Sequence record: KX452698
Direction: 5' to 3' (one strand)
Length of the DNA stretch: 64,000 bases
From: Shigella phage KNP5
In this document: piece after piece, positions 1 through 64,000 of the stretch
How the letters are laid out: the number at the start of each line of letters is the position of its first letter
Position numbering within the stretch: position 1 is the stretch's first letter
Position numbers and translations under genes: made by a program
The notes under the pieces: generated by a model
Database searches by the model: none
What the model saw: only the letters and a program-made list of their open reading frames with translations
Told to the model about the DNA's origin: nothing

Positions 1-104
1 CCCATGGTCCACGCTTCATTAAATTGCTGTTCGCCTGAATTACTAAACCACTCGGCGAAAGCATTTAACACATCTTTAGAACCTTCAATAATTATCTTTG
101 CCAT
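1..104 (-). CDS. hypothetical protein, N-terminal part only (gene continues past window start)
   Basis: ATG at 104-102 overlaps the TAA of the upstream ORF (TAATG); open minus-strand frame to position 1; begins [19 protein letters not shown]. Confidence 0.4.
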   Translation of the reverse strand, partial: MAKIIIEGSKDVLNAFAEWFSNSGEQQFNEAWTM

Positions 105-466
105 TACAAGCTCTCAGTAAAGGTACGAGCGATAACGTCGCGCTGCTGTTCCGGAGTCAGAGAGTTAAAGCGAACTGCATAACCGGATACACGGATGGTC
201 AGCTGCGGATATTTTTCCGGATGCTTAACTGCATCTTCCAGAGTTTCACGACGCAGAACGTTAACGTTCAGGTGTTGACCACCTTCAATTTTAACTGTAG
301 GCTGTGGTTCAATTTCAATTTCACGGGTGTGCAAACCGTAGAAAATTTCTGGGTCTACAAAAGAGTCCTCTTTAAAGGTTTTAGAAACAATAATTCGTGC
401 TTGAATACCATCTTCAAAATAAATAGTACCTTTATGTGTGCCTTCAAGAATTTGATATGCTTTCAT
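104..466 (-). CDS. autonomous glycyl radical cofactor (GrcA/YfiD-like) protein
   Basis: 120 aa; C-terminus carries the glycyl radical motif [25 protein letters not shown] typical of GrcA and the PFL C-terminus; T4 is known to encode a YfiD homologue (Y06I). Confidence 0.75.
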
Positions 467-472
467 ATAACC

Positions 473-802
473 TCAATTAGAAAATAAATTTATCCAAGAC
501 TGTTCTTTAATTAAAAATGGCTCAGAATCATATGCCATTAAACTTTGGGTGATTAGTCCTTTAAAAGGTCCATCAATAAATTCCATGGTAAAATATGGAA
601 TTTTATTCATTAATCTTGCATTAGGAGCAGTACACAAAACTCTGCATCCTTTGAATACACCTTTTTGTAATTTGTATTGCTTAGGATAAAATTCGCTCAA
701 GACGTTGTTATTTGCCAAAATTTCAAAATGATTCACCAATTTATTTTTAATAGTTTTTGGCGAAAAATAAAGATATTCGAAAAGCTGTGTGTCTGTCATC
801 AT
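473..802 (-). CDS. hypothetical protein
   Basis: ORF track 473..853; start trimmed to the ATG at 802-800, which overlaps the upstream TGA (ATGA). Confidence 0.5.
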   Translation of the reverse strand: MMTDTQLFEYLYFSPKTIKNKLVNHFEILANNNVLSEFYPKQYKLQKGVFKGCRVLCTAPNARLMNKIPYFTMEFIDGPFKGLITQSLMAYDSEPFLIKEQSWINLFSN

Positions 803-1386
803 TGCATTCCGATTACGAAAAACTGCGGACGAGTAATACCACCAGTGCAACATTTACTATTGCAACAGTATTGTACAGTTTCAATATGAATATCGTAAAT
901 TTTATCCATATCGGGAGATTTAACCGGCTCATCGATTATATACAAAATCCGCGAAAGCGATAAACCTCTGAACTTGCTGCCTCTATTACCGATAAAACTA
1001 CGGACAGAATCAGTAAATAAACGAAAACGTATATCATCACTAGAATAACGAGAAAATTCTTTTTTAATGTGGCCTGCAGAAATTTTAGCGTAAGCTGAAG
1101 TATTAGAAAGAACAATAACTGTTCCACCGTCATACAGCCAATTAGCAGCAAAGTTAGTCACAGCAGTTGATTTACCGGATTGACGTCCACCATCTAGTCG
1201 AAGTGTGCAATACTGTTTGAGTAAGTCTTCAAATGGTAGGATATAATCGTTTTTACAAATTTCTTCTACTCTAGCATCAGAATGGTATGTAAAAGCATTC
1301 ATCAGGGATAGATAAGGACCAGTTAAAAATGTTCTCATTTTATTCTCTCTAAATTTGGGCCATTCCATGGCGCATGAATTGTCCAT
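799..1386 (-). CDS. P-loop NTPase-like hypothetical protein
   Basis: 195 aa; Walker A-like GGRQSGKST and Walker B-like ILYIIDE; no family recognised. Confidence 0.55.
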   Translation of the reverse strand: MDNSCAMEWPKFRENKMRTFLTGPYLSLMNAFTYHSDARVEEICKNDYILPFEDLLKQYCTLRLDGGRQSGKSTAVTNFAANWLYDGGTVIVLSNTSAYAKISAGHIKKEFSRYSSDDIRFRLFTDSVRSFIGNRGSKFRGLSLSRILYIIDEPVKSPDMDKIYDIHIETVQYCCNSKCCTGGITRPQFFVIGMQ

Positions 1387-1491
1387 TTCTGTATTTACCC
1401 ATTACCGCACTTGGGCTCGACCTTATTACAGGTTGGCGGGAATCCCTCATAGAATCATGAGGTCCAGCTTGTTCCCATATTTCTTATTTGC

Positions 1492-1965
1492 TTATTTGAA
1501 TGATTTGACGTACTGAATAGAGCCTTTGCTATTCACGAAAGCGATTTTACCATTTTTGTTATACATGGTAGCAGTACGCTGATAACCATAAGTTTGTTTA
1601 CCAGATTGATAACCAACTAATGCAAAATTATCTTCACCCATTTTATTCTGCTTCGCGCGGATACGTTCATGACCATGTGCCATAAGAACCTTAGCGTCGC
1701 CAGTTGCAATGGATCTACGAGTTTTTTCATCTTCAACTGTATTAACAAAGTCGTCAAATGAATCAAATTTAGCGTGAGATTTATTATACAGTTTTCCATC
1801 TACTGCATAATTATATCCCTGTACATCCATCTCAACTTCTGTACCATCATCCAATACAGCAGTGATTTTTTGACCTTTTTTAAATTTCAAAAGATCAGTA
1901 AAAGATTCAGCGATAATTTGAGAATTAATAGCTGCTTCAGTGATAAATTCTTGATATGTTTTCAT
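1492..1965 (-). CDS. head internal protein (IP-like) with N-terminal capsid targeting sequence
   Basis: 157 aa; begins MKTYQEFITE, matching the T4 IP capsid-targeting sequence with I-x-E protease sites (ITE, IAE); late promoter just upstream. Confidence 0.7.
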   Translation of the reverse strand: MKTYQEFITEAAINSQIIAESFTDLLKFKKGQKITAVLDDGTEVEMDVQGYNYAVDGKLYNKSHAKFDSFDDFVNTVEDEKTRRSIATGDAKVLMAHGHERIRAKQNKMGEDNFALVGYQSGKQTYGYQRTATMYNKNGKIAFVNSKGSIQYVKSFK

Positions 1966-1974
1966 GTGTTTCCT

Positions 1975-2391
1975 TTAAATGTAAATAGTTTTACCGTAGT
2001 ATTTATACCAGTGTGGCTTCATTAAAATTTTTTCATCGAGTCGTTGTTGACTCAACTTAATAGCTGATTTGCATGGATTATAATCATTTTTCCATTCTGC
2101 TGGAATATCGCTGATGTCAGGAACTTCAGTATCTTTTATATTAAACCCACGTTTTAAGCATTCCGTTATAATGTCTGATTGACGCTTTCGCAAAAATTCT
2201 AACTTATCATAAAAGAACGTAACATGACCAGAGCCTAAAATAAACTCGGAAGATATTTTAAAATCTTTAACCCGCTTACCATTTGCAACATGTTTACGAA
2301 CTATACCAAAAACACGCGGCAGTTCACGGTATTCTGCGATTAAATGTTGATCAGCAAGTTCAGATACTAAAGTCAAATTAATACGAGTCAT
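1975..2391 (-). CDS. denV: endonuclease V, pyrimidine dimer DNA glycosylase
   Basis: 138 aa; [17 protein letters not shown]...WYKYYGK closely matches T4 DenV. Confidence 0.92.
2000..2007 (-). promoter_or_regulatory. T4 late promoter core TATAAATA (inside the 3' end of denV) upstream of the IP-like gene
   Basis: plus strand tatttata = minus TATAAATA, about 35 nt upstream of the ATG at 1965. Confidence 0.6.
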
Positions 2392-2406
2392 TTTATCCCT
2401 CCAAGT

Positions 2407-2446
2407 AACTGTGAATATACTATCACAGTTCTAGAAGAAAGTAAAC
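2407..2446 (-). promoter_or_regulatory. early promoter (-35 GTTTAC) with the -10 region in the loop of an 8-bp hairpin, upstream of denV
   Basis: minus strand GTTTAC-18nt-TAGTAT; hairpin AACTGTGA/TCACAGTT at 2407-2430. Confidence 0.5.
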
Positions 2447-2450
2447 AACT

Positions 2451-2981
<531 letters not shown>

Positions 2982-3437
2982 TTAAAAGAGGCTGTTCATT
3001 ATTCGGTAAAGTGAAGGACCCATCACATATTGCCACTGAGTACGAGGAATAAGGGCAAAAGCATCCATCTCTGGAATCATAACACCATCTTTATTTTCAA
3101 AATAAGACTCGCAATGGCAATTTCTAAACATCTCATGCTCTACTGGAATCGTATAATAAAATAACTGTAAGTCTTTATTACTAGAATATTTAAATACACC
3201 TAGGTCTTCTAGAAGGTCTGAATTATAATCGATAAAACCAGTCTCTTCTGAGCATTCTCTTTTTGCAGCTTCCAGTGCATTCAAATCAGAACTTTCTACA
3301 CGGCCCTTTGGAATATCCCAGCGATGTGCCATCATTCCAGGTTTACGAGAACCAGTAACTCGTCCCATAAATAAATCTTTATCTTCTGTCATAAAGATAA
3401 TACCAGCTGATAATGTTTTCATTTTAATTTCCTGCAT
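2982..3437 (-). CDS. nudE: Nudix hydrolase
   Basis: 151 aa; Nudix box EAAKRECSEETG; position immediately after e as in T4 (e.1); alternative start at 3422. Confidence 0.85.
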   Translation of the reverse strand: MQEIKMKTLSAGIIFMTEDKDLFMGRVTGSRKPGMMAHRWDIPKGRVESSDLNALEAAKRECSEETGFIDYNSDLLEDLGVFKYSSNKDLQLFYYTIPVEHEMFRNCHCESYFENKDGVMIPEMDAFALIPRTQWQYVMGPSLYRIMNSLF

Positions 3438-3907
3438 TCAGTGATAAAGTTATTTAAATTTTGAGTATATTTCTTTTCATCAAAAATCTTTTGTTGTCTG
3501 CGTAGCCGCCATGGCATTTCAATGAACGTGTACCATATCCCAGATAATATTGCTGCTGTAAAAATATTAACAAGTATGGTTAAAAGAATCCAATCTCCTA
3601 TTCTGTCCATTGGATTTTTTATAAAAAAGTAAAATACGAATGATGTCACAGGAAGACTAATAATATACCACAGAATCATAATTTTATCTGTGAACCAATC
3701 AGCGTTCGTTAACTTAGCGCGACCATTATGAATACACACGAATTTATCGTCTGTTATAGTAGATGGCTTAACTGGTTGATATCCCATTCTAAACTCCCTA
3801 ATCAACAAATTTTTCATATCTTCGGAACAGCCATTCCAGTCAACTCTATCAACTGGAATGCCATCATCCCCATCATCTAAATCATACCAGCGAGTTTTTA
3901 AAATCAT
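3419..3907 (-). CDS. hypothetical membrane protein (T4 e.2-like position)
   Basis: 162 aa ORF with hydrophobic segments; ATGA overlap with next gene. Confidence 0.6.
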   Translation of the reverse strand: MILKTRWYDLDDGDDGIPVDRVDWNGCSEDMKNLLIREFRMGYQPVKPSTITDDKFVCIHNGRAKLTNADWFTDKIMILWYIISLPVTSFVFYFFIKNPMDRIGDWILLTILVNIFTAAILSGIWYTFIEMPWRLRRQQKIFDEKKYTQNLNNFITECRKLK

Positions 3908-4266
3908 TTGATTTTCCTACAATCATTCACGAATTCTTTCATTGATTCATTTTCAATATAAGACATGTAGCTATTGTATTCTTTTAATTGTATTTTGTAA
4001 TCCTTTTTTCTTTGCCAATTTATTTTAAAATTATCATAATGAAAAAATAGCATGGTACCAAAGAATGAAAATAATGAAATCGCTATAGTAAAACGAAGTT
4101 CACTCCAAACATCTGTTATAATTGCTGAACTATCGATGTTTAAAATAATACAGTCAATCATTAATCCAATAAGACTACCAGCAAGAGCTGCAGCCAACGC
4201 CACAGCAAGAATTAATAGCGCCTCGGGAAACGAATATTTGACTTTATTTAGTTTTGGCTTTTGCAT
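3904..4266 (-). CDS. hypothetical membrane protein (e.3-like position)
   Basis: 120 aa; hydrophobic core LLILAVALAAALAGSLIGL. Confidence 0.6.
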   Translation of the reverse strand: MQKPKLNKVKYSFPEALLILAVALAAALAGSLIGLMIDCIILNIDSSAIITDVWSELRFTIAISLFSFFGTMLFFHYDNFKINWQRKKDYKIQLKEYNSYMSYIENESMKEFVNDCRKIK

Positions 4267-4661
4267 CGTGATTCCTTAACAAATTTCATAATTTCATCAA
4301 ATTCATACGCAGCAAGTTTAAGCTGATGTTCTTTTTTAATCTTTTTGCACTGGGCTTTCCAATCACGTATACGTTTACGATAGTGTCTTCCTTGATACCA
4401 GTATCCTACCCAATTCACAGGTACTAATAAAAGCGGAACTACCAATGGAAAAATTAGTGTTGCTCCAAATATTACACCAGATTCAATATCAGTCATAACG
4501 TCTATAACCATTCCAGCAATCAGCAAAATCACAAATGATACAGCTACCACAGGACCTATTAACACATCAGTAGAAATTAGCTGACGCTTTGGTTCATACT
4601 TCACAGGTTTACTTGGAAGGTATAGTGATGGCTTTGACATATTCTCTACATTCCTTAACAA
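4248..4661 (-). CDS. hypothetical membrane protein (e.4-like position)
   Basis: 137 aa; two predicted TM segments. Confidence 0.55.
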   Translation of the reverse strand: MLRNVENMSKPSLYLPSKPVKYEPKRQLISTDVLIGPVVAVSFVILLIAGMVIDVMTDIESGVIFGATLIFPLVVPLLLVPVNWVGYWYQGRHYRKRIRDWKAQCKKIKKEHQLKLAAYEFDEIMKFVKESRCKSQN

Positions 4662-5223
4662 ATTTTTCTAATAATAAATCGCTTTCAAAATTGGGATTTT
4701 CTACGAATTTATCAAAAAGATCATCAACAATAGTTAAGATATTCTTTTTACTAAGAATACGTTTATTTTCATGCTTTGTTTCAGAATCAATTATAAGAGT
4801 AAAGAAATATTTCTTTCCCTGAAATTTTACCGTAGTATCAATATAAAATAAATTTGACTTTTGTAAATTACGTTTAAACCATGCGTCACTTAAACTATAA
4901 ACGCCAAGATAATCATAATCGTCGTTTAAATAACAAACCGTCCATTCAGGAGAAATGAAATCAGTAAATTCAACATCAAAATCACATGTCAATGAATGAA
5001 TTGATTCAATACTGTTAATGAGTATTCCAGGACGTATTAAAGACTTTTTACCTCTAGAAAATCTTCCGGAAAGGCTTTCATCAGTTTCATATGAAGACCC
5101 CCAATAGTAATTACGTCCTTCTGCCATACGTTTAAGAGCATTTAGTAATTGGTCTGGAACATCAACCTGTCTTTGGAACTCTTCAAACATTGAATTGAAA
5201 TCACTTTGCATTTTCATTTTCAT
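4609..5223 (-). CDS. hypothetical protein (e.5-like position)
   Basis: 204 aa ORF in operon-like array. Confidence 0.6.
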   Translation of the reverse strand: MKMKMQSDFNSMFEEFQRQVDVPDQLLNALKRMAEGRNYYWGSSYETDESLSGRFSRGKKSLIRPGILINSIESIHSLTCDFDVEFTDFISPEWTVCYLNDDYDYLGVYSLSDAWFKRNLQKSNLFYIDTTVKFQGKKYFFTLIIDSETKHENKRILSKKNILTIVDDLFDKFVENPNFESDLLLEKFVKECREYVKAITIPSK

Positions 5224-5264
5224 TCCTATTTACTCCAAGTATAAGGGGCCGAAGCCCCTTATCA

Positions 5265-5858
5265 TTATTTCAGAGAATTAATGTATTCCTGAACATCGGC
5301 AGAGGTAGTTTCAACCCCAGAAATATTACCGTTAAAGGTTTCAACTCGAGCAAGGGTATCTTCAATATCAACCTTAGTCAGTGCTGCAATTTCAACTACA
5401 TCATCGGCAGTACTAATTCCAAGGGCATTTGCTGCACGAGTTTCACGGATATATTCCAATTTAACCGCAAGTTCTTGACGAGCATCATCTAACTCAACTA
5501 CTTTCTTGGCGATTTCAATTCGCATTTCAGCATAACCGTCAGCCTTAGTAGTCAACTGCTCAGCTGTTCGACGATATAGCAAGCCGAGTTTAGCGTGCAT
5601 TGTTACATCTTGACCTTCGGAAAGAAGTTTACGAATTTCACGCTCTTTTGATTCGGCCTGTCGATTCTTTTCGACAATAAGTTCACGAATACGTTTTTCT
5701 TCATTAATAGATTTAACAGAAGCAGTTTTTAGATCTTTAATTTTATCAAGCAGTTTTGCTGCTGCAGCAGTATACTGTTCTTCAACAGATAGATTTTTAG
5801 CCATAGCAGAACCAAGTTTAGTGCGAATAAATTCAACAATTTTCTTCAGTGTGTTCAT
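5265..5858 (-). CDS. hypothetical coiled-coil protein (e.6-like position)
   Basis: 197 aa, charged and heptad-rich; strong early promoter upstream. Confidence 0.6.
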
Positions 5859-5889
5859 AGTATTTCCTTAGGTTGATTAAAAATAAAAT

Positions 5890-5929
5890 CTGTGGAAGAA
5901 TTATATCATACTATTTAAGAGATGTAAAC
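5890..5929 (-). promoter_or_regulatory. early promoter GTTTACA-17nt-TATAAT
   Basis: minus strand aGTTTACAtctcttaaatagtatgaTATAATtc, upstream of the ORF at 5858. Confidence 0.6.
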
Positions 5930-6446
5930 TATTTTTAATTTTACAAATTCGTTCAGCTTCTTCAACGGCGGCGGCGATAATGCTTTTAGCTATAGGAGTA
6001 CTAATACTAGTAGCTTTTACACTTAACACGATTTCTTTATCTTTACTAGGCCAACCCCATGATTTTTCACCATGAGTGCCTTTAATAACAGCAGACACCT
6101 CAAGTGAGCATCCACTGTCACATGTTTTTACATTAACAACCCAAGGGTCACTTTTCTCAACCGATTTCTCAGCCGGTTTATCCCAGTAAATATTAAGAAT
6201 ACGTGGGACATCAAATTTAGCAGGGCAAATCTTAACTGTAAGACCTTCGCTTTCTAGCCAATTAATAAGAGGGCGTTCATACATGCGGCGATGTGGGCTT
6301 TGGACTCGACAAGCCTTGTGCCCATTGCTTGCGGCTTCACTAAGCTGTTCTAATACCTGTTTTTGCATTATTGATAAGATATCATCAAAAGATTTTTCGG
6401 AAGTTTCATTCAGTTCGGTATAAAGAGACATAACGGTTTTCCTCAA
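5901..6446 (-). CDS. hypothetical protein (e.7-like position)
   Basis: 181 aa ORF. Confidence 0.6.
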   Translation of the reverse strand: MRKTVMSLYTELNETSEKSFDDILSIMQKQVLEQLSEAASNGHKACRVQSPHRRMYERPLINWLESEGLTVKICPAKFDVPRILNIYWDKPAEKSVEKSDPWVVNVKTCDSGCSLEVSAVIKGTHGEKSWGWPSKDKEIVLSVKATSISTPIAKSIIAAAVEEAERICKIKNSLHLLNSMI

Positions 6447-6450
6447 ATTG

Positions 6451-6487
6451 TAGGCTCATAATATCTCAATCATGAGCCTATGTAAAC
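6451..6487 (-). promoter_or_regulatory. early promoter (-35 GTTTAC) followed by a 9-bp hairpin enclosing the -10
   Basis: minus GTTTACA TAGGCTCAT gattgagatatt ATGAGCCTA; -10 TATTAT. Confidence 0.5.
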
Positions 6488-6805
6488 TTATTTCATATTA
6501 TTGAAATATTCTTCTGCGATTTCGTCGTTATCGTGGTAAACTTTAGAAGACAGTTTAACATAACCTTCTGCTGTGAACATATTAATCACAACCTTTACAG
6601 TATACCACTGTCCGTCTTCATTACCCATTACTGCGTAAGTTTCAAACATCGGATGGTCAGGACCGATAACTTTAATATCATTCACTGTACGACCGAAATC
6701 TTCTGAAACGCATTTCATAAAGAAGTTGAACAGTTCGCCGTAATTATCCATTTCATTCTCCAAGTTGTTTTTCTGTATCAGTAGTTGATAGTTGTATAGT
6801 ACCAT
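6488..6805 (-). CDS. hypothetical protein (e.8-like position)
   Basis: 105 aa ORF. Confidence 0.6.
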   Translation of the reverse strand: MVLYNYQLLIQKNNLENEMDNYGELFNFFMKCVSEDFGRTVNDIKVIGPDHPMFETYAVMGNEDGQWYTVKVVINMFTAEGYVKLSSKVYHDNDEIAEEYFNNMK

Positions 6806-6824
6806 GGAAGAGCAGGGATGTAAA
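6796..6824 (-). promoter_or_regulatory. early promoter TTTACA-17nt-TACTAT
   Basis: minus tttcacaaaactaTTTACAtccctgctcttccatggTACTAT, upstream of the ORF at 6805. Confidence 0.45.
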
Positions 6825-6955
6825 TAGTTTTGTGAAAAAATTTTTAAAAATTTTTAGGGAATTCTAGGGCAGGGAGGGGCAATTAAAAGATAGGATAATA
6901 TATTATAAAGGGTAGAAACTAAATGATGTCTAGAGAGGTCCAGAAAGGCCTAGAT

Positions 6956-6986
6956 ACCAAAAAGCCCCAACCTTTTGGTCGGGGTT
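6956..6986 (-). terminator. rho-independent terminator (minus strand)
   Basis: minus AACCCCGACC aaaa GGTTGGGGC followed by TTTTT; downstream of the IP-like gene. Confidence 0.7.
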
Positions 6987-6993
6987 AAGAATG

Positions 6994-7467
6994 TTATTTG
7001 ATTTGTTTAGCAGACCAAATGCGGTCTTTAATAATTTTTTGAATGTCTTCAACATACTCAAGAGAGTGAACATGTGGATTATCTTTGAAACTATAAGCAC
7101 GGGCTAACTTTTGGCCTTCGGTTTTGATTACTAAAAGCTCTTTAAGGATAGCTTCATATTTAGAGATAATTCCTTTAACAATATTTTTTTCTTGTGCAAC
7201 TTTAGGATCTGCTTTAGGAGCAGGTTTACCCGAAGCCTTTGCAAAAGCAGCGCCAGTAGCAACTAGACTTTTCCAGGCCATACTAACCGCATTTCCCGTA
7301 AATCCTTCTGCTTTCATGTCGCGAGCAAATTGGAATCGTGATTCGTCAGAAGCATCTTTATAGGAATATTTACCCGCTGCAATGGCTGCTTTTGCGACAG
7401 CTTGAATTTCGGTGCTAGATGCTTCATTTAACACCGCTTCATTTAAAAATTGAGCATATGATTTCAT
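6994..7467 (-). CDS. head internal protein (IP-like) with capsid targeting sequence
   Basis: 157 aa; begins MKSYAQFLNE↓AVLNE↓ with L-x-E sites; own late promoter and flanking terminators. Confidence 0.65.
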   Translation of the reverse strand: MKSYAQFLNEAVLNEASSTEIQAVAKAAIAAGKYSYKDASDESRFQFARDMKAEGFTGNAVSMAWKSLVATGAAFAKASGKPAPKADPKVAQEKNIVKGIISKYEAILKELLVIKTEGQKLARAYSFKDNPHVHSLEYVEDIQKIIKDRIWSAKQIK

Positions 7468-7507
7468 CTTATTTCCTGTTTTAATTCGTGGATTTAATAT
7501 ACTACTA

Positions 7508-7515
7508 TATTTATA
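7508..7515 (-). promoter_or_regulatory. late promoter core TATAAATA
   Basis: plus tatttata; about 40 nt upstream of the ATG at 7467. Confidence 0.6.
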
Positions 7516-7516
7516 C

Positions 7517-7547
7517 TAAAAAGCCCCAACCTTTCGGTCGGGGCTAA
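7517..7547 (-). terminator. rho-independent terminator ending the tRNA / stable-RNA transcription unit
   Basis: minus GCCCCGACC gaaa GGTTGGGGC followed by TTTTT. Confidence 0.7.
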
Positions 7548-7850
7548 GCCTTGCGGCAACCTTGTCGGGGTTCCACCTGCTAAGGCAAGTGTTTGTACGA
7601 AACGCCGGGATTCGAACCCGGTTATTAAGCAGTTGACGCTACTCAATATTTTTAAAAGGCCATATCTCGACCATATCCGAACGTTCCGTCAAAAACGCTA
7701 CTCGGCTTACGGCAAAGATATTTCCTCGAATCGATAATTCGGTGCGCCGTTTCAGCTGTGATAGTAAAGAACCAGAACACAGTAAAACTGTGGGAGGAAC
7801 TATACTCCAGGGAACATCAGTCCGACGACTTACCGGTAGCGACCCGGTTT
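7548..7850 (-). ncRNA. candidate stable small RNA region (T4 species 1/2 RNA-like position)
   Basis: about 300 nt non-coding between the ORF at 7852 and the terminator; contains a tRNA T-arm-like element CCGGGTTCGAATCCCGG; T4 carries two stable RNAs in the same cluster. Confidence 0.35.
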
Positions 7851-7851
7851 C

Positions 7852-8202
7852 TTAATATTCTTTTAAAGTATCAATCTGTTCACGACGTTTACGCCATAAA
7901 TCAATTGCTTCATACGCAGATTCAGCATTTCGAATTAGTCGGCATTTGTGTAAAGACTTATGATTTTGATATTGTGTAGATAACGGAATTTTATCTAAAA
8001 GGTCTTTACGTTCAAAGTATTCGTAACCATCTAAGCCAAATGAACGATTTTTAAGAAATTGCCAATGACCATATTCGTTTTCGACATAAACATAATCCGC
8101 ATGTTGATAAAGCAAATTAATTACACGTTCAGAAATAACAGTGTCATTGTGATTAAAATAAAATGTTAAATCATGAACTACTAAATAAACATTACCTTTC
8201 AT
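7852..8202 (-). CDS. hypothetical protein embedded in the tRNA cluster
   Basis: 116 aa ORF between tRNA-Arg and the stable-RNA region; no GIY-YIG or HNH motif seen. Confidence 0.5.
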   Translation of the reverse strand: MKGNVYLVVHDLTFYFNHNDTVISERVINLLYQHADYVYVENEYGHWQFLKNRSFGLDGYEYFERKDLLDKIPLSTQYQNHKSLHKCRLIRNAESAYEAIDLWRKRREQIDTLKEY

Positions 8203-8218
8203 ATTTTCCTCACTTAAT

Positions 8219-8294
8219 TGGTCGAGACAGTAGGGATCGAACCTACGACCTAGGACTTAGAAGGTCCTTGCTCTTCCTTCTGAGCTATGCCTCG
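8219..8294 (-). tRNA. tRNA-Arg (anticodon UCU), CCA encoded
   Basis: hand-folded cloverleaf: acceptor CGAGGCA/TGTCTCG, anticodon loop CUUCUAA, T-loop TTCGATC. Confidence 0.85.
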
Positions 8295-8298
8295 TATT

Positions 8299-8373
8299 TG
8301 GCGGACATGCATGGATTCGAACCATGGACCAATTGATTAACAGTCAACTGCTCTACCACTGAGCTACACATCC
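8299..8373 (-). tRNA. tRNA-Asn (anticodon GUU), CCA encoded
   Basis: hand-folded: D-arm GCTCAGTGGTAGAGC, anticodon loop CUGUUAA, T-arm CATGG-TTCGAAT-CCATG. Confidence 0.8.
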
Positions 8374-8377
8374 AAAT

Positions 8378-8464
8378 TGGTGGGGAGTGATGGAGTCGAA
8401 CCACCCGAGTCGCAATGACAATGGATTTACAGTCCACACCGCTACCTCTACGGGATAACTCCCC
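8378..8464 (-). tRNA. tRNA-Tyr (anticodon GUA), class II long variable arm, CCA encoded
   Basis: perfect 7-bp acceptor GGGGAGT/ACTCCCC, anticodon loop CUGUAAA, long variable arm; D-arm slightly irregular. Confidence 0.65.
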
Positions 8465-8476
8465 TAATTCTTAATT

Positions 8477-8551
8477 TGGTGGCCCTGGGTGGAATTGAAC
8501 CACCATCTGGCGATTATGAGTCGCTTGCTTGAACCTTCCAGCTACAGGGCC
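8477..8551 (-). tRNA. tRNA-Ile (anticodon CAU, lysidine type; Met not excluded), CCA encoded
   Basis: anticodon stem-loop GCGA-CUCAUAA-UCGC resembles bacterial tRNA-Ile2; acceptor GGCCCTG/CAGGGCC. Confidence 0.8.
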
Positions 8552-8552
8552 T

Positions 8553-8628
8553 TGGTGCTGATTGACGGAATCGAACCGCCGACCTTCTCATTACAAGTGA
8601 GTTGCTCTACCTACTGAGCTAAATCAGC
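8553..8628 (-). tRNA. tRNA-Thr (anticodon UGU), CCA encoded
   Basis: acceptor GCTGATT/AATCAGC, anticodon loop CUUGUAA. Confidence 0.85.
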
Positions 8629-8633
8629 AAAAC

Positions 8634-8723
8634 TGGCGGAGGCGATAGGATTTGAACCTATGAGTCGCCGGAGCGACTGCCGGTTTTCAAGACCGGTGCA
8701 TTAAACCACTCTGCCACGCCTCC
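8634..8723 (-). tRNA. tRNA-Ser (anticodon UGA), class II, CCA encoded
   Basis: acceptor GGAGGCG/CGCCTCC, anticodon stem-loop CCGGT-CUUGAAA-ACCGG, long variable arm. Confidence 0.85.
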
Positions 8724-8725
8724 AG

Positions 8726-8799
8726 TCTCCATACAAGGATTTGAACCTTGGACCTCCTGATCCCAAATCAGGCGCTCTACCAAACTGAGCTACACGGAG
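8726..8799 (-). tRNA. tRNA-Pro (anticodon UGG), CCA not encoded
   Basis: anticodon stem-loop CCTGA-UUUGGGA-TCAGG, T-arm CAAGG-TTCAAAT-CCTTG. Confidence 0.8.
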
Positions 8800-8809
8800 T
8801 AAATTAAAT

Positions 8810-8883
<74 letters not shown>

Positions 8884-8888
8884 AAATT

Positions 8889-8975
8889 TGGTGCGAGAAG
8901 TGGGACTCGAACCCACAAGGAAATCATTCCGCAGCATTTTAAGTGCTGTGCCTTTACCAATTTGACCATTCTCGC
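8889..8975 (-). tRNA. tRNA-Leu (anticodon UAA), class II, CCA encoded
   Basis: acceptor GCGAGAA/TTCTCGC, anticodon stem-loop CAGCA-CUUAAAA-TGCTG, long variable arm. Confidence 0.85.
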
Positions 8976-8976
8976 G

Positions 8977-9049
8977 CTGGGAATAAAGGACTCGAACCTT
9001 TGCATCCTGGAATCAAAATCCAGTGCCTTACCAACTTGGCTAATTCCCA
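8977..9049 (-). tRNA. tRNA-Gln (anticodon UUG), CCA not encoded
   Basis: acceptor TGGGAAT/ATTCCCA, anticodon stem-loop CTGGA-UUUUGAU-TCCAG. Confidence 0.8.
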
Positions 9050-9135
9050 ATTATTAACAAAGGCTCTTAAGCAAGAACCCTTGATGATAGAGGGTATTAA
9101 TCAGTGCGATATGAGTTAATAATAACAAATAATTC

Positions 9136-9715
9136 TTAAAGCAAATTAAACATTTTAACGGTCGGCAAAACAATTTCTTCTTCTATATAAGAGTATTTAA
9201 CACTCTCAACTACACGCAAAAAATCATAATCATAATACTCAGAAGCATTACCTAAAATATTAATAAGTCCTTCAAGCACTTTATTACCATTCACAAAGAA
9301 TAAGTCAAATACACGTTCTTCATCTTCTTCAGATTTATTACCAAGATCAACTTCTATGCGAAAGACCTTTTTAATGAATTCTGGATAAAGCTGGTCTGAG
9401 AACAGTCCTTCAACCNNNNNNNNNNNNNNNNNNNNNNNNNNNNNNNNNNNNNNNNNNNNNNNNNNNNNNNNNNNNNNNNNNNNNNNNNNNNNNNNNNNNN
9501 NNNNNNNNNNNNNNACCACAATAGCGCTCAATTTTAGTACTAGAATATCTGCTTTTAAACTTCTTCAAAAGATACTGAAATTGTAAGATTTCATGCTCTT
9601 CTACGCCAAACAATGTTTTGGTTTTATTGTTGTCGCCATCATTTTCCCAGGTAGTGACATCAATTACGTAGCCCTGCGGAATTGTAGTACCTAAACAAAT
9701 ATTCATTTTCACCAC
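9136..9715 (-). CDS. hypothetical protein interrupted by a 99-nt unresolved (N) block
   Basis: ORFs 9410..9715 and 9136..9531 flank the N run in different frames; probably one gene of about 190 aa. Confidence 0.4.
9416..9514. other. unresolved sequence (99 N)
   Basis: run of n characters. Confidence 1.
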
Positions 9716-10005
9716 GCTGCATTAATGTAAGTATATTTAATACATTCAAGACCCAAAGGATTCTTGAAAATATCATATTCAAGAGGACCTTTTTCTGTTT
9801 CAATAAAGAAATCAAAATTTACTGTATTAAATGTACGGTCTTCCTTTACTAATTTAACTTGAGAAGATGAACGGCCAATGTAAACCTTTTCAACTTCAAA
9901 ATATGTTAAAACGCCATAATCATCAATCAAGGCTTTAGCTGCTTCTTGATCATATTTATATCCATTTTCAATGGATGATACTTTCGCATAAAGAATCACT
10001 ATCAA
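9709..10005 (-). CDS. hypothetical protein
   Basis: 98 aa ORF in the hypervariable block between the tRNA cluster and the ipI locus. Confidence 0.5.
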   Translation of the reverse strand: MIVILYAKVSSIENGYKYDQEAAKALIDDYGVLTYFEVEKVYIGRSSSQVKLVKEDRTFNTVNFDFFIETEKGPLEYDIFKNPLGLECIKYTYINAAW

Positions 10006-10412
10006 CCTCTATCAACAATAACATGAGTATGAGCATTTACAATTTGCCACCAATCGAAACGATTGGAACCATAATCTGGTTTATTTTCATTTTCTTTAAT
10101 GATATCACGCAGTTTATCTTCTGTTTCAGCATACGCAATTAAATCATCATATCCACCACAAGGATAATAATTATCACCTGCGAATAAAAGAAAATTTACC
10201 TTAGATGGATTTACGTAATAATGGTCTTTAGGATATTTAGTTCCTCTCCAATCAGTTACTTCAACATAACGATAAGAAAATCCATTTTTACTTTCAATCC
10301 AACTCCACGCTTCAAAAGGAGTATTAAAAACTTTATCAGGTATTAAATTACCTTCAAAATGAGAAGGATTTGCATAATCCCCAGCATAAACATAGTATTC
10401 GTTAATACTCAT
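10002..10412 (-). CDS. hypothetical protein
   Basis: 136 aa ORF; ATGA overlap with neighbours; no recognisable motif. Confidence 0.55.
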   Translation of the reverse strand: MSINEYYVYAGDYANPSHFEGNLIPDKVFNTPFEAWSWIESKNGFSYRYVEVTDWRGTKYPKDHYYVNPSKVNFLLFAGDNYYPCGGYDDLIAYAETEDKLRDIIKENENKPDYGSNRFDWWQIVNAHTHVIVDRG

Positions 10413-10598
10413 CTATTCACCTTTAGAAATTTTATCCATAACGATAGCAATTAAACCAATTAAAAATGCTACTACAAGTGAAAAAACATTTTCTGCTGTA
10501 GTCAATAATCCGCAAATAAATCCAACAAACATTGAAAAACTAAAAGCGGAAGCAGAAATTGCAATAGCAACATTTCGAATTAATTCACAACGTTTCAT
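10413..10598 (-). CDS. small hydrophobic membrane protein
   Basis: 61 aa, one or two TM segments; preceded by an early promoter-hairpin repeat. Confidence 0.45.
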   Translation of the reverse strand: MKRCELIRNVAIAISASAFSFSMFVGFICGLLTTAENVFSLVVAFLIGLIAIVMDKISKGE

Positions 10599-10618
10599 TT
10601 TATTCTCCTCGGTAGTTG

Positions 10619-10680
10619 ATAGGGTAATAGTATCACAACTAAAACCCTATGTAAACAACTTTGTGAAATTATTTTAAATC
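10619..10680 (-). repeat. promoter-hairpin repeat copy A (PeSL-like early promoter plus stem-loop)
   Basis: 32-nt identical core atgtaaacaactttgtgaaattattttaaatc shared with 10979-11010, plus 7-bp hairpin atagggt/accctat. Confidence 0.7.
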
Positions 10681-10926
10681 TTCTAATCGTTTCTTCATCT
10701 TAGAACCATTTTTAGCAATTTCTCCTGCATCGGAGCATAATGCTAAAAGTGCTTTAACTTTAGTTTGGTCTCCTTTAAAAGATGAAGGATCGACTGCAGC
10801 AGCAAGTTCTTTAATACGAGAGAAAAGACGCTCAGCTTCAGCTAAAGCCATTCCAAGCTTTACTTCCATACCGTGAGAAGATTCAGTGATAGTGGTTTTT
10901 GTAGCAAACTCTTTGAAAGTTTTCAT
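10669..10926 (-). CDS. small IP-like protein at the ipI locus (putative capsid-targeted)
   Basis: 85 aa; begins MKTFKEFATKTTITE↓ (CTS-like with I-x-E site); sits immediately downstream of 57B, where T4 carries ipI. Confidence 0.55.
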   Translation of the reverse strand: MKTFKEFATKTTITESSHGMEVKLGMALAEAERLFSRIKELAAAVDPSSFKGDQTKVKALLALCSDAGEIAKNGSKMKKRLEDLK

Positions 10927-10946
10927 TTTATTTTCCTAATTAATTT

Positions 10947-11695
<749 letters not shown>

Positions 11696-11696
<1 letters not shown>

Positions 11697-12421
11697 TATA
11701 GTACCTTTAGTGTATTTTTAATTTTAGAAAAAAGTTCTTCAAGAGAACCATCGTTTGTAATTACTAAATCGCCATCACGAATTGGCAATCCAGCTTCTGT
11801 AATATGAGTATCATTGGATTTTTGACCAGGACGAACTACATGAATTACTGTAGCACCCATCGCCCTAGCCGCATCCATTTCATGATCTTGACGAGTATCA
11901 GGAACGATATAATAATCATAGCCTGAGTTAAATTTATCAAGATAATCTAAAGCAAATAATTTTACCCAATACATGCGGTCGAAGTTATTAACAATCAAAT
12001 CCGTACCTAGGGCTTGCATCAGACGACGGACTGACCATTGATCTTCAATATTATTTATAACGTCAGCAATCTTATTAAATGCTACGAAAGTAACTGATTC
12101 TTTTCCTTCGTCATCAAAAACAAACACGCCTTTAATTGGGCTTTTACTATTAAGATAGCAAAATGCTTGTTCCATAATCGTAATTACTTCTAATTTAGTC
12201 AAATTCAAATTAGTCTCACGATCATAGTCAATTCCTTCAAACTCTTTACGAGTTAAGCAAGGATAGTCAGTGTTTGCTGCAAATACGCCCCATGCATAAG
12301 CCAATGCATCTTTAATAGGACCAGCAAGTTGATATTTAGCTGCAGAATAATTATTCATGATAAAATCTGCAGTAGTATCTTTTCCACTACGCTTTACACC
12401 ACTTAAAAAGATTAGTTTCAT
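11696..12421 (-). CDS. 1: deoxynucleoside monophosphate kinase
   Basis: 241 aa; P-loop GVKRSGKDT; matches T4 gp1. Confidence 0.92.
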
Positions 12422-12470
12422 ATGTTTCTCCTCAAATTTAGTTAAGATTATAACACATGAAACTGAAGCA

Positions 12471-13001
12471 TTAAACTTCTGCTATAATTTTGCCATCTTT
12501 TTCTACTTGAAAATACGTATAAGGAATCGTTGCTGTGCATACTAAAGCTGGGTCTGAATCTTCTGTGTAGCTAAATTCTACTTCAGACAGGTCAGAAACC
12601 CAAGGCTTATAAAAATTTATTGACATCACAATTTCAGTTTTACTATTATCTAAAATGTAAAGCGTAATGTATTCAGGACCTGTTTTTTGGGCAGTATTTT
12701 CACCTGTAAGATAGTTACTAGTTCCTAGCATCCATTCATACATTCCTATCCACGACTTAAGCTCTTCATCAACTATAAATCTCACGATGAGTGGATCGTA
12801 CTCAAATGTAACTCCTGGACGCTGTGCTCTACCTAGTCCAAACGGCCCAGTCACGGTATCAGTAACAGGTATTCTAATTCCCGGAATAGGAACTGATTGA
12901 GCATTTAAAGTAAAAGCAGATGTAGTATTACTATGTGGTATTGATACTACAAAGTTAGTTGTATTTGCTTGGTTAAAAATTTGTTGCAGTGCTTGCGACA
13001 T
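12471..13001 (-). CDS. 3: tail tube terminator / sheath stabiliser gp3
   Basis: start trimmed to the ATG at 13001 with GAGGA SD (MSQALQQIF...), giving 176 aa as in T4 gp3. Confidence 0.85.
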   Translation of the reverse strand: MSQALQQIFNQANTTNFVVSIPHSNTTSAFTLNAQSVPIPGIRIPVTDTVTGPFGLGRAQRPGVTFEYDPLIVRFIVDEELKSWIGMYEWMLGTSNYLTGENTAQKTGPEYITLYILDNSKTEIVMSINFYKPWVSDLSEVEFSYTEDSDPALVCTATIPYTYFQVEKDGKIIAEV

Positions 13002-13107
13002 ATATTCCTCATAATGCTTTATAAATGTTGGTGGTATAATGGGTCTAAGTCCCTTCCATTCAATTCCAATTAGAACAAACAATAGAAAAGAATGGAAGAT
13101 AATAGAA

Positions 13108-13932
13108 TTAGATATTTGACCAGACTTTGTTTGCAGAGAAACGTTTTCCTTTTGAAACGAACTGCTGAAGTGGCATTAACACAACGTTCGCCCAGTCTTT
13201 CGGGGCGATTTCAACAAGGCTACCCATAATATTACCAGGTATATATGCCTTAATCATTTGGTCTGCACCTCTAAATCCTTTCACTTGACTCCAATCAATT
13301 TTTAATTTCGTTTTATTAGTAATAGTAGGTGTATTTGAATATTGCTTTAAAAGCTCTTCTAGAAATTGCTGACGAGCTTTAGGTGGAATATAGTGCAAGT
13401 TCAATCCGTACATTAAATTATGTTTACCTAAACCAAGATAAATTATCAAAGGAAATTTATCCCAGTAAGGAAGAGTTTCCTTGTGTTTAGCATCATAAGC
13501 AAAAGCATATATTCGTCCCGGCTGCGGGCGAACAACCTTATGTCCTTTTACTTGCTTAATAGTTTCAGCAAACCACTTTCTGGTTTTATTATTAATTGCT
13601 GCGCCTTCATTACGAATTTTATCACGTAATGTTTGCCTGAATGAATTTATCATAAGCAGTTGTCTTTCTTGCTTATTGAGTTTATTCATTGGTTTTGATT
13701 CAAGCTTTTGAATCTTTTCAGCTGTTTTAATTCCTGAAGCATATTTTGACATTGCTGAAGTAAACGTAGAGTATTTGATTCCTCTTTCTTCGGCAAATTG
13801 CTTTCCTGTCATTCCTTTTGCTTTGGCCTTTCTGTATTCAAGACCTATCTGAATCCATTTCTTTTCGTTTAATGATTGCTTAACCTTTGGAACTTGGGGA
13901 GTGCTTTCATTAATTATTTGAAAAATAGCCAT
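13108..13932 (-). CDS. 2: DNA end protector protein gp2
   Basis: 274 aa, length and position match T4 gp2. Confidence 0.88.
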
Positions 13933-14384
13933 TATGCCCCCTTAAAGCCAAGAGCTCGTAATCCATCTTCTGTTAGAATTCTAAATTTTATTCCACGCTT
14001 TTCAGCTAAAGCTTGCGCTGCTTTCCATTTGTCAGTATTAACGGAATATGTATAAATTTCATTCATAAATCTTTTCTTCGCTGCAGTTGTTAGATGTGCT
14101 GGTTTAACTGGTGGTTGTGTTTCTTTTTTAGGTTTTATTTCAATAAAAAATTCTTGTCCAGAAGAATCTTTCATCCAAATATCCATGAAGTATCTACGTT
14201 TTTTCCCTTCTGCATTACAAAAATAAGGAATTACTGCTGTTTCACTACCCCATGCAATAATTTCTGGATTTTTATCTAACCATTCAAAAAAGAATTTTTC
14301 CCAATTTGATCTATACGTAATTTTTTTAGGGTCACCTCTATATTTTGATATATTTTTAGGAACCCATTTTCCAGAATATGCCAT
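13932..14384 (-). CDS. 4: head completion protein gp4
   Basis: 150 aa, matches T4 gp4. Confidence 0.88.
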
Positions 14385-14395
14385 TGGATTCTCCT

Positions 14396-14418
14396 TATAA
14401 ATAGATAATATATTTATA
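14396..14418. promoter_or_regulatory. divergent late promoters (TATAAATA on both strands) for gene 53 (+) and gene 4 (-)
   Basis: plus tataaata at 14396-14403; minus TATAAATA from plus tatttata at 14411-14418. Confidence 0.7.
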
Positions 14419-14431
14419 AACAGGAGGGCCC

Positions 14432-15022
14432 ATGCTCTTTACATTTTTTGATCCGATTGAATATGCGGCCAAAACGGTGAATAAAAACGCGCCGACTATT
14501 CCTATGACAGATATTTTTAGAAACTATAAAGACTATTTCAAACGTGCTCTTGCGGGATACCGCTTACGTACTTATTATATTAAAGGTTCACCACGCCCGG
14601 AAGAATTAGCAAATGCTATATATGGAAATCCGCAGTTGTATTGGGTTTTATTGATGTGTAATGATAATTATGATCCGTATTATGGATGGATTACTTCGCA
14701 AGAAGCTGCTTATCAAGCATCTATACAAAAATACAAAAACGTAGGTGGAGACCAAATAGTATATCATGTGAATGAAAACGGTGAAAAATTTTATAATTTA
14801 ATATCATACGATGATAATCCATATGTTTGGTATGACAAAGGTGATAAAGCTAGAAAATATCCTCAATATGAAGGAGCACTTGCTGCGGTCGATACGTATG
14901 AAGCTGCTGTTCTTGAAAATGAAAAACTTCGTCAAATAAAAATAATAGCAAAATCAGACATCAATTCATTTATGAACGACCTTATACGTATAATGGAGAA
15001 ATCTTATGGAAATGATAAGTAA
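14432..15022 (+). CDS. 53: baseplate wedge protein gp53
   Basis: 196 aa, matches T4 gp53. Confidence 0.9.
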   Translation: MLFTFFDPIEYAAKTVNKNAPTIPMTDIFRNYKDYFKRALAGYRLRTYYIKGSPRPEELANAIYGNPQLYWVLLMCNDNYDPYYGWITSQEAAYQASIQKYKNVGGDQIVYHVNENGEKFYNLISYDDNPYVWYDKGDKARKYPQYEGALAAVDTYEAAVLENEKLRQIKIIAKSDINSFMNDLIRIMEKSYGNDK

Positions 15023-16733
15023 TAACCTTAATTGGTTTGTTGGTGTTGTTGAAGATAGAATGGACCCATTAAAATTAGGTCGTGTTCGTGTTCGTGTGGT
15101 TGGTCTGCATCCACCTCAAAGAGCACAAGGCGACGTAATGGGTATTCCAACTGATAAATTACCATGGATGTCAGTTATTCAACCTATAACTTCTGCAGCA
15201 ATGTCTGGAATTGGAGGCTCCGTTACTGGTCCAGTAGAAGGAACTAGAGTTTATGGTCATTTTTTAGACAAATGGAAAACTAACGGAATTGTCCTTGGCA
15301 CGTATGGTGGAATAGTTCGCGAAAAGCCTAATAGACTTGAAGGATTTTCTGACCCAACTGGACAGTATCCTAGACGTCTAGGAAATGATACTAACGTATT
15401 AAACCAAGGCGGAGAAGTAGGATATGATTCGTCTTCTAATATTATTCAAGATAGCAATCTAGACACTGCGATAAATCCTGATGATAGACCGCTATCAGAG
15501 ATTCCAACTGATGATAATCCAAATATGTCAATGGCTGAAATGCTTCGCCGTGATGAAGGATTAAGACTAAAAGTTTATTGGGATACCGAAGGATATCCGA
15601 CAATTGGTATTGGTCATCTTATCATGAAGCATCCAGTTCGTGATATGACTCAAATTAATAAAGTTTTATCAAAACAAGTTGGTCGTGAAATTACCGGAAA
15701 TCCGGGTTCTATTACAATGGAAGAAGCGGTAACTTTATTTGAACGTGATTTGGCTGATATGCAACGTGACATTAAATCACATTCTAAAGTTGGCCCAGTT
15801 TGGCAAGCAGTTAATCGTTCTCGTCAAATGGCATTAGAAAATATGGCATTTCAGATGGGCGTTGGCGGTGTAGCTAAATTTAACACAATGTTAACTGCTA
15901 TGTTAGCCGGAGATTGGGAAAAAGCATATAAAGCTGGTCGTGATTCATTGTGGTATCAACAAACAAAAGGCCGTGCATCCCGTGTTACCATGATTATTCT
16001 TACCGGGAATTTAGAATCATACGGTATTGAAGTGAAAACACCGACTAGGTCTTTGTCAGCAATGGCTGCTACTGTAGCAAAGTCTTCTGATCCAGCTGAT
16101 CCTCCTATTCCGAATGATTCGAGAATTTTATTTAAAGAACCTGTTTCTTCATATAAAGGTGAATATCCATATGTTCACACAATGGAAACTGAAAGCGGTC
16201 ATATTCAGGAATTTGATGATACTCCTGGGCAAGAACGATACAGATTAGTTCATCCGACTGGAACGTATGAGGAAGTATCACCGTCAGGAAGAAGAACAAG
16301 AAAAACTGTTGATAATTTGTATGATATAACAAATGCTGATGGTAATTTTTTGGTAGCTGGCGATAAAAAGACTAACGTCGGTGGATCAGAAATTTATTAC
16401 AACATGGATAATCGTCTCCACCAAATAGATGGAAGCAATACAATATTTGTGCGTGGCGATGAAACTAAGACGGTTGAAGGTAATGGAACTATCCTAGTAA
16501 AAGGTAATGTTACTATTGTAGTTGAAGGTAATGCTGACATTACAGTTAAAGGAGATGCTACCACTTTAGTTGAAGGAAATCAGACTAATACAGTAAATGG
16601 AAATCTTTCTTGGAAAGTTGCTGGGACAGTTGATTGGGACGTTGGTGGTGATTGGACGGAAAAAATGGCATCTATGAGTTCTATTTCATCTGGTCAATAC
16701 ACAATTGATGGATCGAGGATTGACATTGGCTAA
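15006..16733 (+). CDS. 5: baseplate central spike and tail lysozyme gp5
   Basis: 575 aa; embedded lysozyme domain DTEGYPTIGIGHL; C-terminal beta-helix repeats (VEGNxT). Confidence 0.95.
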   Translation: MEMISNNLNWFVGVVEDRMDPLKLGRVRVRVVGLHPPQRAQGDVMGIPTDKLPWMSVIQPITSAAMSGIGGSVTGPVEGTRVYGHFLDKWKTNGIVLGTYGGIVREKPNRLEGFSDPTGQYPRRLGNDTNVLNQGGEVGYDSSSNIIQDSNLDTAINPDDRPLSEIPTDDNPNMSMAEMLRRDEGLRLKVYWDTEGYPTIGIGHLIMKHPVRDMTQINKVLSKQVGREITGNPGSITMEEAVTLFERDLADMQRDIKSHSKVGPVWQAVNRSRQMALENMAFQMGVGGVAKFNTMLTAMLAGDWEKAYKAGRDSLWYQQTKGRASRVTMIILTGNLESYGIEVKTPTRSLSAMAATVAKSSDPADPPIPNDSRILFKEPVSSYKGEYPYVHTMETESGHIQEFDDTPGQERYRLVHPTGTYEEVSPSGRRTRKTVDNLYDITNADGNFLVAGDKKTNVGGSEIYYNMDNRLHQIDGSNTIFVRGDETKTVEGNGTILVKGNVTIVVEGNADITVKGDATTLVEGNQTNTVNGNLSWKVAGTVDWDVGGDWTEKMASMSSISSGQYTIDGSRIDIG

Positions 16734-16767
16734 TATACTTCCAATGAGCGCTGATTTAGGAGAATCC

Positions 16768-17262
16768 ATGGAAGGTTCTTCTATCGACGTCACCTTTACC
16801 GCTCAATTAGAAACAGGTGAAACGTTAGTATCTATAAATATAACTAGTTACGAAGAAACTCCTGGGGTTTTAGTAGAAGAAAATCGTTTATATGGAACGT
16901 ATGAATCTGTATTTGGATTTGGAAATGATGCGTTGAAATATCGTTTAGATAATGAATTTAAAACTGCTGCTTCATGGGAAGACCTTCCAACTGATTCTAA
17001 TACTCAGTTATATTTATGGAAAGCTCCTCAGAACCTCCAGAAGACATTCACTTACGAAGTAACATTAATATATGACTACCAAGAACAAAGTGAATCTGGA
17101 GGTTCTGGCAGTAATTCTAGGTCATCTTCTGATACCACTGAACCAACGAATCCTCCAGCTCCAATAAGAAAAACTCTCGTTAAAAATTACACAAAAACTA
17201 TAGTTGGAAATTGGAGTCGTTGGGCTAATAAACTGAGAAGCTACGTGTATGAGAGGCCATAA
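16768..17262 (+). CDS. 5.1: gp5.1-like protein
   Basis: ORF track 16705..17262; start placed at the ATG preceded by AGGAG ([10 protein letters not shown]); upstream alternative starts possible. Confidence 0.6.
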
Positions 17263-17556
17263 ATGTCAGGATTAAGTTATGATAAGTGTGTTACTGCTGG
17301 CCATGAAGCGTGGCCTCCAACAGTCGTGAATGCTACACAAAGTAAAGTATTCACTGGAGGAATTGCTGTTCTCGTAGCAGGTGATCCAATTACAGAACAT
17401 ACAGAAATTAAAAAGCCATATGAAACACATGGCGGAGTGACACAACCTAGAACTTCTAAGGTATATGTCACTGGAAAGAAAGCTGTTCAAATGGCTGATC
17501 CAATATCATGCGGTGATACAGTGGCTCAGGCATCATCTAAAGTATTCATTAAATAG
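17263..17556 (+). CDS. 5.4: baseplate spike tip PAAR-repeat protein gp5.4
   Basis: 97 aa, same length as T4 gp5.4. Confidence 0.85.
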
Positions 17557-17564
17557 GATTTAAA

Positions 17565-19547
17565 ATGGCAAATACCCCTGTAAATTATCAATTAACAAGA
17601 ACAGCAAATGCTATTCCCGAGATATTCGTCGGGGGTACATTTGCTGAAATAAAACAAAACCTCATTGAATGGCTTAATGGTCAAAATGAATTTTTGGATT
17701 ATGATTTTGAAGGCTCAAGATTAAACGTTCTGTGCGACCTTTTGGCTTATAATACATTATACATTCAGCAGTTTGGTAATGCTGCCTTGTACGAAAGCTT
17801 TATGCGTACTGCTAATTTGCGTAGTTCAGTAGTTCAAGCTGCACAAGATAATGGATATTTACCTACTTCAAAATCAGCTGCTCAAACTGAAATTATGCTA
17901 ACTTGTACAGATGCATTGAATAGAAATTACATTACTATTCCTCGCGGTACTCGCTTTTTAGCATATGCAAAAGATACTTCCGTTAATCCTTACAACTTTG
18001 TATCTACCGAAGATGTTATTGCTATTCGCGATAAAAATAACCAATATTTTCCACGTTTAAAATTAGCCCAGGGGCGTATAGTAAGAACTGAAATCATTTA
18101 TGATAAATTAACACCTATTATCATTTATGACAAAAATATAGATAGAAACCAAGTTAAACTATACGTTGATGGAGCAGAATGGATTAACTGGACAAGAAAG
18201 TCAATGGTTCATGCTGGTTCTACATCGACAATTTACTACATGCGTGAAACTATTGATGGGAATACCGAATTTTATTTTGGTGAAGGTGAGATTTCTGTTA
18301 ATGCCGCAGAAGGAGCATTAACCGCTAATTATATTGGAGGTCTTAAACCTACCCAGAACTCTACGATTGTTATTGAGTACATCAGTACTAACGGCGCAGA
18401 TGCGAATGGCGCAGTCGGATTTTCATATGCAGATACATTAACAAATATAACTGTCATCAACATTAATGAAAATCCAAACGATGACCCAGATTTTGTTGGG
18501 GCAGATGGCGGCGGTGATCCAGAAGATATTGAACGTATTCGTGAATTGGGTACTATTAAACGCGAGACCCAGCAACGCTGCGTAACTGCGACGGATTATG
18601 ATACATTCGTTTCAGAGAGATTTGGTTCTATTATTCAAGCAGTTCAGACTTTCACTGATTCTACTAAACCTGGTTATGCATTTATTGCTGCTAAACCTAA
18701 ATCAGGGCTATATTTAACTACTGTACAGCGCGAAGATATTAAAAATTATCTCAAAGACTATAATTTAGCTCCTATTACACCGTCAATTATTTCTCCTAAT
18801 TATCTTTTTATTAAGACTAATTTAAAAGTCACATATGCTTTAAATAAGCTGCAAGAATCCGAACAGTGGCTCGAAGGTCAAATAATTGATAAAATTGATC
18901 GTTATTATACCGAAGATGTAGAAATTTTTAACTCATCTTTCGCTAAATCTAAGATGTTGACATATGTAGATGATGCAGACCATTCTATCATTGGTTCATC
19001 AGCGACAATTCAAATTGTTCGTGAAGTACAAAACTTCTATAAAACGCCTGAAGCAGGTATTAAATACAATAATCAAATAAAAGATCGTTCTATGGAATCT
19101 AATACGTTTTCATTTAATTCCGGACGAAAGGTTGTAAATCCTGACACTGGTTTAGAAGAAGATGTATTATATGACGTTCGCATAGTATCAACAGACCGAG
19201 ATTCTAAAGGAATTGGTAAAGTTATTATTGGTCCATTTGCTTCTGGCGATGTTACAGAAAATGAAAACATTCAGCCATATTCAGGCAACGATTTTAACAA
19301 ATTAGCAAATTCTGATGGACGCGACAAATACTATGTTATCGGTGAAATAAATTATCCAGCTGATGTGATTTATTGGAATATCGCTAAAATTAATTTAACA
19401 TCTGAAAAATTTGAAGTTCAGACTATTGAATTATATTCTGATCCAACCGATGATGTTATCTTTACTCGCGATGGTTCACTGATTGTATTTGAAAATGACT
19501 TACGTCCACAATACTTAACTATCGATTTGGAGCCTATATCACAATGA
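17565..19547 (+). CDS. 6: baseplate wedge protein gp6
   Basis: 660 aa, matches T4 gp6. Confidence 0.92.
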   Translation: MANTPVNYQLTRTANAIPEIFVGGTFAEIKQNLIEWLNGQNEFLDYDFEGSRLNVLCDLLAYNTLYIQQFGNAALYESFMRTANLRSSVVQAAQDNGYLPTSKSAAQTEIMLTCTDALNRNYITIPRGTRFLAYAKDTSVNPYNFVSTEDVIAIRDKNNQYFPRLKLAQGRIVRTEIIYDKLTPIIIYDKNIDRNQVKLYVDGAEWINWTRKSMVHAGSTSTIYYMRETIDGNTEFYFGEGEISVNAAEGALTANYIGGLKPTQNSTIVIEYISTNGADANGAVGFSYADTLTNITVININENPNDDPDFVGADGGGDPEDIERIRELGTIKRETQQRCVTATDYDTFVSERFGSIIQAVQTFTDSTKPGYAFIAAKPKSGLYLTTVQREDIKNYLKDYNLAPITPSIISPNYLFIKTNLKVTYALNKLQESEQWLEGQIIDKIDRYYTEDVEIFNSSFAKSKMLTYVDDADHSIIGSSATIQIVREVQNFYKTPEAGIKYNNQIKDRSMESNTFSFNSGRKVVNPDTGLEEDVLYDVRIVSTDRDSKGIGKVIIGPFASGDVTENENIQPYSGNDFNKLANSDGRDKYYVIGEINYPADVIYWNIAKINLTSEKFEVQTIELYSDPTDDVIFTRDGSLIVFENDLRPQYLTIDLEPISQ

Positions 19548-22500
19548 CAGTAAAAGCACCTTCAGTCACTAGTCTCAGAATTTCCAAGTTATCCGCAAAT
19601 CAGGTGCAAGTACGCTGGGATGACGTTGGTGCTAATTTCTACTATTTTGTAGAAATCGCTGAGACAAAAACAAACTCGGGGGAAAATCTCCCGAGTAATC
19701 AATACAGATGGATTAACTTAGGATATACTGCAAATAACAGCTTCTTTTTTGATGATGCTGACCCGTTGACATCATACGTTATTAGAGTAGCTACAGCTGC
19801 ACAAGATTTTGAGCAGTCTGATTGGATTTATACCGAAGAGTTTGAAACTTTTGCTACAAATGCTTATACATTTCAAAACATGATTAAAATGCAATTAGCC
19901 AATAAATTCATTCAGGAAAAATTTACTCTTAATAATTCTGATTATGTTAATTTTAACAATGACACTATAATGGCTGCATTGATGAATGAATCATTCCAAT
20001 TCAGCCCATCATATGTTGACGTTTCATCAATAAGTAATTTTATTATTGGTGAAAATGAGTATCATGAAATACAGGGTTCTATTCAGCAAGTATGTAAGGA
20101 TATTAACCGAGTTTATTTGATGGAATCAGAAGGGGTTCTATATCTTTTTGAGCGCTATCAGCCTGTAGTTAAAGTATCCAATGATAAAGGACAAACCTGG
20201 AAAGCTGTAAAGCTCTTCAATGACCGCGTAGGATATCCTTTATCTAAGACGGTATATTACCAATCTGCAAACACAACATACGTTCTAGGATACGACAAGA
20301 TTTTCTATGGCCGCAAATCTACTGATGTTAGATGGTCAGCCGATGATGTCAGATTTAGTTCTCAGGATATAACATTCGCTAAACTTGGCGACCAATTGCA
20401 TTTAGGATTTGATGTAGAAATTTTTGCCACTTACGCGACTTTACCGGCGAATGTATACCGCATTGCAGAAGCTATTACTTGCACCGATGATTACATTTAC
20501 GTTGTTGCCAGAGACAAAGTTAGATACATAAAAACAAGTAATGCACCTATAGATTCTGATCCATTATCTCCAACATATTCGGAAAGGCTTTTTGAACCTG
20601 ATACAATGACTATAACTGGAAATCCTAAAGCAGTATGCTATAAAATGGATTCTATCGGTGATAAAGTTTTTGCTCTTATTATTGGTGAAGTTGAAACATT
20701 AAATGCTAATCCTAGAACATCAAAAATAATTGATTCTGCTGATAAAGGAATATATGTTTTAAATCATGACACAAAAACGTGGAAAAGAGTTTTTGGCAAT
20801 ACTGAAGAAGAAAGAAGACGTATTCAACCGGGGTATGCGAATATGTCAACTGATGGTAAATTAGTTTCTCTATCATCGAGTAATTTTAAATTTTTAAGTG
20901 ATAACGTTGTTAATGACCCTGAAACTGCAGCAAAATATCAGTTAATCGGTGCTGTTAAATATGAATTTCCTCGTGAATGGTTAGCTGATAAGCATTATCA
21001 TATGATGGCATTTATAGCAGATGAAAAGTCTGATTGGGAAACTTTTACGCCTCAGCCGATGAAATACTATGCAGAACCATTCTTTAACTGGTCTAAAAAA
21101 TCTAACACACGGTGTTGGATAAACAACTCTGATAGAGCTGTAGTAGTTTATGCTGATTTAAAATACACTAAAGTTATTGAAAATTTTCCAGAAACATCTC
21201 CAGATAGATTAGTTCATGAATACTGGGATGACGGCGATTGCACTATAGTAATGCCAAATGTTAAATTCACTGGATTTAAAAAATATGCATCTGGGATGCT
21301 TTTCTATAAATCCTCCGGTGAAATAATTTCTTACTATGATTTTAACTATCGTGTTAGAGACACTGTCGAAATTATTTGGAAGCCAACTGGAGTATTTTTA
21401 AAGGCATTTTTACAAAACCAAGAACATGAAACTCCTTGGTCGCCTGAAGAAGAGCGTGGATTAGCTGACCCTGATTTAAGACCATTAATTGGCACAATGA
21501 TGCCTGATTCTTATTTGTTGCAGGATTCGAATTTTGAGGCATTTTGCGAAGCATATATTCAGTATCTTTCTGATGGATATGGAACTCAGTATAACAATTT
21601 ACGAAATTTAATTCGTAACAAATATCCACGAGAAGAGCATGCGTGGGAGTATTTGTGGTCAGAGATATATAAAAGAAACATTTATTTAAATGCTGACAAA
21701 CGTGATGCTGTTGCAAGATTTTTCGAATCACGTAGCTATGATTTTTATTCTACTAAAGGAATTGAAGCATCATACAAATTTCTTTTTAAAGTTCTTTATA
21801 ATGAAGAGGTTGAAATTGAAATTGAATCTGGGGCTGGTACTGAATATGATATAATCGTTCAATCTGATTCTTTGACCGAAGACTTAGTAGGACAAACGAT
21901 TTATACAGCTACAGGAAGATGTAATGTTACTTATATAGAAAGAAGCTATTCTAATGGTAAATTGCAATGGACCGTAACTATTCATAATCTTTTGGGAAGA
22001 TTGATTGCCGGTCAAGAAGTTAAAGCAGAAAGACTTCCGAGTTTTGAAGGCGAAATTATTCGTGGGGTTAAAGGAAAGGATTTGCTTCAAAATAATATAG
22101 ACTATATTAATAGAAGTCGATCATATTATGTAATGAAAATTAAATCCAATTTGCCTTCTTCCCGCTGGAAATCTGACGTTATTCGTTTTGTTCATCCAGT
22201 AGGATTTGGATTTATAGCAATTACCCTTTTAACGATGTTTATTAATGTTGGTTTAACTCTTAAACACACAGAGACTATAATTAATAAATACAAAAACTAT
22301 AAATGGGATTCTGGATTGCCTACTGAATATGCTGATAGAGTAGCTAAATTGACTCCGACTGGTGAAATTGAGCATGATTCGGTAACAGGCGAAGCAATTT
22401 ATGAACCTGGCCCAATGGCTGGCGTAGAATATCCTCTTCCTGATGACTATAATGCTGAAAATAACAATTCAATATTTCAAGGTCAATTGCCGTCTGAACG

Positions 22501-22642
22501 ACGCAAATTAATGAGTCCTCTATTTGACGCATCTGGAACAACATTTGCGCAATTTAGAGATTTAGTTAATAAACGTCTAAAAGATAATATAGGAAATCCA
22601 AGAGACCCTGAAAATCCAACACAGGTTAAAATAGATGAATGA
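19544..22642 (+). CDS. 7: baseplate wedge protein gp7
   Basis: 1032 aa, matches T4 gp7. Confidence 0.92.
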   Translation: MTVKAPSVTSLRISKLSANQVQVRWDDVGANFYYFVEIAETKTNSGENLPSNQYRWINLGYTANNSFFFDDADPLTSYVIRVATAAQDFEQSDWIYTEEFETFATNAYTFQNMIKMQLANKFIQEKFTLNNSDYVNFNNDTIMAALMNESFQFSPSYVDVSSISNFIIGENEYHEIQGSIQQVCKDINRVYLMESEGVLYLFERYQPVVKVSNDKGQTWKAVKLFNDRVGYPLSKTVYYQSANTTYVLGYDKIFYGRKSTDVRWSADDVRFSSQDITFAKLGDQLHLGFDVEIFATYATLPANVYRIAEAITCTDDYIYVVARDKVRYIKTSNAPIDSDPLSPTYSERLFEPDTMTITGNPKAVCYKMDSIGDKVFALIIGEVETLNANPRTSKIIDSADKGIYVLNHDTKTWKRVFGNTEEERRRIQPGYANMSTDGKLVSLSSSNFKFLSDNVVNDPETAAKYQLIGAVKYEFPREWLADKHYHMMAFIADEKSDWETFTPQPMKYYAEPFFNWSKKSNTRCWINNSDRAVVVYADLKYTKVIENFPETSPDRLVHEYWDDGDCTIVMPNVKFTGFKKYASGMLFYKSSGEIISYYDFNYRVRDTVEIIWKPTGVFLKAFLQNQEHETPWSPEEERGLADPDLRPLIGTMMPDSYLLQDSNFEAFCEAYIQYLSDGYGTQYNNLRNLIRNKYPREEHAWEYLWSEIYKRNIYLNADKRDAVARFFESRSYDFYSTKGIEASYKFLFKVLYNEEVEIEIESGAGTEYDIIVQSDSLTEDLVGQTIYTATGRCNVTYIERSYSNGKLQWTVTIHNLLGRLIAGQEVKAERLPSFEGEIIRGVKGKDLLQNNIDYINRSRSYYVMKIKSNLPSSRWKSDVIRFVHPVGFGFIAITLLTMFINVGLTLKHTETIINKYKNYKWDSGLPTEYADRVAKLTPTGEIEHDSVTGEAIYEPGPMAGVEYPLPDDYNAENNNSIFQGQLPSERRKLMSPLFDASGTTFAQFRDLVNKRLKDNIGNPRDPENPTQVKIDE

Positions 22643-23639
22643 TTCAAGTGTTATCTATCGTGCGATAGTTACTTCAAAATTTAGAACAGAAAAAATGCTG
22701 AATTTTTATAATTCAATTGGAAGTGGTCCGGATAAAAACACTATCTTTATCACATTTGGAAGATCAGAACCGTGGTCATCAAATGAAAATGAGGTGGGCT
22801 TTGCTCCACCTTATCCAACTGATTCTGTATTGGGTGTAACTGACATGTGGACTCATATGATGGGAACTGTAAAGGTTCTTCCATCTATGCTTGATGCAGT
22901 TATTCCTCGTAGAGATTGGGGAGATACTAGATATCCGGATCCATACACATTTAGAATTAACGATATTGTAGTGTGTAACTCAGCTCCTTACAATGCTACT
23001 GAATCAGGCGCAGGCTGGTTAGTATATCGTTGTTTAGATGTTCCTGATACCGGAACGTGTTCAATAGCATCTTTAACTAATAAGGATGAATGTCTTAAGT
23101 TAGGTGGAAAATGGACTCCTTCTGTTAGGTCAATGACTCCTCCTGAAGGTCGAGGAGACGCTGAAGGAACAATCGAACCCGGCGACGGTTATGTTTGGGA
23201 ATATCTTTTTGAGATTCCGCCTGATGTATCTATAAATAGATGCACGAATGAATATATCGTAGTTCCTTGGCCTGAGGAATTAAAAGAAGACCCGGCTAGA
23301 TGGGGGTATGAAGATAATCTCACTTGGCAACAAGATGATTTTGGATTAATTTACCGTGTTAAGGCAAATACTATCCGTTTTAAAGCATATTTAGATTCAG
23401 TTTACTTTCCTGATGCTGCATTACCGGGAAATAAAGGATTTAGACAAATATCAATAATCACCAATCCTCTTGAAGCTAAAGTTCATCCAAATGACCCAAA
23501 CGTTAAAGCTGAAAAGGATTATTATGATCCGGAAGATTTAATGAGGCATTCGGGCGAAATGATTTATATGGAAAATAGGCCACCTATTATCATGGCAATG
23601 GATCAAACAGAAGAAATCAATATTCTGTTTACATTTTAA
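22635..23639 (+). CDS. 8: baseplate wedge protein gp8
   Basis: 334 aa, matches T4 gp8. Confidence 0.92.
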   Translation: MNDSSVIYRAIVTSKFRTEKMLNFYNSIGSGPDKNTIFITFGRSEPWSSNENEVGFAPPYPTDSVLGVTDMWTHMMGTVKVLPSMLDAVIPRRDWGDTRYPDPYTFRINDIVVCNSAPYNATESGAGWLVYRCLDVPDTGTCSIASLTNKDECLKLGGKWTPSVRSMTPPEGRGDAEGTIEPGDGYVWEYLFEIPPDVSINRCTNEYIVVPWPEELKEDPARWGYEDNLTWQQDDFGLIYRVKANTIRFKAYLDSVYFPDAALPGNKGFRQISIITNPLEAKVHPNDPNVKAEKDYYDPEDLMRHSGEMIYMENRPPIIMAMDQTEEINILFTF

Positions 23640-23644
23640 CTTAA

Positions 23645-23668
23645 GGGAGCCCATGGGCTCCCTTTTTC
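23645..23668 (+). terminator. rho-independent terminator after gene 8
   Basis: GGGAGCC catg GGCTCCC followed by TTTTTCTT. Confidence 0.7.
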
Positions 23669-23670
23669 TT

Positions 23671-23678
23671 TATAAATA
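23671..23678 (+). promoter_or_regulatory. late promoter core TATAAATA for gene 9
   Basis: exact TATAAATA about 25 nt upstream of the gene 9 ATG. Confidence 0.7.
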
Positions 23679-23702
23679 CTATAAACTCATAAGGAAACCG
23701 CT

Positions 23703-24569
23703 ATGTTCATTCAAGAACCAAAGAAATTGATTGATACCGGCGAAATTGGTAACGCTTCTACTGGTGATATCTTATTCGACGGTGGTAATAAAATTAATAG
23801 TGATTTTAACGCAATTTATAATGCGTTTGGCGATCAGCGTAAAATGGCAGTAGCAAATGGCACTGGAGCAGATGGCCAAATTATTCATGCTACTGGATAT
23901 TATCAAAAACACTCTATTGCAGAGTACGCAACTCCAGTAAAAGTTGGCACTAGGCATGATATTGATACCTCTACTGTAGGTGTTAAAGTTATCATTGAAA
24001 GAGGCGAACTTGGTGACTGCGTTGAATTTATTAACTCAAATGGATCTATATCAGTTACTAATCCTTTAACGATTCAAGCGATTGATTCAATAAAAGGTGT
24101 TTCAGGTAATTTAGTAGTAACTAGTCCATATAGTAAAGTAACTTTACGCTGTATTTCATCTGATAATTCTACGTCTGTTTGGAATTATTCTATTGAAAGT
24201 ATGTTTGGACAAAAGGAATCACCAGCTGAAGGTACATGGAATATTTCTACATCCGGGTCAGTTGATATTCCACTATTTCATCGTACTGAATACAATATGG
24301 CTAAATTGCTAGTTACATGCCAATCGGTAGATGGAAGAAAAATTAAAACAGCAGAAATAAATATTCTTGTAGATACTGTTAATTCAGAGGTAATTTCTTC
24401 TGAATATGCTGTCATGCGGGTTGGAAATGAAACCGAAGAAGACGAAATCGCTAATATTGCATTTAGTATTAAAACAAATTATGTAACAGCGACTGTAAGT
24501 TCTTCTATTGTTGGCATGAGAGCGGCAGTTAAAGTTATCGCTACGCAGAAAATCGGGGTGGCTCAATAA
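23703..24569 (+). CDS. 9: baseplate wedge, long tail fiber socket protein gp9
   Basis: 288 aa, matches T4 gp9. Confidence 0.92.
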   Translation: MFIQEPKKLIDTGEIGNASTGDILFDGGNKINSDFNAIYNAFGDQRKMAVANGTGADGQIIHATGYYQKHSIAEYATPVKVGTRHDIDTSTVGVKVIIERGELGDCVEFINSNGSISVTNPLTIQAIDSIKGVSGNLVVTSPYSKVTLRCISSDNSTSVWNYSIESMFGQKESPAEGTWNISTSGSVDIPLFHRTEYNMAKLLVTCQSVDGRKIKTAEINILVDTVNSEVISSEYAVMRVGNETEEDEIANIAFSIKTNYVTATVSSSIVGMRAAVKVIATQKIGVAQ

Positions 24570-26374
24570 TGAAACAAAATATTAATATCGGTAATGTTGT
24601 AGATGATGGTACCGGTGACTACCTGCGTAAAGGTGGTATAAAAATAAATGAAAACTTTGATGAGCTTTATTATGAACTCGGTGATGGTGATGTTCCATAT
24701 TCAGCCGGTGCCTGGAAAACTTATAACGCTTCATCTGGGCAAACATTAACAGCAGAATGGGGAAAATCATACGCTATTAATACTTCGTCTGGGAGAGTAA
24801 CACTACAACTTCCTAAAGGAACTGTTAATGATTACAACAAGGTAATTAGAGCTAGAGACGTATTCGCTACATGGAACATCAATCCAGTTACGCTAGTAGC
24901 TGCTTCTGGTGATACGATTAAAGGATCGTCATCATCTGTTGAAATTAATATTCAATTTAGTGATTTGGAGCTAGTTTATTGTGCTCCAGGACGTTGGGAA
25001 TATGTCAAAAATAAGCAAATTGACAAAATTACCAGTTCAGACATTAGTAATGTAGCTCGTAAAGAATTTTTAGTTGAAGTTCAAGGACAAACTGACTTTT
25101 TAGATATTTTCCATGGAACTAGTTATAATGTCAATAACATCAGAGTAAAACATCGTGGTAACGAATTGTATTACGGCGATGTATTTAGCGAAAACAGTGA
25201 CTTTGGTTCTCCAGGGGAAAATGAAGGAGAATTAATTCCTCTCGATGGATTTAATATTAGGCTAAGACAGCCTTGTAATATTGGTGATACTGTTCAAATT
25301 GAAACATTTATGGATGGTGTATCACAATGGAGAAGTTCATATACAAGACGCCAAATAAAAGTACTAGATTCAAAACTAACATCAAAGACTTCTTTAGAAG
25401 GAAGCATTTATGTTACTGATTTATCGGCGATGAAATCAATTCCATTCTCCGCATTTGGATTAATTCCTGGCGAACCCATTAATCCTAATTCTCTTGAGGT
25501 TCGTTTTAATGGAATTTTACAGCAGCAGGCTGGAACAGCTGGATATCCTCTGTTTTTGTGTGAAGGTGCTAATTCAGATACGCAAGAAGGATGTATATCT
25601 CTTGGTGGCGAATGGAAAGAATCAAACACCGATTATTCTATAGAATATGAAGACGGAAAACCTATCAGTCTTTTATTTGATAGAAAATTTGAATCCGGTG
25701 ACATTATCGTTATAACATGGTTCAATAATGATTTAGGAACTCTTTTAGAAAAAGATGACATCATTGAATTGACTGATGACCGTTATGTTAGTAAAGGATC
25801 ATCTACTGAAGTTACTGGTGATGTGGCCTTAACAGATTTTGATAAAATCGGTTGGCCAAATGTTGAAAAAGTTGATTCTTATACTAGAACGTATAATTCA
25901 ATATCATCTATTTTCGACAGCATTTATCCTGTTGGTTCAATTTATGAAAATGCTATAAACCCAAATAATCCGGTGACTTATATGGGATTTGGTTCATGGA
26001 AATTATTTGGTAAAGGACAAGTTTTAGTAGGATGGAATGATGATGTTACGGATCCAAACTTTGCTTTAAACAATAATGATTTAGATTCTAGCGGAAATCC
26101 TTCACATACGGCAGGTGGAACGGTTGGAACAACATCAGTAACGCTTGAAAACGCAAATCTTCCTGCAACTAAAACCGACGAAAGAGTTTTAATTGAAGAC
26201 GAAAATGGATCGGTTATTATTGGAGGTTGCCAATATGACCCAGATGAAACTGGTCCTATATATACAAAATATCGTGAAGATTACGCAACAACAAACTCTT
26301 CACATACTCCTCCTGCTAATATTAGTAATATTCAACCGTCTATTACTGTATACCGTTGGATAAGGATTGCATAA
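24569..26374 (+). CDS. 10: baseplate wedge protein gp10
   Basis: 601 aa (T4 gp10 is 602). Confidence 0.92.
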
Positions 26375-27033
26375 TGAGTTTACTTAATAATAAAGCGGGA
26401 GTTATTTCCCGCTTAGCAGATTTTCTTGGTTTTAGAACTAAGAAAAATGATATTTCGGTTATGAATAATCAGCCAGTAGGTGCTGTAACAATTTCACAAA
26501 TAGCAAAAGGGTTTTATGACCCAAATGTAGAATCTGCTATTAATGATGTTAGAAATATGGCAGAGCAACAGGTTGGAGCTGTATTAGTTAATATAAGTGG
26601 CGTATCTCCTACTGGCGTGCAGCAAACAGACTATTGGTCATTTGAAGGAACTGTCAATGATACTTCAGCCAAACCAGGTGACCCGGTTATTGTTAACATG
26701 TTTGGCATTCCTGTTAAAGCTACTAATGGAATGACTTCAATCGAATTTACCAGTGCCGTTAGAACAGCTCTGCAGGAAATGGTTGCAAAATTTATTGCAA
26801 TTGATTCATTTGAAGACCATCCTACCATAGGAAATAAAATACAAGTTAAGTATTTAGATAATCAAGAACATATCTTAGAACAATACTCTGATAAAGGAAT
26901 TACTTTCAAACAAGAAATAATTTCTCCTTCTAAACCTGGGTATGGAACTTGGCAATTATTAGGTGCGCAAACTGTTACGCTAGATAGTCACACACAACCT
27001 ACAGTATTTTATTATTTTGAGAGAATAGCATGA
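26374..27033 (+). CDS. 11: baseplate wedge protein gp11
   Basis: start at the ATG overlapping the gene 10 stop (TAATG), giving 219 aa as in T4. Confidence 0.9.
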
Positions 27034-28580
27034 GTAACAATACATATCAGCACGTATCAAATGAATCAAAATATGTTAAATTCGATCCTACTGGATCGAA
27101 TTTTCCTGACACTGTCACGACAGTGCAGTCTGCATTATCAAAAATAAGTAATATCGGCGTAAATGGTATTCCTGATGCAACTATGGAAGTTAAAGGAATA
27201 GCAATGATTGCGTCAGAGCAAGAGGTTTTAGATGGAACTAATAATTCTAAAATCGTTACACCCGCTACATTAGCAACAAGATTATTGTATCCAAATGCTA
27301 CTGAAACTAAATATGGTTTAACGCGCTATTCAACAAATGAAGAAACATTAGAAGGCTCAGATAATAATTCATCAATAACGCCGCAAAAACTGAAATACCA
27401 TACCGACGATGTGTTCCAAAATAGATATTCGTCTGAGTCATCAAATGGAGTTATTAAAATATCATCTACACCTGCAGCTTTAGCTGGAGTTGATGATACT
27501 ACGGCAATGACTCCATTAAAAACGCAAAAACTTGCAATAAAATTAATTTCACAAATAGCTCCTTCCGAAGATACTGCATCAGAATCTGTGAGAGGCGTAG
27601 TTCAATTATCTACTGTTGCGCAAACTCGTCAAGGAACTCTCCGCGAAGGATATGCAATTTCTCCGTATACCTTTATGAATTCTGTTGCAACACAAGAATA
27701 TAAGGGTGTTATACGTTTAGGAACACAATCGGAAATTAACAGTAATTTAGGAGATGTTGCAGTAACAGGTGAAACATTAAATGGTCGAGGAGCTACTGGT
27801 TCTATGCGCGGTGTAGTAAAATTAACGACGCAAGCCGGTATTGCCCCCGAGGGTGATGGCTCTGGAGCATTAGCATGGAACGCAGATGTAATTAATACAC
27901 GCGGTGGACAAACTATTAATGGTTCTTTAAATTTAGACCATCTTACAGCAAATGGAATTTGGTCGCGCGGCGGTATGTGGAAAAATGGTGATCAACCTGT
28001 TGCCACTGAAAGATATGCGTCTGAAAGGGTTCCAGTTGGAACTATTATGATGTTTGCGGGTGATTCTGCACCTCCAGGTTGGATTATGTGCCATGGTGGA
28101 ACCGTGTCAGGAGATCAATATCCTGATTATAGAAACACAGTTGGAACAAGATTTGGTGGTGATTGGAATAACCCTGGCATTCCTGATATGCGAGGTCTTT
28201 TCGTCAGAGGAGCTGGCACAGGAGGTCATATTTTAAATCAACGAGGACAAGATGGTTATGGAAAGGATAGACTTGGCGTAGGATGTGACGGAATGCATGT
28301 TGGCGGTGTTCAAGCACAACAAATGTCATACCATAAACATGCTGGTGGCTGGGGAGAATACCAAAGACATGAAGCTCCATTTGGCGCGTCCGTTTATCAA
28401 GGATATCTTGGAACTAGAAAATATGCCGACTGGGATAACGCTTCATACTTCACTAATGATGGATTTGAATTAGGTGGACCGAGAGATGCCCTTGGTACAC
28501 TTAATCGTGAAGGATTAATTGGTTATGAAACTAGACCATGGAATATATCATTAAACTATATTATTAAAATTCATTACTAA
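27030..28580 (+). CDS. 12: short tail fiber protein gp12
   Basis: 516 aa (T4 527); N-terminus [20 protein letters not shown]. Confidence 0.92.
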
Positions 28581-28589
28581 GGATTACAA

Positions 28590-30047
28590 ATGATTGAATT
28601 AAAAGAGTTACCTTTTGTTGATAGCGTTCCTGGCGAAGGTCAGGAACGTATTTCATGGATTAAAAATGGTGAAGAAATATTAGGAGCTAGTACTAAGTAT
28701 GGAAACGATGGGTCAATGAATAGACCAACTGTTTCCGTGTTTAAAAACGTCGAGGTTCTCGACGAAAATGTAGGAATTCTTAAAACTGCCATTGAAACAT
28801 CTCAGGAAGATATTAAAACTATTCAAGGCATTTTAGATGTATCAGGAGATATAGAAGCGCTATCACAGATCAGCGTTAATAAAAATGATATATCAAGTTT
28901 AAAGACGCTCACAAGTGAACATACTGATATATTAAATGGTACAAATACTACGGTTGATAATATTCTTTCTGATATTGGTCCATTTAATTCGCAAGCAAAT
29001 TCAGTTTATAGAACGATTAGAAATGATTTGCTGTGGATTAAAAGGGAACTAGGACAATATGCTGGACAAGATATTAATGGTCTTCCTGTTGTAGGAAATA
29101 GCAGCACGGGGATGAAGCACCGTATCATTAATAATACAGATGCTATAACTTCCCAAGGAATACGTCTAAGTGATTTGGAAGAAAAATTTATTGAATCTGA
29201 TGTAGGTTCGCTTACAATCGAAGTAGGAAATCTTAGACAGGAATTAGGACAAAGACCGCCTTCATTTAGTGAAAGTATATATTCACGTGTGCATAATTTA
29301 GATCAATCACAAATTAATCTTAATTCCGAAATTAAATCTATCAAAACTTCTATTGGATATCCAGGAAATACTTCAATAATCACAGATGTTAACACTAATA
29401 CACGAGAAATTTCAGCTTTAACTGATGAGCTAAATAAAAGCGGAGGTGTTAAACAGCGATTAACTGTCATTGAAACATCAATTGGCTCAGATGATATTCC
29501 TTCTAGTATTAAAGGTAAAATTAAAGATAATACAACATCTATTGAGTTTTTAAATGGAATTGTTGGTGAAAACACTTCATCTGGACTACGAGCAAACGTT
29601 TCGTGGTTAAACCAAATTGTTGGAACTGATTCTAGCGGTGGACAACCTTCTCCTCCTGGGTCTCTTTTAAATAGAGTTTCAACTGTTGAAACTTCCGTTA
29701 ATAGACTGAATAATGATGTTCAAAACTTGCAAGTTGAAATTGGTAATAACAATTCCGGAATTAAAGGACAGGTTGTAACATTAAATAAATTAGTAAATGG
29801 AACAAATCCAAATGGTTCAACTGTCGAAGAACGTGGATTAACTAATTCAATAAAAGCTAATGAAACTAACATTTCTTCTATTAATCAAGAAATGCGTAGT
29901 ATTAAAAGTAATGTATCTTCATTACAGGCGGATGTTCAGACTTTACAGGAAGCAGGTTATATTCCTGAAGCTCCAAAAGATGGTCAAGCTTACGTTCGTA
30001 AAGACGGCGAATGGGTATTACTTTCTACCTTTTTATCACCAGCATAA
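28590..30047 (+). CDS. wac: fibritin (whisker antigen control)
   Basis: 485 aa; coiled-coil repeats; C-terminal foldon [27 protein letters not shown]. Confidence 0.95.
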
Positions 30048-30079
30048 CATGGGGCCGCAAGGCCCCAAAGGATTTTTAA

Positions 30080-31781
<1,702 letters not shown>

Positions 31782-31822
31782 TAAATATTATAAACTAATT
31801 AAAGCCCAGATTAGGAGAAATC

Positions 31823-34960
<3,138 letters not shown>

Positions 34961-34965
34961 ATATA

Positions 34966-34973
34966 TTAAAGCA
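34966..34973 (+). promoter_or_regulatory. late promoter core TATAAATA for gene 18
   Basis: exact TATAAATA about 20 nt upstream of the gene 18 ATG. Confidence 0.65.
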
Positions 34974-34991
34974 TATTAAAGAGGATTAAAA

Positions 34992-36971
34992 ATGACTTTA
35001 TTATCTCCGGGCATTGAGCTCAAAGAAACTACGGTTCAAAGCACCGTGGTTAATAACTCTACTGGTACAGCAGCTTTGGCCGGTAAATTCCAGTGGGGTC
35101 CTGCTTTTCAAATTAAACAGGTTACAAATGAAGTAGATTTAGTTAATACTTTTGGTCAACCTACAGCTGAAACTGCTGACTATTTTATGTCTGCAATGAA
35201 TTTCTTACAATACGGAAATGATTTGCGAGTTGTGCGTGCTGTCGATAGAGATACCGCTAAAAACTCATCTCCGATTGCCGGTAATATTGAATACACTATT
35301 TCTACCCCAGGTAGTAACTACGCGATTGGAGATAAAATCACGGTTAAGTATGTTTCAGAAGATGTTGAAACAGAATGTAAAGTTACCGAAGTAGATGCTG
35401 ATGGAAAAATTAAGAAAATTAATATTCCTACCGCAAAAATTATCGCTAAAGCGAAAGAAGTAGGCGAATATCCAGCATTAGGTTCTAACTGGACCGCGGA
35501 AATTTCTTCGTCTTCCTCTGGTTTAGCTGCAGTAATAACTCTTGGAAAAATTATTACTGATTCTGGTATTTTATTAGCTGAAATTGAAAATGCTGAAGCT
35601 GCTATGACAGCTGTTGACTTTCAAGCAAATCTCGAAAAATATGGAATTCCAGGAGTAGTAGCTCTTTATCCAGGCGAGTTGGGCGATAAAATCGAAATTG
35701 AAATCGTATCTAAAGCTGATTACGCAAAAGGTGCTTCTGCATTACTTCCAATTTATCCAGGTGGCGGAACACGCGCATCTACTGCCAAAGCAGTGTTTGG
35801 ATATGGACCACAAACTGATTCACAATACGCTATCATAGTTCGTCGCAATGATGCTATTGTTCAAAGCGTTGTTCTTTCGACAAAGCGAGGTGAAAAAGAT
35901 ATTTACGATAGTAACATCTATATTGACGACTTTTTCGCAAAAGGTGGTTCAGAATATATTTTCGCAACTGCACAAAACTGGCCAGAAGGCTTCTCTGGAA
36001 TTTTAACTCTGTCTGGTGGATTATCATCAAATGCTGAAGTAACAGCAGGAGATTTGATGGAAGCTTGGGACTTCTTTGCTGACCGTGAATCTGTTGATGT
36101 TCAGTTGTTTATTGCGGGTTCTTGTGCCGGTGAATCTTTAGAAACAGCATCTACTGTCCAAAAACACGTCGTTTCAATTGGGGATGCTCGCCAAGATTGC
36201 TTAGTACTGTGCTCGCCACCGCGTGAAACTGTAGTTGGAATTCCTGTAACTCGTGCTGTTGATAACTTAGTCAATTGGAGAACTGCAGCAGGTTCATACA
36301 CTGATAATAACTTTAATATCAGTTCAACCTACGCAGCAATTGATGGTAACTACAAGTATCAGTATGACAAATATAATGATGTAAATCGTTGGGTTCCATT
36401 AGCAGCTGATATTGCTGGTTTATGCGCGAGAACCGATAACGTTTCTCAGACTTGGATGTCTCCAGCTGGTTATAATCGCGGCCAGATTTTGAACGTTATT
36501 AAACTTGCTATTGAAACTCGCCAGGCGCAGCGCGACCGTTTATATCAAGAAGCTATCAACCCAGTAACTGGTACAGGTGGTGATGGTTACGTATTGTATG
36601 GTGATAAAACAGCTACTTCTGTTCCTTCTCCATTTGATCGTATTAACGTTCGTCGTCTGTTTAATATGTTGAAAACGAATATCGGACGTAGTTCAAAATA
36701 TCGTTTGTTCGAATTAAACAACGCGTTTACTCGTTCATCGTTCCGCACAGAAACTTCCCAGTACTTGCAGGGAATTAAAGCTCTCGGTGGAATTTATGAA
36801 TATCGTGTAGTTTGCGATACAACAAATAACACTCCGTCAGTAATTGATAGAAATGAGTTTGTTGCAACATTCTACATCCAACCGGCTAGAAGCATTAACT
36901 ACATTACCTTAAACTTCGTAGCAACTGCTACTGGCGCAGATTTCGATGAGTTAACTGGTCTTGCAGGTTAA
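34992..36971 (+). CDS. 18: tail sheath protein gp18
   Basis: 659 aa, matches T4 gp18. Confidence 0.95.
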   Translation: MTLLSPGIELKETTVQSTVVNNSTGTAALAGKFQWGPAFQIKQVTNEVDLVNTFGQPTAETADYFMSAMNFLQYGNDLRVVRAVDRDTAKNSSPIAGNIEYTISTPGSNYAIGDKITVKYVSEDVETECKVTEVDADGKIKKINIPTAKIIAKAKEVGEYPALGSNWTAEISSSSSGLAAVITLGKIITDSGILLAEIENAEAAMTAVDFQANLEKYGIPGVVALYPGELGDKIEIEIVSKADYAKGASALLPIYPGGGTRASTAKAVFGYGPQTDSQYAIIVRRNDAIVQSVVLSTKRGEKDIYDSNIYIDDFFAKGGSEYIFATAQNWPEGFSGILTLSGGLSSNAEVTAGDLMEAWDFFADRESVDVQLFIAGSCAGESLETASTVQKHVVSIGDARQDCLVLCSPPRETVVGIPVTRAVDNLVNWRTAAGSYTDNNFNISSTYAAIDGNYKYQYDKYNDVNRWVPLAADIAGLCARTDNVSQTWMSPAGYNRGQILNVIKLAIETRQAQRDRLYQEAINPVTGTGGDGYVLYGDKTATSVPSPFDRINVRRLFNMLKTNIGRSSKYRLFELNNAFTRSSFRTETSQYLQGIKALGGIYEYRVVCDTTNNTPSVIDRNEFVATFYIQPARSINYITLNFVATATGADFDELTGLAG

Positions 36972-37006
36972 TACGGTGCATTCTAAAGGCCTGTTTCGGC
37001 AGGCCA

Positions 37007-37074
37007 TATAAATACACTATATCCTTAATTCTTTAATTCTATATGCCCTAGGTTAAACATAGGGATATAAATAC
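37007..37074 (+). promoter_or_regulatory. two late promoter cores (TATAAATA at 37007-37014 and 37067-37074) upstream of gene 19
   Basis: exact motif twice; the first directly follows the hairpin GGCCTG tttcgg CAGGCC. Confidence 0.65.
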
Positions 37075-37087
37075 TACAGAGGCTAAT

Positions 37088-37579
37088 ATGTTTGTAGATG
37101 ATGTAACACGAGCGTTTGAATCTGGTGATTTTGCTCGACCTAACTTATTCCAAGTAGAAATTTCTTATCTTGGACAAAATTTTACGTTTCAATGCAAAGC
37201 CACTGCTTTACCAGCTGGTATTGTAGAAAAAATTCCAGTCGGATTTATGAACCGTAAAATTAACGTAGCAGGCGATCGTACATTCGATGACTGGACTGTT
37301 ACAGTAATGAACGATGAGGCACATGATGCTCGCCAGAAGTTTGTTGATTGGCAAAGCATTGCTGCTGGGCAAGGGAACGAAATTACTGGTGGAAAACCAG
37401 CAGAGTATAAAAAGAGCGCTGTTGTTCGCCAATACGCTCGTGATGCTAAAACTGTAACAAAAGAAGTCGAAATTAAAGGCCTGTGGCCTACTAACGTGGG
37501 TGAACTTCAATTAGATTGGGATTCAAACAATGAAATCCAAACCTTTGAAGTAACTCTTGCTCTCGATTATTGGGAATAA
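37088..37579 (+). CDS. 19: tail tube protein gp19
   Basis: 163 aa, matches T4 gp19. Confidence 0.95.
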   Translation: MFVDDVTRAFESGDFARPNLFQVEISYLGQNFTFQCKATALPAGIVEKIPVGFMNRKINVAGDRTFDDWTVTVMNDEAHDARQKFVDWQSIAAGQGNEITGGKPAEYKKSAVVRQYARDAKTVTKEVEIKGLWPTNVGELQLDWDSNNEIQTFEVTLALDYWE

Positions 37580-37611
37580 AATGAATGGGGAGAAATCCCC
37601 ATCCTGCTTAA

Positions 37612-39236
<1,625 letters not shown>

Positions 39237-39237
<1 letters not shown>

Positions 39238-39497
39238 TGGAAGGTTTAATTGAAGCTATTAAATCAAACGACCTCGTAGCCGCTCGTAAATTCTTTGCTG
39301 AAGCCATGGCTGCAAGAACGATTGATTTAATTAAAGAAGAAAAAATCGCTATCGCTCGTAATTTCTTAATCGAAGGTGAAGAACCTGATGATGATGAGGA
39401 TGATGACGAAGACGAGGATGATGAAGATAGCGATGATAAAGACGACAAAAAAGACAAAGACTCTGACGAAGATGACGAAGACGAGGATGATGAATAA
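39237..39497 (+). CDS. 67: prohead core protein gp67
   Basis: 86 aa; [20 protein letters not shown] followed by an acidic D/E tail. Confidence 0.88.
39384..39494 (+). repeat. low-complexity GAT/GAA/GAC codon tract (poly-Asp/Glu tail of gp67)
   Basis: gatgatgatgaggatgatgacgaagacgaggatgatgaa... Confidence 0.8.
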
Positions 39498-39922
39498 TGC
39501 TTCTGATCCCTGAAACTCATGAATTAGTTCTCGAGAATGTCGAAGCACTTATTCCTGAAGCACAGGGTCGCTTTGACGAATTGTCTTCTGCTTTAAATAA
39601 AGACGATATAAATACAATTGTCGAGAATATGCTTGATGATGAAACTGATTTAGCGATTGCATTAGCTTCTATTAATGAAGATATGCCGCTAAATGAATTC
39701 ATCGTTAAACATGTTTCTGCTCGTGGTGAAATTACACGTACCAAAGACCGTAAAACGCGTGAACGTAATGCATTTCAAACCACCGGGCTGTCTAAAGCAA
39801 AACGTAGACAAATTGCTCGCAAAGCTACCAAAACGAAGATTGCCAATCCAGCAGGTCAATCTCGTGCTCAGCGTAAGCGTAAAAAAGCTCTTAAACGCCG
39901 TAAAGCATTAGGATTAAGCTAA
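39497..39922 (+). CDS. 68: prohead core protein gp68
   Basis: 141 aa, matches T4 gp68. Confidence 0.88.
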
Positions 39923-40560
39923 TGAATGAACCCCAATTACTAATTGAAACTTGGGGTCAACCTGGCGAAATTATTGATGGCGTGCCAATGCTTGAATCTC
40001 ATGATGGGAAAGACCTCGGTTTAAAACCTGGTTTATACATCGAAGGAATATTCATGCAAGCGGAAGTCGTCAATAGAAATAAACGTCTTTATCCAAAACG
40101 CATATTAGAAAAAGCGGTAAAAGACTATATCAATGAGCAAGTTTTAACTAAACAAGCTCTCGGAGAATTAAATCATCCTCCACGCGCTAATGTTGACCCG
40201 ATGCAAGCCGCTATCATTATAGAAGATATGTGGTGGAAAGGAAATGACGTATACGGACGAGCTCGTGTTATTGAAGGTGACCATGGTCCTGGAGATAAAT
40301 TAGCAGCTAATATTCGTGCCGGATGGATTCCAGGAGTTTCTTCTCGTGGATTAGGTTCATTGACTGACACAAATAAAGGTTATCGTATCGTAAACGAAGG
40401 ATTCAAATTAACTGTAGGTGTTGATGCAGTATGGGGTCCAAGTGCTCCAGATGCATGGGTAACTCCTAAGGAAATTACCGAATCACAGACGGCGGAAGCC
40501 GATACAAGTGCCGATGACGCCTATATGGCTCTCGCAGAGGCCATGAAAAAAGCGTTATAA
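39922..40560 (+). CDS. 21: prohead core scaffold protein and protease gp21
   Basis: 212 aa, matches T4 gp21. Confidence 0.93.
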   Translation: MNEPQLLIETWGQPGEIIDGVPMLESHDGKDLGLKPGLYIEGIFMQAEVVNRNKRLYPKRILEKAVKDYINEQVLTKQALGELNHPPRANVDPMQAAIIIEDMWWKGNDVYGRARVIEGDHGPGDKLAANIRAGWIPGVSSRGLGSLTDTNKGYRIVNEGFKLTVGVDAVWGPSAPDAWVTPKEITESQTAEADTSADDAYMALAEAMKKAL

Positions 40561-40590
40561 ATATTATTATCTAAACAACAGGACTACAAA

Positions 40591-41400
40591 ATGCTTAAAG
40601 AACAACTGATTGCTGAAGCGCAAAAAATTGATGCTTCCGTTGCTCTTGATAGTATTTTCGAATCAGTTAATATTTCTCCGGAAGCAAAAGAAACTTTCGG
40701 CACTGTATTCGAAGCTACCGTCAAGCAGCACGCCGTTAAATTAGCTGAATCTCATATCGCTAAAATTGCTGAAAAAGCAGAAGAAGAAGTAGAAAAAAAT
40801 AAAGAAGAAGCCGAAGAAAAAGCTGAGAAGAAAATTGCTGAGCAAGCTTCTAAATTCATCGACCATCTTGCAAAAGAATGGCTCGCTGAAAATAAATTAG
40901 CAGTTGATAAAGGCATCAAAGCCGAACTGTTTGAATCCATGCTTGGTGGATTAAAAGAGCTCTTTGTTGAACACAACGTTGTTGTTCCAGAAGAATCAGT
41001 TGATGTTGTAGCTGAAATGGAAGAAGAGCTGCAAGAACATAAAGAAGAATCAGCTCGTCTGTTCGAAGAACTCAATATGCGCGACGCATATATCAATTAT
41101 GTGCAGCGTGAAGTGGCATTGAGCGAAAGTACTAAAGATCTGACTGAGTCTCAAAAAGAAAAAGTCTCTGCTCTGGTCGAAGGTATGGATTATTCAGATG
41201 CATTCTCAAGTAAATTGAGTGCCATCGTAGAAATGGTGAAGAAATCTAATAAAGATGAAAGCACTATTACTGAGGGTATAAATACTCCTGATACTGAAGC
41301 AGCCGGACTGAATTTCGTCACTGAAGCTGTAGAAGATAAAGCTGCACCTGGTGCAGAAGATATTGTAAGTGTATATGCGAAAGTCGCATCTCGTTTCTAA
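40591..41400 (+). CDS. 22: prohead core scaffolding protein gp22
   Basis: 269 aa, charged coiled-coil, matches T4 gp22. Confidence 0.93.
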   Translation: MLKEQLIAEAQKIDASVALDSIFESVNISPEAKETFGTVFEATVKQHAVKLAESHIAKIAEKAEEEVEKNKEEAEEKAEKKIAEQASKFIDHLAKEWLAENKLAVDKGIKAELFESMLGGLKELFVEHNVVVPEESVDVVAEMEEELQEHKEESARLFEELNMRDAYINYVQREVALSESTKDLTESQKEKVSALVEGMDYSDAFSSKLSAIVEMVKKSNKDESTITEGINTPDTEAAGLNFVTEAVEDKAAPGAEDIVSVYAKVASRF

Positions 41401-41418
41401 TTTTAAAGGTTAACACAA

Positions 41419-42984
41419 ATGACTATCAAAACTAAAGCTGAACTTTTGAACAAATGGAAGCCATTACTGGAAGGTGAAGGTTTACCGGAAATTGCTAATA
41501 GCAAACAAGCGATTATCGCTAAAATCTTTGAAAACCAGGAAAAAGATTTCCAGACAGCTCCAGAGTACAAAGACGAAAAAATCGCTCAGGCGTTCGGTTC
41601 TTTCTTAACAGAAGCTGAAATCGGTGGTGACCACGGTTACAACGCTACTAACATCGCTGCTGGTCAGACTTCTGGCGCAGTAACTCAGATTGGCCCAGCT
41701 GTTATGGGTATGGTACGTCGTGCTATTCCTAACCTGATTGCTTTCGATATTTGCGGTGTTCAGCCGATGAACAGCCCGACCGGTCAGGTATTCGCACTGC
41801 GTGCAGTATATGGTAAAGACCCAATCGCTGCTGATGCTAAAGAAGCATTCCACCCAATGTATGGTCCAGATGCAATGTTCTCTGGTCAGGGTGCTGCTAA
41901 GAAATTCACTGCTTTAACTGCTGGCGCTACTACTGTCAAAGGTGACATCTATACTTATTTCTTCCAGGAAACTGGTACTGTATATCTGCAAGCTTCCTCT
42001 GTAGTAACAATTAGTTCAAGTGCTGATGATGCAGCTAAATTAGATGCTGAAATTAAGAAACAAATGGAAGCTGGTGCACTGGTAGAAATCGCTGAAGGTA
42101 TGGCTACTTCTATCGCTGAACTTCAGGAAGGTTTCAACGGTTCGACCGATAACCCATGGAATGAAATGGGCTTCCGTATCGATAAACAAGTTATCGAAGC
42201 TAAATCTCGTCAGCTGAAAGCTGCTTACTCTATCGAATTAGCACAAGACCTCCGCGCTGTTCACGGTATGGATGCTGATGCTGAACTGTCTGGTATTCTG
42301 GCTACCGAAATCATGCTGGAAATCAACCGTGAAGTTGTTGATTGGATTAACTACTCAGCTCAGGTTGGTAAATCTGGTATGACCCTGACTCCGGGTTCTA
42401 AAGCTGGTGTGTTTGACTTCCAGGATCCGATTGATATTCGTGGCGCTCGCTGGGCTGGTGAATCCTTTAAAGCTCTGTTGTTCCAGATTGACAAAGAAGC
42501 AGTTGAAATTGCTCGTCAGACCGGTCGTGGTGAAGGTAACTTCATTATCGCTTCCCGTAACGTAGTTAACGTTCTGGCTTCAGTTGATACTGGCATTTCT
42601 TATGCTGCACAGGGTCTGGCTACCGGCTTTAACACTGATACTACCAAGTCAGTATTTGCTGGTGTTCTGGGTGGTAAATACCGTGTATATATCGACCAGT
42701 ATGCTAAACAGGATTATTTCACTGTAGGTTATAAAGGTCCGAACGAAATGGATGCTGGTATTTACTACGCTCCATATGTAGCTCTGACTCCGCTGCGTGG
42801 TTCCGATCCGAAGAACTTCCAACCAGTAATGGGATTCAAAACTCGTTACGGTATCGGTATCAACCCATTTGCAGAATCCGCTGCTCAGGCTCCGGCTTCT
42901 CGCATCCAGAGCGGTATGCCTTCTATTCTGAATAGCCTTGGTAAAAACGCTTACTTCCGCCGTGTATATGTTAAAGGTATCTAA
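41419..42984 (+). CDS. 23: major capsid protein gp23
   Basis: 521 aa, matches T4 gp23. Confidence 0.97.
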   Translation: MTIKTKAELLNKWKPLLEGEGLPEIANSKQAIIAKIFENQEKDFQTAPEYKDEKIAQAFGSFLTEAEIGGDHGYNATNIAAGQTSGAVTQIGPAVMGMVRRAIPNLIAFDICGVQPMNSPTGQVFALRAVYGKDPIAADAKEAFHPMYGPDAMFSGQGAAKKFTALTAGATTVKGDIYTYFFQETGTVYLQASSVVTISSSADDAAKLDAEIKKQMEAGALVEIAEGMATSIAELQEGFNGSTDNPWNEMGFRIDKQVIEAKSRQLKAAYSIELAQDLRAVHGMDADAELSGILATEIMLEINREVVDWINYSAQVGKSGMTLTPGSKAGVFDFQDPIDIRGARWAGESFKALLFQIDKEAVEIARQTGRGEGNFIIASRNVVNVLASVDTGISYAAQGLATGFNTDTTKSVFAGVLGGKYRVYIDQYAKQDYFTVGYKGPNEMDAGIYYAPYVALTPLRGSDPKNFQPVMGFKTRYGIGINPFAESAAQAPASRIQSGMPSILNSLGKNAYFRRVYVKGI

Positions 42985-42998
42985 TCTTTGACGATTTA

Positions 42999-43029
42999 AG
43001 GGACCTTCGGGTCCCTTTAGTTGTTTTTA
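42999..43029 (+). terminator. rho-independent terminator after gene 23
   Basis: AGGGACC ttcg GGTCCCT followed by a T-rich run. Confidence 0.7.
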
Positions 43030-43032
43030 TGG

Positions 43033-43040
43033 TATAAATA
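43033..43040 (+). promoter_or_regulatory. late promoter core TATAAATA for gene 24
   Basis: exact motif about 28 nt upstream of the gene 24 ATG. Confidence 0.65.
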
Positions 43041-43067
43041 AATCATATAAACCAAAAGGAAAGCGCA

Positions 43068-44351
43068 ATGGCTAAAATCAACGAACTTCTGCGCGAATCA
43101 ACCACAACGAATAGCAACTCAATCGGTCGCCCAAATCTCGTTGCTTTGACTCGCGCTACCACTAAATTAATATATTCTGACATTGTAGCAACGCAAAGAA
43201 CTAATCAACCTGTTGCTGCTTTTTACGGTATTAAATACCTTAACCCAGATAACGAATTTACATTTAAAACTGGTGCTACTTACGCTGGCGAAGCTGGGTA
43301 TGTAGACCGAGAACAAATCACAGAATTAACAGAAGAGTCTAAATTAACTCTCAATAAAGGCGATTTATTCAAATATAATAATATCGTTTATAAAGTATTA
43401 GAAGATACACCATTTGCTGATATTGAAGAAAGCGATTTAGAATTAGCTCTTCAGATTGCAATCGTTCTTTTAAAGGTTCGTCTATTTTCTGATGCTGCAT
43501 TAACAAGCAAATTTGAAAGCTCTGATAGCGAAATTGCGGATGCTAGATTCCAGATTAATAAATGGCAAACCGCAGTTAAATCTCGTAAACTTAAAACTGG
43601 CATCACAGTTGAATTAGCACAAGATTTAGAAGCAAATGGATTCGATGCTCCTAATTTCTTGGAAGATTTGCTTGCAACTGAAATGGCGGATGAAATCAAT
43701 AAAGATATTCTACAGTCTTTGATTACAGTATCAAAACGCTATAAAGTTACAGGAATTACTGATACTGGATTCATTGATTTGAGTTATGCATCTGCACCTG
43801 AAGCAGGTCGTTCATTATACCGAATGGTATGTGAAATGGTTTCGCATATCCAAAAAGAATCAACTTACACAGCAACGTTCTGTGTTGCTTCAGCTCGTGC
43901 CGCTGCGATTCTTGCTGCATCAGGTTGGTTAAAACATAAACCAGAAGATGACAAATATCTTTCACAAAATGCCTACGGGTTCTTAGCTAATGGTTTACCG
44001 CTTTATTGCGATACCAACAGCCCATTAGATTATGTAATCGTTGGTGTAGTAGAAAATATCGGTGAAAAAGAAATTGTTGGGTCAATTTTCTATGCTCCGT
44101 ATACAGAAGGTCTTGACTTAGATGACCCTGAACATGTAGGTGCATTTAAAGTTGTAGTTGATCCAGAAAGTTTGCAGCCATCTATCGGTTTATTAGTTAG
44201 ATATGCTTTATCTGCAAATCCTTACACTGTAGCAAAAGATGAAAAAGAAGCAAGAATAATTGATGGTGGAGACATGGATAAAATGGCGGGTCGTTCAGAT
44301 TTGTCTGTTTTATTAGGTGTTAAGCTACCAAAAATTATCATTGATGAATAA
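43068..44351 (+). CDS. 24: capsid vertex protein gp24
   Basis: 427 aa, matches T4 gp24. Confidence 0.95.
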   Translation: MAKINELLRESTTTNSNSIGRPNLVALTRATTKLIYSDIVATQRTNQPVAAFYGIKYLNPDNEFTFKTGATYAGEAGYVDREQITELTEESKLTLNKGDLFKYNNIVYKVLEDTPFADIEESDLELALQIAIVLLKVRLFSDAALTSKFESSDSEIADARFQINKWQTAVKSRKLKTGITVELAQDLEANGFDAPNFLEDLLATEMADEINKDILQSLITVSKRYKVTGITDTGFIDLSYASAPEAGRSLYRMVCEMVSHIQKESTYTATFCVASARAAAILAASGWLKHKPEDDKYLSQNAYGFLANGLPLYCDTNSPLDYVIVGVVENIGEKEIVGSIFYAPYTEGLDLDDPEHVGAFKVVVDPESLQPSIGLLVRYALSANPYTVAKDEKEARIIDGGDMDKMAGRSDLSVLLGVKLPKIIIDE

Positions 44352-44354
44352 AAC

Positions 44355-44380
44355 AAAGGGACCTTTCGGTCCCTTTTTAT
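44355..44380. terminator. bidirectional terminator between convergent genes 24 and rnlB
   Basis: AAAGGGACC tttc GGTCCCTTT flanked by A-run and T-run. Confidence 0.7.
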
Positions 44381-45385
44381 TTAACTTACCAATTCAATCC
44401 AAGCCGGACGAAGTACATCTTGTACCATTTTAACTAATTCCTTCTTAATCAAAGAAGGATTATCCGCTTGAGTTAGAGTAATACCTTCACGAGAAGTTTC
44501 TTCCAAAATATCTTGAACAGTTAGTCCCATCACCTTTCCAAAATCCTTTGGACCAATTTCGCCAATTTTAGAAATAACGTTATTTACTCGGTTCAGTGTA
44601 ACGTAACAAGCTAAAATTCCAACCAATTTGTTATCAGCTTCTGACAGTTCAACTTTAGCTTTAATAGGCTTATCAGACTTTTTCTTTTCACTGAATTTAG
44701 AGTTCTTGCATTTGATAGCTACGCGATTGCCATTAGGCATCCAAGAAGGATAACAAGGTTTCAATACATATCCTTCAGCGGTAAATACTTCGCCTTTTGC
44801 TTCAGCATTCCAAACGCATTTATTTGCATCAACTAATCCAGCATGGTCTACCGTAAAATTATAATCCTGGACTACAGAATCTAAATCATTTGGCAATTTA
44901 ATAAGCTCTTCAAATTTACCGCGACCTAAAAGTGGAGCCATTTTAAATTTAAATGTATTGCAGAATGATTCCATCATATAATCATCAACATAAGTCACAT
45001 CACCGCTTTCTGTAGTAACAATAATGTCAAATACATAAAAATCTTTATCACCATAATCGACATTCTTCTGAATGCCAGGTCCAGCGAATTCGCCGAAGAC
45101 TTGATAAGATACAACTGCCGAAGTTTCCATAATATCTTGTACTGCTTTAATGGAATCAGCGTAATTCTTTAAAATAATTTCATATCCAAAGAAATCTTCA
45201 GCGGGAAGAATCGGTCCAGTACGTTTAGCACAAGTTGCTTTATCACGCTCAATAATTAATGAGAAATTTGTGCCATGAATCTTTTCACGAGCTACCCATT
45301 CGCCACCAGTCAATCCTAAACTATAAAGTTTTTCAATGAATTTAGAATTGTAATGATTTTCAAGACTGCTATACTTTTTAAACAT
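44381..45385 (-). CDS. rnlB: RNA ligase 2
   Basis: 334 aa; [13 protein letters not shown]; adenylation lysine motif EKIHGTN; matches T4 Rnl2. Confidence 0.93.
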
Positions 45386-45394
45386 AATTAATCC

Positions 45395-45673
45395 TCAAAA
45401 TGTAATTTCTAACCAATCACCATCACGCTGATCACTATTGACTTTAAAGCTAAATCCTTCTTTTCTCAGCCAATCACCAATTTCTTCAGTAATCAATTTA
45501 TCGCGAGCAGTACAATAATAACTAAAATATGTTTTACCTTGTTCAGCTGCTTTATTAGCAAGTTCTGAAAAATCTTTAATAAAACACTCTAGCTTAAACT
45601 GTTTGCTTTTAAGTGCTTTTTCTCGTAATTGATTAGCAAAAGATTCATTTTCATAAAGATCATACTGTTCCAT
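45395..45673 (-). CDS. hypothetical protein (T4 24.2-like position)
   Basis: 92 aa ORF. Confidence 0.6.
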   Translation of the reverse strand: MEQYDLYENESFANQLREKALKSKQFKLECFIKDFSELANKAAEQGKTYFSYYCTARDKLITEEIGDWLRKEGFSFKVNSDQRDGDWLEITF

Positions 45674-45875
45674 TTTTCACCTTTTTATTAATATGTCTTT
45701 TTCTATAGACAACTTTTTCTCGAGTCTCAAATTTATTCTTAGCAGTCATAGCTCGAGCCCATAATACAGCCACTTCTTTTGCCTGTAAGTTCAATTCACG
45801 AGCAATTTCAATGAATGACTTTCCAGACTCATGGAGTGTAAACACCACAACCTCAGTTCTCATAATCAATCTCAT
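45660..45875 (-). CDS. hypothetical protein (T4 24.3-like position)
   Basis: 71 aa ORF. Confidence 0.55.
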   Translation of the reverse strand: MRLIMRTEVVVFTLHESGKSFIEIARELNLQAKEVAVLWARAMTAKNKFETREKVVYRKRHINKKVKNGTV

Positions 45876-45964
45876 GTTATCGAGTTGGTGCCATTATATA
45901 CATCATTTTATGAGTGTGTTTTGTGTGCTTTCAAAATGAAGAAAGGGGCCGAAGCCCCTTATGA

Positions 45965-48036
45965 TTATGGATAGGTATAGATGATACCAGTTTCTAAAGC
46001 AGTTTTATGAATGATGTATCCATTACGTGATTCTTGAACATCAACTTCTGGATAGTCTTTCATCATCTTCTGAAGGGTGTAACGGTGCAGGTAGTATTTA
46101 CTATCTGGATCTTCAGTTTTCCAATCTTTACCTTCTTCGGTCATTTTTTGGATTTCATCCATAACCCACCAACCGCACCAGATATAAGCTGAAGTACGAT
46201 GTGGAAGAGGATGAACATAAGGCAATTCACCTTCTGGTTCCGGAGCAACTTTATCAGTCACCTGAACTTGGCCTGTTGCTTTAACTGTTTTACTGTCATA
46301 GTCAGTTGCTGTAACGACAGCAGTAACTTCAATAGTTTGACTTCCAATAGATGAGGTATCGACAGTATATACGTTAGTTGACCCTTCCACAGGAGAAGAA
46401 TCTTTCTTCCATGAATAAGTAATTTGTGCTGCTTCAGGTGCTCCAGTAACATTAGCTGTAAATGTAGCCGAAGCATCTTGCTGAACGTTAATAGAAGGAG
46501 GAGTCAATGCAACCTGTGGATTCATTGTCTTCTTATTAACCGTCAGTGACACTTCGTTGGAAGTAACTTCCTTTTCATTGTAATTTTCTGCAGTTACTTG
46601 CGCTACACATTTAATTCTTTTTACTCCACTTGTAGTTGGAGTATAGTTAAATGTAGAGTTAGTTTCTCCACCAATTTGAGAATCATCTACATACCATTTA
46701 TATGTAGCAGTTGCGCCGTCGGGTTGAGAAGCTAAGGCAGCAGTAAATTGAACAGCTGTTCCAATTACTCCAGCTGGAGGACTAGCAGGAGTTACAGCTA
46801 AGGTAGTTGTCTGCNNNNNNNNNNNNNNNNNNNNNNNNNNNNNNNNNNNNNNNNNNNNNNNNNNNNNNNNNNNNNNNNNNNNNNNNNNNNNNNNNNNNNN
46901 NNNNNNNNNNNNNNNNNNNNNNNNNNNNNNNNNNNNNNNNNNNNNNNNNNNNNNNNNNNNNNNNNNNNNNNNNNNNNNNNNNNNNNNNNNNNNNNNNNNN
47001 NNNNNNNNNNNNNNNNNNNNNNNNNNNNNNNNNNNNNNNNNNNNNNNNNNNNNNNNNNNNNNNNNNNNNNNNNNNNNNNNNNNNNNNNNNNNNNNNNNNN
47101 NNNNNNNNNNNNNNNNNNNNNNNNNNNNNNNNNNNNNNNNNNNNNNNNNNNNNNNNNNNNNNNNNNNNNNNNNNNNNNNNNNNNNNNNNNNNNNNNNNNN
47201 NNNNNNNNNNNNNNNNNNNNNNNNNNNNNNNNNNNNNNNNNNNNNNNNNNNNNNNNNNNNNNNNNNNNNNNNNNNNNNNNNNNNNNNNNNNNNNNNNNNN
47301 NNNNNNNNNNNNNNNNNNNNNNNNNNNNNNNNNNNNNNNNNNNNNNNNNNNNNNNNNNNNNNNNNNNNNNNNNNNNNNNNNNNNNNNNNNNNNNNNNNNN
47401 NNNNNNNNNNNNNNNNNNNNNNNNNNNNNNNNNNNNNNNNNNNNNNNNNNNNNNNNNNNNNNNNNNNNNNNNNNNNNNNNNNNNNNNNNNNNNNNNNNNN
47501 NNNNNNNNNNNNNNNNNNNNNNNNNNNNNNNNNNNNNNNNNNNNNNNNNNNNNNNNNNNNNNNNNNNNNNNNNNNNNNNNNNNNNNNNNNNNNNNNNNNN
47601 NNNNNNNNNNNNNNNNNNNNNNNNNNNNNNNNNNNNNNNNNNNNNNNNNNNNNNNNNNNNNNNNNNNNNNNNNNNNNNNNNNNNNNNNNNNNNNNNNNNN
47701 NNNNNNNNNNNNNNNNNNNNNNNNNNNNNNNNNNNNNNNNNNNNNNNNNNNNNNNNNNNNNNNNNNNNNNNNNNNNNNNNNNNNNNNNNNNNNNNNNNNN
47801 NNNNCAGCTTCTGGAACTGTATTTGTTGCAACCACCTTAATAGTCTTTTGACCGGCAGGTCCTTTTAATACATAATCAAAAGTTGCTTCAGCTCCATCCT
47901 GTGGAACATTATCTACACTCCAAGCATAGGTAATAGTTCCACCTTCGGTTTGACCACTTGGTGCAGCAGTAAACTGCTTGGTTTCATCAATAACTCCAGT
48001 AGGTGTTTTAGGAGTTATATCAACTGTAAAAGCCAT
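45965..48036 (-). CDS. hoc: highly immunogenic outer capsid protein Hoc, interrupted by a 990-nt unresolved block
   Basis: N-terminal 77 aa (MAFTVDITPKTPTGVIDETKQF) before the gap and 282 aa after it (QTTTLAVTPASP ... IIYTYP) match T4 Hoc; flanks are in different frames. Confidence 0.85.
46815..47804. other. unresolved sequence (990 N) inside hoc
   Basis: run of n characters; ORFs called through it are artefacts. Confidence 1.
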
Positions 48037-48045
48037 AAGTTATCC

Positions 48046-48726
48046 TTATTTTAATGTTACGAAAGAAGAATTACGTGTTTCACGAATTAGAACTGATCCG
48101 TCACGATTAATGTAGTAAATTAAGCTAAACAAAGTTTGGTGTGCTGACGCGTGTTCAAAACTAGTTGGGTGAGATTTCCAATCCGGAGTTTCAGCAATCC
48201 ATTGGTAAATCCACCAAGGAACAGTGCAGAATCCTGGATTTTTTCCAATCAGCTGAAGATTTGGGCTAAAGTTTTCCGGAAGAGTAAATACAGACGGCTT
48301 TTCAGATTCAATAATCTCAGCTACAGCCTGTTCGAATTTTTCTTCAACAAAAGGAGTATCTTCAATCAAAACATCGGTATTTTCAGGAATTTTATCCGTT
48401 TCTACTACTTCAATTTTAATGTCAGATTTAACCGGAGAATCAATCAGAAGTGCTGCCTCTGGATTGACTTCTTCATCGTCATATTTTAATCCGTCTGCGG
48501 CATCAGCAGCATCAATTAAGTCTTTAATAGATAACCCATCAGTCTCTGGCATAGGTTCACTAGCGAGCTTCTGGAGGGCTTCTTCAATATCAATAACGAT
48601 ATTATCAAAAGATTTATTCTTTTTGACCTTTATACCAAACTGTTCAGCATATTCAGCTAATTTAGCTTTAGCTTCTTTATTATCATCAAGAGCCTTCAGC
48701 TCTGCAATATAATCTTTATCTATCAT
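48046..48726 (-). CDS. inh: inhibitor of prohead protease
   Basis: 226 aa; position after hoc as in T4. Confidence 0.8.
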   Translation of the reverse strand: MIDKDYIAELKALDDNKEAKAKLAEYAEQFGIKVKKNKSFDNIVIDIEEALQKLASEPMPETDGLSIKDLIDAADAADGLKYDDEEVNPEAALLIDSPVKSDIKIEVVETDKIPENTDVLIEDTPFVEEKFEQAVAEIIESEKPSVFTLPENFSPNLQLIGKNPGFCTVPWWIYQWIAETPDWKSHPTSFEHASAHQTLFSLIYYINRDGSVLIRETRNSSFVTLK

Positions 48727-48776
48727 AATATTTCCTCAGTATAAATATAGATATATTTATTACATGGTATTTAGAC

Positions 48777-50288
48777 ATGACTGACATTAAAGTACATTTT
48801 TATGATTTTAGTCACGTGAGAATTGATTGTGAAGAAAGTACATTTCATGAACTCCGTGATTTCTTTAGCTTTGAAGCTGATGGGTATCGTTTTAATCCGA
48901 AGTACAAATATGGTCACTGGGATGGACGAATCCGTCTTTTAGATTATAATCGCCTTCTTCCATTCGGCTTAGTCGGGCAAATTAAAAAGTTCTGTGATAA
49001 CTTTGGCTATAAAGCCTGGATTGACCCGCAGATTAACGAAAAAGAAGAATTATCAAGAAAAGATTTTGATGAATGGCTTTCTAAATTAGAAATCTATTCA
49101 GGAAATAAAAGAATTGAACCACACTGGTATCAAAAAGATGCAGTGTTCGAAGGATTAGTTAATCGTCGTAGAATTCTTAATCTTCCAACATCCGCAGGTA
49201 AATCTTTAATTCAAGCTTTGCTCGCTCGGTATTATTTGGAAAATTATGAAGGCAAAATTCTTATCATTGTTCCAACAACTGCTCTGACAACTCAGATGGC
49301 TGATGACTTTGTTGACTATCGTTTATTCAGTCATGCAATGATAAAGAAAATTGGTGGTGGAGCATCAAAAGATGATAAATATAAAAATGATGCACCAGTC
49401 GTTGTTGGCACATGGCAAACTGTAGTAAAACAGCCAAAAGAATGGTTCTCACAGTTTGGAATGATGATGAACGATGAATGCCATCTTGCCACAGGAAAAA
49501 GTATTTCATCTATCATATCAGGTTTAAATAACTGTATGTTCAAATTTGGTTTGTCTGGTTCATTACGTGATGGCAAAGCCAATATCATGCAGTATGTTGG
49601 AATGTTTGGTGAAATATTTAAGCCAGTAACGACTTCTAAATTAATGGAAGATGGACAAGTAACTGAGTTAAAAATTAATAGCATTTTTCTTCGCTATCCC
49701 GATGAGTTCACTACTAAATTAAAGGGAAAAACTTATCAAGAAGAAATAAAAATTATTACTGGACTCAGTAAAAGAAATAAATGGATCGCTAAATTAGCTA
49801 TTAAGCTTGCACAAAAAGATGAAAACGCTTTTGTCATGTTTAAACACGTATCGCACGGTAAAGCTATTTTCGATTTAATTAAAAATGAATACGATAAAGT
49901 TTATTACGTATCAGGGGAAGTTGATACCGAAACACGCAACGTAATGAAAACCTTAGCTGAAAACGGTAAAGGAATAATTATAGTAGCTAGTTATGGCGTA
50001 TTTTCTACTGGTATTTCAGTTAAAAATCTGCATCACGTTGTTTTAGCACACGGTGTTAAATCTAAAATTATTGTATTGCAAACAATAGGTCGCGTATTAC
50101 GTAAGCATGGTTCTAAAACAATCGCAACGGTCTGGGACCTCATCGATGATTGCGGTGTTAAGCCAAAATCTGCTAATACGAAAAAGAAATACGTTCATTT
50201 GAACTATCTTTTAAAACATGGCATTGATCGTATTCAGCGCTACGCAGATGAAAAATTTAATTACGTAATGAAAACAGTTAATTTATAA
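48777..50288 (+). CDS. uvsW: UvsW DNA/RNA helicase
   Basis: 503 aa; Walker A PTSAGKS, DECH box; matches T4 UvsW. Confidence 0.93.
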   Translation: MTDIKVHFYDFSHVRIDCEESTFHELRDFFSFEADGYRFNPKYKYGHWDGRIRLLDYNRLLPFGLVGQIKKFCDNFGYKAWIDPQINEKEELSRKDFDEWLSKLEIYSGNKRIEPHWYQKDAVFEGLVNRRRILNLPTSAGKSLIQALLARYYLENYEGKILIIVPTTALTTQMADDFVDYRLFSHAMIKKIGGGASKDDKYKNDAPVVVGTWQTVVKQPKEWFSQFGMMMNDECHLATGKSISSIISGLNNCMFKFGLSGSLRDGKANIMQYVGMFGEIFKPVTTSKLMEDGQVTELKINSIFLRYPDEFTTKLKGKTYQEEIKIITGLSKRNKWIAKLAIKLAQKDENAFVMFKHVSHGKAIFDLIKNEYDKVYYVSGEVDTETRNVMKTLAENGKGIIIVASYGVFSTGISVKNLHHVVLAHGVKSKIIVLQTIGRVLRKHGSKTIATVWDLIDDCGVKPKSANTKKKYVHLNYLLKHGIDRIQRYADEKFNYVMKTVNL

Positions 50289-50313
50289 GGGCTTCGGCCC
50301 TTTGGAGAAAAAA

Positions 50314-50544
50314 ATGTTACTAGAATTTAAACAATTTCTTTATGAAGCTTCTATTGATGAATTTATGGGTAAAATTGCCTCTTGTCAAACAATAGAAGGT
50401 CTAGAAGAACTTGAAGCTTATTATAAGAAAAGAGTTAAAGAAACTGAATTAAAAGATACTGATGACATCTCAGTCAGAGATGCTTTGGCAGGAAAAAGAG
50501 CTGAATTAGAAGATTCAGACGATGAAGTAGAAGAAAGCTTTTAA
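50314..50544 (+). CDS. uvsW.1: UvsW.1 accessory protein
   Basis: start at MLLEFKQFLYEAS, giving 76 aa as in T4. Confidence 0.8.
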   Translation: MLLEFKQFLYEASIDEFMGKIASCQTIEGLEELEAYYKKRVKETELKDTDDISVRDALAGKRAELEDSDDEVEESF

Positions 50545-50599
50545 ATTAAAAAAGGCCCAACCAAAAAGGAAGGGCCAAAACTATAGACTAAAGGTCACA

Positions 50600-50767
50600 C
50601 TATAGCAAAAGTTGCGTTTCATTTAATTGTTCTTCCGAACTTTCTGAAACTGGTAGTTCTTTAATGTAATTATAACAAGGCCCAGGATGTACAGGACCTT
50701 TGTCTGTTTCAACAACCAATGCAGAATCGATTGGAGTTTTACAGACAACACAAATCTTATCTGACAT
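50600..50767 (-). CDS. small Cys-rich hypothetical protein (not in ORF track; below size cutoff)
   Basis: hand translation MSDKICVVCKTPIDSALVVETDKGPVHPGPCYNYIKELPVSESSEEQLNETQLLL, 55 aa; CxxC ... C spacing suggests a small zinc-binding fold. Confidence 0.4.
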   Translation of the reverse strand: MSDKICVVCKTPIDSALVVETDKGPVHPGPCYNYIKELPVSESSEEQLNETQLLL

Positions 50768-50795
50768 GATTGTCTCCTCTAAATTATATATCTAT

Positions 50796-51020
50796 TTATA
50801 TAACTCTCATATGCATATCAATGCCCATATCTTTAGAATAAAAATATTCATCAAGATATCCAGCAAATTTTCCTTTAATATAAAGTACATCTTCACCGCA
50901 TGGATGGTCGGCCAGGATACGAATATCCTGACGCTTGAGATTATACTTTTTCATTAAGAATTGAATTTCCGTTTCGAATTCTTCTTCATAATTAAAAGCA
51001 TCATCAATGCTATATTTCAT
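50796..51020 (-). CDS. hypothetical protein downstream of uvsY (T4 uvsY.-1-like position)
   Basis: 74 aa ORF, ATGA-type overlap with uvsY. Confidence 0.6.
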   Translation of the reverse strand: MKYSIDDAFNYEEEFETEIQFLMKKYNLKRQDIRILADHPCGEDVLYIKGKFAGYLDEYFYSKDMGIDMHMRVI

Positions 51021-51433
51021 TATTTTCCAGCCTCAAATGCTCGCATGTCTTGAATATGCTTAATAGCAAATCCGCGTGATTTAATAGCATCAAGAGCTCC
51101 GCTACAGAAATCCAATAAAATTCCCCAATATTGCAATGAAGTATCAACTTTTAAAACATCCTTATCAGCTGATAGAACTGTCTTCATTTCTGATTTCTCA
51201 TAACGGTCCATACTAAATTCATCACCATCTCCTCGTCCCGAGTAGTAGTCTAATCTAGCTTTAAGAGCAACTTTTTTCTGTGCGTCAATTCTAAGCATTT
51301 CCTTTTTAATACTTGAATGCTTATTAAGCCATTTACTATATAACATCACATTATTAGCTGCTTCATACTGTAATTTAGTCGAATCTATAAACACATCTTT
51401 CTTCAATTCTTCTTGAAGATCTTCTAATTTCAT
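51020..51433 (-). CDS. uvsY: recombination mediator protein UvsY
   Basis: 137 aa, matches T4 UvsY. Confidence 0.93.
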   Translation of the reverse strand: MKLEDLQEELKKDVFIDSTKLQYEAANNVMLYSKWLNKHSSIKKEMLRIDAQKKVALKARLDYYSGRGDGDEFSMDRYEKSEMKTVLSADKDVLKVDTSLQYWGILLDFCSGALDAIKSRGFAIKHIQDMRAFEAGK

Positions 51434-51499
51434 ATTGTTCTCTATTCAATTGTTATTGGATGGACTTAGATTCATTATACCACGTTTATACGTGAAGCA

Positions 51500-51898
51500 T
51501 TATACTCTGTTACTGGAAGCCAGTTGTAGTTTTATCTGCTCAATATCATCAGGGTTATCGATGACTGAAAAGCGTATTTCTACTATCAGAGTATAATCAT
51601 CATAAACTGGTATTACATTAACTGCTAATTTATCAATACGTGGCTCGTAGTTTCTTACTGCGCTTTCAATGTTACGCTCAACAGTATCAGCAGTAAGAGG
51701 AGTCATATTCTCAAAAAGCTGATCAGATAAATCGCATCCAAATTCTGGGTCAAATGGCCTTGACCCTTTTCTAGTTGTAATAATTCCTAAAAGGCTATTT
51801 TTAATTGACCTTAATCCAAGGGATCTGGAAACGTCTTTGTCCCAATCCATTTTCATTTCTGGGTCAATGTCAGAATAAAGCTTATTAATATTTGCCAT
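51500..51898 (-). CDS. 25: baseplate wedge protein gp25
   Basis: 132 aa, matches T4 gp25. Confidence 0.92.
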   Translation of the reverse strand: MANINKLYSDIDPEMKMDWDKDVSRSLGLRSIKNSLLGIITTRKGSRPFDPEFGCDLSDQLFENMTPLTADTVERNIESAVRNYEPRIDKLAVNVIPVYDDYTLIVEIRFSVIDNPDDIEQIKLQLASSNRV

Positions 51899-52524
51899 TA
51901 CAATAGCTCAAAGAATTCTTTGAGTCCTCTTATTACATGAGCGTGAGTTTTTCCACACTCTGGACACTTAATTGGAACAGCCAAATAAACAGTAGGCTTT
52001 AAAAGCATATCTTTTATAGCTACAATATCTGACTCTGTGATGATAGAATATAAATCTTCCAGTTCTTTTTCATTTAAGTCTTCAACTGGAATGCTTTCAC
52101 CGTTAGCATGAATCGTTTCTATACATGATACTATCATGTGGGCTATATTTTTATCATCAAAAATTTTAGGGTAATGGAACTTAATTTTGATATTACCTAG
52201 TGTATACCAGAGGTCTTCTGGTGCATCTACTTGCGTATGTAATAGATTTATATGGGTTGGTATTTCAGTTCCACAGGTGCACTTCCAGGAGTTTTCGTGA
52301 TTAACTTCTCCAAGAGAATGCGCCCATAAATGAATCAGCAGTAGTTCTGATTCTTGGCGGTTTAAATCTTTTGCATTTGTGCATTCTTTGATTAGCTTTT
52401 TAACGATCTCTTCTACTGAACCGTTCTTTTTAGCAGTAATAAGCTCTAGATATTCTTTAAGAGTAAATGCGCGGCAGTTGATTATTTTAGAACCAACTCT
52501 CACATCAAATTTGTATTCATACAT
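51898..52524 (-). CDS. 26: baseplate hub protein gp26
   Basis: 208 aa, matches T4 gp26. Confidence 0.9.
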
Positions 52525-52545
52525 ATTTAGCTCCTTTATTTATCA

Positions 52546-52557
52546 TATTTATAAATA
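52546..52557. promoter_or_regulatory. overlapping divergent late promoters for gene 26 (-) and gene 51 (+)
   Basis: palindromic atatttataaatag: TATAAATA readable on both strands. Confidence 0.65.
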
Positions 52558-52574
52558 GAATAAAAGGAGCATCT

Positions 52575-53324
52575 ATGGCAAACATTATTCGTTGTAAATT
52601 ACCAGATGGTGTTCATCGTTTTAAACCATTTACGGTAGAAGATTATCGAGATTTTTTGTTAGTTCGAAACGATATAGAACATCGGTCACCACAAGAACAA
52701 AAAGAAATAATTGCTGATTTAATTGCTGATTATTTTGGAGACTATCCGAAGACTTGGCAACCATTTATATTTTTACAGGTATTTGTAGGGTCAATAGGCA
52801 AAACTAAAGTACCGGTCACATTTGTATGCCCAAAATGTAAAAAAGAAAAGACAGTTCCATTTGAAATATATCAAAAAGAATTAAAGGAACCTATTTTTGA
52901 CGTAGCTAATGTTAGAATTAAATTAAATTTTCCTTCTGAGTTTTATGAAAATAAAGCAAAGATGATTACTGAAAATATTCATTCTGTTCAAGTAGATGAA
53001 ATATGGTATGATTGGAAGGAAATTAGTGAATCAAGTCAAATAGAACTTGTTGACGCTATTGAGATAGAAACATTAGAAAAAATTCTCGATGCAATGAATC
53101 CTATTAATTTAACACTGCATATGTCGTGTTGTAATAAGTATGTAAAAAAATACACTGATATAGTAGATGTGTTTAAGCTATTAGTTAATCCAGATGAGAT
53201 ATTTACTTTTTATCAAATCAATCACACGCTCGTAAAAAGTAATTATAGCTTAAATTCAATAATGAAAATGATTCCTGCTGAGCGCGGATTCGTATTAAAA
53301 CTGATTGAGAAGGATAAACAATAA
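52575..53324 (+). CDS. 51: baseplate hub assembly protein gp51
   Basis: 249 aa, matches T4 gp51. Confidence 0.9.
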
Positions 53325-54499
53325 TGAGTATGTTGCAACGCCCCGGATATCCAAATCTCAGCGTTAAATTATTTGAGAGTTATGACGCTTGGAGTAATAA
53401 TAGATTTGTTGAATTAGCTGCTACTATTACCACATTAACTATGCGGGATTCTCTTTATGGTCGAAATGAAGGAATGCTACAGTTTTATGATTCTAAAAAT
53501 ATCCATACAAAAATGGATGGAAATGAAATAATTCAGATTTCTGTAGCTAACGCAAACGATATTAATAATGTTAAAACACGAATTTATGGATGTAAGCATT
53601 TTTCTGTATCTGTAGATTCAAAGGGCGATAACATCATTGCTATTGAATTGGGAACTATTCATTCCATAGAAAATCTTAAATTTGGCAGACCGTTTTTCTC
53701 TGATGTAGGTGAATCTATAAAGGAAATGCTTGGCGTCATTTACCAGGATCGCACATTATTAACTCCAGCAATAAATGCTATAAATGCTTATGTTCCTGAT
53801 ATTCCATGGACTAGCACATTTGAAAACTATTTGTCATATGTCAGAGAAGTTGCTCTAGCTGTAGGAAGTGACAAATTTGTATTTGTATGGCAAGACATCA
53901 TGGGAGTTAACATGATGGACTATGATATGATGATAAATCAAGAACCATATCCAATGATTGTCGGTGAGCCATCTTTAATAGGTCAATTCATCCAAGAATT
54001 AAAATATCCATTAGCATATGATTTCGTTTGGTTGACTAAATCGAATCCTCACAAACGTGACCCAATGAAAAATGCTACTATCTATGCTCATTCATTTTTA
54101 GATTCTTCATTGCCAATGATTACTACAGGAAAGGGCGAAAACTCTATTGTAGTGTCCAGATCAGGTGCTTATTCTGAAATGACTTATAGGAATGGCTATG
54201 AAGAAGCTATTCGTCTTCAAACTATGGCGCAATATGACGGCTATGCTAAATGTTCTACTGTCGGTAATTTTAACTTGACTCCTGGCGTTAAAATTATTTT
54301 TAATGATAGTAAAAACCAATTTAAAACAGAATTTTACGTTGATGAAGTTATCCATGAATTATCCAATAATAATTCAGTAACTCATCTATATATGTTCACT
54401 AATGCAACGAAACTGGAAACAATAGACCCAGTTAAGGTTAAAAATGAATTTAAATCTGATACTACCACTGAAGAAAGTAGTTCTTCCAATAAGCAATAA
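53324..54499 (+). CDS. 27: baseplate hub protein gp27
   Basis: 391 aa, matches T4 gp27. Confidence 0.93.
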
Positions 54500-54977
54500 A
54501 GAAGTTTCTATTCCTAAAATGGGTCTTAAACATTATAGCATTTTAAAAGATGTTAAAGGTCCTGATGAAAATTTAAAACTTCTTATTGATTCTATTTGTC
54601 CGAATTTATCACCAGCAGAAGTTGATTTCGTTTCCATTCATTTATTGGAATTTAATGGAAAGATTAAATCCCGTAAAGAAATAGATGGTTATACTTATGA
54701 CATTAATGATGTTTATGTGTGCCAAAGATTAGAATTTCAATACCAAGGAAATACATTTTATTTTAGACCTCCTGGAAAATTTGAGCAATTTTTGACAGTA
54801 AGCGATATGTTATCTAAATGCTTGCTTAAGGTCAATGATGAAGTTAAAGAAATTAATTTTCTTGAGATGCCAGCATTTGTATTAAAATGGGCAAATGATA
54901 TTTCTACAACTTTAGCAATTCCTGGCCCTAATGGTCCAATAACTGGAATTGGCAATATTATTGGATTATTTGAATGA
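54444..54977 (+). CDS. 28: baseplate hub distal subunit gp28
   Basis: 177 aa, matches T4 gp28; overlaps the gene 27 end. Confidence 0.85.
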
Positions 54978-56746
54978 AAAAGCCACAAGAAATGCAAACG
55001 ATGCGTAGAAAAGTTATTTCAGATAATAAACCAGTTCAGGAAGCGGCTAAATCCGCTTCTAATACTTTATCTGGACTTAACGATATATCTACGAAATTGG
55101 ATGATGCTCAAGCTGCTTCTGAATTAATTGCTCAAACTGTCGAAGAAAAATCGAATGAAATAATTGGAGCAATTGACAATGTAGAAAGCGCAGTGAGTGA
55201 TACTACTGCTGGTTCTGAGTTAATTGCTGAAACTGTTGAAATTGGCAATAATATTAATAAAGAAATCGGCGAATCGCTCGGGAGCAAATTAGATAAATTA
55301 ACAAGTTTACTAGAGCAAAAAATTCAGACAGCTGGAATTCAACAGACTGGAACTAGTTTAGCCACGGTTGAAAGCGCTATTCCTGTTAAAGTTGTTGAGG
55401 ACGATACAGCTGAATCTGTGGGTCCTTTATTACCGGCTCCTGAAGCAGTTAATAATGATCCTGATGCTGATTTTTTCCCTACCCCTCAGCCAGTTGAACC
55501 CAAACAAGAATCGCCAGAAGAAAAACAGAAAAAAGAAGCATTTAATTTAAAATTATCTCAAGCTTTAGATAAATTAACAAAGACTGTTGATTTTGGATTT
55601 AAAAAATCCATTTCAATTACTGATAAAATATCAAGCATGCTATTTAAGTATACTGTCAGTGCTGCTATTGAAGCTGCTAAAATGGTTGCATTAATAATGG
55701 CTGTTGTTATTGGAATAGACCTACTGATGGTTCATTTTAAATATTGGTCAGATAAATTTTCAAAAGCCTGGGATTTGTTTAGCACTGATTTTAAAACTTT
55801 TTCAAGCGAAACCGGAACTTGGGGTCCTTTATTACAGAGCATCTTTGAATCTATTGATGAAATTAAAAAGTTCTGGGAAGCTGGAGACTGGGGTGGATTG
55901 ACAGTAGCTATTGTGGAAGGACTTGGAAGTGTTCTTTATAATTTAGGAGAACTTATTCAACTTGGAATGGCTAAATTATCAGCAGCAATTCTTCGAGTTA
56001 TTCCTGGTATGAAGGATACCGCTGATGAAGTAGAAGGAAGAGCATTAGAAAATTTCCAAAATTCTACTGGAGCATCTCTCAATAAAGAAGACCAAGAAAA
56101 AGTAGCAAATTATCAAGATAAACGAATGAATGACGATCTTGGTCCAATAGCAAAAGGATTAGATAAAATTGCTAATTGGAAAACCCGTGCATCTAACTGG
56201 ATTCGTGGTGTTGATAATAAAGAAGCATTGACAACCGATGAAGAACGCGCAGCAGAAGAAGAAAAATTAAAGCAACTTTCACCAGAAGAAAGAAAAAATG
56301 CTTTAATGAAGGCTAATGAAGCTCGGGCCGCGATGATTCGTTTTGAAAAATACGCTGATTCTGCTGATATGAGTAAAGACTCAACGGTTAAATCAGTTGA
56401 AGCTGCTTATGAAGACCTTAAAAAACGAATGGATGACCCGGATTTAAATAATTCACCTGCAGTTAAAAAGGAGCTTGCTTCTAGATTTGCTAAAATTGAT
56501 GCTACTTATCAAGAGCTTAAGAAAAATCAACCTGAGGCCAAACCTGAAACTTCTGCTAAATCGCCAGAAGCAAAACAAGTCCAGGTAATAGAAAAGAACA
56601 AAGCGCAACAAGCTCCTGTTCAACAAGCATCTCCTTCAATCAATAATACTAATAATGTTATTAAGAAAAATACTGTCGTTCATAATATGACACCTGTTAC
56701 GAGTACAACTGCTCCTGGTGTATTTGGCGCGACTGGAGTTAATTAA
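54974..56746 (+). CDS. 29: baseplate hub / tail length determinator gp29
   Basis: 590 aa, matches T4 gp29. Confidence 0.93.
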   Translation: MKKPQEMQTMRRKVISDNKPVQEAAKSASNTLSGLNDISTKLDDAQAASELIAQTVEEKSNEIIGAIDNVESAVSDTTAGSELIAETVEIGNNINKEIGESLGSKLDKLTSLLEQKIQTAGIQQTGTSLATVESAIPVKVVEDDTAESVGPLLPAPEAVNNDPDADFFPTPQPVEPKQESPEEKQKKEAFNLKLSQALDKLTKTVDFGFKKSISITDKISSMLFKYTVSAAIEAAKMVALIMAVVIGIDLLMVHFKYWSDKFSKAWDLFSTDFKTFSSETGTWGPLLQSIFESIDEIKKFWEAGDWGGLTVAIVEGLGSVLYNLGELIQLGMAKLSAAILRVIPGMKDTADEVEGRALENFQNSTGASLNKEDQEKVANYQDKRMNDDLGPIAKGLDKIANWKTRASNWIRGVDNKEALTTDEERAAEEEKLKQLSPEERKNALMKANEARAAMIRFEKYADSADMSKDSTVKSVEAAYEDLKKRMDDPDLNNSPAVKKELASRFAKIDATYQELKKNQPEAKPETSAKSPEAKQVQVIEKNKAQQAPVQQASPSINNTNNVIKKNTVVHNMTPVTSTTAPGVFGATGVN

Positions 56747-56754
56747 GGAATAAT

Positions 56755-57849
56755 ATGGCAATTGTTAAAGAAATAACTGCTGATTTAATTAAAAAGTCTG
56801 GCGAGACAATTTCAGCTGGACAGAGTACTAAATCAGAAGTAGGAACTAAAACATACACAGCCCAGTTTCCAACTGGGCGTGCTAGTGGGAATGACACTAC
56901 AGGGGACTTCCAGGTAACAGATCTATATAAGAATGGATTATTATTTACTGCATACAATATGTCATCTAGGGATTCTGGAAGTCTCAGAACGATGAGATCT
57001 AACTACTCTTCTTCATCTTCTAGTATTTTACGTACAGCCAGAAACACTATCAGTAATACAGTATCAAAACTGTCAAATGGATTAATATCAGATAATAATT
57101 CAGGAACAATAAGTAAAGTTCCTGTTGCAAATATTCTTTTACCGAGATCTAAATCCGATGTTGATACATCATCACATAGATTTAACGATGTTCAAGATAG
57201 TCTTATTACAAAAGGTGGAGGTACTGCTACTGGTGTGTTAAGCAATATGGCTTCAACTGCAGTATTTGGAGCACTGGAAAGTATAACACAAGGTATAATG
57301 GCTGATAATAATGAACAGATTTATACGACAGCCAGAAGTATGTATGGTGGTGCTGAGAATAGAACTAAAGTGTTCACTTGGGATTTGACTCCGCGTTCCA
57401 CGGAAGATTTAATGGCTATTATTAATATCTATCAATATTTTAACTATTTTTCTTATGGTGAAACGGGTAAATCTCAATATGCTGCTGAAATAAAAGGATA
57501 TCTAGATGAGTGGTATCGCTCTACTTTTATTGAGCCATTAACTCCAGAAGATGCAGTTAAAAATAAGACGTTATTTGAGAAAATGACATCGAGTTTAACT
57601 AACGTTCTTGTAGTTTCAAACCCGACAATTTGGATGGTTAAAAACTTTGGCGCAACTTCTAAATTTGACGGAAAAACAGAAGTGTTTGGACCGTGTCAAA
57701 TTCAAAGTATTAGATTTGATAAAACTCCGAATGGTAATTTTAACGGATTAGCTATTGCTCCTAACCTTCCAAGTTCTTTTACGCTCGAGATTACTATGAG
57801 AGAGATTATCACGTTAAACCGTGCTTCTTTATATACGGGGACTTTCTAA
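56755..57849 (+). CDS. 48: baseplate tail tube cap gp48
   Basis: 364 aa, matches T4 gp48. Confidence 0.92.
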   Translation: MAIVKEITADLIKKSGETISAGQSTKSEVGTKTYTAQFPTGRASGNDTTGDFQVTDLYKNGLLFTAYNMSSRDSGSLRTMRSNYSSSSSSILRTARNTISNTVSKLSNGLISDNNSGTISKVPVANILLPRSKSDVDTSSHRFNDVQDSLITKGGGTATGVLSNMASTAVFGALESITQGIMADNNEQIYTTARSMYGGAENRTKVFTWDLTPRSTEDLMAIINIYQYFNYFSYGETGKSQYAAEIKGYLDEWYRSTFIEPLTPEDAVKNKTLFEKMTSSLTNVLVVSNPTIWMVKNFGATSKFDGKTEVFGPCQIQSIRFDKTPNGNFNGLAIAPNLPSSFTLEITMREIITLNRASLYTGTF

Positions 57850-58814
57850 TGTATTCTTTAGAGGAATTTAATAACCAAGCAATAAACGCAGACTTCCAAC
57901 GTAATAATATGTTTAGCTGCGTTTTTGCCACTACTCCATCAACTAAAAGCTCATCATTAATAAGCTCAATTAGTAACTTTGCTTATAACAACTTGGGGCT
58001 AAATTCAGACTGGTTAGGATTGACTCAAGGCGATATTAATCAGGGAATTACCACGCTAATTACTGCTGGTACACAAAAACTGATAAGAAAATCAGGGGTT
58101 AGTAAATATCTTATTGGTGCAATGAGTCAACGCACAGTTCAAAGTTTATTAGGTTCATTTACAGTTGGTACATATTTAATTGACTTCTTTAACATGGCAT
58201 ATAACTCATCTGGATTGATGATATATTCTGTAAAAATGCCAGAGAATAGATTATCCTATGAAACTGACTGGAACTATAACTCTCCTAATATTCGTATAAC
58301 TGGGAGAGAATTAGACCCTTTGGTTATTTCATTTAGAATGGATTCAGAAGCTTGTAACTATCGTGCAATGCAAGACTGGGTTAACGCTGTTCAAGACCCA
58401 GTAACTGGACTGCGTGCTTTGCCACAAGATGTCGAGGCAGATATTCAGGTTAATCTTCATGCTCGTAATGGATTACCTCATACTGCAGTGATGTTCACCG
58501 GATGCATTCCAATGTCAGTGAGCGCTCCTGAGTTATCATATGATGGAGATAACCAAATAACTACGTTTGATGTTACTTTTGCGTATAGAGTCATGCAGGC
58601 TGGAGCAGTTGATAGACAAGCTGCCCTTGAATGGCTTGAATCTGCTGCTATAAACGGTATTCAAAGCGTTCTCGGAAATAGTGGAGGCGTTACTGGATTA
58701 TCTAATTCGCTTTCACGACTTAGTAGATTAGGAGGAACTGCTGGAAGCATTTCAAACATTAATACTATGACAGGAATTGTCAATTCGCAAAGTAAAATAT
58801 TAGGAGCAATATAA
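57849..58814 (+). CDS. 54: baseplate tail tube initiator gp54
   Basis: 321 aa, matches T4 gp54. Confidence 0.92.
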   Translation: MYSLEEFNNQAINADFQRNNMFSCVFATTPSTKSSSLISSISNFAYNNLGLNSDWLGLTQGDINQGITTLITAGTQKLIRKSGVSKYLIGAMSQRTVQSLLGSFTVGTYLIDFFNMAYNSSGLMIYSVKMPENRLSYETDWNYNSPNIRITGRELDPLVISFRMDSEACNYRAMQDWVNAVQDPVTGLRALPQDVEADIQVNLHARNGLPHTAVMFTGCIPMSVSAPELSYDGDNQITTFDVTFAYRVMQAGAVDRQAALEWLESAAINGIQSVLGNSGGVTGLSNSLSRLSRLGGTAGSISNINTMTGIVNSQSKILGAI

Positions 58815-58818
58815 CAAT

Positions 58819-58848
58819 GGGGACCGAAAGGTCCCCATATTTTTATTT
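58819..58848 (+). terminator. rho-independent terminator after gene 54
   Basis: GGGGACC gaaa GGTCCCC followed by atatttttattt. Confidence 0.75.
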
Positions 58849-59133
58849 ACGGAATGAAATAAAAGCAGCAACTGAAGCAACTAAACTGTCTTCAATATAA
58901 ACTTCAATTTTTACCGGAGCTTCTGACTCAAATTTACCTGTTACTACACCTTGGAAAATGCTTTCAGTCTGCTCTGGCTTTGAAAAATTTTCAGAAGGAA
59001 AAATTCCGAACTTTTTATCTGTTCCAAAAATTTTGATAAATTCATCGTAAACTGCTTCATTAAAAGCGTTATCAGCAGGAATAACGCCTTCAACTACAAG
59101 TTCTTGACCTAAAAAGCGTAAAGAAGATTTCAT
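58843..59133 (-). CDS. hypothetical protein
   Basis: 96 aa ORF between gene 54 and the alt paralogue. Confidence 0.5.
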   Translation of the reverse strand: MKSSLRFLGQELVVEGVIPADNAFNEAVYDEFIKIFGTDKKFGIFPSENFSKPEQTESIFQGVVTGKFESEAPVKIEVYIEDSLVASVAAFISFRK

Positions 59134-59193
59134 TTTGTGTTCCTCATGTTATGTCAGTAAGACTACTATAACACAACACGAGGGACTTGTAAA

Positions 59194-61251
59194 CTACATC
59201 TTGAACTTTTTAGACATTCCGTTAATGTTAACCAAAGAAGCCAAGATTTGAGAAACTTCGTTTTCCTCTTCTTTTGATTCTTCTACAAGGAATTGATTAA
59301 ACCCAGCCATTGGACGAACTTCGCCAGTTTCCATTAGATGATCGCCATCATATACCGATTCTTCTAATTGTTCAGAAGGAGGAACGATTGTGCCTTCGAT
59401 TAGATACTTGTTATAAGCAGTTTCTTTCATCATGTACGTGCTTACTTTATTAATCTTCAACAAAATTCCACGTGGTAGAATAACTTCAGCTTCTGATGGA
59501 AATCCTGATAAATGACCTGGAACGATAACTTTGATTCGCTCAGCCCCTTTAATTACCATACCTACGCTAGTTTCAGCATCTTCATTCGCATAAGCAGAAT
59601 GACTGCCCATATGCATTAAATCTTCAGCATCAACAGAACCTTCTCCTTCACCAGAAAATACTGCGCCGGAATCATCTAGAGCCATATAGTTTTTACCATG
59701 CTCACCGAAGATATTTGGTTTAAGCGATGTGGATACGAAGTTCTTGAAATAGAACATTTTATTTTCAATATTATGGCGTAAAGTTTTAAAAGTAACTTCT
59801 TGTCCACGATAAAGCGTAGTTCCTGGAGGAAGAACTGATCCTTTGGCGAATGCAGAATCCAGAGTCTCGATGTGTTTAATAGCTCGTTCCATGTATTCTT
59901 CACGGGTAGAATCTGGTTTACCCAAGAGGAACGAGTTCATTTCAACATATGAATCTGCACAATAATCTTCAATTACATCAGACTCAGCCTGAGTCAGTCC
60001 TTTTGGAGTTACTTCGGTGCTTGCGTATTCATATGCCTGAGCAGCAGATTCATTAATCAATTTATAAATGCCATTCATGACAAATTGAATAATAGCTACC
60101 TTTTCGTCTGGCGTAGCTTTAGAACCTTTAACTAAATCATTGATAATTTTCTTAATAACATCAAAGCTATTAGAAATATTAATGTCAGCGAGATCGCTCA
60201 AAATTTTATCGGTTTTATAATCAAAGAATTCTTTATTCTTTAAATATTCTTGAGAACCTTGATATGTTATATCGCTCTGCAGTCTGATAGACGGATCACG
60301 TAAACGTGCATGGGCCAATGCAATATGATTTCGGAAGCTTTCTAGTTCATAATCGTTAGATTTAAAACGAGAAGCACTTCTCATACCACCAATAGCTCCT
60401 TTGCCGAAGTTTGAACCAATCTGAATAACGCCAGAGTTCATTGGTCCTTCTGCTTTATATACCGGAACTTTAGATTCAAACTCTTGATATTTCTTAGCAG
60501 CGAAGCTATCACCCTGAAGTGAAGCATCTACAGTAGAATATTGAGCTTGCGCTGCTAATCGACGACTAATTTTAGTTTTCTGAATAACAGCTTGATCCGT
60601 GCGCTTATCATTTTCTAAAGCAATAGAAGCAGCAACAGCAACAGCTTTAGGAACAGCATTACCTGTTTTGACATCTACATAAACATCACCAACCTTTGAT
60701 TCAACTTTTGTGAATAACTCAGTTGAAATAGGAGGTACACCTGGAATGTCTTCTAAATTGGCATTTTTACGGTAAACCATAATATATGCATACTTTTTAT
60801 CATAATCCCAGATTTCCTTTAAAAGAACATATCGACCTGCTCCTTTAGTACGTACTAAACGGTCAGCAATAACTTGCATTTGACGAGCAGCGCCATTTGT
60901 TTTACTTTTTAGTACGCGGAATAGGCATGCGTCAATTTTATACTGTTTCATTGTTTGAAGAGCAGTATCAAAAACCGCATTAATGACACCAATTGGATTT
61001 CCACCCAAGTTTTTAAGTTTAACTAATGATAGTTTTTCATTAACACCTATCATTACGATATGCATCATTTTATCACCTTGCTTAACGTTTTTATTTGTAT
61101 CACCGCCAGAGGTGTATGTACAAAATCTAAATCCAGGAAGCACGCTTTCTTCACCGGCTTGAATAGCAAAAATTTGAGGTATTTTATGCTTAGGATTTAA
61201 GTTAACAACCGGCGCCGAAGCGCCGTCAAATAATTCTGTAATAAGTTCCAT
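59194..61251 (-). CDS. Alt-like ADP-ribosyltransferase, second paralogue
   Basis: 685 aa; N-terminal about 230 aa near-identical to Alt (MELITELFD...); divergent middle; ART motifs LYRG, STS, EAEVILPRG. Confidence 0.85.
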   Translation of the reverse strand: MELITELFDGASAPVVNLNPKHKIPQIFAIQAGEESVLPGFRFCTYTSGGDTNKNVKQGDKMMHIVMIGVNEKLSLVKLKNLGGNPIGVINAVFDTALQTMKQYKIDACLFRVLKSKTNGAARQMQVIADRLVRTKGAGRYVLLKEIWDYDKKYAYIMVYRKNANLEDIPGVPPISTELFTKVESKVGDVYVDVKTGNAVPKAVAVAASIALENDKRTDQAVIQKTKISRRLAAQAQYSTVDASLQGDSFAAKKYQEFESKVPVYKAEGPMNSGVIQIGSNFGKGAIGGMRSASRFKSNDYELESFRNHIALAHARLRDPSIRLQSDITYQGSQEYLKNKEFFDYKTDKILSDLADINISNSFDVIKKIINDLVKGSKATPDEKVAIIQFVMNGIYKLINESAAQAYEYASTEVTPKGLTQAESDVIEDYCADSYVEMNSFLLGKPDSTREEYMERAIKHIETLDSAFAKGSVLPPGTTLYRGQEVTFKTLRHNIENKMFYFKNFVSTSLKPNIFGEHGKNYMALDDSGAVFSGEGEGSVDAEDLMHMGSHSAYANEDAETSVGMVIKGAERIKVIVPGHLSGFPSEAEVILPRGILLKINKVSTYMMKETAYNKYLIEGTIVPPSEQLEESVYDGDHLMETGEVRPMAGFNQFLVEESKEEENEVSQILASLVNINGMSKKFKM

Positions 61252-61254
61252 GAT

Positions 61255-63312
61255 TTATCCTTGAACGAACTTGTAAGGCATGTTTGCAATATCTATGCAA
61301 GATGCAATAATTCCAAGAGATGATTCTACTTTTTGTTTAACATTTGATGAAACAAATGATGCAAAATCAACTCTGTCTTCTATTTCAATATCACCTGTCA
61401 TTGCAACTACTTCACCGGTTTCCATTAGACGGTCACCGTCATAAATTACTGATTCGGTGAGTTCTTCTGTAGTCATAACTTCAGCTTGAATAAGCTTGTT
61501 GTTAGTTTTAGCTGTTCCATCATTGTAAGATGCGTCGGTTATTTTATTGACTTTGACCATCAATCCACGCGGCAAAATGACTTCCATTTCATTTGAAGGC
61601 GCTAAACTTCCACCTGGTAAAACAACGTTGACTTTATCAGCCCCAGTAATAACCCATCCAATTCCAACTAAATTATCGCTAGAATTAACAAGTCCTTCAT
61701 CGTTTTTATCGATAGAAATGTTTAGACGCTTTTCGTCTGGTAAAACACCCACAGCTGAATCAGTCATCCAAGTACCAAAAATGTTTGGATATAATGATGT
61801 TGATACAAAATTTCTAAAATAAAAAACTCGATTTTTTACCAATGCTTCATATATTGAAGGTAACATTCGCTGTGAACGATATAAAGTAATACCTTTTGGC
61901 AGTCGATCACCATTTTTAAAGGCTGAATCTAAATTATCGATGGCTTGTTCTATTTCTGGTGCTGTTAAAATACTTGTACGCTCATCTGGATTATATAATC
62001 CCAAAAGAGCATTATTCATGTCTACATATCCTGAACCTACGTATTCACGAATTCCGCGTTTTTGTGCCGGTGTGTATTTAGATGAATCTTTATTTTCGAC
62101 TATAGAATGCAATGACCATCCAACGGTAAGAGCATATCCACGTAATTCTCTTCGAATAATCTTTGTTTTTATTGCATTCCAAGAATTTTGCACTAACTCA
62201 TTCGCAGCATCTTGATTTAAATGCGAATGCTTGTTAATATTTCTTTCTAACCAAGCACCTTTATATTTTTCTAAAGTATCATCAACTATAGAAGCAATAG
62301 TTTCTAAAGTTTTTATTGAAGTAATAGATTCTTTTCGTAATCTTTCTAAAGCTTTATTTTTTATTTCTGCATTAACATCAGATTCTTTATCTTCAGGAAT
62401 TATAGAAGCTTCTCTGAATGCCATTCCAGCTGTAACACTATTAAGAGCATTCTCTAATGCAAATCCTGAAGTAGAAATAACAGTTAATTCGTTAGCATCA
62501 GAAATTAAAGGCGCGTCAGCGGGTTTATTTAATTCTGCTGCTGAAGCCTCAAATTTTTGAAACATTGGTGTTTCAAATCTAGAAGATTCTAATGATTGAC
62601 TTTGCGCAATTGCTCTACGGGAAATTTTAACTTTAACGATTACAGCTTGGTCAGAACGTTTATCGTTTTCTTGCGCAATAGATGCTGCAATTGCCTCATT
62701 TTTAGTTACTTGAGCTCCGGTATCTTTATTGATATAAACATCGCCGACCTTCGATTCAACTTTAGTAAAGAGCTCGGTACTAATTTCAGGAACTCCTGGA
62801 ATGTCTTCTAATGATACATTTTTGCGATGTATAAGAATATATGCATACTTTTTATCGTAATCCCAGAGTTCCTTAAGAAGGACGTATCTGCCACCTGAAC
62901 GACTACGGATAAGTCTATCAGCAATAAGTTGAATTTGACGAGCTTGACCAGCAGTTTTAGACTTAAGAATACGGAGCATACAGGCATCAATTTTATACTG
63001 ACGCATCGTCTGCATTGCAACAGTAAAAACTGAATTGATGTAATTAATTGGGCTTGGACCGAGACCTTTTAATTTAGCAATTGAGCCTTTAGCAGTTAAT
63101 GTAAAAGGAACAATATGCATCATTTTATCGCCCATCTTTAAATCGCGATTAGTATCACCTCCAGATGTATAGGTACATAAACGAAAGCCTGGCTGTTCAA
63201 TTGCGTCATCAACATGAACTGAAAAAATTTGTGGTATTTTCTTCTTTGGATTTAAGTTTGTAATCGGAAGAGTAGTATCTTCGTCAAATAATTCTGTAAT
63301 GAGTTCCATCAT
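61255..63312 (-). CDS. alt: Alt ADP-ribosyltransferase (packaged, injected)
   Basis: 685 aa; matches my recollection of T4 Alt along its length; motifs LYRS, STS, EMEVILPRG. Confidence 0.92.
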   Translation of the reverse strand: MMELITELFDEDTTLPITNLNPKKKIPQIFSVHVDDAIEQPGFRLCTYTSGGDTNRDLKMGDKMMHIVPFTLTAKGSIAKLKGLGPSPINYINSVFTVAMQTMRQYKIDACMLRILKSKTAGQARQIQLIADRLIRSRSGGRYVLLKELWDYDKKYAYILIHRKNVSLEDIPGVPEISTELFTKVESKVGDVYINKDTGAQVTKNEAIAASIAQENDKRSDQAVIVKVKISRRAIAQSQSLESSRFETPMFQKFEASAAELNKPADAPLISDANELTVISTSGFALENALNSVTAGMAFREASIIPEDKESDVNAEIKNKALERLRKESITSIKTLETIASIVDDTLEKYKGAWLERNINKHSHLNQDAANELVQNSWNAIKTKIIRRELRGYALTVGWSLHSIVENKDSSKYTPAQKRGIREYVGSGYVDMNNALLGLYNPDERTSILTAPEIEQAIDNLDSAFKNGDRLPKGITLYRSQRMLPSIYEALVKNRVFYFRNFVSTSLYPNIFGTWMTDSAVGVLPDEKRLNISIDKNDEGLVNSSDNLVGIGWVITGADKVNVVLPGGSLAPSNEMEVILPRGLMVKVNKITDASYNDGTAKTNNKLIQAEVMTTEELTESVIYDGDRLMETGEVVAMTGDIEIEDRVDFASFVSSNVKQKVESSLGIIASCIDIANMPYKFVQG

Positions 63313-63322
63313 ATCCTCTCTA

Positions 63323-63330
63323 GTGTTTAT
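63323..63330 (-). promoter_or_regulatory. late promoter core TATAAATA upstream of alt
   Basis: plus tatttata; about 12-18 nt upstream of the alt ATG; preceded by hairpin AAAGGCC ttcg GGCCTTT. Confidence 0.6.
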
Positions 63331-63361
63331 TCTATTTATAAAATTAAAGGCCCGAAGGCCT

Positions 63362-63550
63362 TTAATAATCTATTGGTAAGAGAGTACGATATATTTCAAA
63401 CTTTGGACCTTTTTCATAGGTATCAAATGTTTCTGTGAATTTATTATAAGCATATGCATCTATAAATTCAATCATAATTTGTGATACAGAAGTAGAAACA
63501 TCTCCGCCTTCTTTTTGAGCAACGACAATTGTTTCTAAGTAAGCTTTCAT
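63362..63550 (-). CDS. hypothetical protein
   Basis: 62 aa ORF between gene 30 and alt. Confidence 0.5.
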   Translation of the reverse strand: MKAYLETIVVAQKEGGDVSTSVSQIMIEFIDAYAYNKFTETFDTYEKGPKFEIYRTLLPIDY

Positions 63551-64000
63551 AGACCAGTTACCTCATGAAAATCACCAAATACATCCTCGAATGTATTAGC
63601 TTTAGTTTTATCTTCACGTAAACGAATCGCAATCGGAAGAAATAATTTAACGTAATCAGTGCGGCCATCAGATTTTAACCAACCGTTACATTCGCACTCT
63701 AGAATTTTTCCAATATAATAATTTTGGTTTTCCATGATGCGAGTACGGTCAAGTTCATGCGATTTTACACCGGCTTTATCTTTTAAGCCTGAACCAGCAT
63801 TTACTTTAATTTTTCCACACTCTGATTCAAGAATAAATCCACCCGCTTTAGTAGGGTCTTTACGGTGAGGATAAATTCCTACAATTTTTAAATCAACATC
63901 AATTACTTCTTTAAATTTATAAAGATTTTTTGAACGAGCATTTTCCCATAATCCATCGGTATTTTTGAGAATAATACCTTCAAGACCTTGGTCAATATAC
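63547..64000 (-). CDS. 30: DNA ligase gp30, C-terminal part (gene continues past window end)
   Basis: minus frame open from 64000; ...GIILKNTDGLWENARSKNLYKFKEVIDVDLKIVGIYPHRKDPTKAGGF...FGDFHEVTGL matches the T4 DNA ligase C-terminus; ORF-track 63547..63735 is its tail. Confidence 0.88.
   Translation of the reverse strand, partial: YIDQGLEGIILKNTDGLWENARSKNLYKFKEVIDVDLKIVGIYPHRKDPTKAGGFILESECGKIKVNAGSGLKDKAGVKSHELDRTRIMENQNYYIGKILECECNGWLKSDGRTDYVKLFLPIAIRLREDKTKANTFEDVFGDFHEVTGL

Follow-up and report, generated by a model that had tools for sequence, protein, structure and literature searches.

The alt locus of Shigella phage KNP5: an ordinary two-gene arrangement of T-even phages with a candidate second injected ADP-ribosyltransferase

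[quoted passage not shown] Within the Alt pair, NAD-dependent ADP-ribosylation of protein arginine was reported for T4 Alt only (PMC5512222, PMC11404850). T4 Alt is cleaved by gp21 at ITE-6 and LTE-619, the former site having been mapped by mass spectrometry (PMC5694885), and the alanine substitution E577A abolishes its activity (PMC11404850). Knowledge of phage ADP-ribosylation of host proteins comes almost entirely from a phage without alt2. Paralogues of alt were already noted in 2006 (PMC1524935); on Alt2 function, the literature search turned up only Nolan 2006 and annotation tables, and searches for virion proteomics yielded none that covers Alt2.

The window analysed here was a stretch of 64,000 nucleotides from Shigella phage KNP5 (KX452698). 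Two neighbouring ORFs separated by 3 nt were located on its minus strand (59194..61251 and 61255..63312), between DNA ligase/alt.1 and alt.-3/gene 54 and on the strand opposite to the baseplate genes. The upstream ORF encodes 685 aa when read from the first ATG of an ATG-ATG pair and 684 aa from the second (63309), which gives MELITELFD and agrees with the T4 and pSs-1 annotations. This gene, alt (61255..63309), is preceded by the Shine-Dalgarno sequence GAGAGG (63315..63320, minus strand), 2 nt before the ATG at 63312 and 5 nt before that at 63309. Its stop codon TAA (61255-61257, minus strand) lies 3 nt from the next ATG, and the second gene has its own ribosome-binding site, AAGGA (61258..61262, minus strand), within the final codons of alt. 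The downstream gene, alt2 (59194..61251, 685 aa), is a full-length paralogue corresponding to alt.-2 of RB32 and RB68 and to Alt2 of the BASEL phages. An earlier note on this DNA had described two back-to-back genes both opening with MELITELFD, and this was accurate (684/685 and 685 aa, minus strand). A 62-aa ORF at 63547..63735, a candidate truncated ligase, proved to be the C-terminus of gene 30 running off the window.

The T4-type late promoter motif TATAAATA occurred once, as an exact match, on the minus strand within 59100-63420 (63333..63340), and was the sole one serving the pair; it sits just beyond position 63330, where the earlier note ended the locus. No TATAAATA match with up to one mismatch was encountered in the 500 nt ahead of the ATG of the second gene, in agreement with the claim that only the upstream copy has an obvious late promoter. 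A promoter proper to alt2 was also rejected because sigma-70-like matches were not commoner there than in shuffled sequence. Consensus scans yielded no other candidate promoter and no terminator between alt and alt2. Judging from the consensus match, the pair would most simply be co-transcribed from one late promoter. Direct reading of the interval that separates alt.1 from the pair located a terminator-like site, the G+C-rich hairpin aaaggccTTCGggccttt with a T-rich run after it (63346..63363, minus strand); it was absent from the output of the consensus scan for terminators and promoters. A terminator 5' of alt is conserved in five out of six T4-like genomes (PMC1524935). At the other end, a consensus match to a sigma-70/T4-early-like promoter, TTTACA-17-TATAGT with TG (59165..59193, minus strand), precedes alt.-3 and marks where the alt-alt2 unit ends on its 3' side. 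The downstream neighbour alt.-3 (58843..59133, minus strand; 96 aa, DUF5498) lies outside the pair.

T4 was said to carry one full-length alt, which is correct: its second gene persists only as the deleted remnant alt.-1/alt.-2. This DNA aligned with the first 348 nt and the final 20 nt of alt2 at 96-97 %, and alignment indicates that alt2 is the intact form of these fragments. The deletion in T4 comprises 1,699 bp between two copies of the 9-nt direct repeat CTAAAAAGT, found here at 60904..60912 (left end) and 59205..59213 (right end; both minus strand), and the junction falls on the shared CTAAAAAGT; the remnant also carries one extra 1-nt deletion causing a frameshift. The GenBank note for T4 explains alt.-1/alt.-2 by a duplicated initial portion of alt, whereas our alignment shows a deletion within a full-length paralogue. 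The 'apparent insertion in alt.-2' noted for RB32 is the same difference seen from the other side.

The segment missing from T4 was present at full length and at least 90 % identity in ~400 of ~500 related phage records (~80 %), while T4 and at least ~55 other records lacked alt2. The intact pair was checked directly in T2, RB32 and RB68, whose alt2 genes are 97-100 % identical to the one described here; these three phages, Bas43 and Bas37 all have 2,058-nt orthologues at this position. The tandem arrangement was also found in Dhakavirus IME281 and in Moonvirus CF1, where the second copy is split into two ORFs. The earlier note treated the pair as unusual, with its presence in T4 relatives as the test; on that test it is conserved architecture, an ordinary locus for this phage group in which T4 is the exception, having deleted most of the second gene. 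This architecture was moreover known, the pair being annotated as alt/alt.-2 (RB32, RB68) or Alt/Alt2 (BASEL phages), and most relatives of T4 have the second gene annotated under one of these two names; with annotations in hundreds of records, the pair is therefore no discovery as a genome feature. Since T4 and others do well without it, laboratory hosts at least do not require alt2 of the phage. Natural loss affects both genes: alt2 is missing from T4, and single hybrid genes without the Alt-type ART were found in three metagenome or read-archive contigs, the far flank being visible in only one of them (L003). By these comparisons, alt and alt2 sometimes merge into one hybrid gene.

The two genes are paralogous (BLASTP E = 1e-162, 41 % identity overall). 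The upstream one displayed 93-100 % identity to T4 Alt, depending on the region, and is its orthologue; this T4-type allele comprises an N-module (aa 7-239), a divergent helical middle, an ART domain and a C-terminal propeptide. Alt2 consists of a propeptide (aa 1-6), an alpha/beta N-module (to ~200), a helical middle (~200-470), an ART domain (~470-625) and a C-terminal propeptide (632-685), and disorder in its structure model is confined to aa 1-11 and 630-685, i.e. to the two propeptides. Phrog_802 spans both genes end to end (E = 3.6e-255 and 4.3e-263), and PF03496 was matched above its curated cut-off (23.4 bits) in both, with 117.9 bits (E = 4.7e-34) for alt and 72.8 bits for alt2. According to precomputed annotation, PF26846 (Tevenvirinae_ADPRT) is present in all close homologues. 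Both genes show the Alt-family architecture, with Tevenvirinae_ADPRT at the N-terminus and an ART behind it in a protein of ~600-710 aa, and the predicted structure places the C-terminal domain in the ART fold. Sequence searches retrieved no solved structure at E up to 0.01 and no NCBIfam match, and Pfam searches (E up to 10) with the N-module and both middle segments gave nothing meaningful.

The catalytic motifs L-Y-R, F-V-S-T-S and E-x-E occupy aligned positions. In alt they include Arg478 (61876..61878), S-T-S 503-505 (61795..61803) and E-M-E 574-576 (61582..61590), and in alt2 Arg482 (59806..59808), S-T-S 507-509 (59725..59733) and E-A-E 587-589 (59485..59493), all on the minus strand. 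The second Glu of E-M-E corresponds to the T4 Alt residue published as E577A; the numbering, one off, would fit a count begun at the earlier ATG of the pair. The catalytic Arg, S-T-S and both Glu of E-x-E were invariant in an alignment of 16 family members. The claim that both genes keep the ART signature was thus confirmed, R / S-T-S / E-x-E being intact and in register, with PF03496 matched. At the level of motif presence, (L/I)-x-E also occurs in both proteins at the gp21 sites mapped in T4. I-T-E at aa 4-6, the same motif as ITE-6 of T4 Alt, lies at 63292..63300 in alt and at 61234..61242 in alt2; L-T-E 617-619 of alt (61453..61461) aligns with L-E-E 629-631 of alt2 (59359..59367; all minus strand), after which comes an invariant Y-D-G-D..E-x-G-E motif.

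On this sequence evidence the locus is probably an alt operon with the two genes normal for T-even phages, with Alt2 as a second head-packaged, injected ART acting on different substrates. Both genes would be transcribed late from the single promoter as a bicistronic message, each with its own ribosome-binding site. Each product would comprise the 6-residue propeptide MELITE, an alpha/beta N-module of ~230 aa, a helical middle, a C3/VIP2/Vis-like ART of the arginine type (R, S-T-S, E-x-E) and a C-terminal propeptide of ~55-65 aa starting from the L-x-E site. By analogy with T4 Alt, both proteins probably become part of the prohead core, lose both their ends to the gp21 protease and are injected along with the DNA. 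N-module and tails would form a phage-specific carrier, with the middle and ART as cargo; since the cargo differs between alt and alt2, different host proteins are probably ADP-ribosylated. Loss of the second gene, in T4 as in a minority of natural relatives, would go back to the 1,699-bp deletion between the 9-nt repeats.

The N-terminal modules had been called near-identical; their first 238 aa are only 67 % identical, and synonymous divergence between them is saturated (dS ~1.3). With this dS and a longest shared exact run of 21 nt, recent gene conversion was rejected. The reported near-identity of the first ~30 nt held as an observation, 27 out of 28 coding nucleotides being the same, and failed as a sign of special conservation. 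A rough binomial estimate, based on 59 % identical codons among identical residues of the N-module against seven out of eight at the start, gave about what the peptide predicts (P ~0.1). The middle (~aa 239-415/440) is strongly divergent, as had been claimed, with 9-29 % identity depending on the alignment. The loop ahead of E-x-E reads S-G-F-P-S-E-A-E in Alt2 versus S-L-A-P-S-N-E-M-E in Alt, and several indels separate the two proteins between S-T-S and E-x-E. Such divergence of middle and loop argues against Alt2 being a redundant back-up that shares Alt's targets (RNA polymerase alpha and others) and is kept for dosage or robustness, as do an ancient duplication in which each copy stayed true to type and a four- to five-fold difference in insertion tolerance (both below). 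The common family, catalytic motifs and promoter, together with the losses of either gene in T4 and in the single hybrid genes, would suit such a back-up, which we nevertheless find quite improbable.

N-modules displayed 59-67 % identity within a genome versus 42-55 % between genera, while middle and ART regions grouped by gene slot and not by phage. For example, T2-type alt and Dhakavirus alt shared 95 % identity in the ART and 47 % in the N-module. These comparisons show an N-module that tracks the phage and a middle+ART part that moves between genera; the duplication predates at least three genera, each copy keeping its own type across them. Old gene conversion or a shared capsid partner could each account for the higher similarity of N-modules within a genome, dS ~1.3 being compatible with both. 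The N-module may act as a packaging determinant; T4 internal proteins need no more than a 10-residue signal for packaging (PMC9026906). Fusion of the N-module to non-ART cargo was considered and rejected, as by sequence it occurred almost always in Alt-length proteins: among the matches checked, all four weaker ones with any Pfam match and two stronger ones carried PF03496, while three weak ones (P0183, P0185, P0186) had no Pfam match. Other cargos were suggested only by remote Foldseek matches.

Strong purifying selection acts across the whole of alt2, with dN/dS of 0.03-0.05 (at dS 0.05-0.26) versus 0.06-0.08 for alt. In the HIDEN-SEQ transposon screen of Bas37 (published supplement), Alt2 was hit at 116 of 164 TA sites and called 'Intermediate', versus 164 of 179 and 'Non-essential' for Alt, with mean insertion counts of 44.5 and 203.6, respectively. 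The host used for Bas37 was a K-12 strain without restriction systems. The fragments in T4 and the split copy of Moonvirus CF1 might suggest a decaying duplicate, a pseudogene in the making; this is extremely improbable, being already contradicted by intact 685-aa ORFs in ~400 records, by the low dN/dS and by the lesser tolerance of insertions. The 'Intermediate' call is equally compatible with an effector role and with a general one in fitness or head assembly. Alt2 could accordingly be mainly an assembly component of the prohead core, its ART being secondary or unused; if the conserved N-module and tails serve head building, disruption of Alt2 would cost fitness even in a defence-poor host, as the differing calls in K-12 would have it. 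Alt is described as a T4 prohead core protein (PMC9026906, PMC11404850), and conservation within the family alignment is highest in the N-module and the C-tail motifs. Yet all catalytic residues are invariant there and the whole gene is under purifying selection, head assembly proceeds without Alt2 in T4 and in other natural isolates, and T4 Alt was reported to be non-essential for head assembly (PMC9026906, PMC5694885); we regard a mainly structural role as unlikely.

Returning to Alt2 as a second injected ART, target diversification is plausible and was strengthened by the sequence evidence. Functional divergence between Alt variants has a precedent, in that plating on a Mokosh type I strain is rescued by the Alt of T4 and not by that of Bas37 (preprint 10.1101/2025.11.20.689424). 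A wider proposal is advanced only tentatively and may well prove wrong. Alt2 would be an injected effector with its own host targets, outweighing classical Alt for fitness and overlooked because T4 deleted alt2; the N-module would be a capsid-specific delivery handle for middle+ART cassettes recombined between genera, and in other myoviruses a fold of remote similarity may be joined to different toxin-type domains (zeta toxin, deaminase). Most natural T-even phages, therapy candidates included, apparently carry two Alt-type enzymes and not one; if true, "the three T4 ARTs" undercounts the repertoire of the group. Strong conservation, and a lower tolerance of its loss than of Alt's in a genome-wide insertion screen, make Alt2 a sensible and inexpensive subject for substrate and anti-defence studies.

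Among known systems, T4 Alt has in common with Alt2 the MELITE propeptide, the N-module, the helical middle, the R-S-E ART domain and a C-terminal L-x-E site followed by Y-D-G-D..M-E-T-G-E; it differs in overall sequence (41 %), in a middle that is unalignable in places, in the loop before E-x-E and in the C-terminal tail. ModA and ModB of T4 belong to the same R-S-E ART clade and phage group but are short early proteins, unpackaged and devoid of N-module and propeptides (PMC5512222). The C3/VIP2/iota/Vis-type bacterial mono-ADP-ribosyltransferase toxins (PF03496) resemble the C-terminal domain in predicted fold and catalytic motifs. A conserved delivery part joined to a variable effector part is likewise encountered in polymorphic toxin loci and in T4 IPI-IPIII with their capsid-targeting sequences, whose locus varies among related phages, with at least one product directed against host defence (PMC9026906, PMC12373910). 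Unlike IPI-IPIII, the alt pair displays a folded domain of ~230 aa and two propeptides instead of a 10-residue signal, and its cargo, wherever sequence search identified one, is always an ART.

The window was a segment of a Tequatrovirus genome, with 99% identity to Shigella phage pSs-1 over the 5-kb region. Two long minus-strand ORFs, alt (61255..63312) and, downstream, alt2 (59194..61251; 685 aa), were located between DNA ligase/alt.1 and alt.-3/gene 54. The alt ORF opens with ATG-ATG, of which the second, at 63309, is better spaced from a GAGAGG ribosome-binding site and yields the MELITELFD start annotated in T4 and pSs-1. The alt2 start lies three nt past the alt stop codon and displays its own AAGGA ribosome-binding site. 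A 62-aa ORF call at 63547-63999 was ruled out as a truncated gene: it is the C-terminal part of gene 30 (DNA ligase), whose reading frame matches pSs-1 and runs off the window.

By sequence, Alt and Alt2 are clear paralogues (41% identity, E = 1e-162). The ~200 residues following the N-terminal module, which belong to a divergent helical middle, were only 9-29% identical, while identity was about 38% in the ADP-ribosyltransferase (ART) domain and about 46% in the C-terminal tail. The pair as described in the earlier note was thereby recovered, except that its "near-identical" N-terminus was overstated, the first 238 residues being 67% identical.

Both products matched PF03496 (Pfam) and displayed the L-Y-R, F-V-S-T-S and E-x-E motifs in register, with no variation at these residues among 16 aligned family members. 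In T4 Alt, alanine substitution at the residue matching the second Glu of E-x-E inactivates the enzyme (PMC11404850). On each sequence-level criterion tested, both genes fall within the Tevenvirinae Alt family. No match to the N-module or the middle was found in the Pfam-A copy searched; precomputed annotations assigned the N-terminal family to PF26846 (Tevenvirinae_ADPRT). The N-module was rare by sequence (69 clusters among 1.84 billion representatives) and nearly always N-terminal, in proteins of Alt length. PF03496 accompanied it in all six sampled hits having a Pfam match, three weak hits having none. Foldseek searches of predicted viral structures yielded remote matches to large uncharacterised myovirus proteins, some of them named after zeta-toxin or deaminase domains; these matches are no more than a lead.

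T4 Alt is a prohead-core protein of about 40 copies, cut by the prohead protease gp21 after ITE-6 and LTE-619 (PMC5694885; PMC9026906). ITE-6 was encountered in both window proteins, and LTE-619 of Alt aligned with LEE-631 of Alt2. Past this C-terminal L-x-E site, a Y-D-G-D-x-x-x-E-x-G-E motif was invariant in both paralogues and all relatives compared. In the Alt2 structural model, confidence was low only at residues 1-11 and 630-685, corresponding to the two predicted propeptides. These features would fit packaging and gp21 processing of Alt2 without amounting to proof. A terminal K-F was likewise kept by both paralogues and all relatives (C-terminal propeptides, window 59194-59358 and 61255-61452). 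The tail predicted to be removed could serve in targeting, tethering or auto-inhibition.

Upstream of alt, the late promoter sequence TATAAATA at 63340..63333 was the sole match on the minus strand within 59100-63420, and a hairpin lies in front of it. Between alt and alt2, the coding strand displayed no terminator-like site, and no late consensus with at most one mismatch was found in the 500 nt before alt2. Co-transcription of both genes would be the simplest reading.

The two-gene arrangement was widespread. Alt2 was found by tblastn at ≥90% identity in about 400 records, and two Alt-like places per record were present in 20 of 20 among the matches listed. Protein identity reached 97-100% for Alt2 of T2, RB32 and RB68. 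The second gene is labelled "alt.-2" in RB32 and RB68, and the BASEL collection uses "Alt" and "Alt2". Dhakavirus IME281 likewise displayed a tandem pair (694 and 707 aa). In Citrobacter phage CF1, a Moonvirus, alt is accompanied by a second copy annotated as two overlapping ORFs of 392 and 315 aa (4001-6123 of sequence L011). The split stems from a frameshift or sequencing error, or else the downstream copy has decayed here a second time, independently. Alt paralogues of T4-like phages, among them a full-length paralogue from phage 44RR, were listed by Nolan et al. 2006 (PMC1524935). By the criterion set in the earlier note, novelty did not survive this comparison: two full-length genes are common among relatives and form a conserved architecture, already annotated and mentioned in print.

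T4 itself departed from this arrangement. The window's alt is the T4 alt orthologue (93-100% identity by region), and alt2 corresponds by sequence to the intact version of the T4-annotated alt.-1 and alt.-2. The T4 alt.-1 peptide equals the first 54 residues of Alt2 but for one substitution. The T4 remnant DNA (5034-5454 of the T4 sequence L001) was 96-97% identical to the first 348 nt of alt2, then skipped to the final 20 nt of that gene and on into the alt.-3 region; the remnant lacks one A of an A-run, which accounts for its early stop. The junction sits on CTAAAAAGT, two copies of which are found in the window (60912..60904 and 59213..59205). The remnant alignment, junction repeat and missing A therefore indicate that T4 lost 1,699 bp between 9-nt direct repeats and carries a frameshift in addition. 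The GenBank note on T4, which considers alt.-1/alt.-2 an "old duplication of the first part of gene alt", is contradicted by this full-length paralogue with a deletion. Of 460 matching phage records, about 400 carried the segment missing from T4 at full length and ≥90% identity. The T4-type deletion was shared by many independent isolates, among them VEc20, ACG-C40, slur03/14, G8 and the Pu-Krd-SF series, and is thus a natural allele rather than something that arose by chance in the laboratory.

The upstream slot was polymorphic, with a 682-684-aa allele in the window, pSs-1 and T4, and a 697-aa allele in T2, RB32 and RB68. Between the two alleles, identity was 99% for the N-module and 96-98% for the tail, but only 34-40% for the middle and 67-73% for the ART domain. 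Compared with Dhakavirus alt (5042-7135 of the T2 sequence L006 against 1913-3997 of the IME281 sequence L010), the 697-aa allele displayed amino acid identities of 65% for the middle and 95% for the ART domain, with 80% nucleotide identity over 1,259 nt. It keeps a Tequatrovirus-type N-module and C-tail, and the two N-modules are only 47% identical; the shared middle and ART domain therefore suggest that this cassette was exchanged between genera. N-modules were 59-67% identical within one genome versus 42-55% to counterparts in other genera, whereas middle and ART regions grouped by slot across genera. This is the pattern expected of a phage-specific carrier with type-specific cargo; old gene conversion would be an alternative cause of the within-genome likeness of N-modules.

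Hybrid genes were also encountered. Phage vB_EcoM_KAW1E185 carries a single one (3481-5538 of sequence L008), switching from T2-type alt to alt2 at an E-x-E-V-I-L-P-R-G motif. In three unverified metagenome or read-archive contigs, L003 (5001-7055), L004 and L005 (both 5001-7061), the alt N-module is fused to alt2 at three different points, about nt 320, 550 and 650. In KAW1E185 and L003 the locus holds no alt gene besides the hybrid, while L004 and L005 end just past it. Simple k-mer misassembly is argued against by the longest exact run shared by alt and alt2 in the window, which is only 21 nt. As judged from these sequences, the pair collapses by recombination into a hybrid gene; the phages behind the contigs would be devoid of the classical Alt catalytic domain, and KAW1E185 of that of Alt2.

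Among five Tequatrovirus genomes, alt2 displayed dN/dS of 0.03-0.05 (dS 0.05-0.26) and alt 0.06-0.08, indicating tighter constraint on alt2. According to the HIDEN-SEQ preprint supplement, Bas37 Alt2 (2,058 nt, same position) was hit at 116 of 164 TA sites ("Intermediate") and Alt at 164 of 179 ("Non-essential"), with mean insertion counts of 44.5 and 203.6, respectively. A polar effect behind the Alt2 phenotype is unlikely, because the gene that follows carries a promoter-like site of its own and was also classed "Non-essential". This gene, alt.-3 (DUF5498; window 58843-59133), is preceded by an early-type promoter match at 59165-59193. A strong bidirectional hairpin at 58817-58838 is common to alt.-3 and gene 54. 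The Bas37 orthologue of alt.-3, bas37_0031, was non-essential in the reference host, but its log2FC was -2.70 in a single competitive assay (adjusted p = 0.02; same supplement); alt.-3 may thus act conditionally, in host range or in anti-defence.

No description of Alt2 function was found in the searchable literature. Against Mokosh type I, T4 Alt helps and Bas37 Alt is no substitute (preprint 10.1101/2025.11.20.689424). Alt variants thus differ in anti-defence capacity, and on this basis distinct roles for Alt and Alt2 are plausible. The comparison is of value mainly in showing that the reference phage T4 is exceptional and in singling out Alt2 as a candidate effector, well conserved but unstudied.
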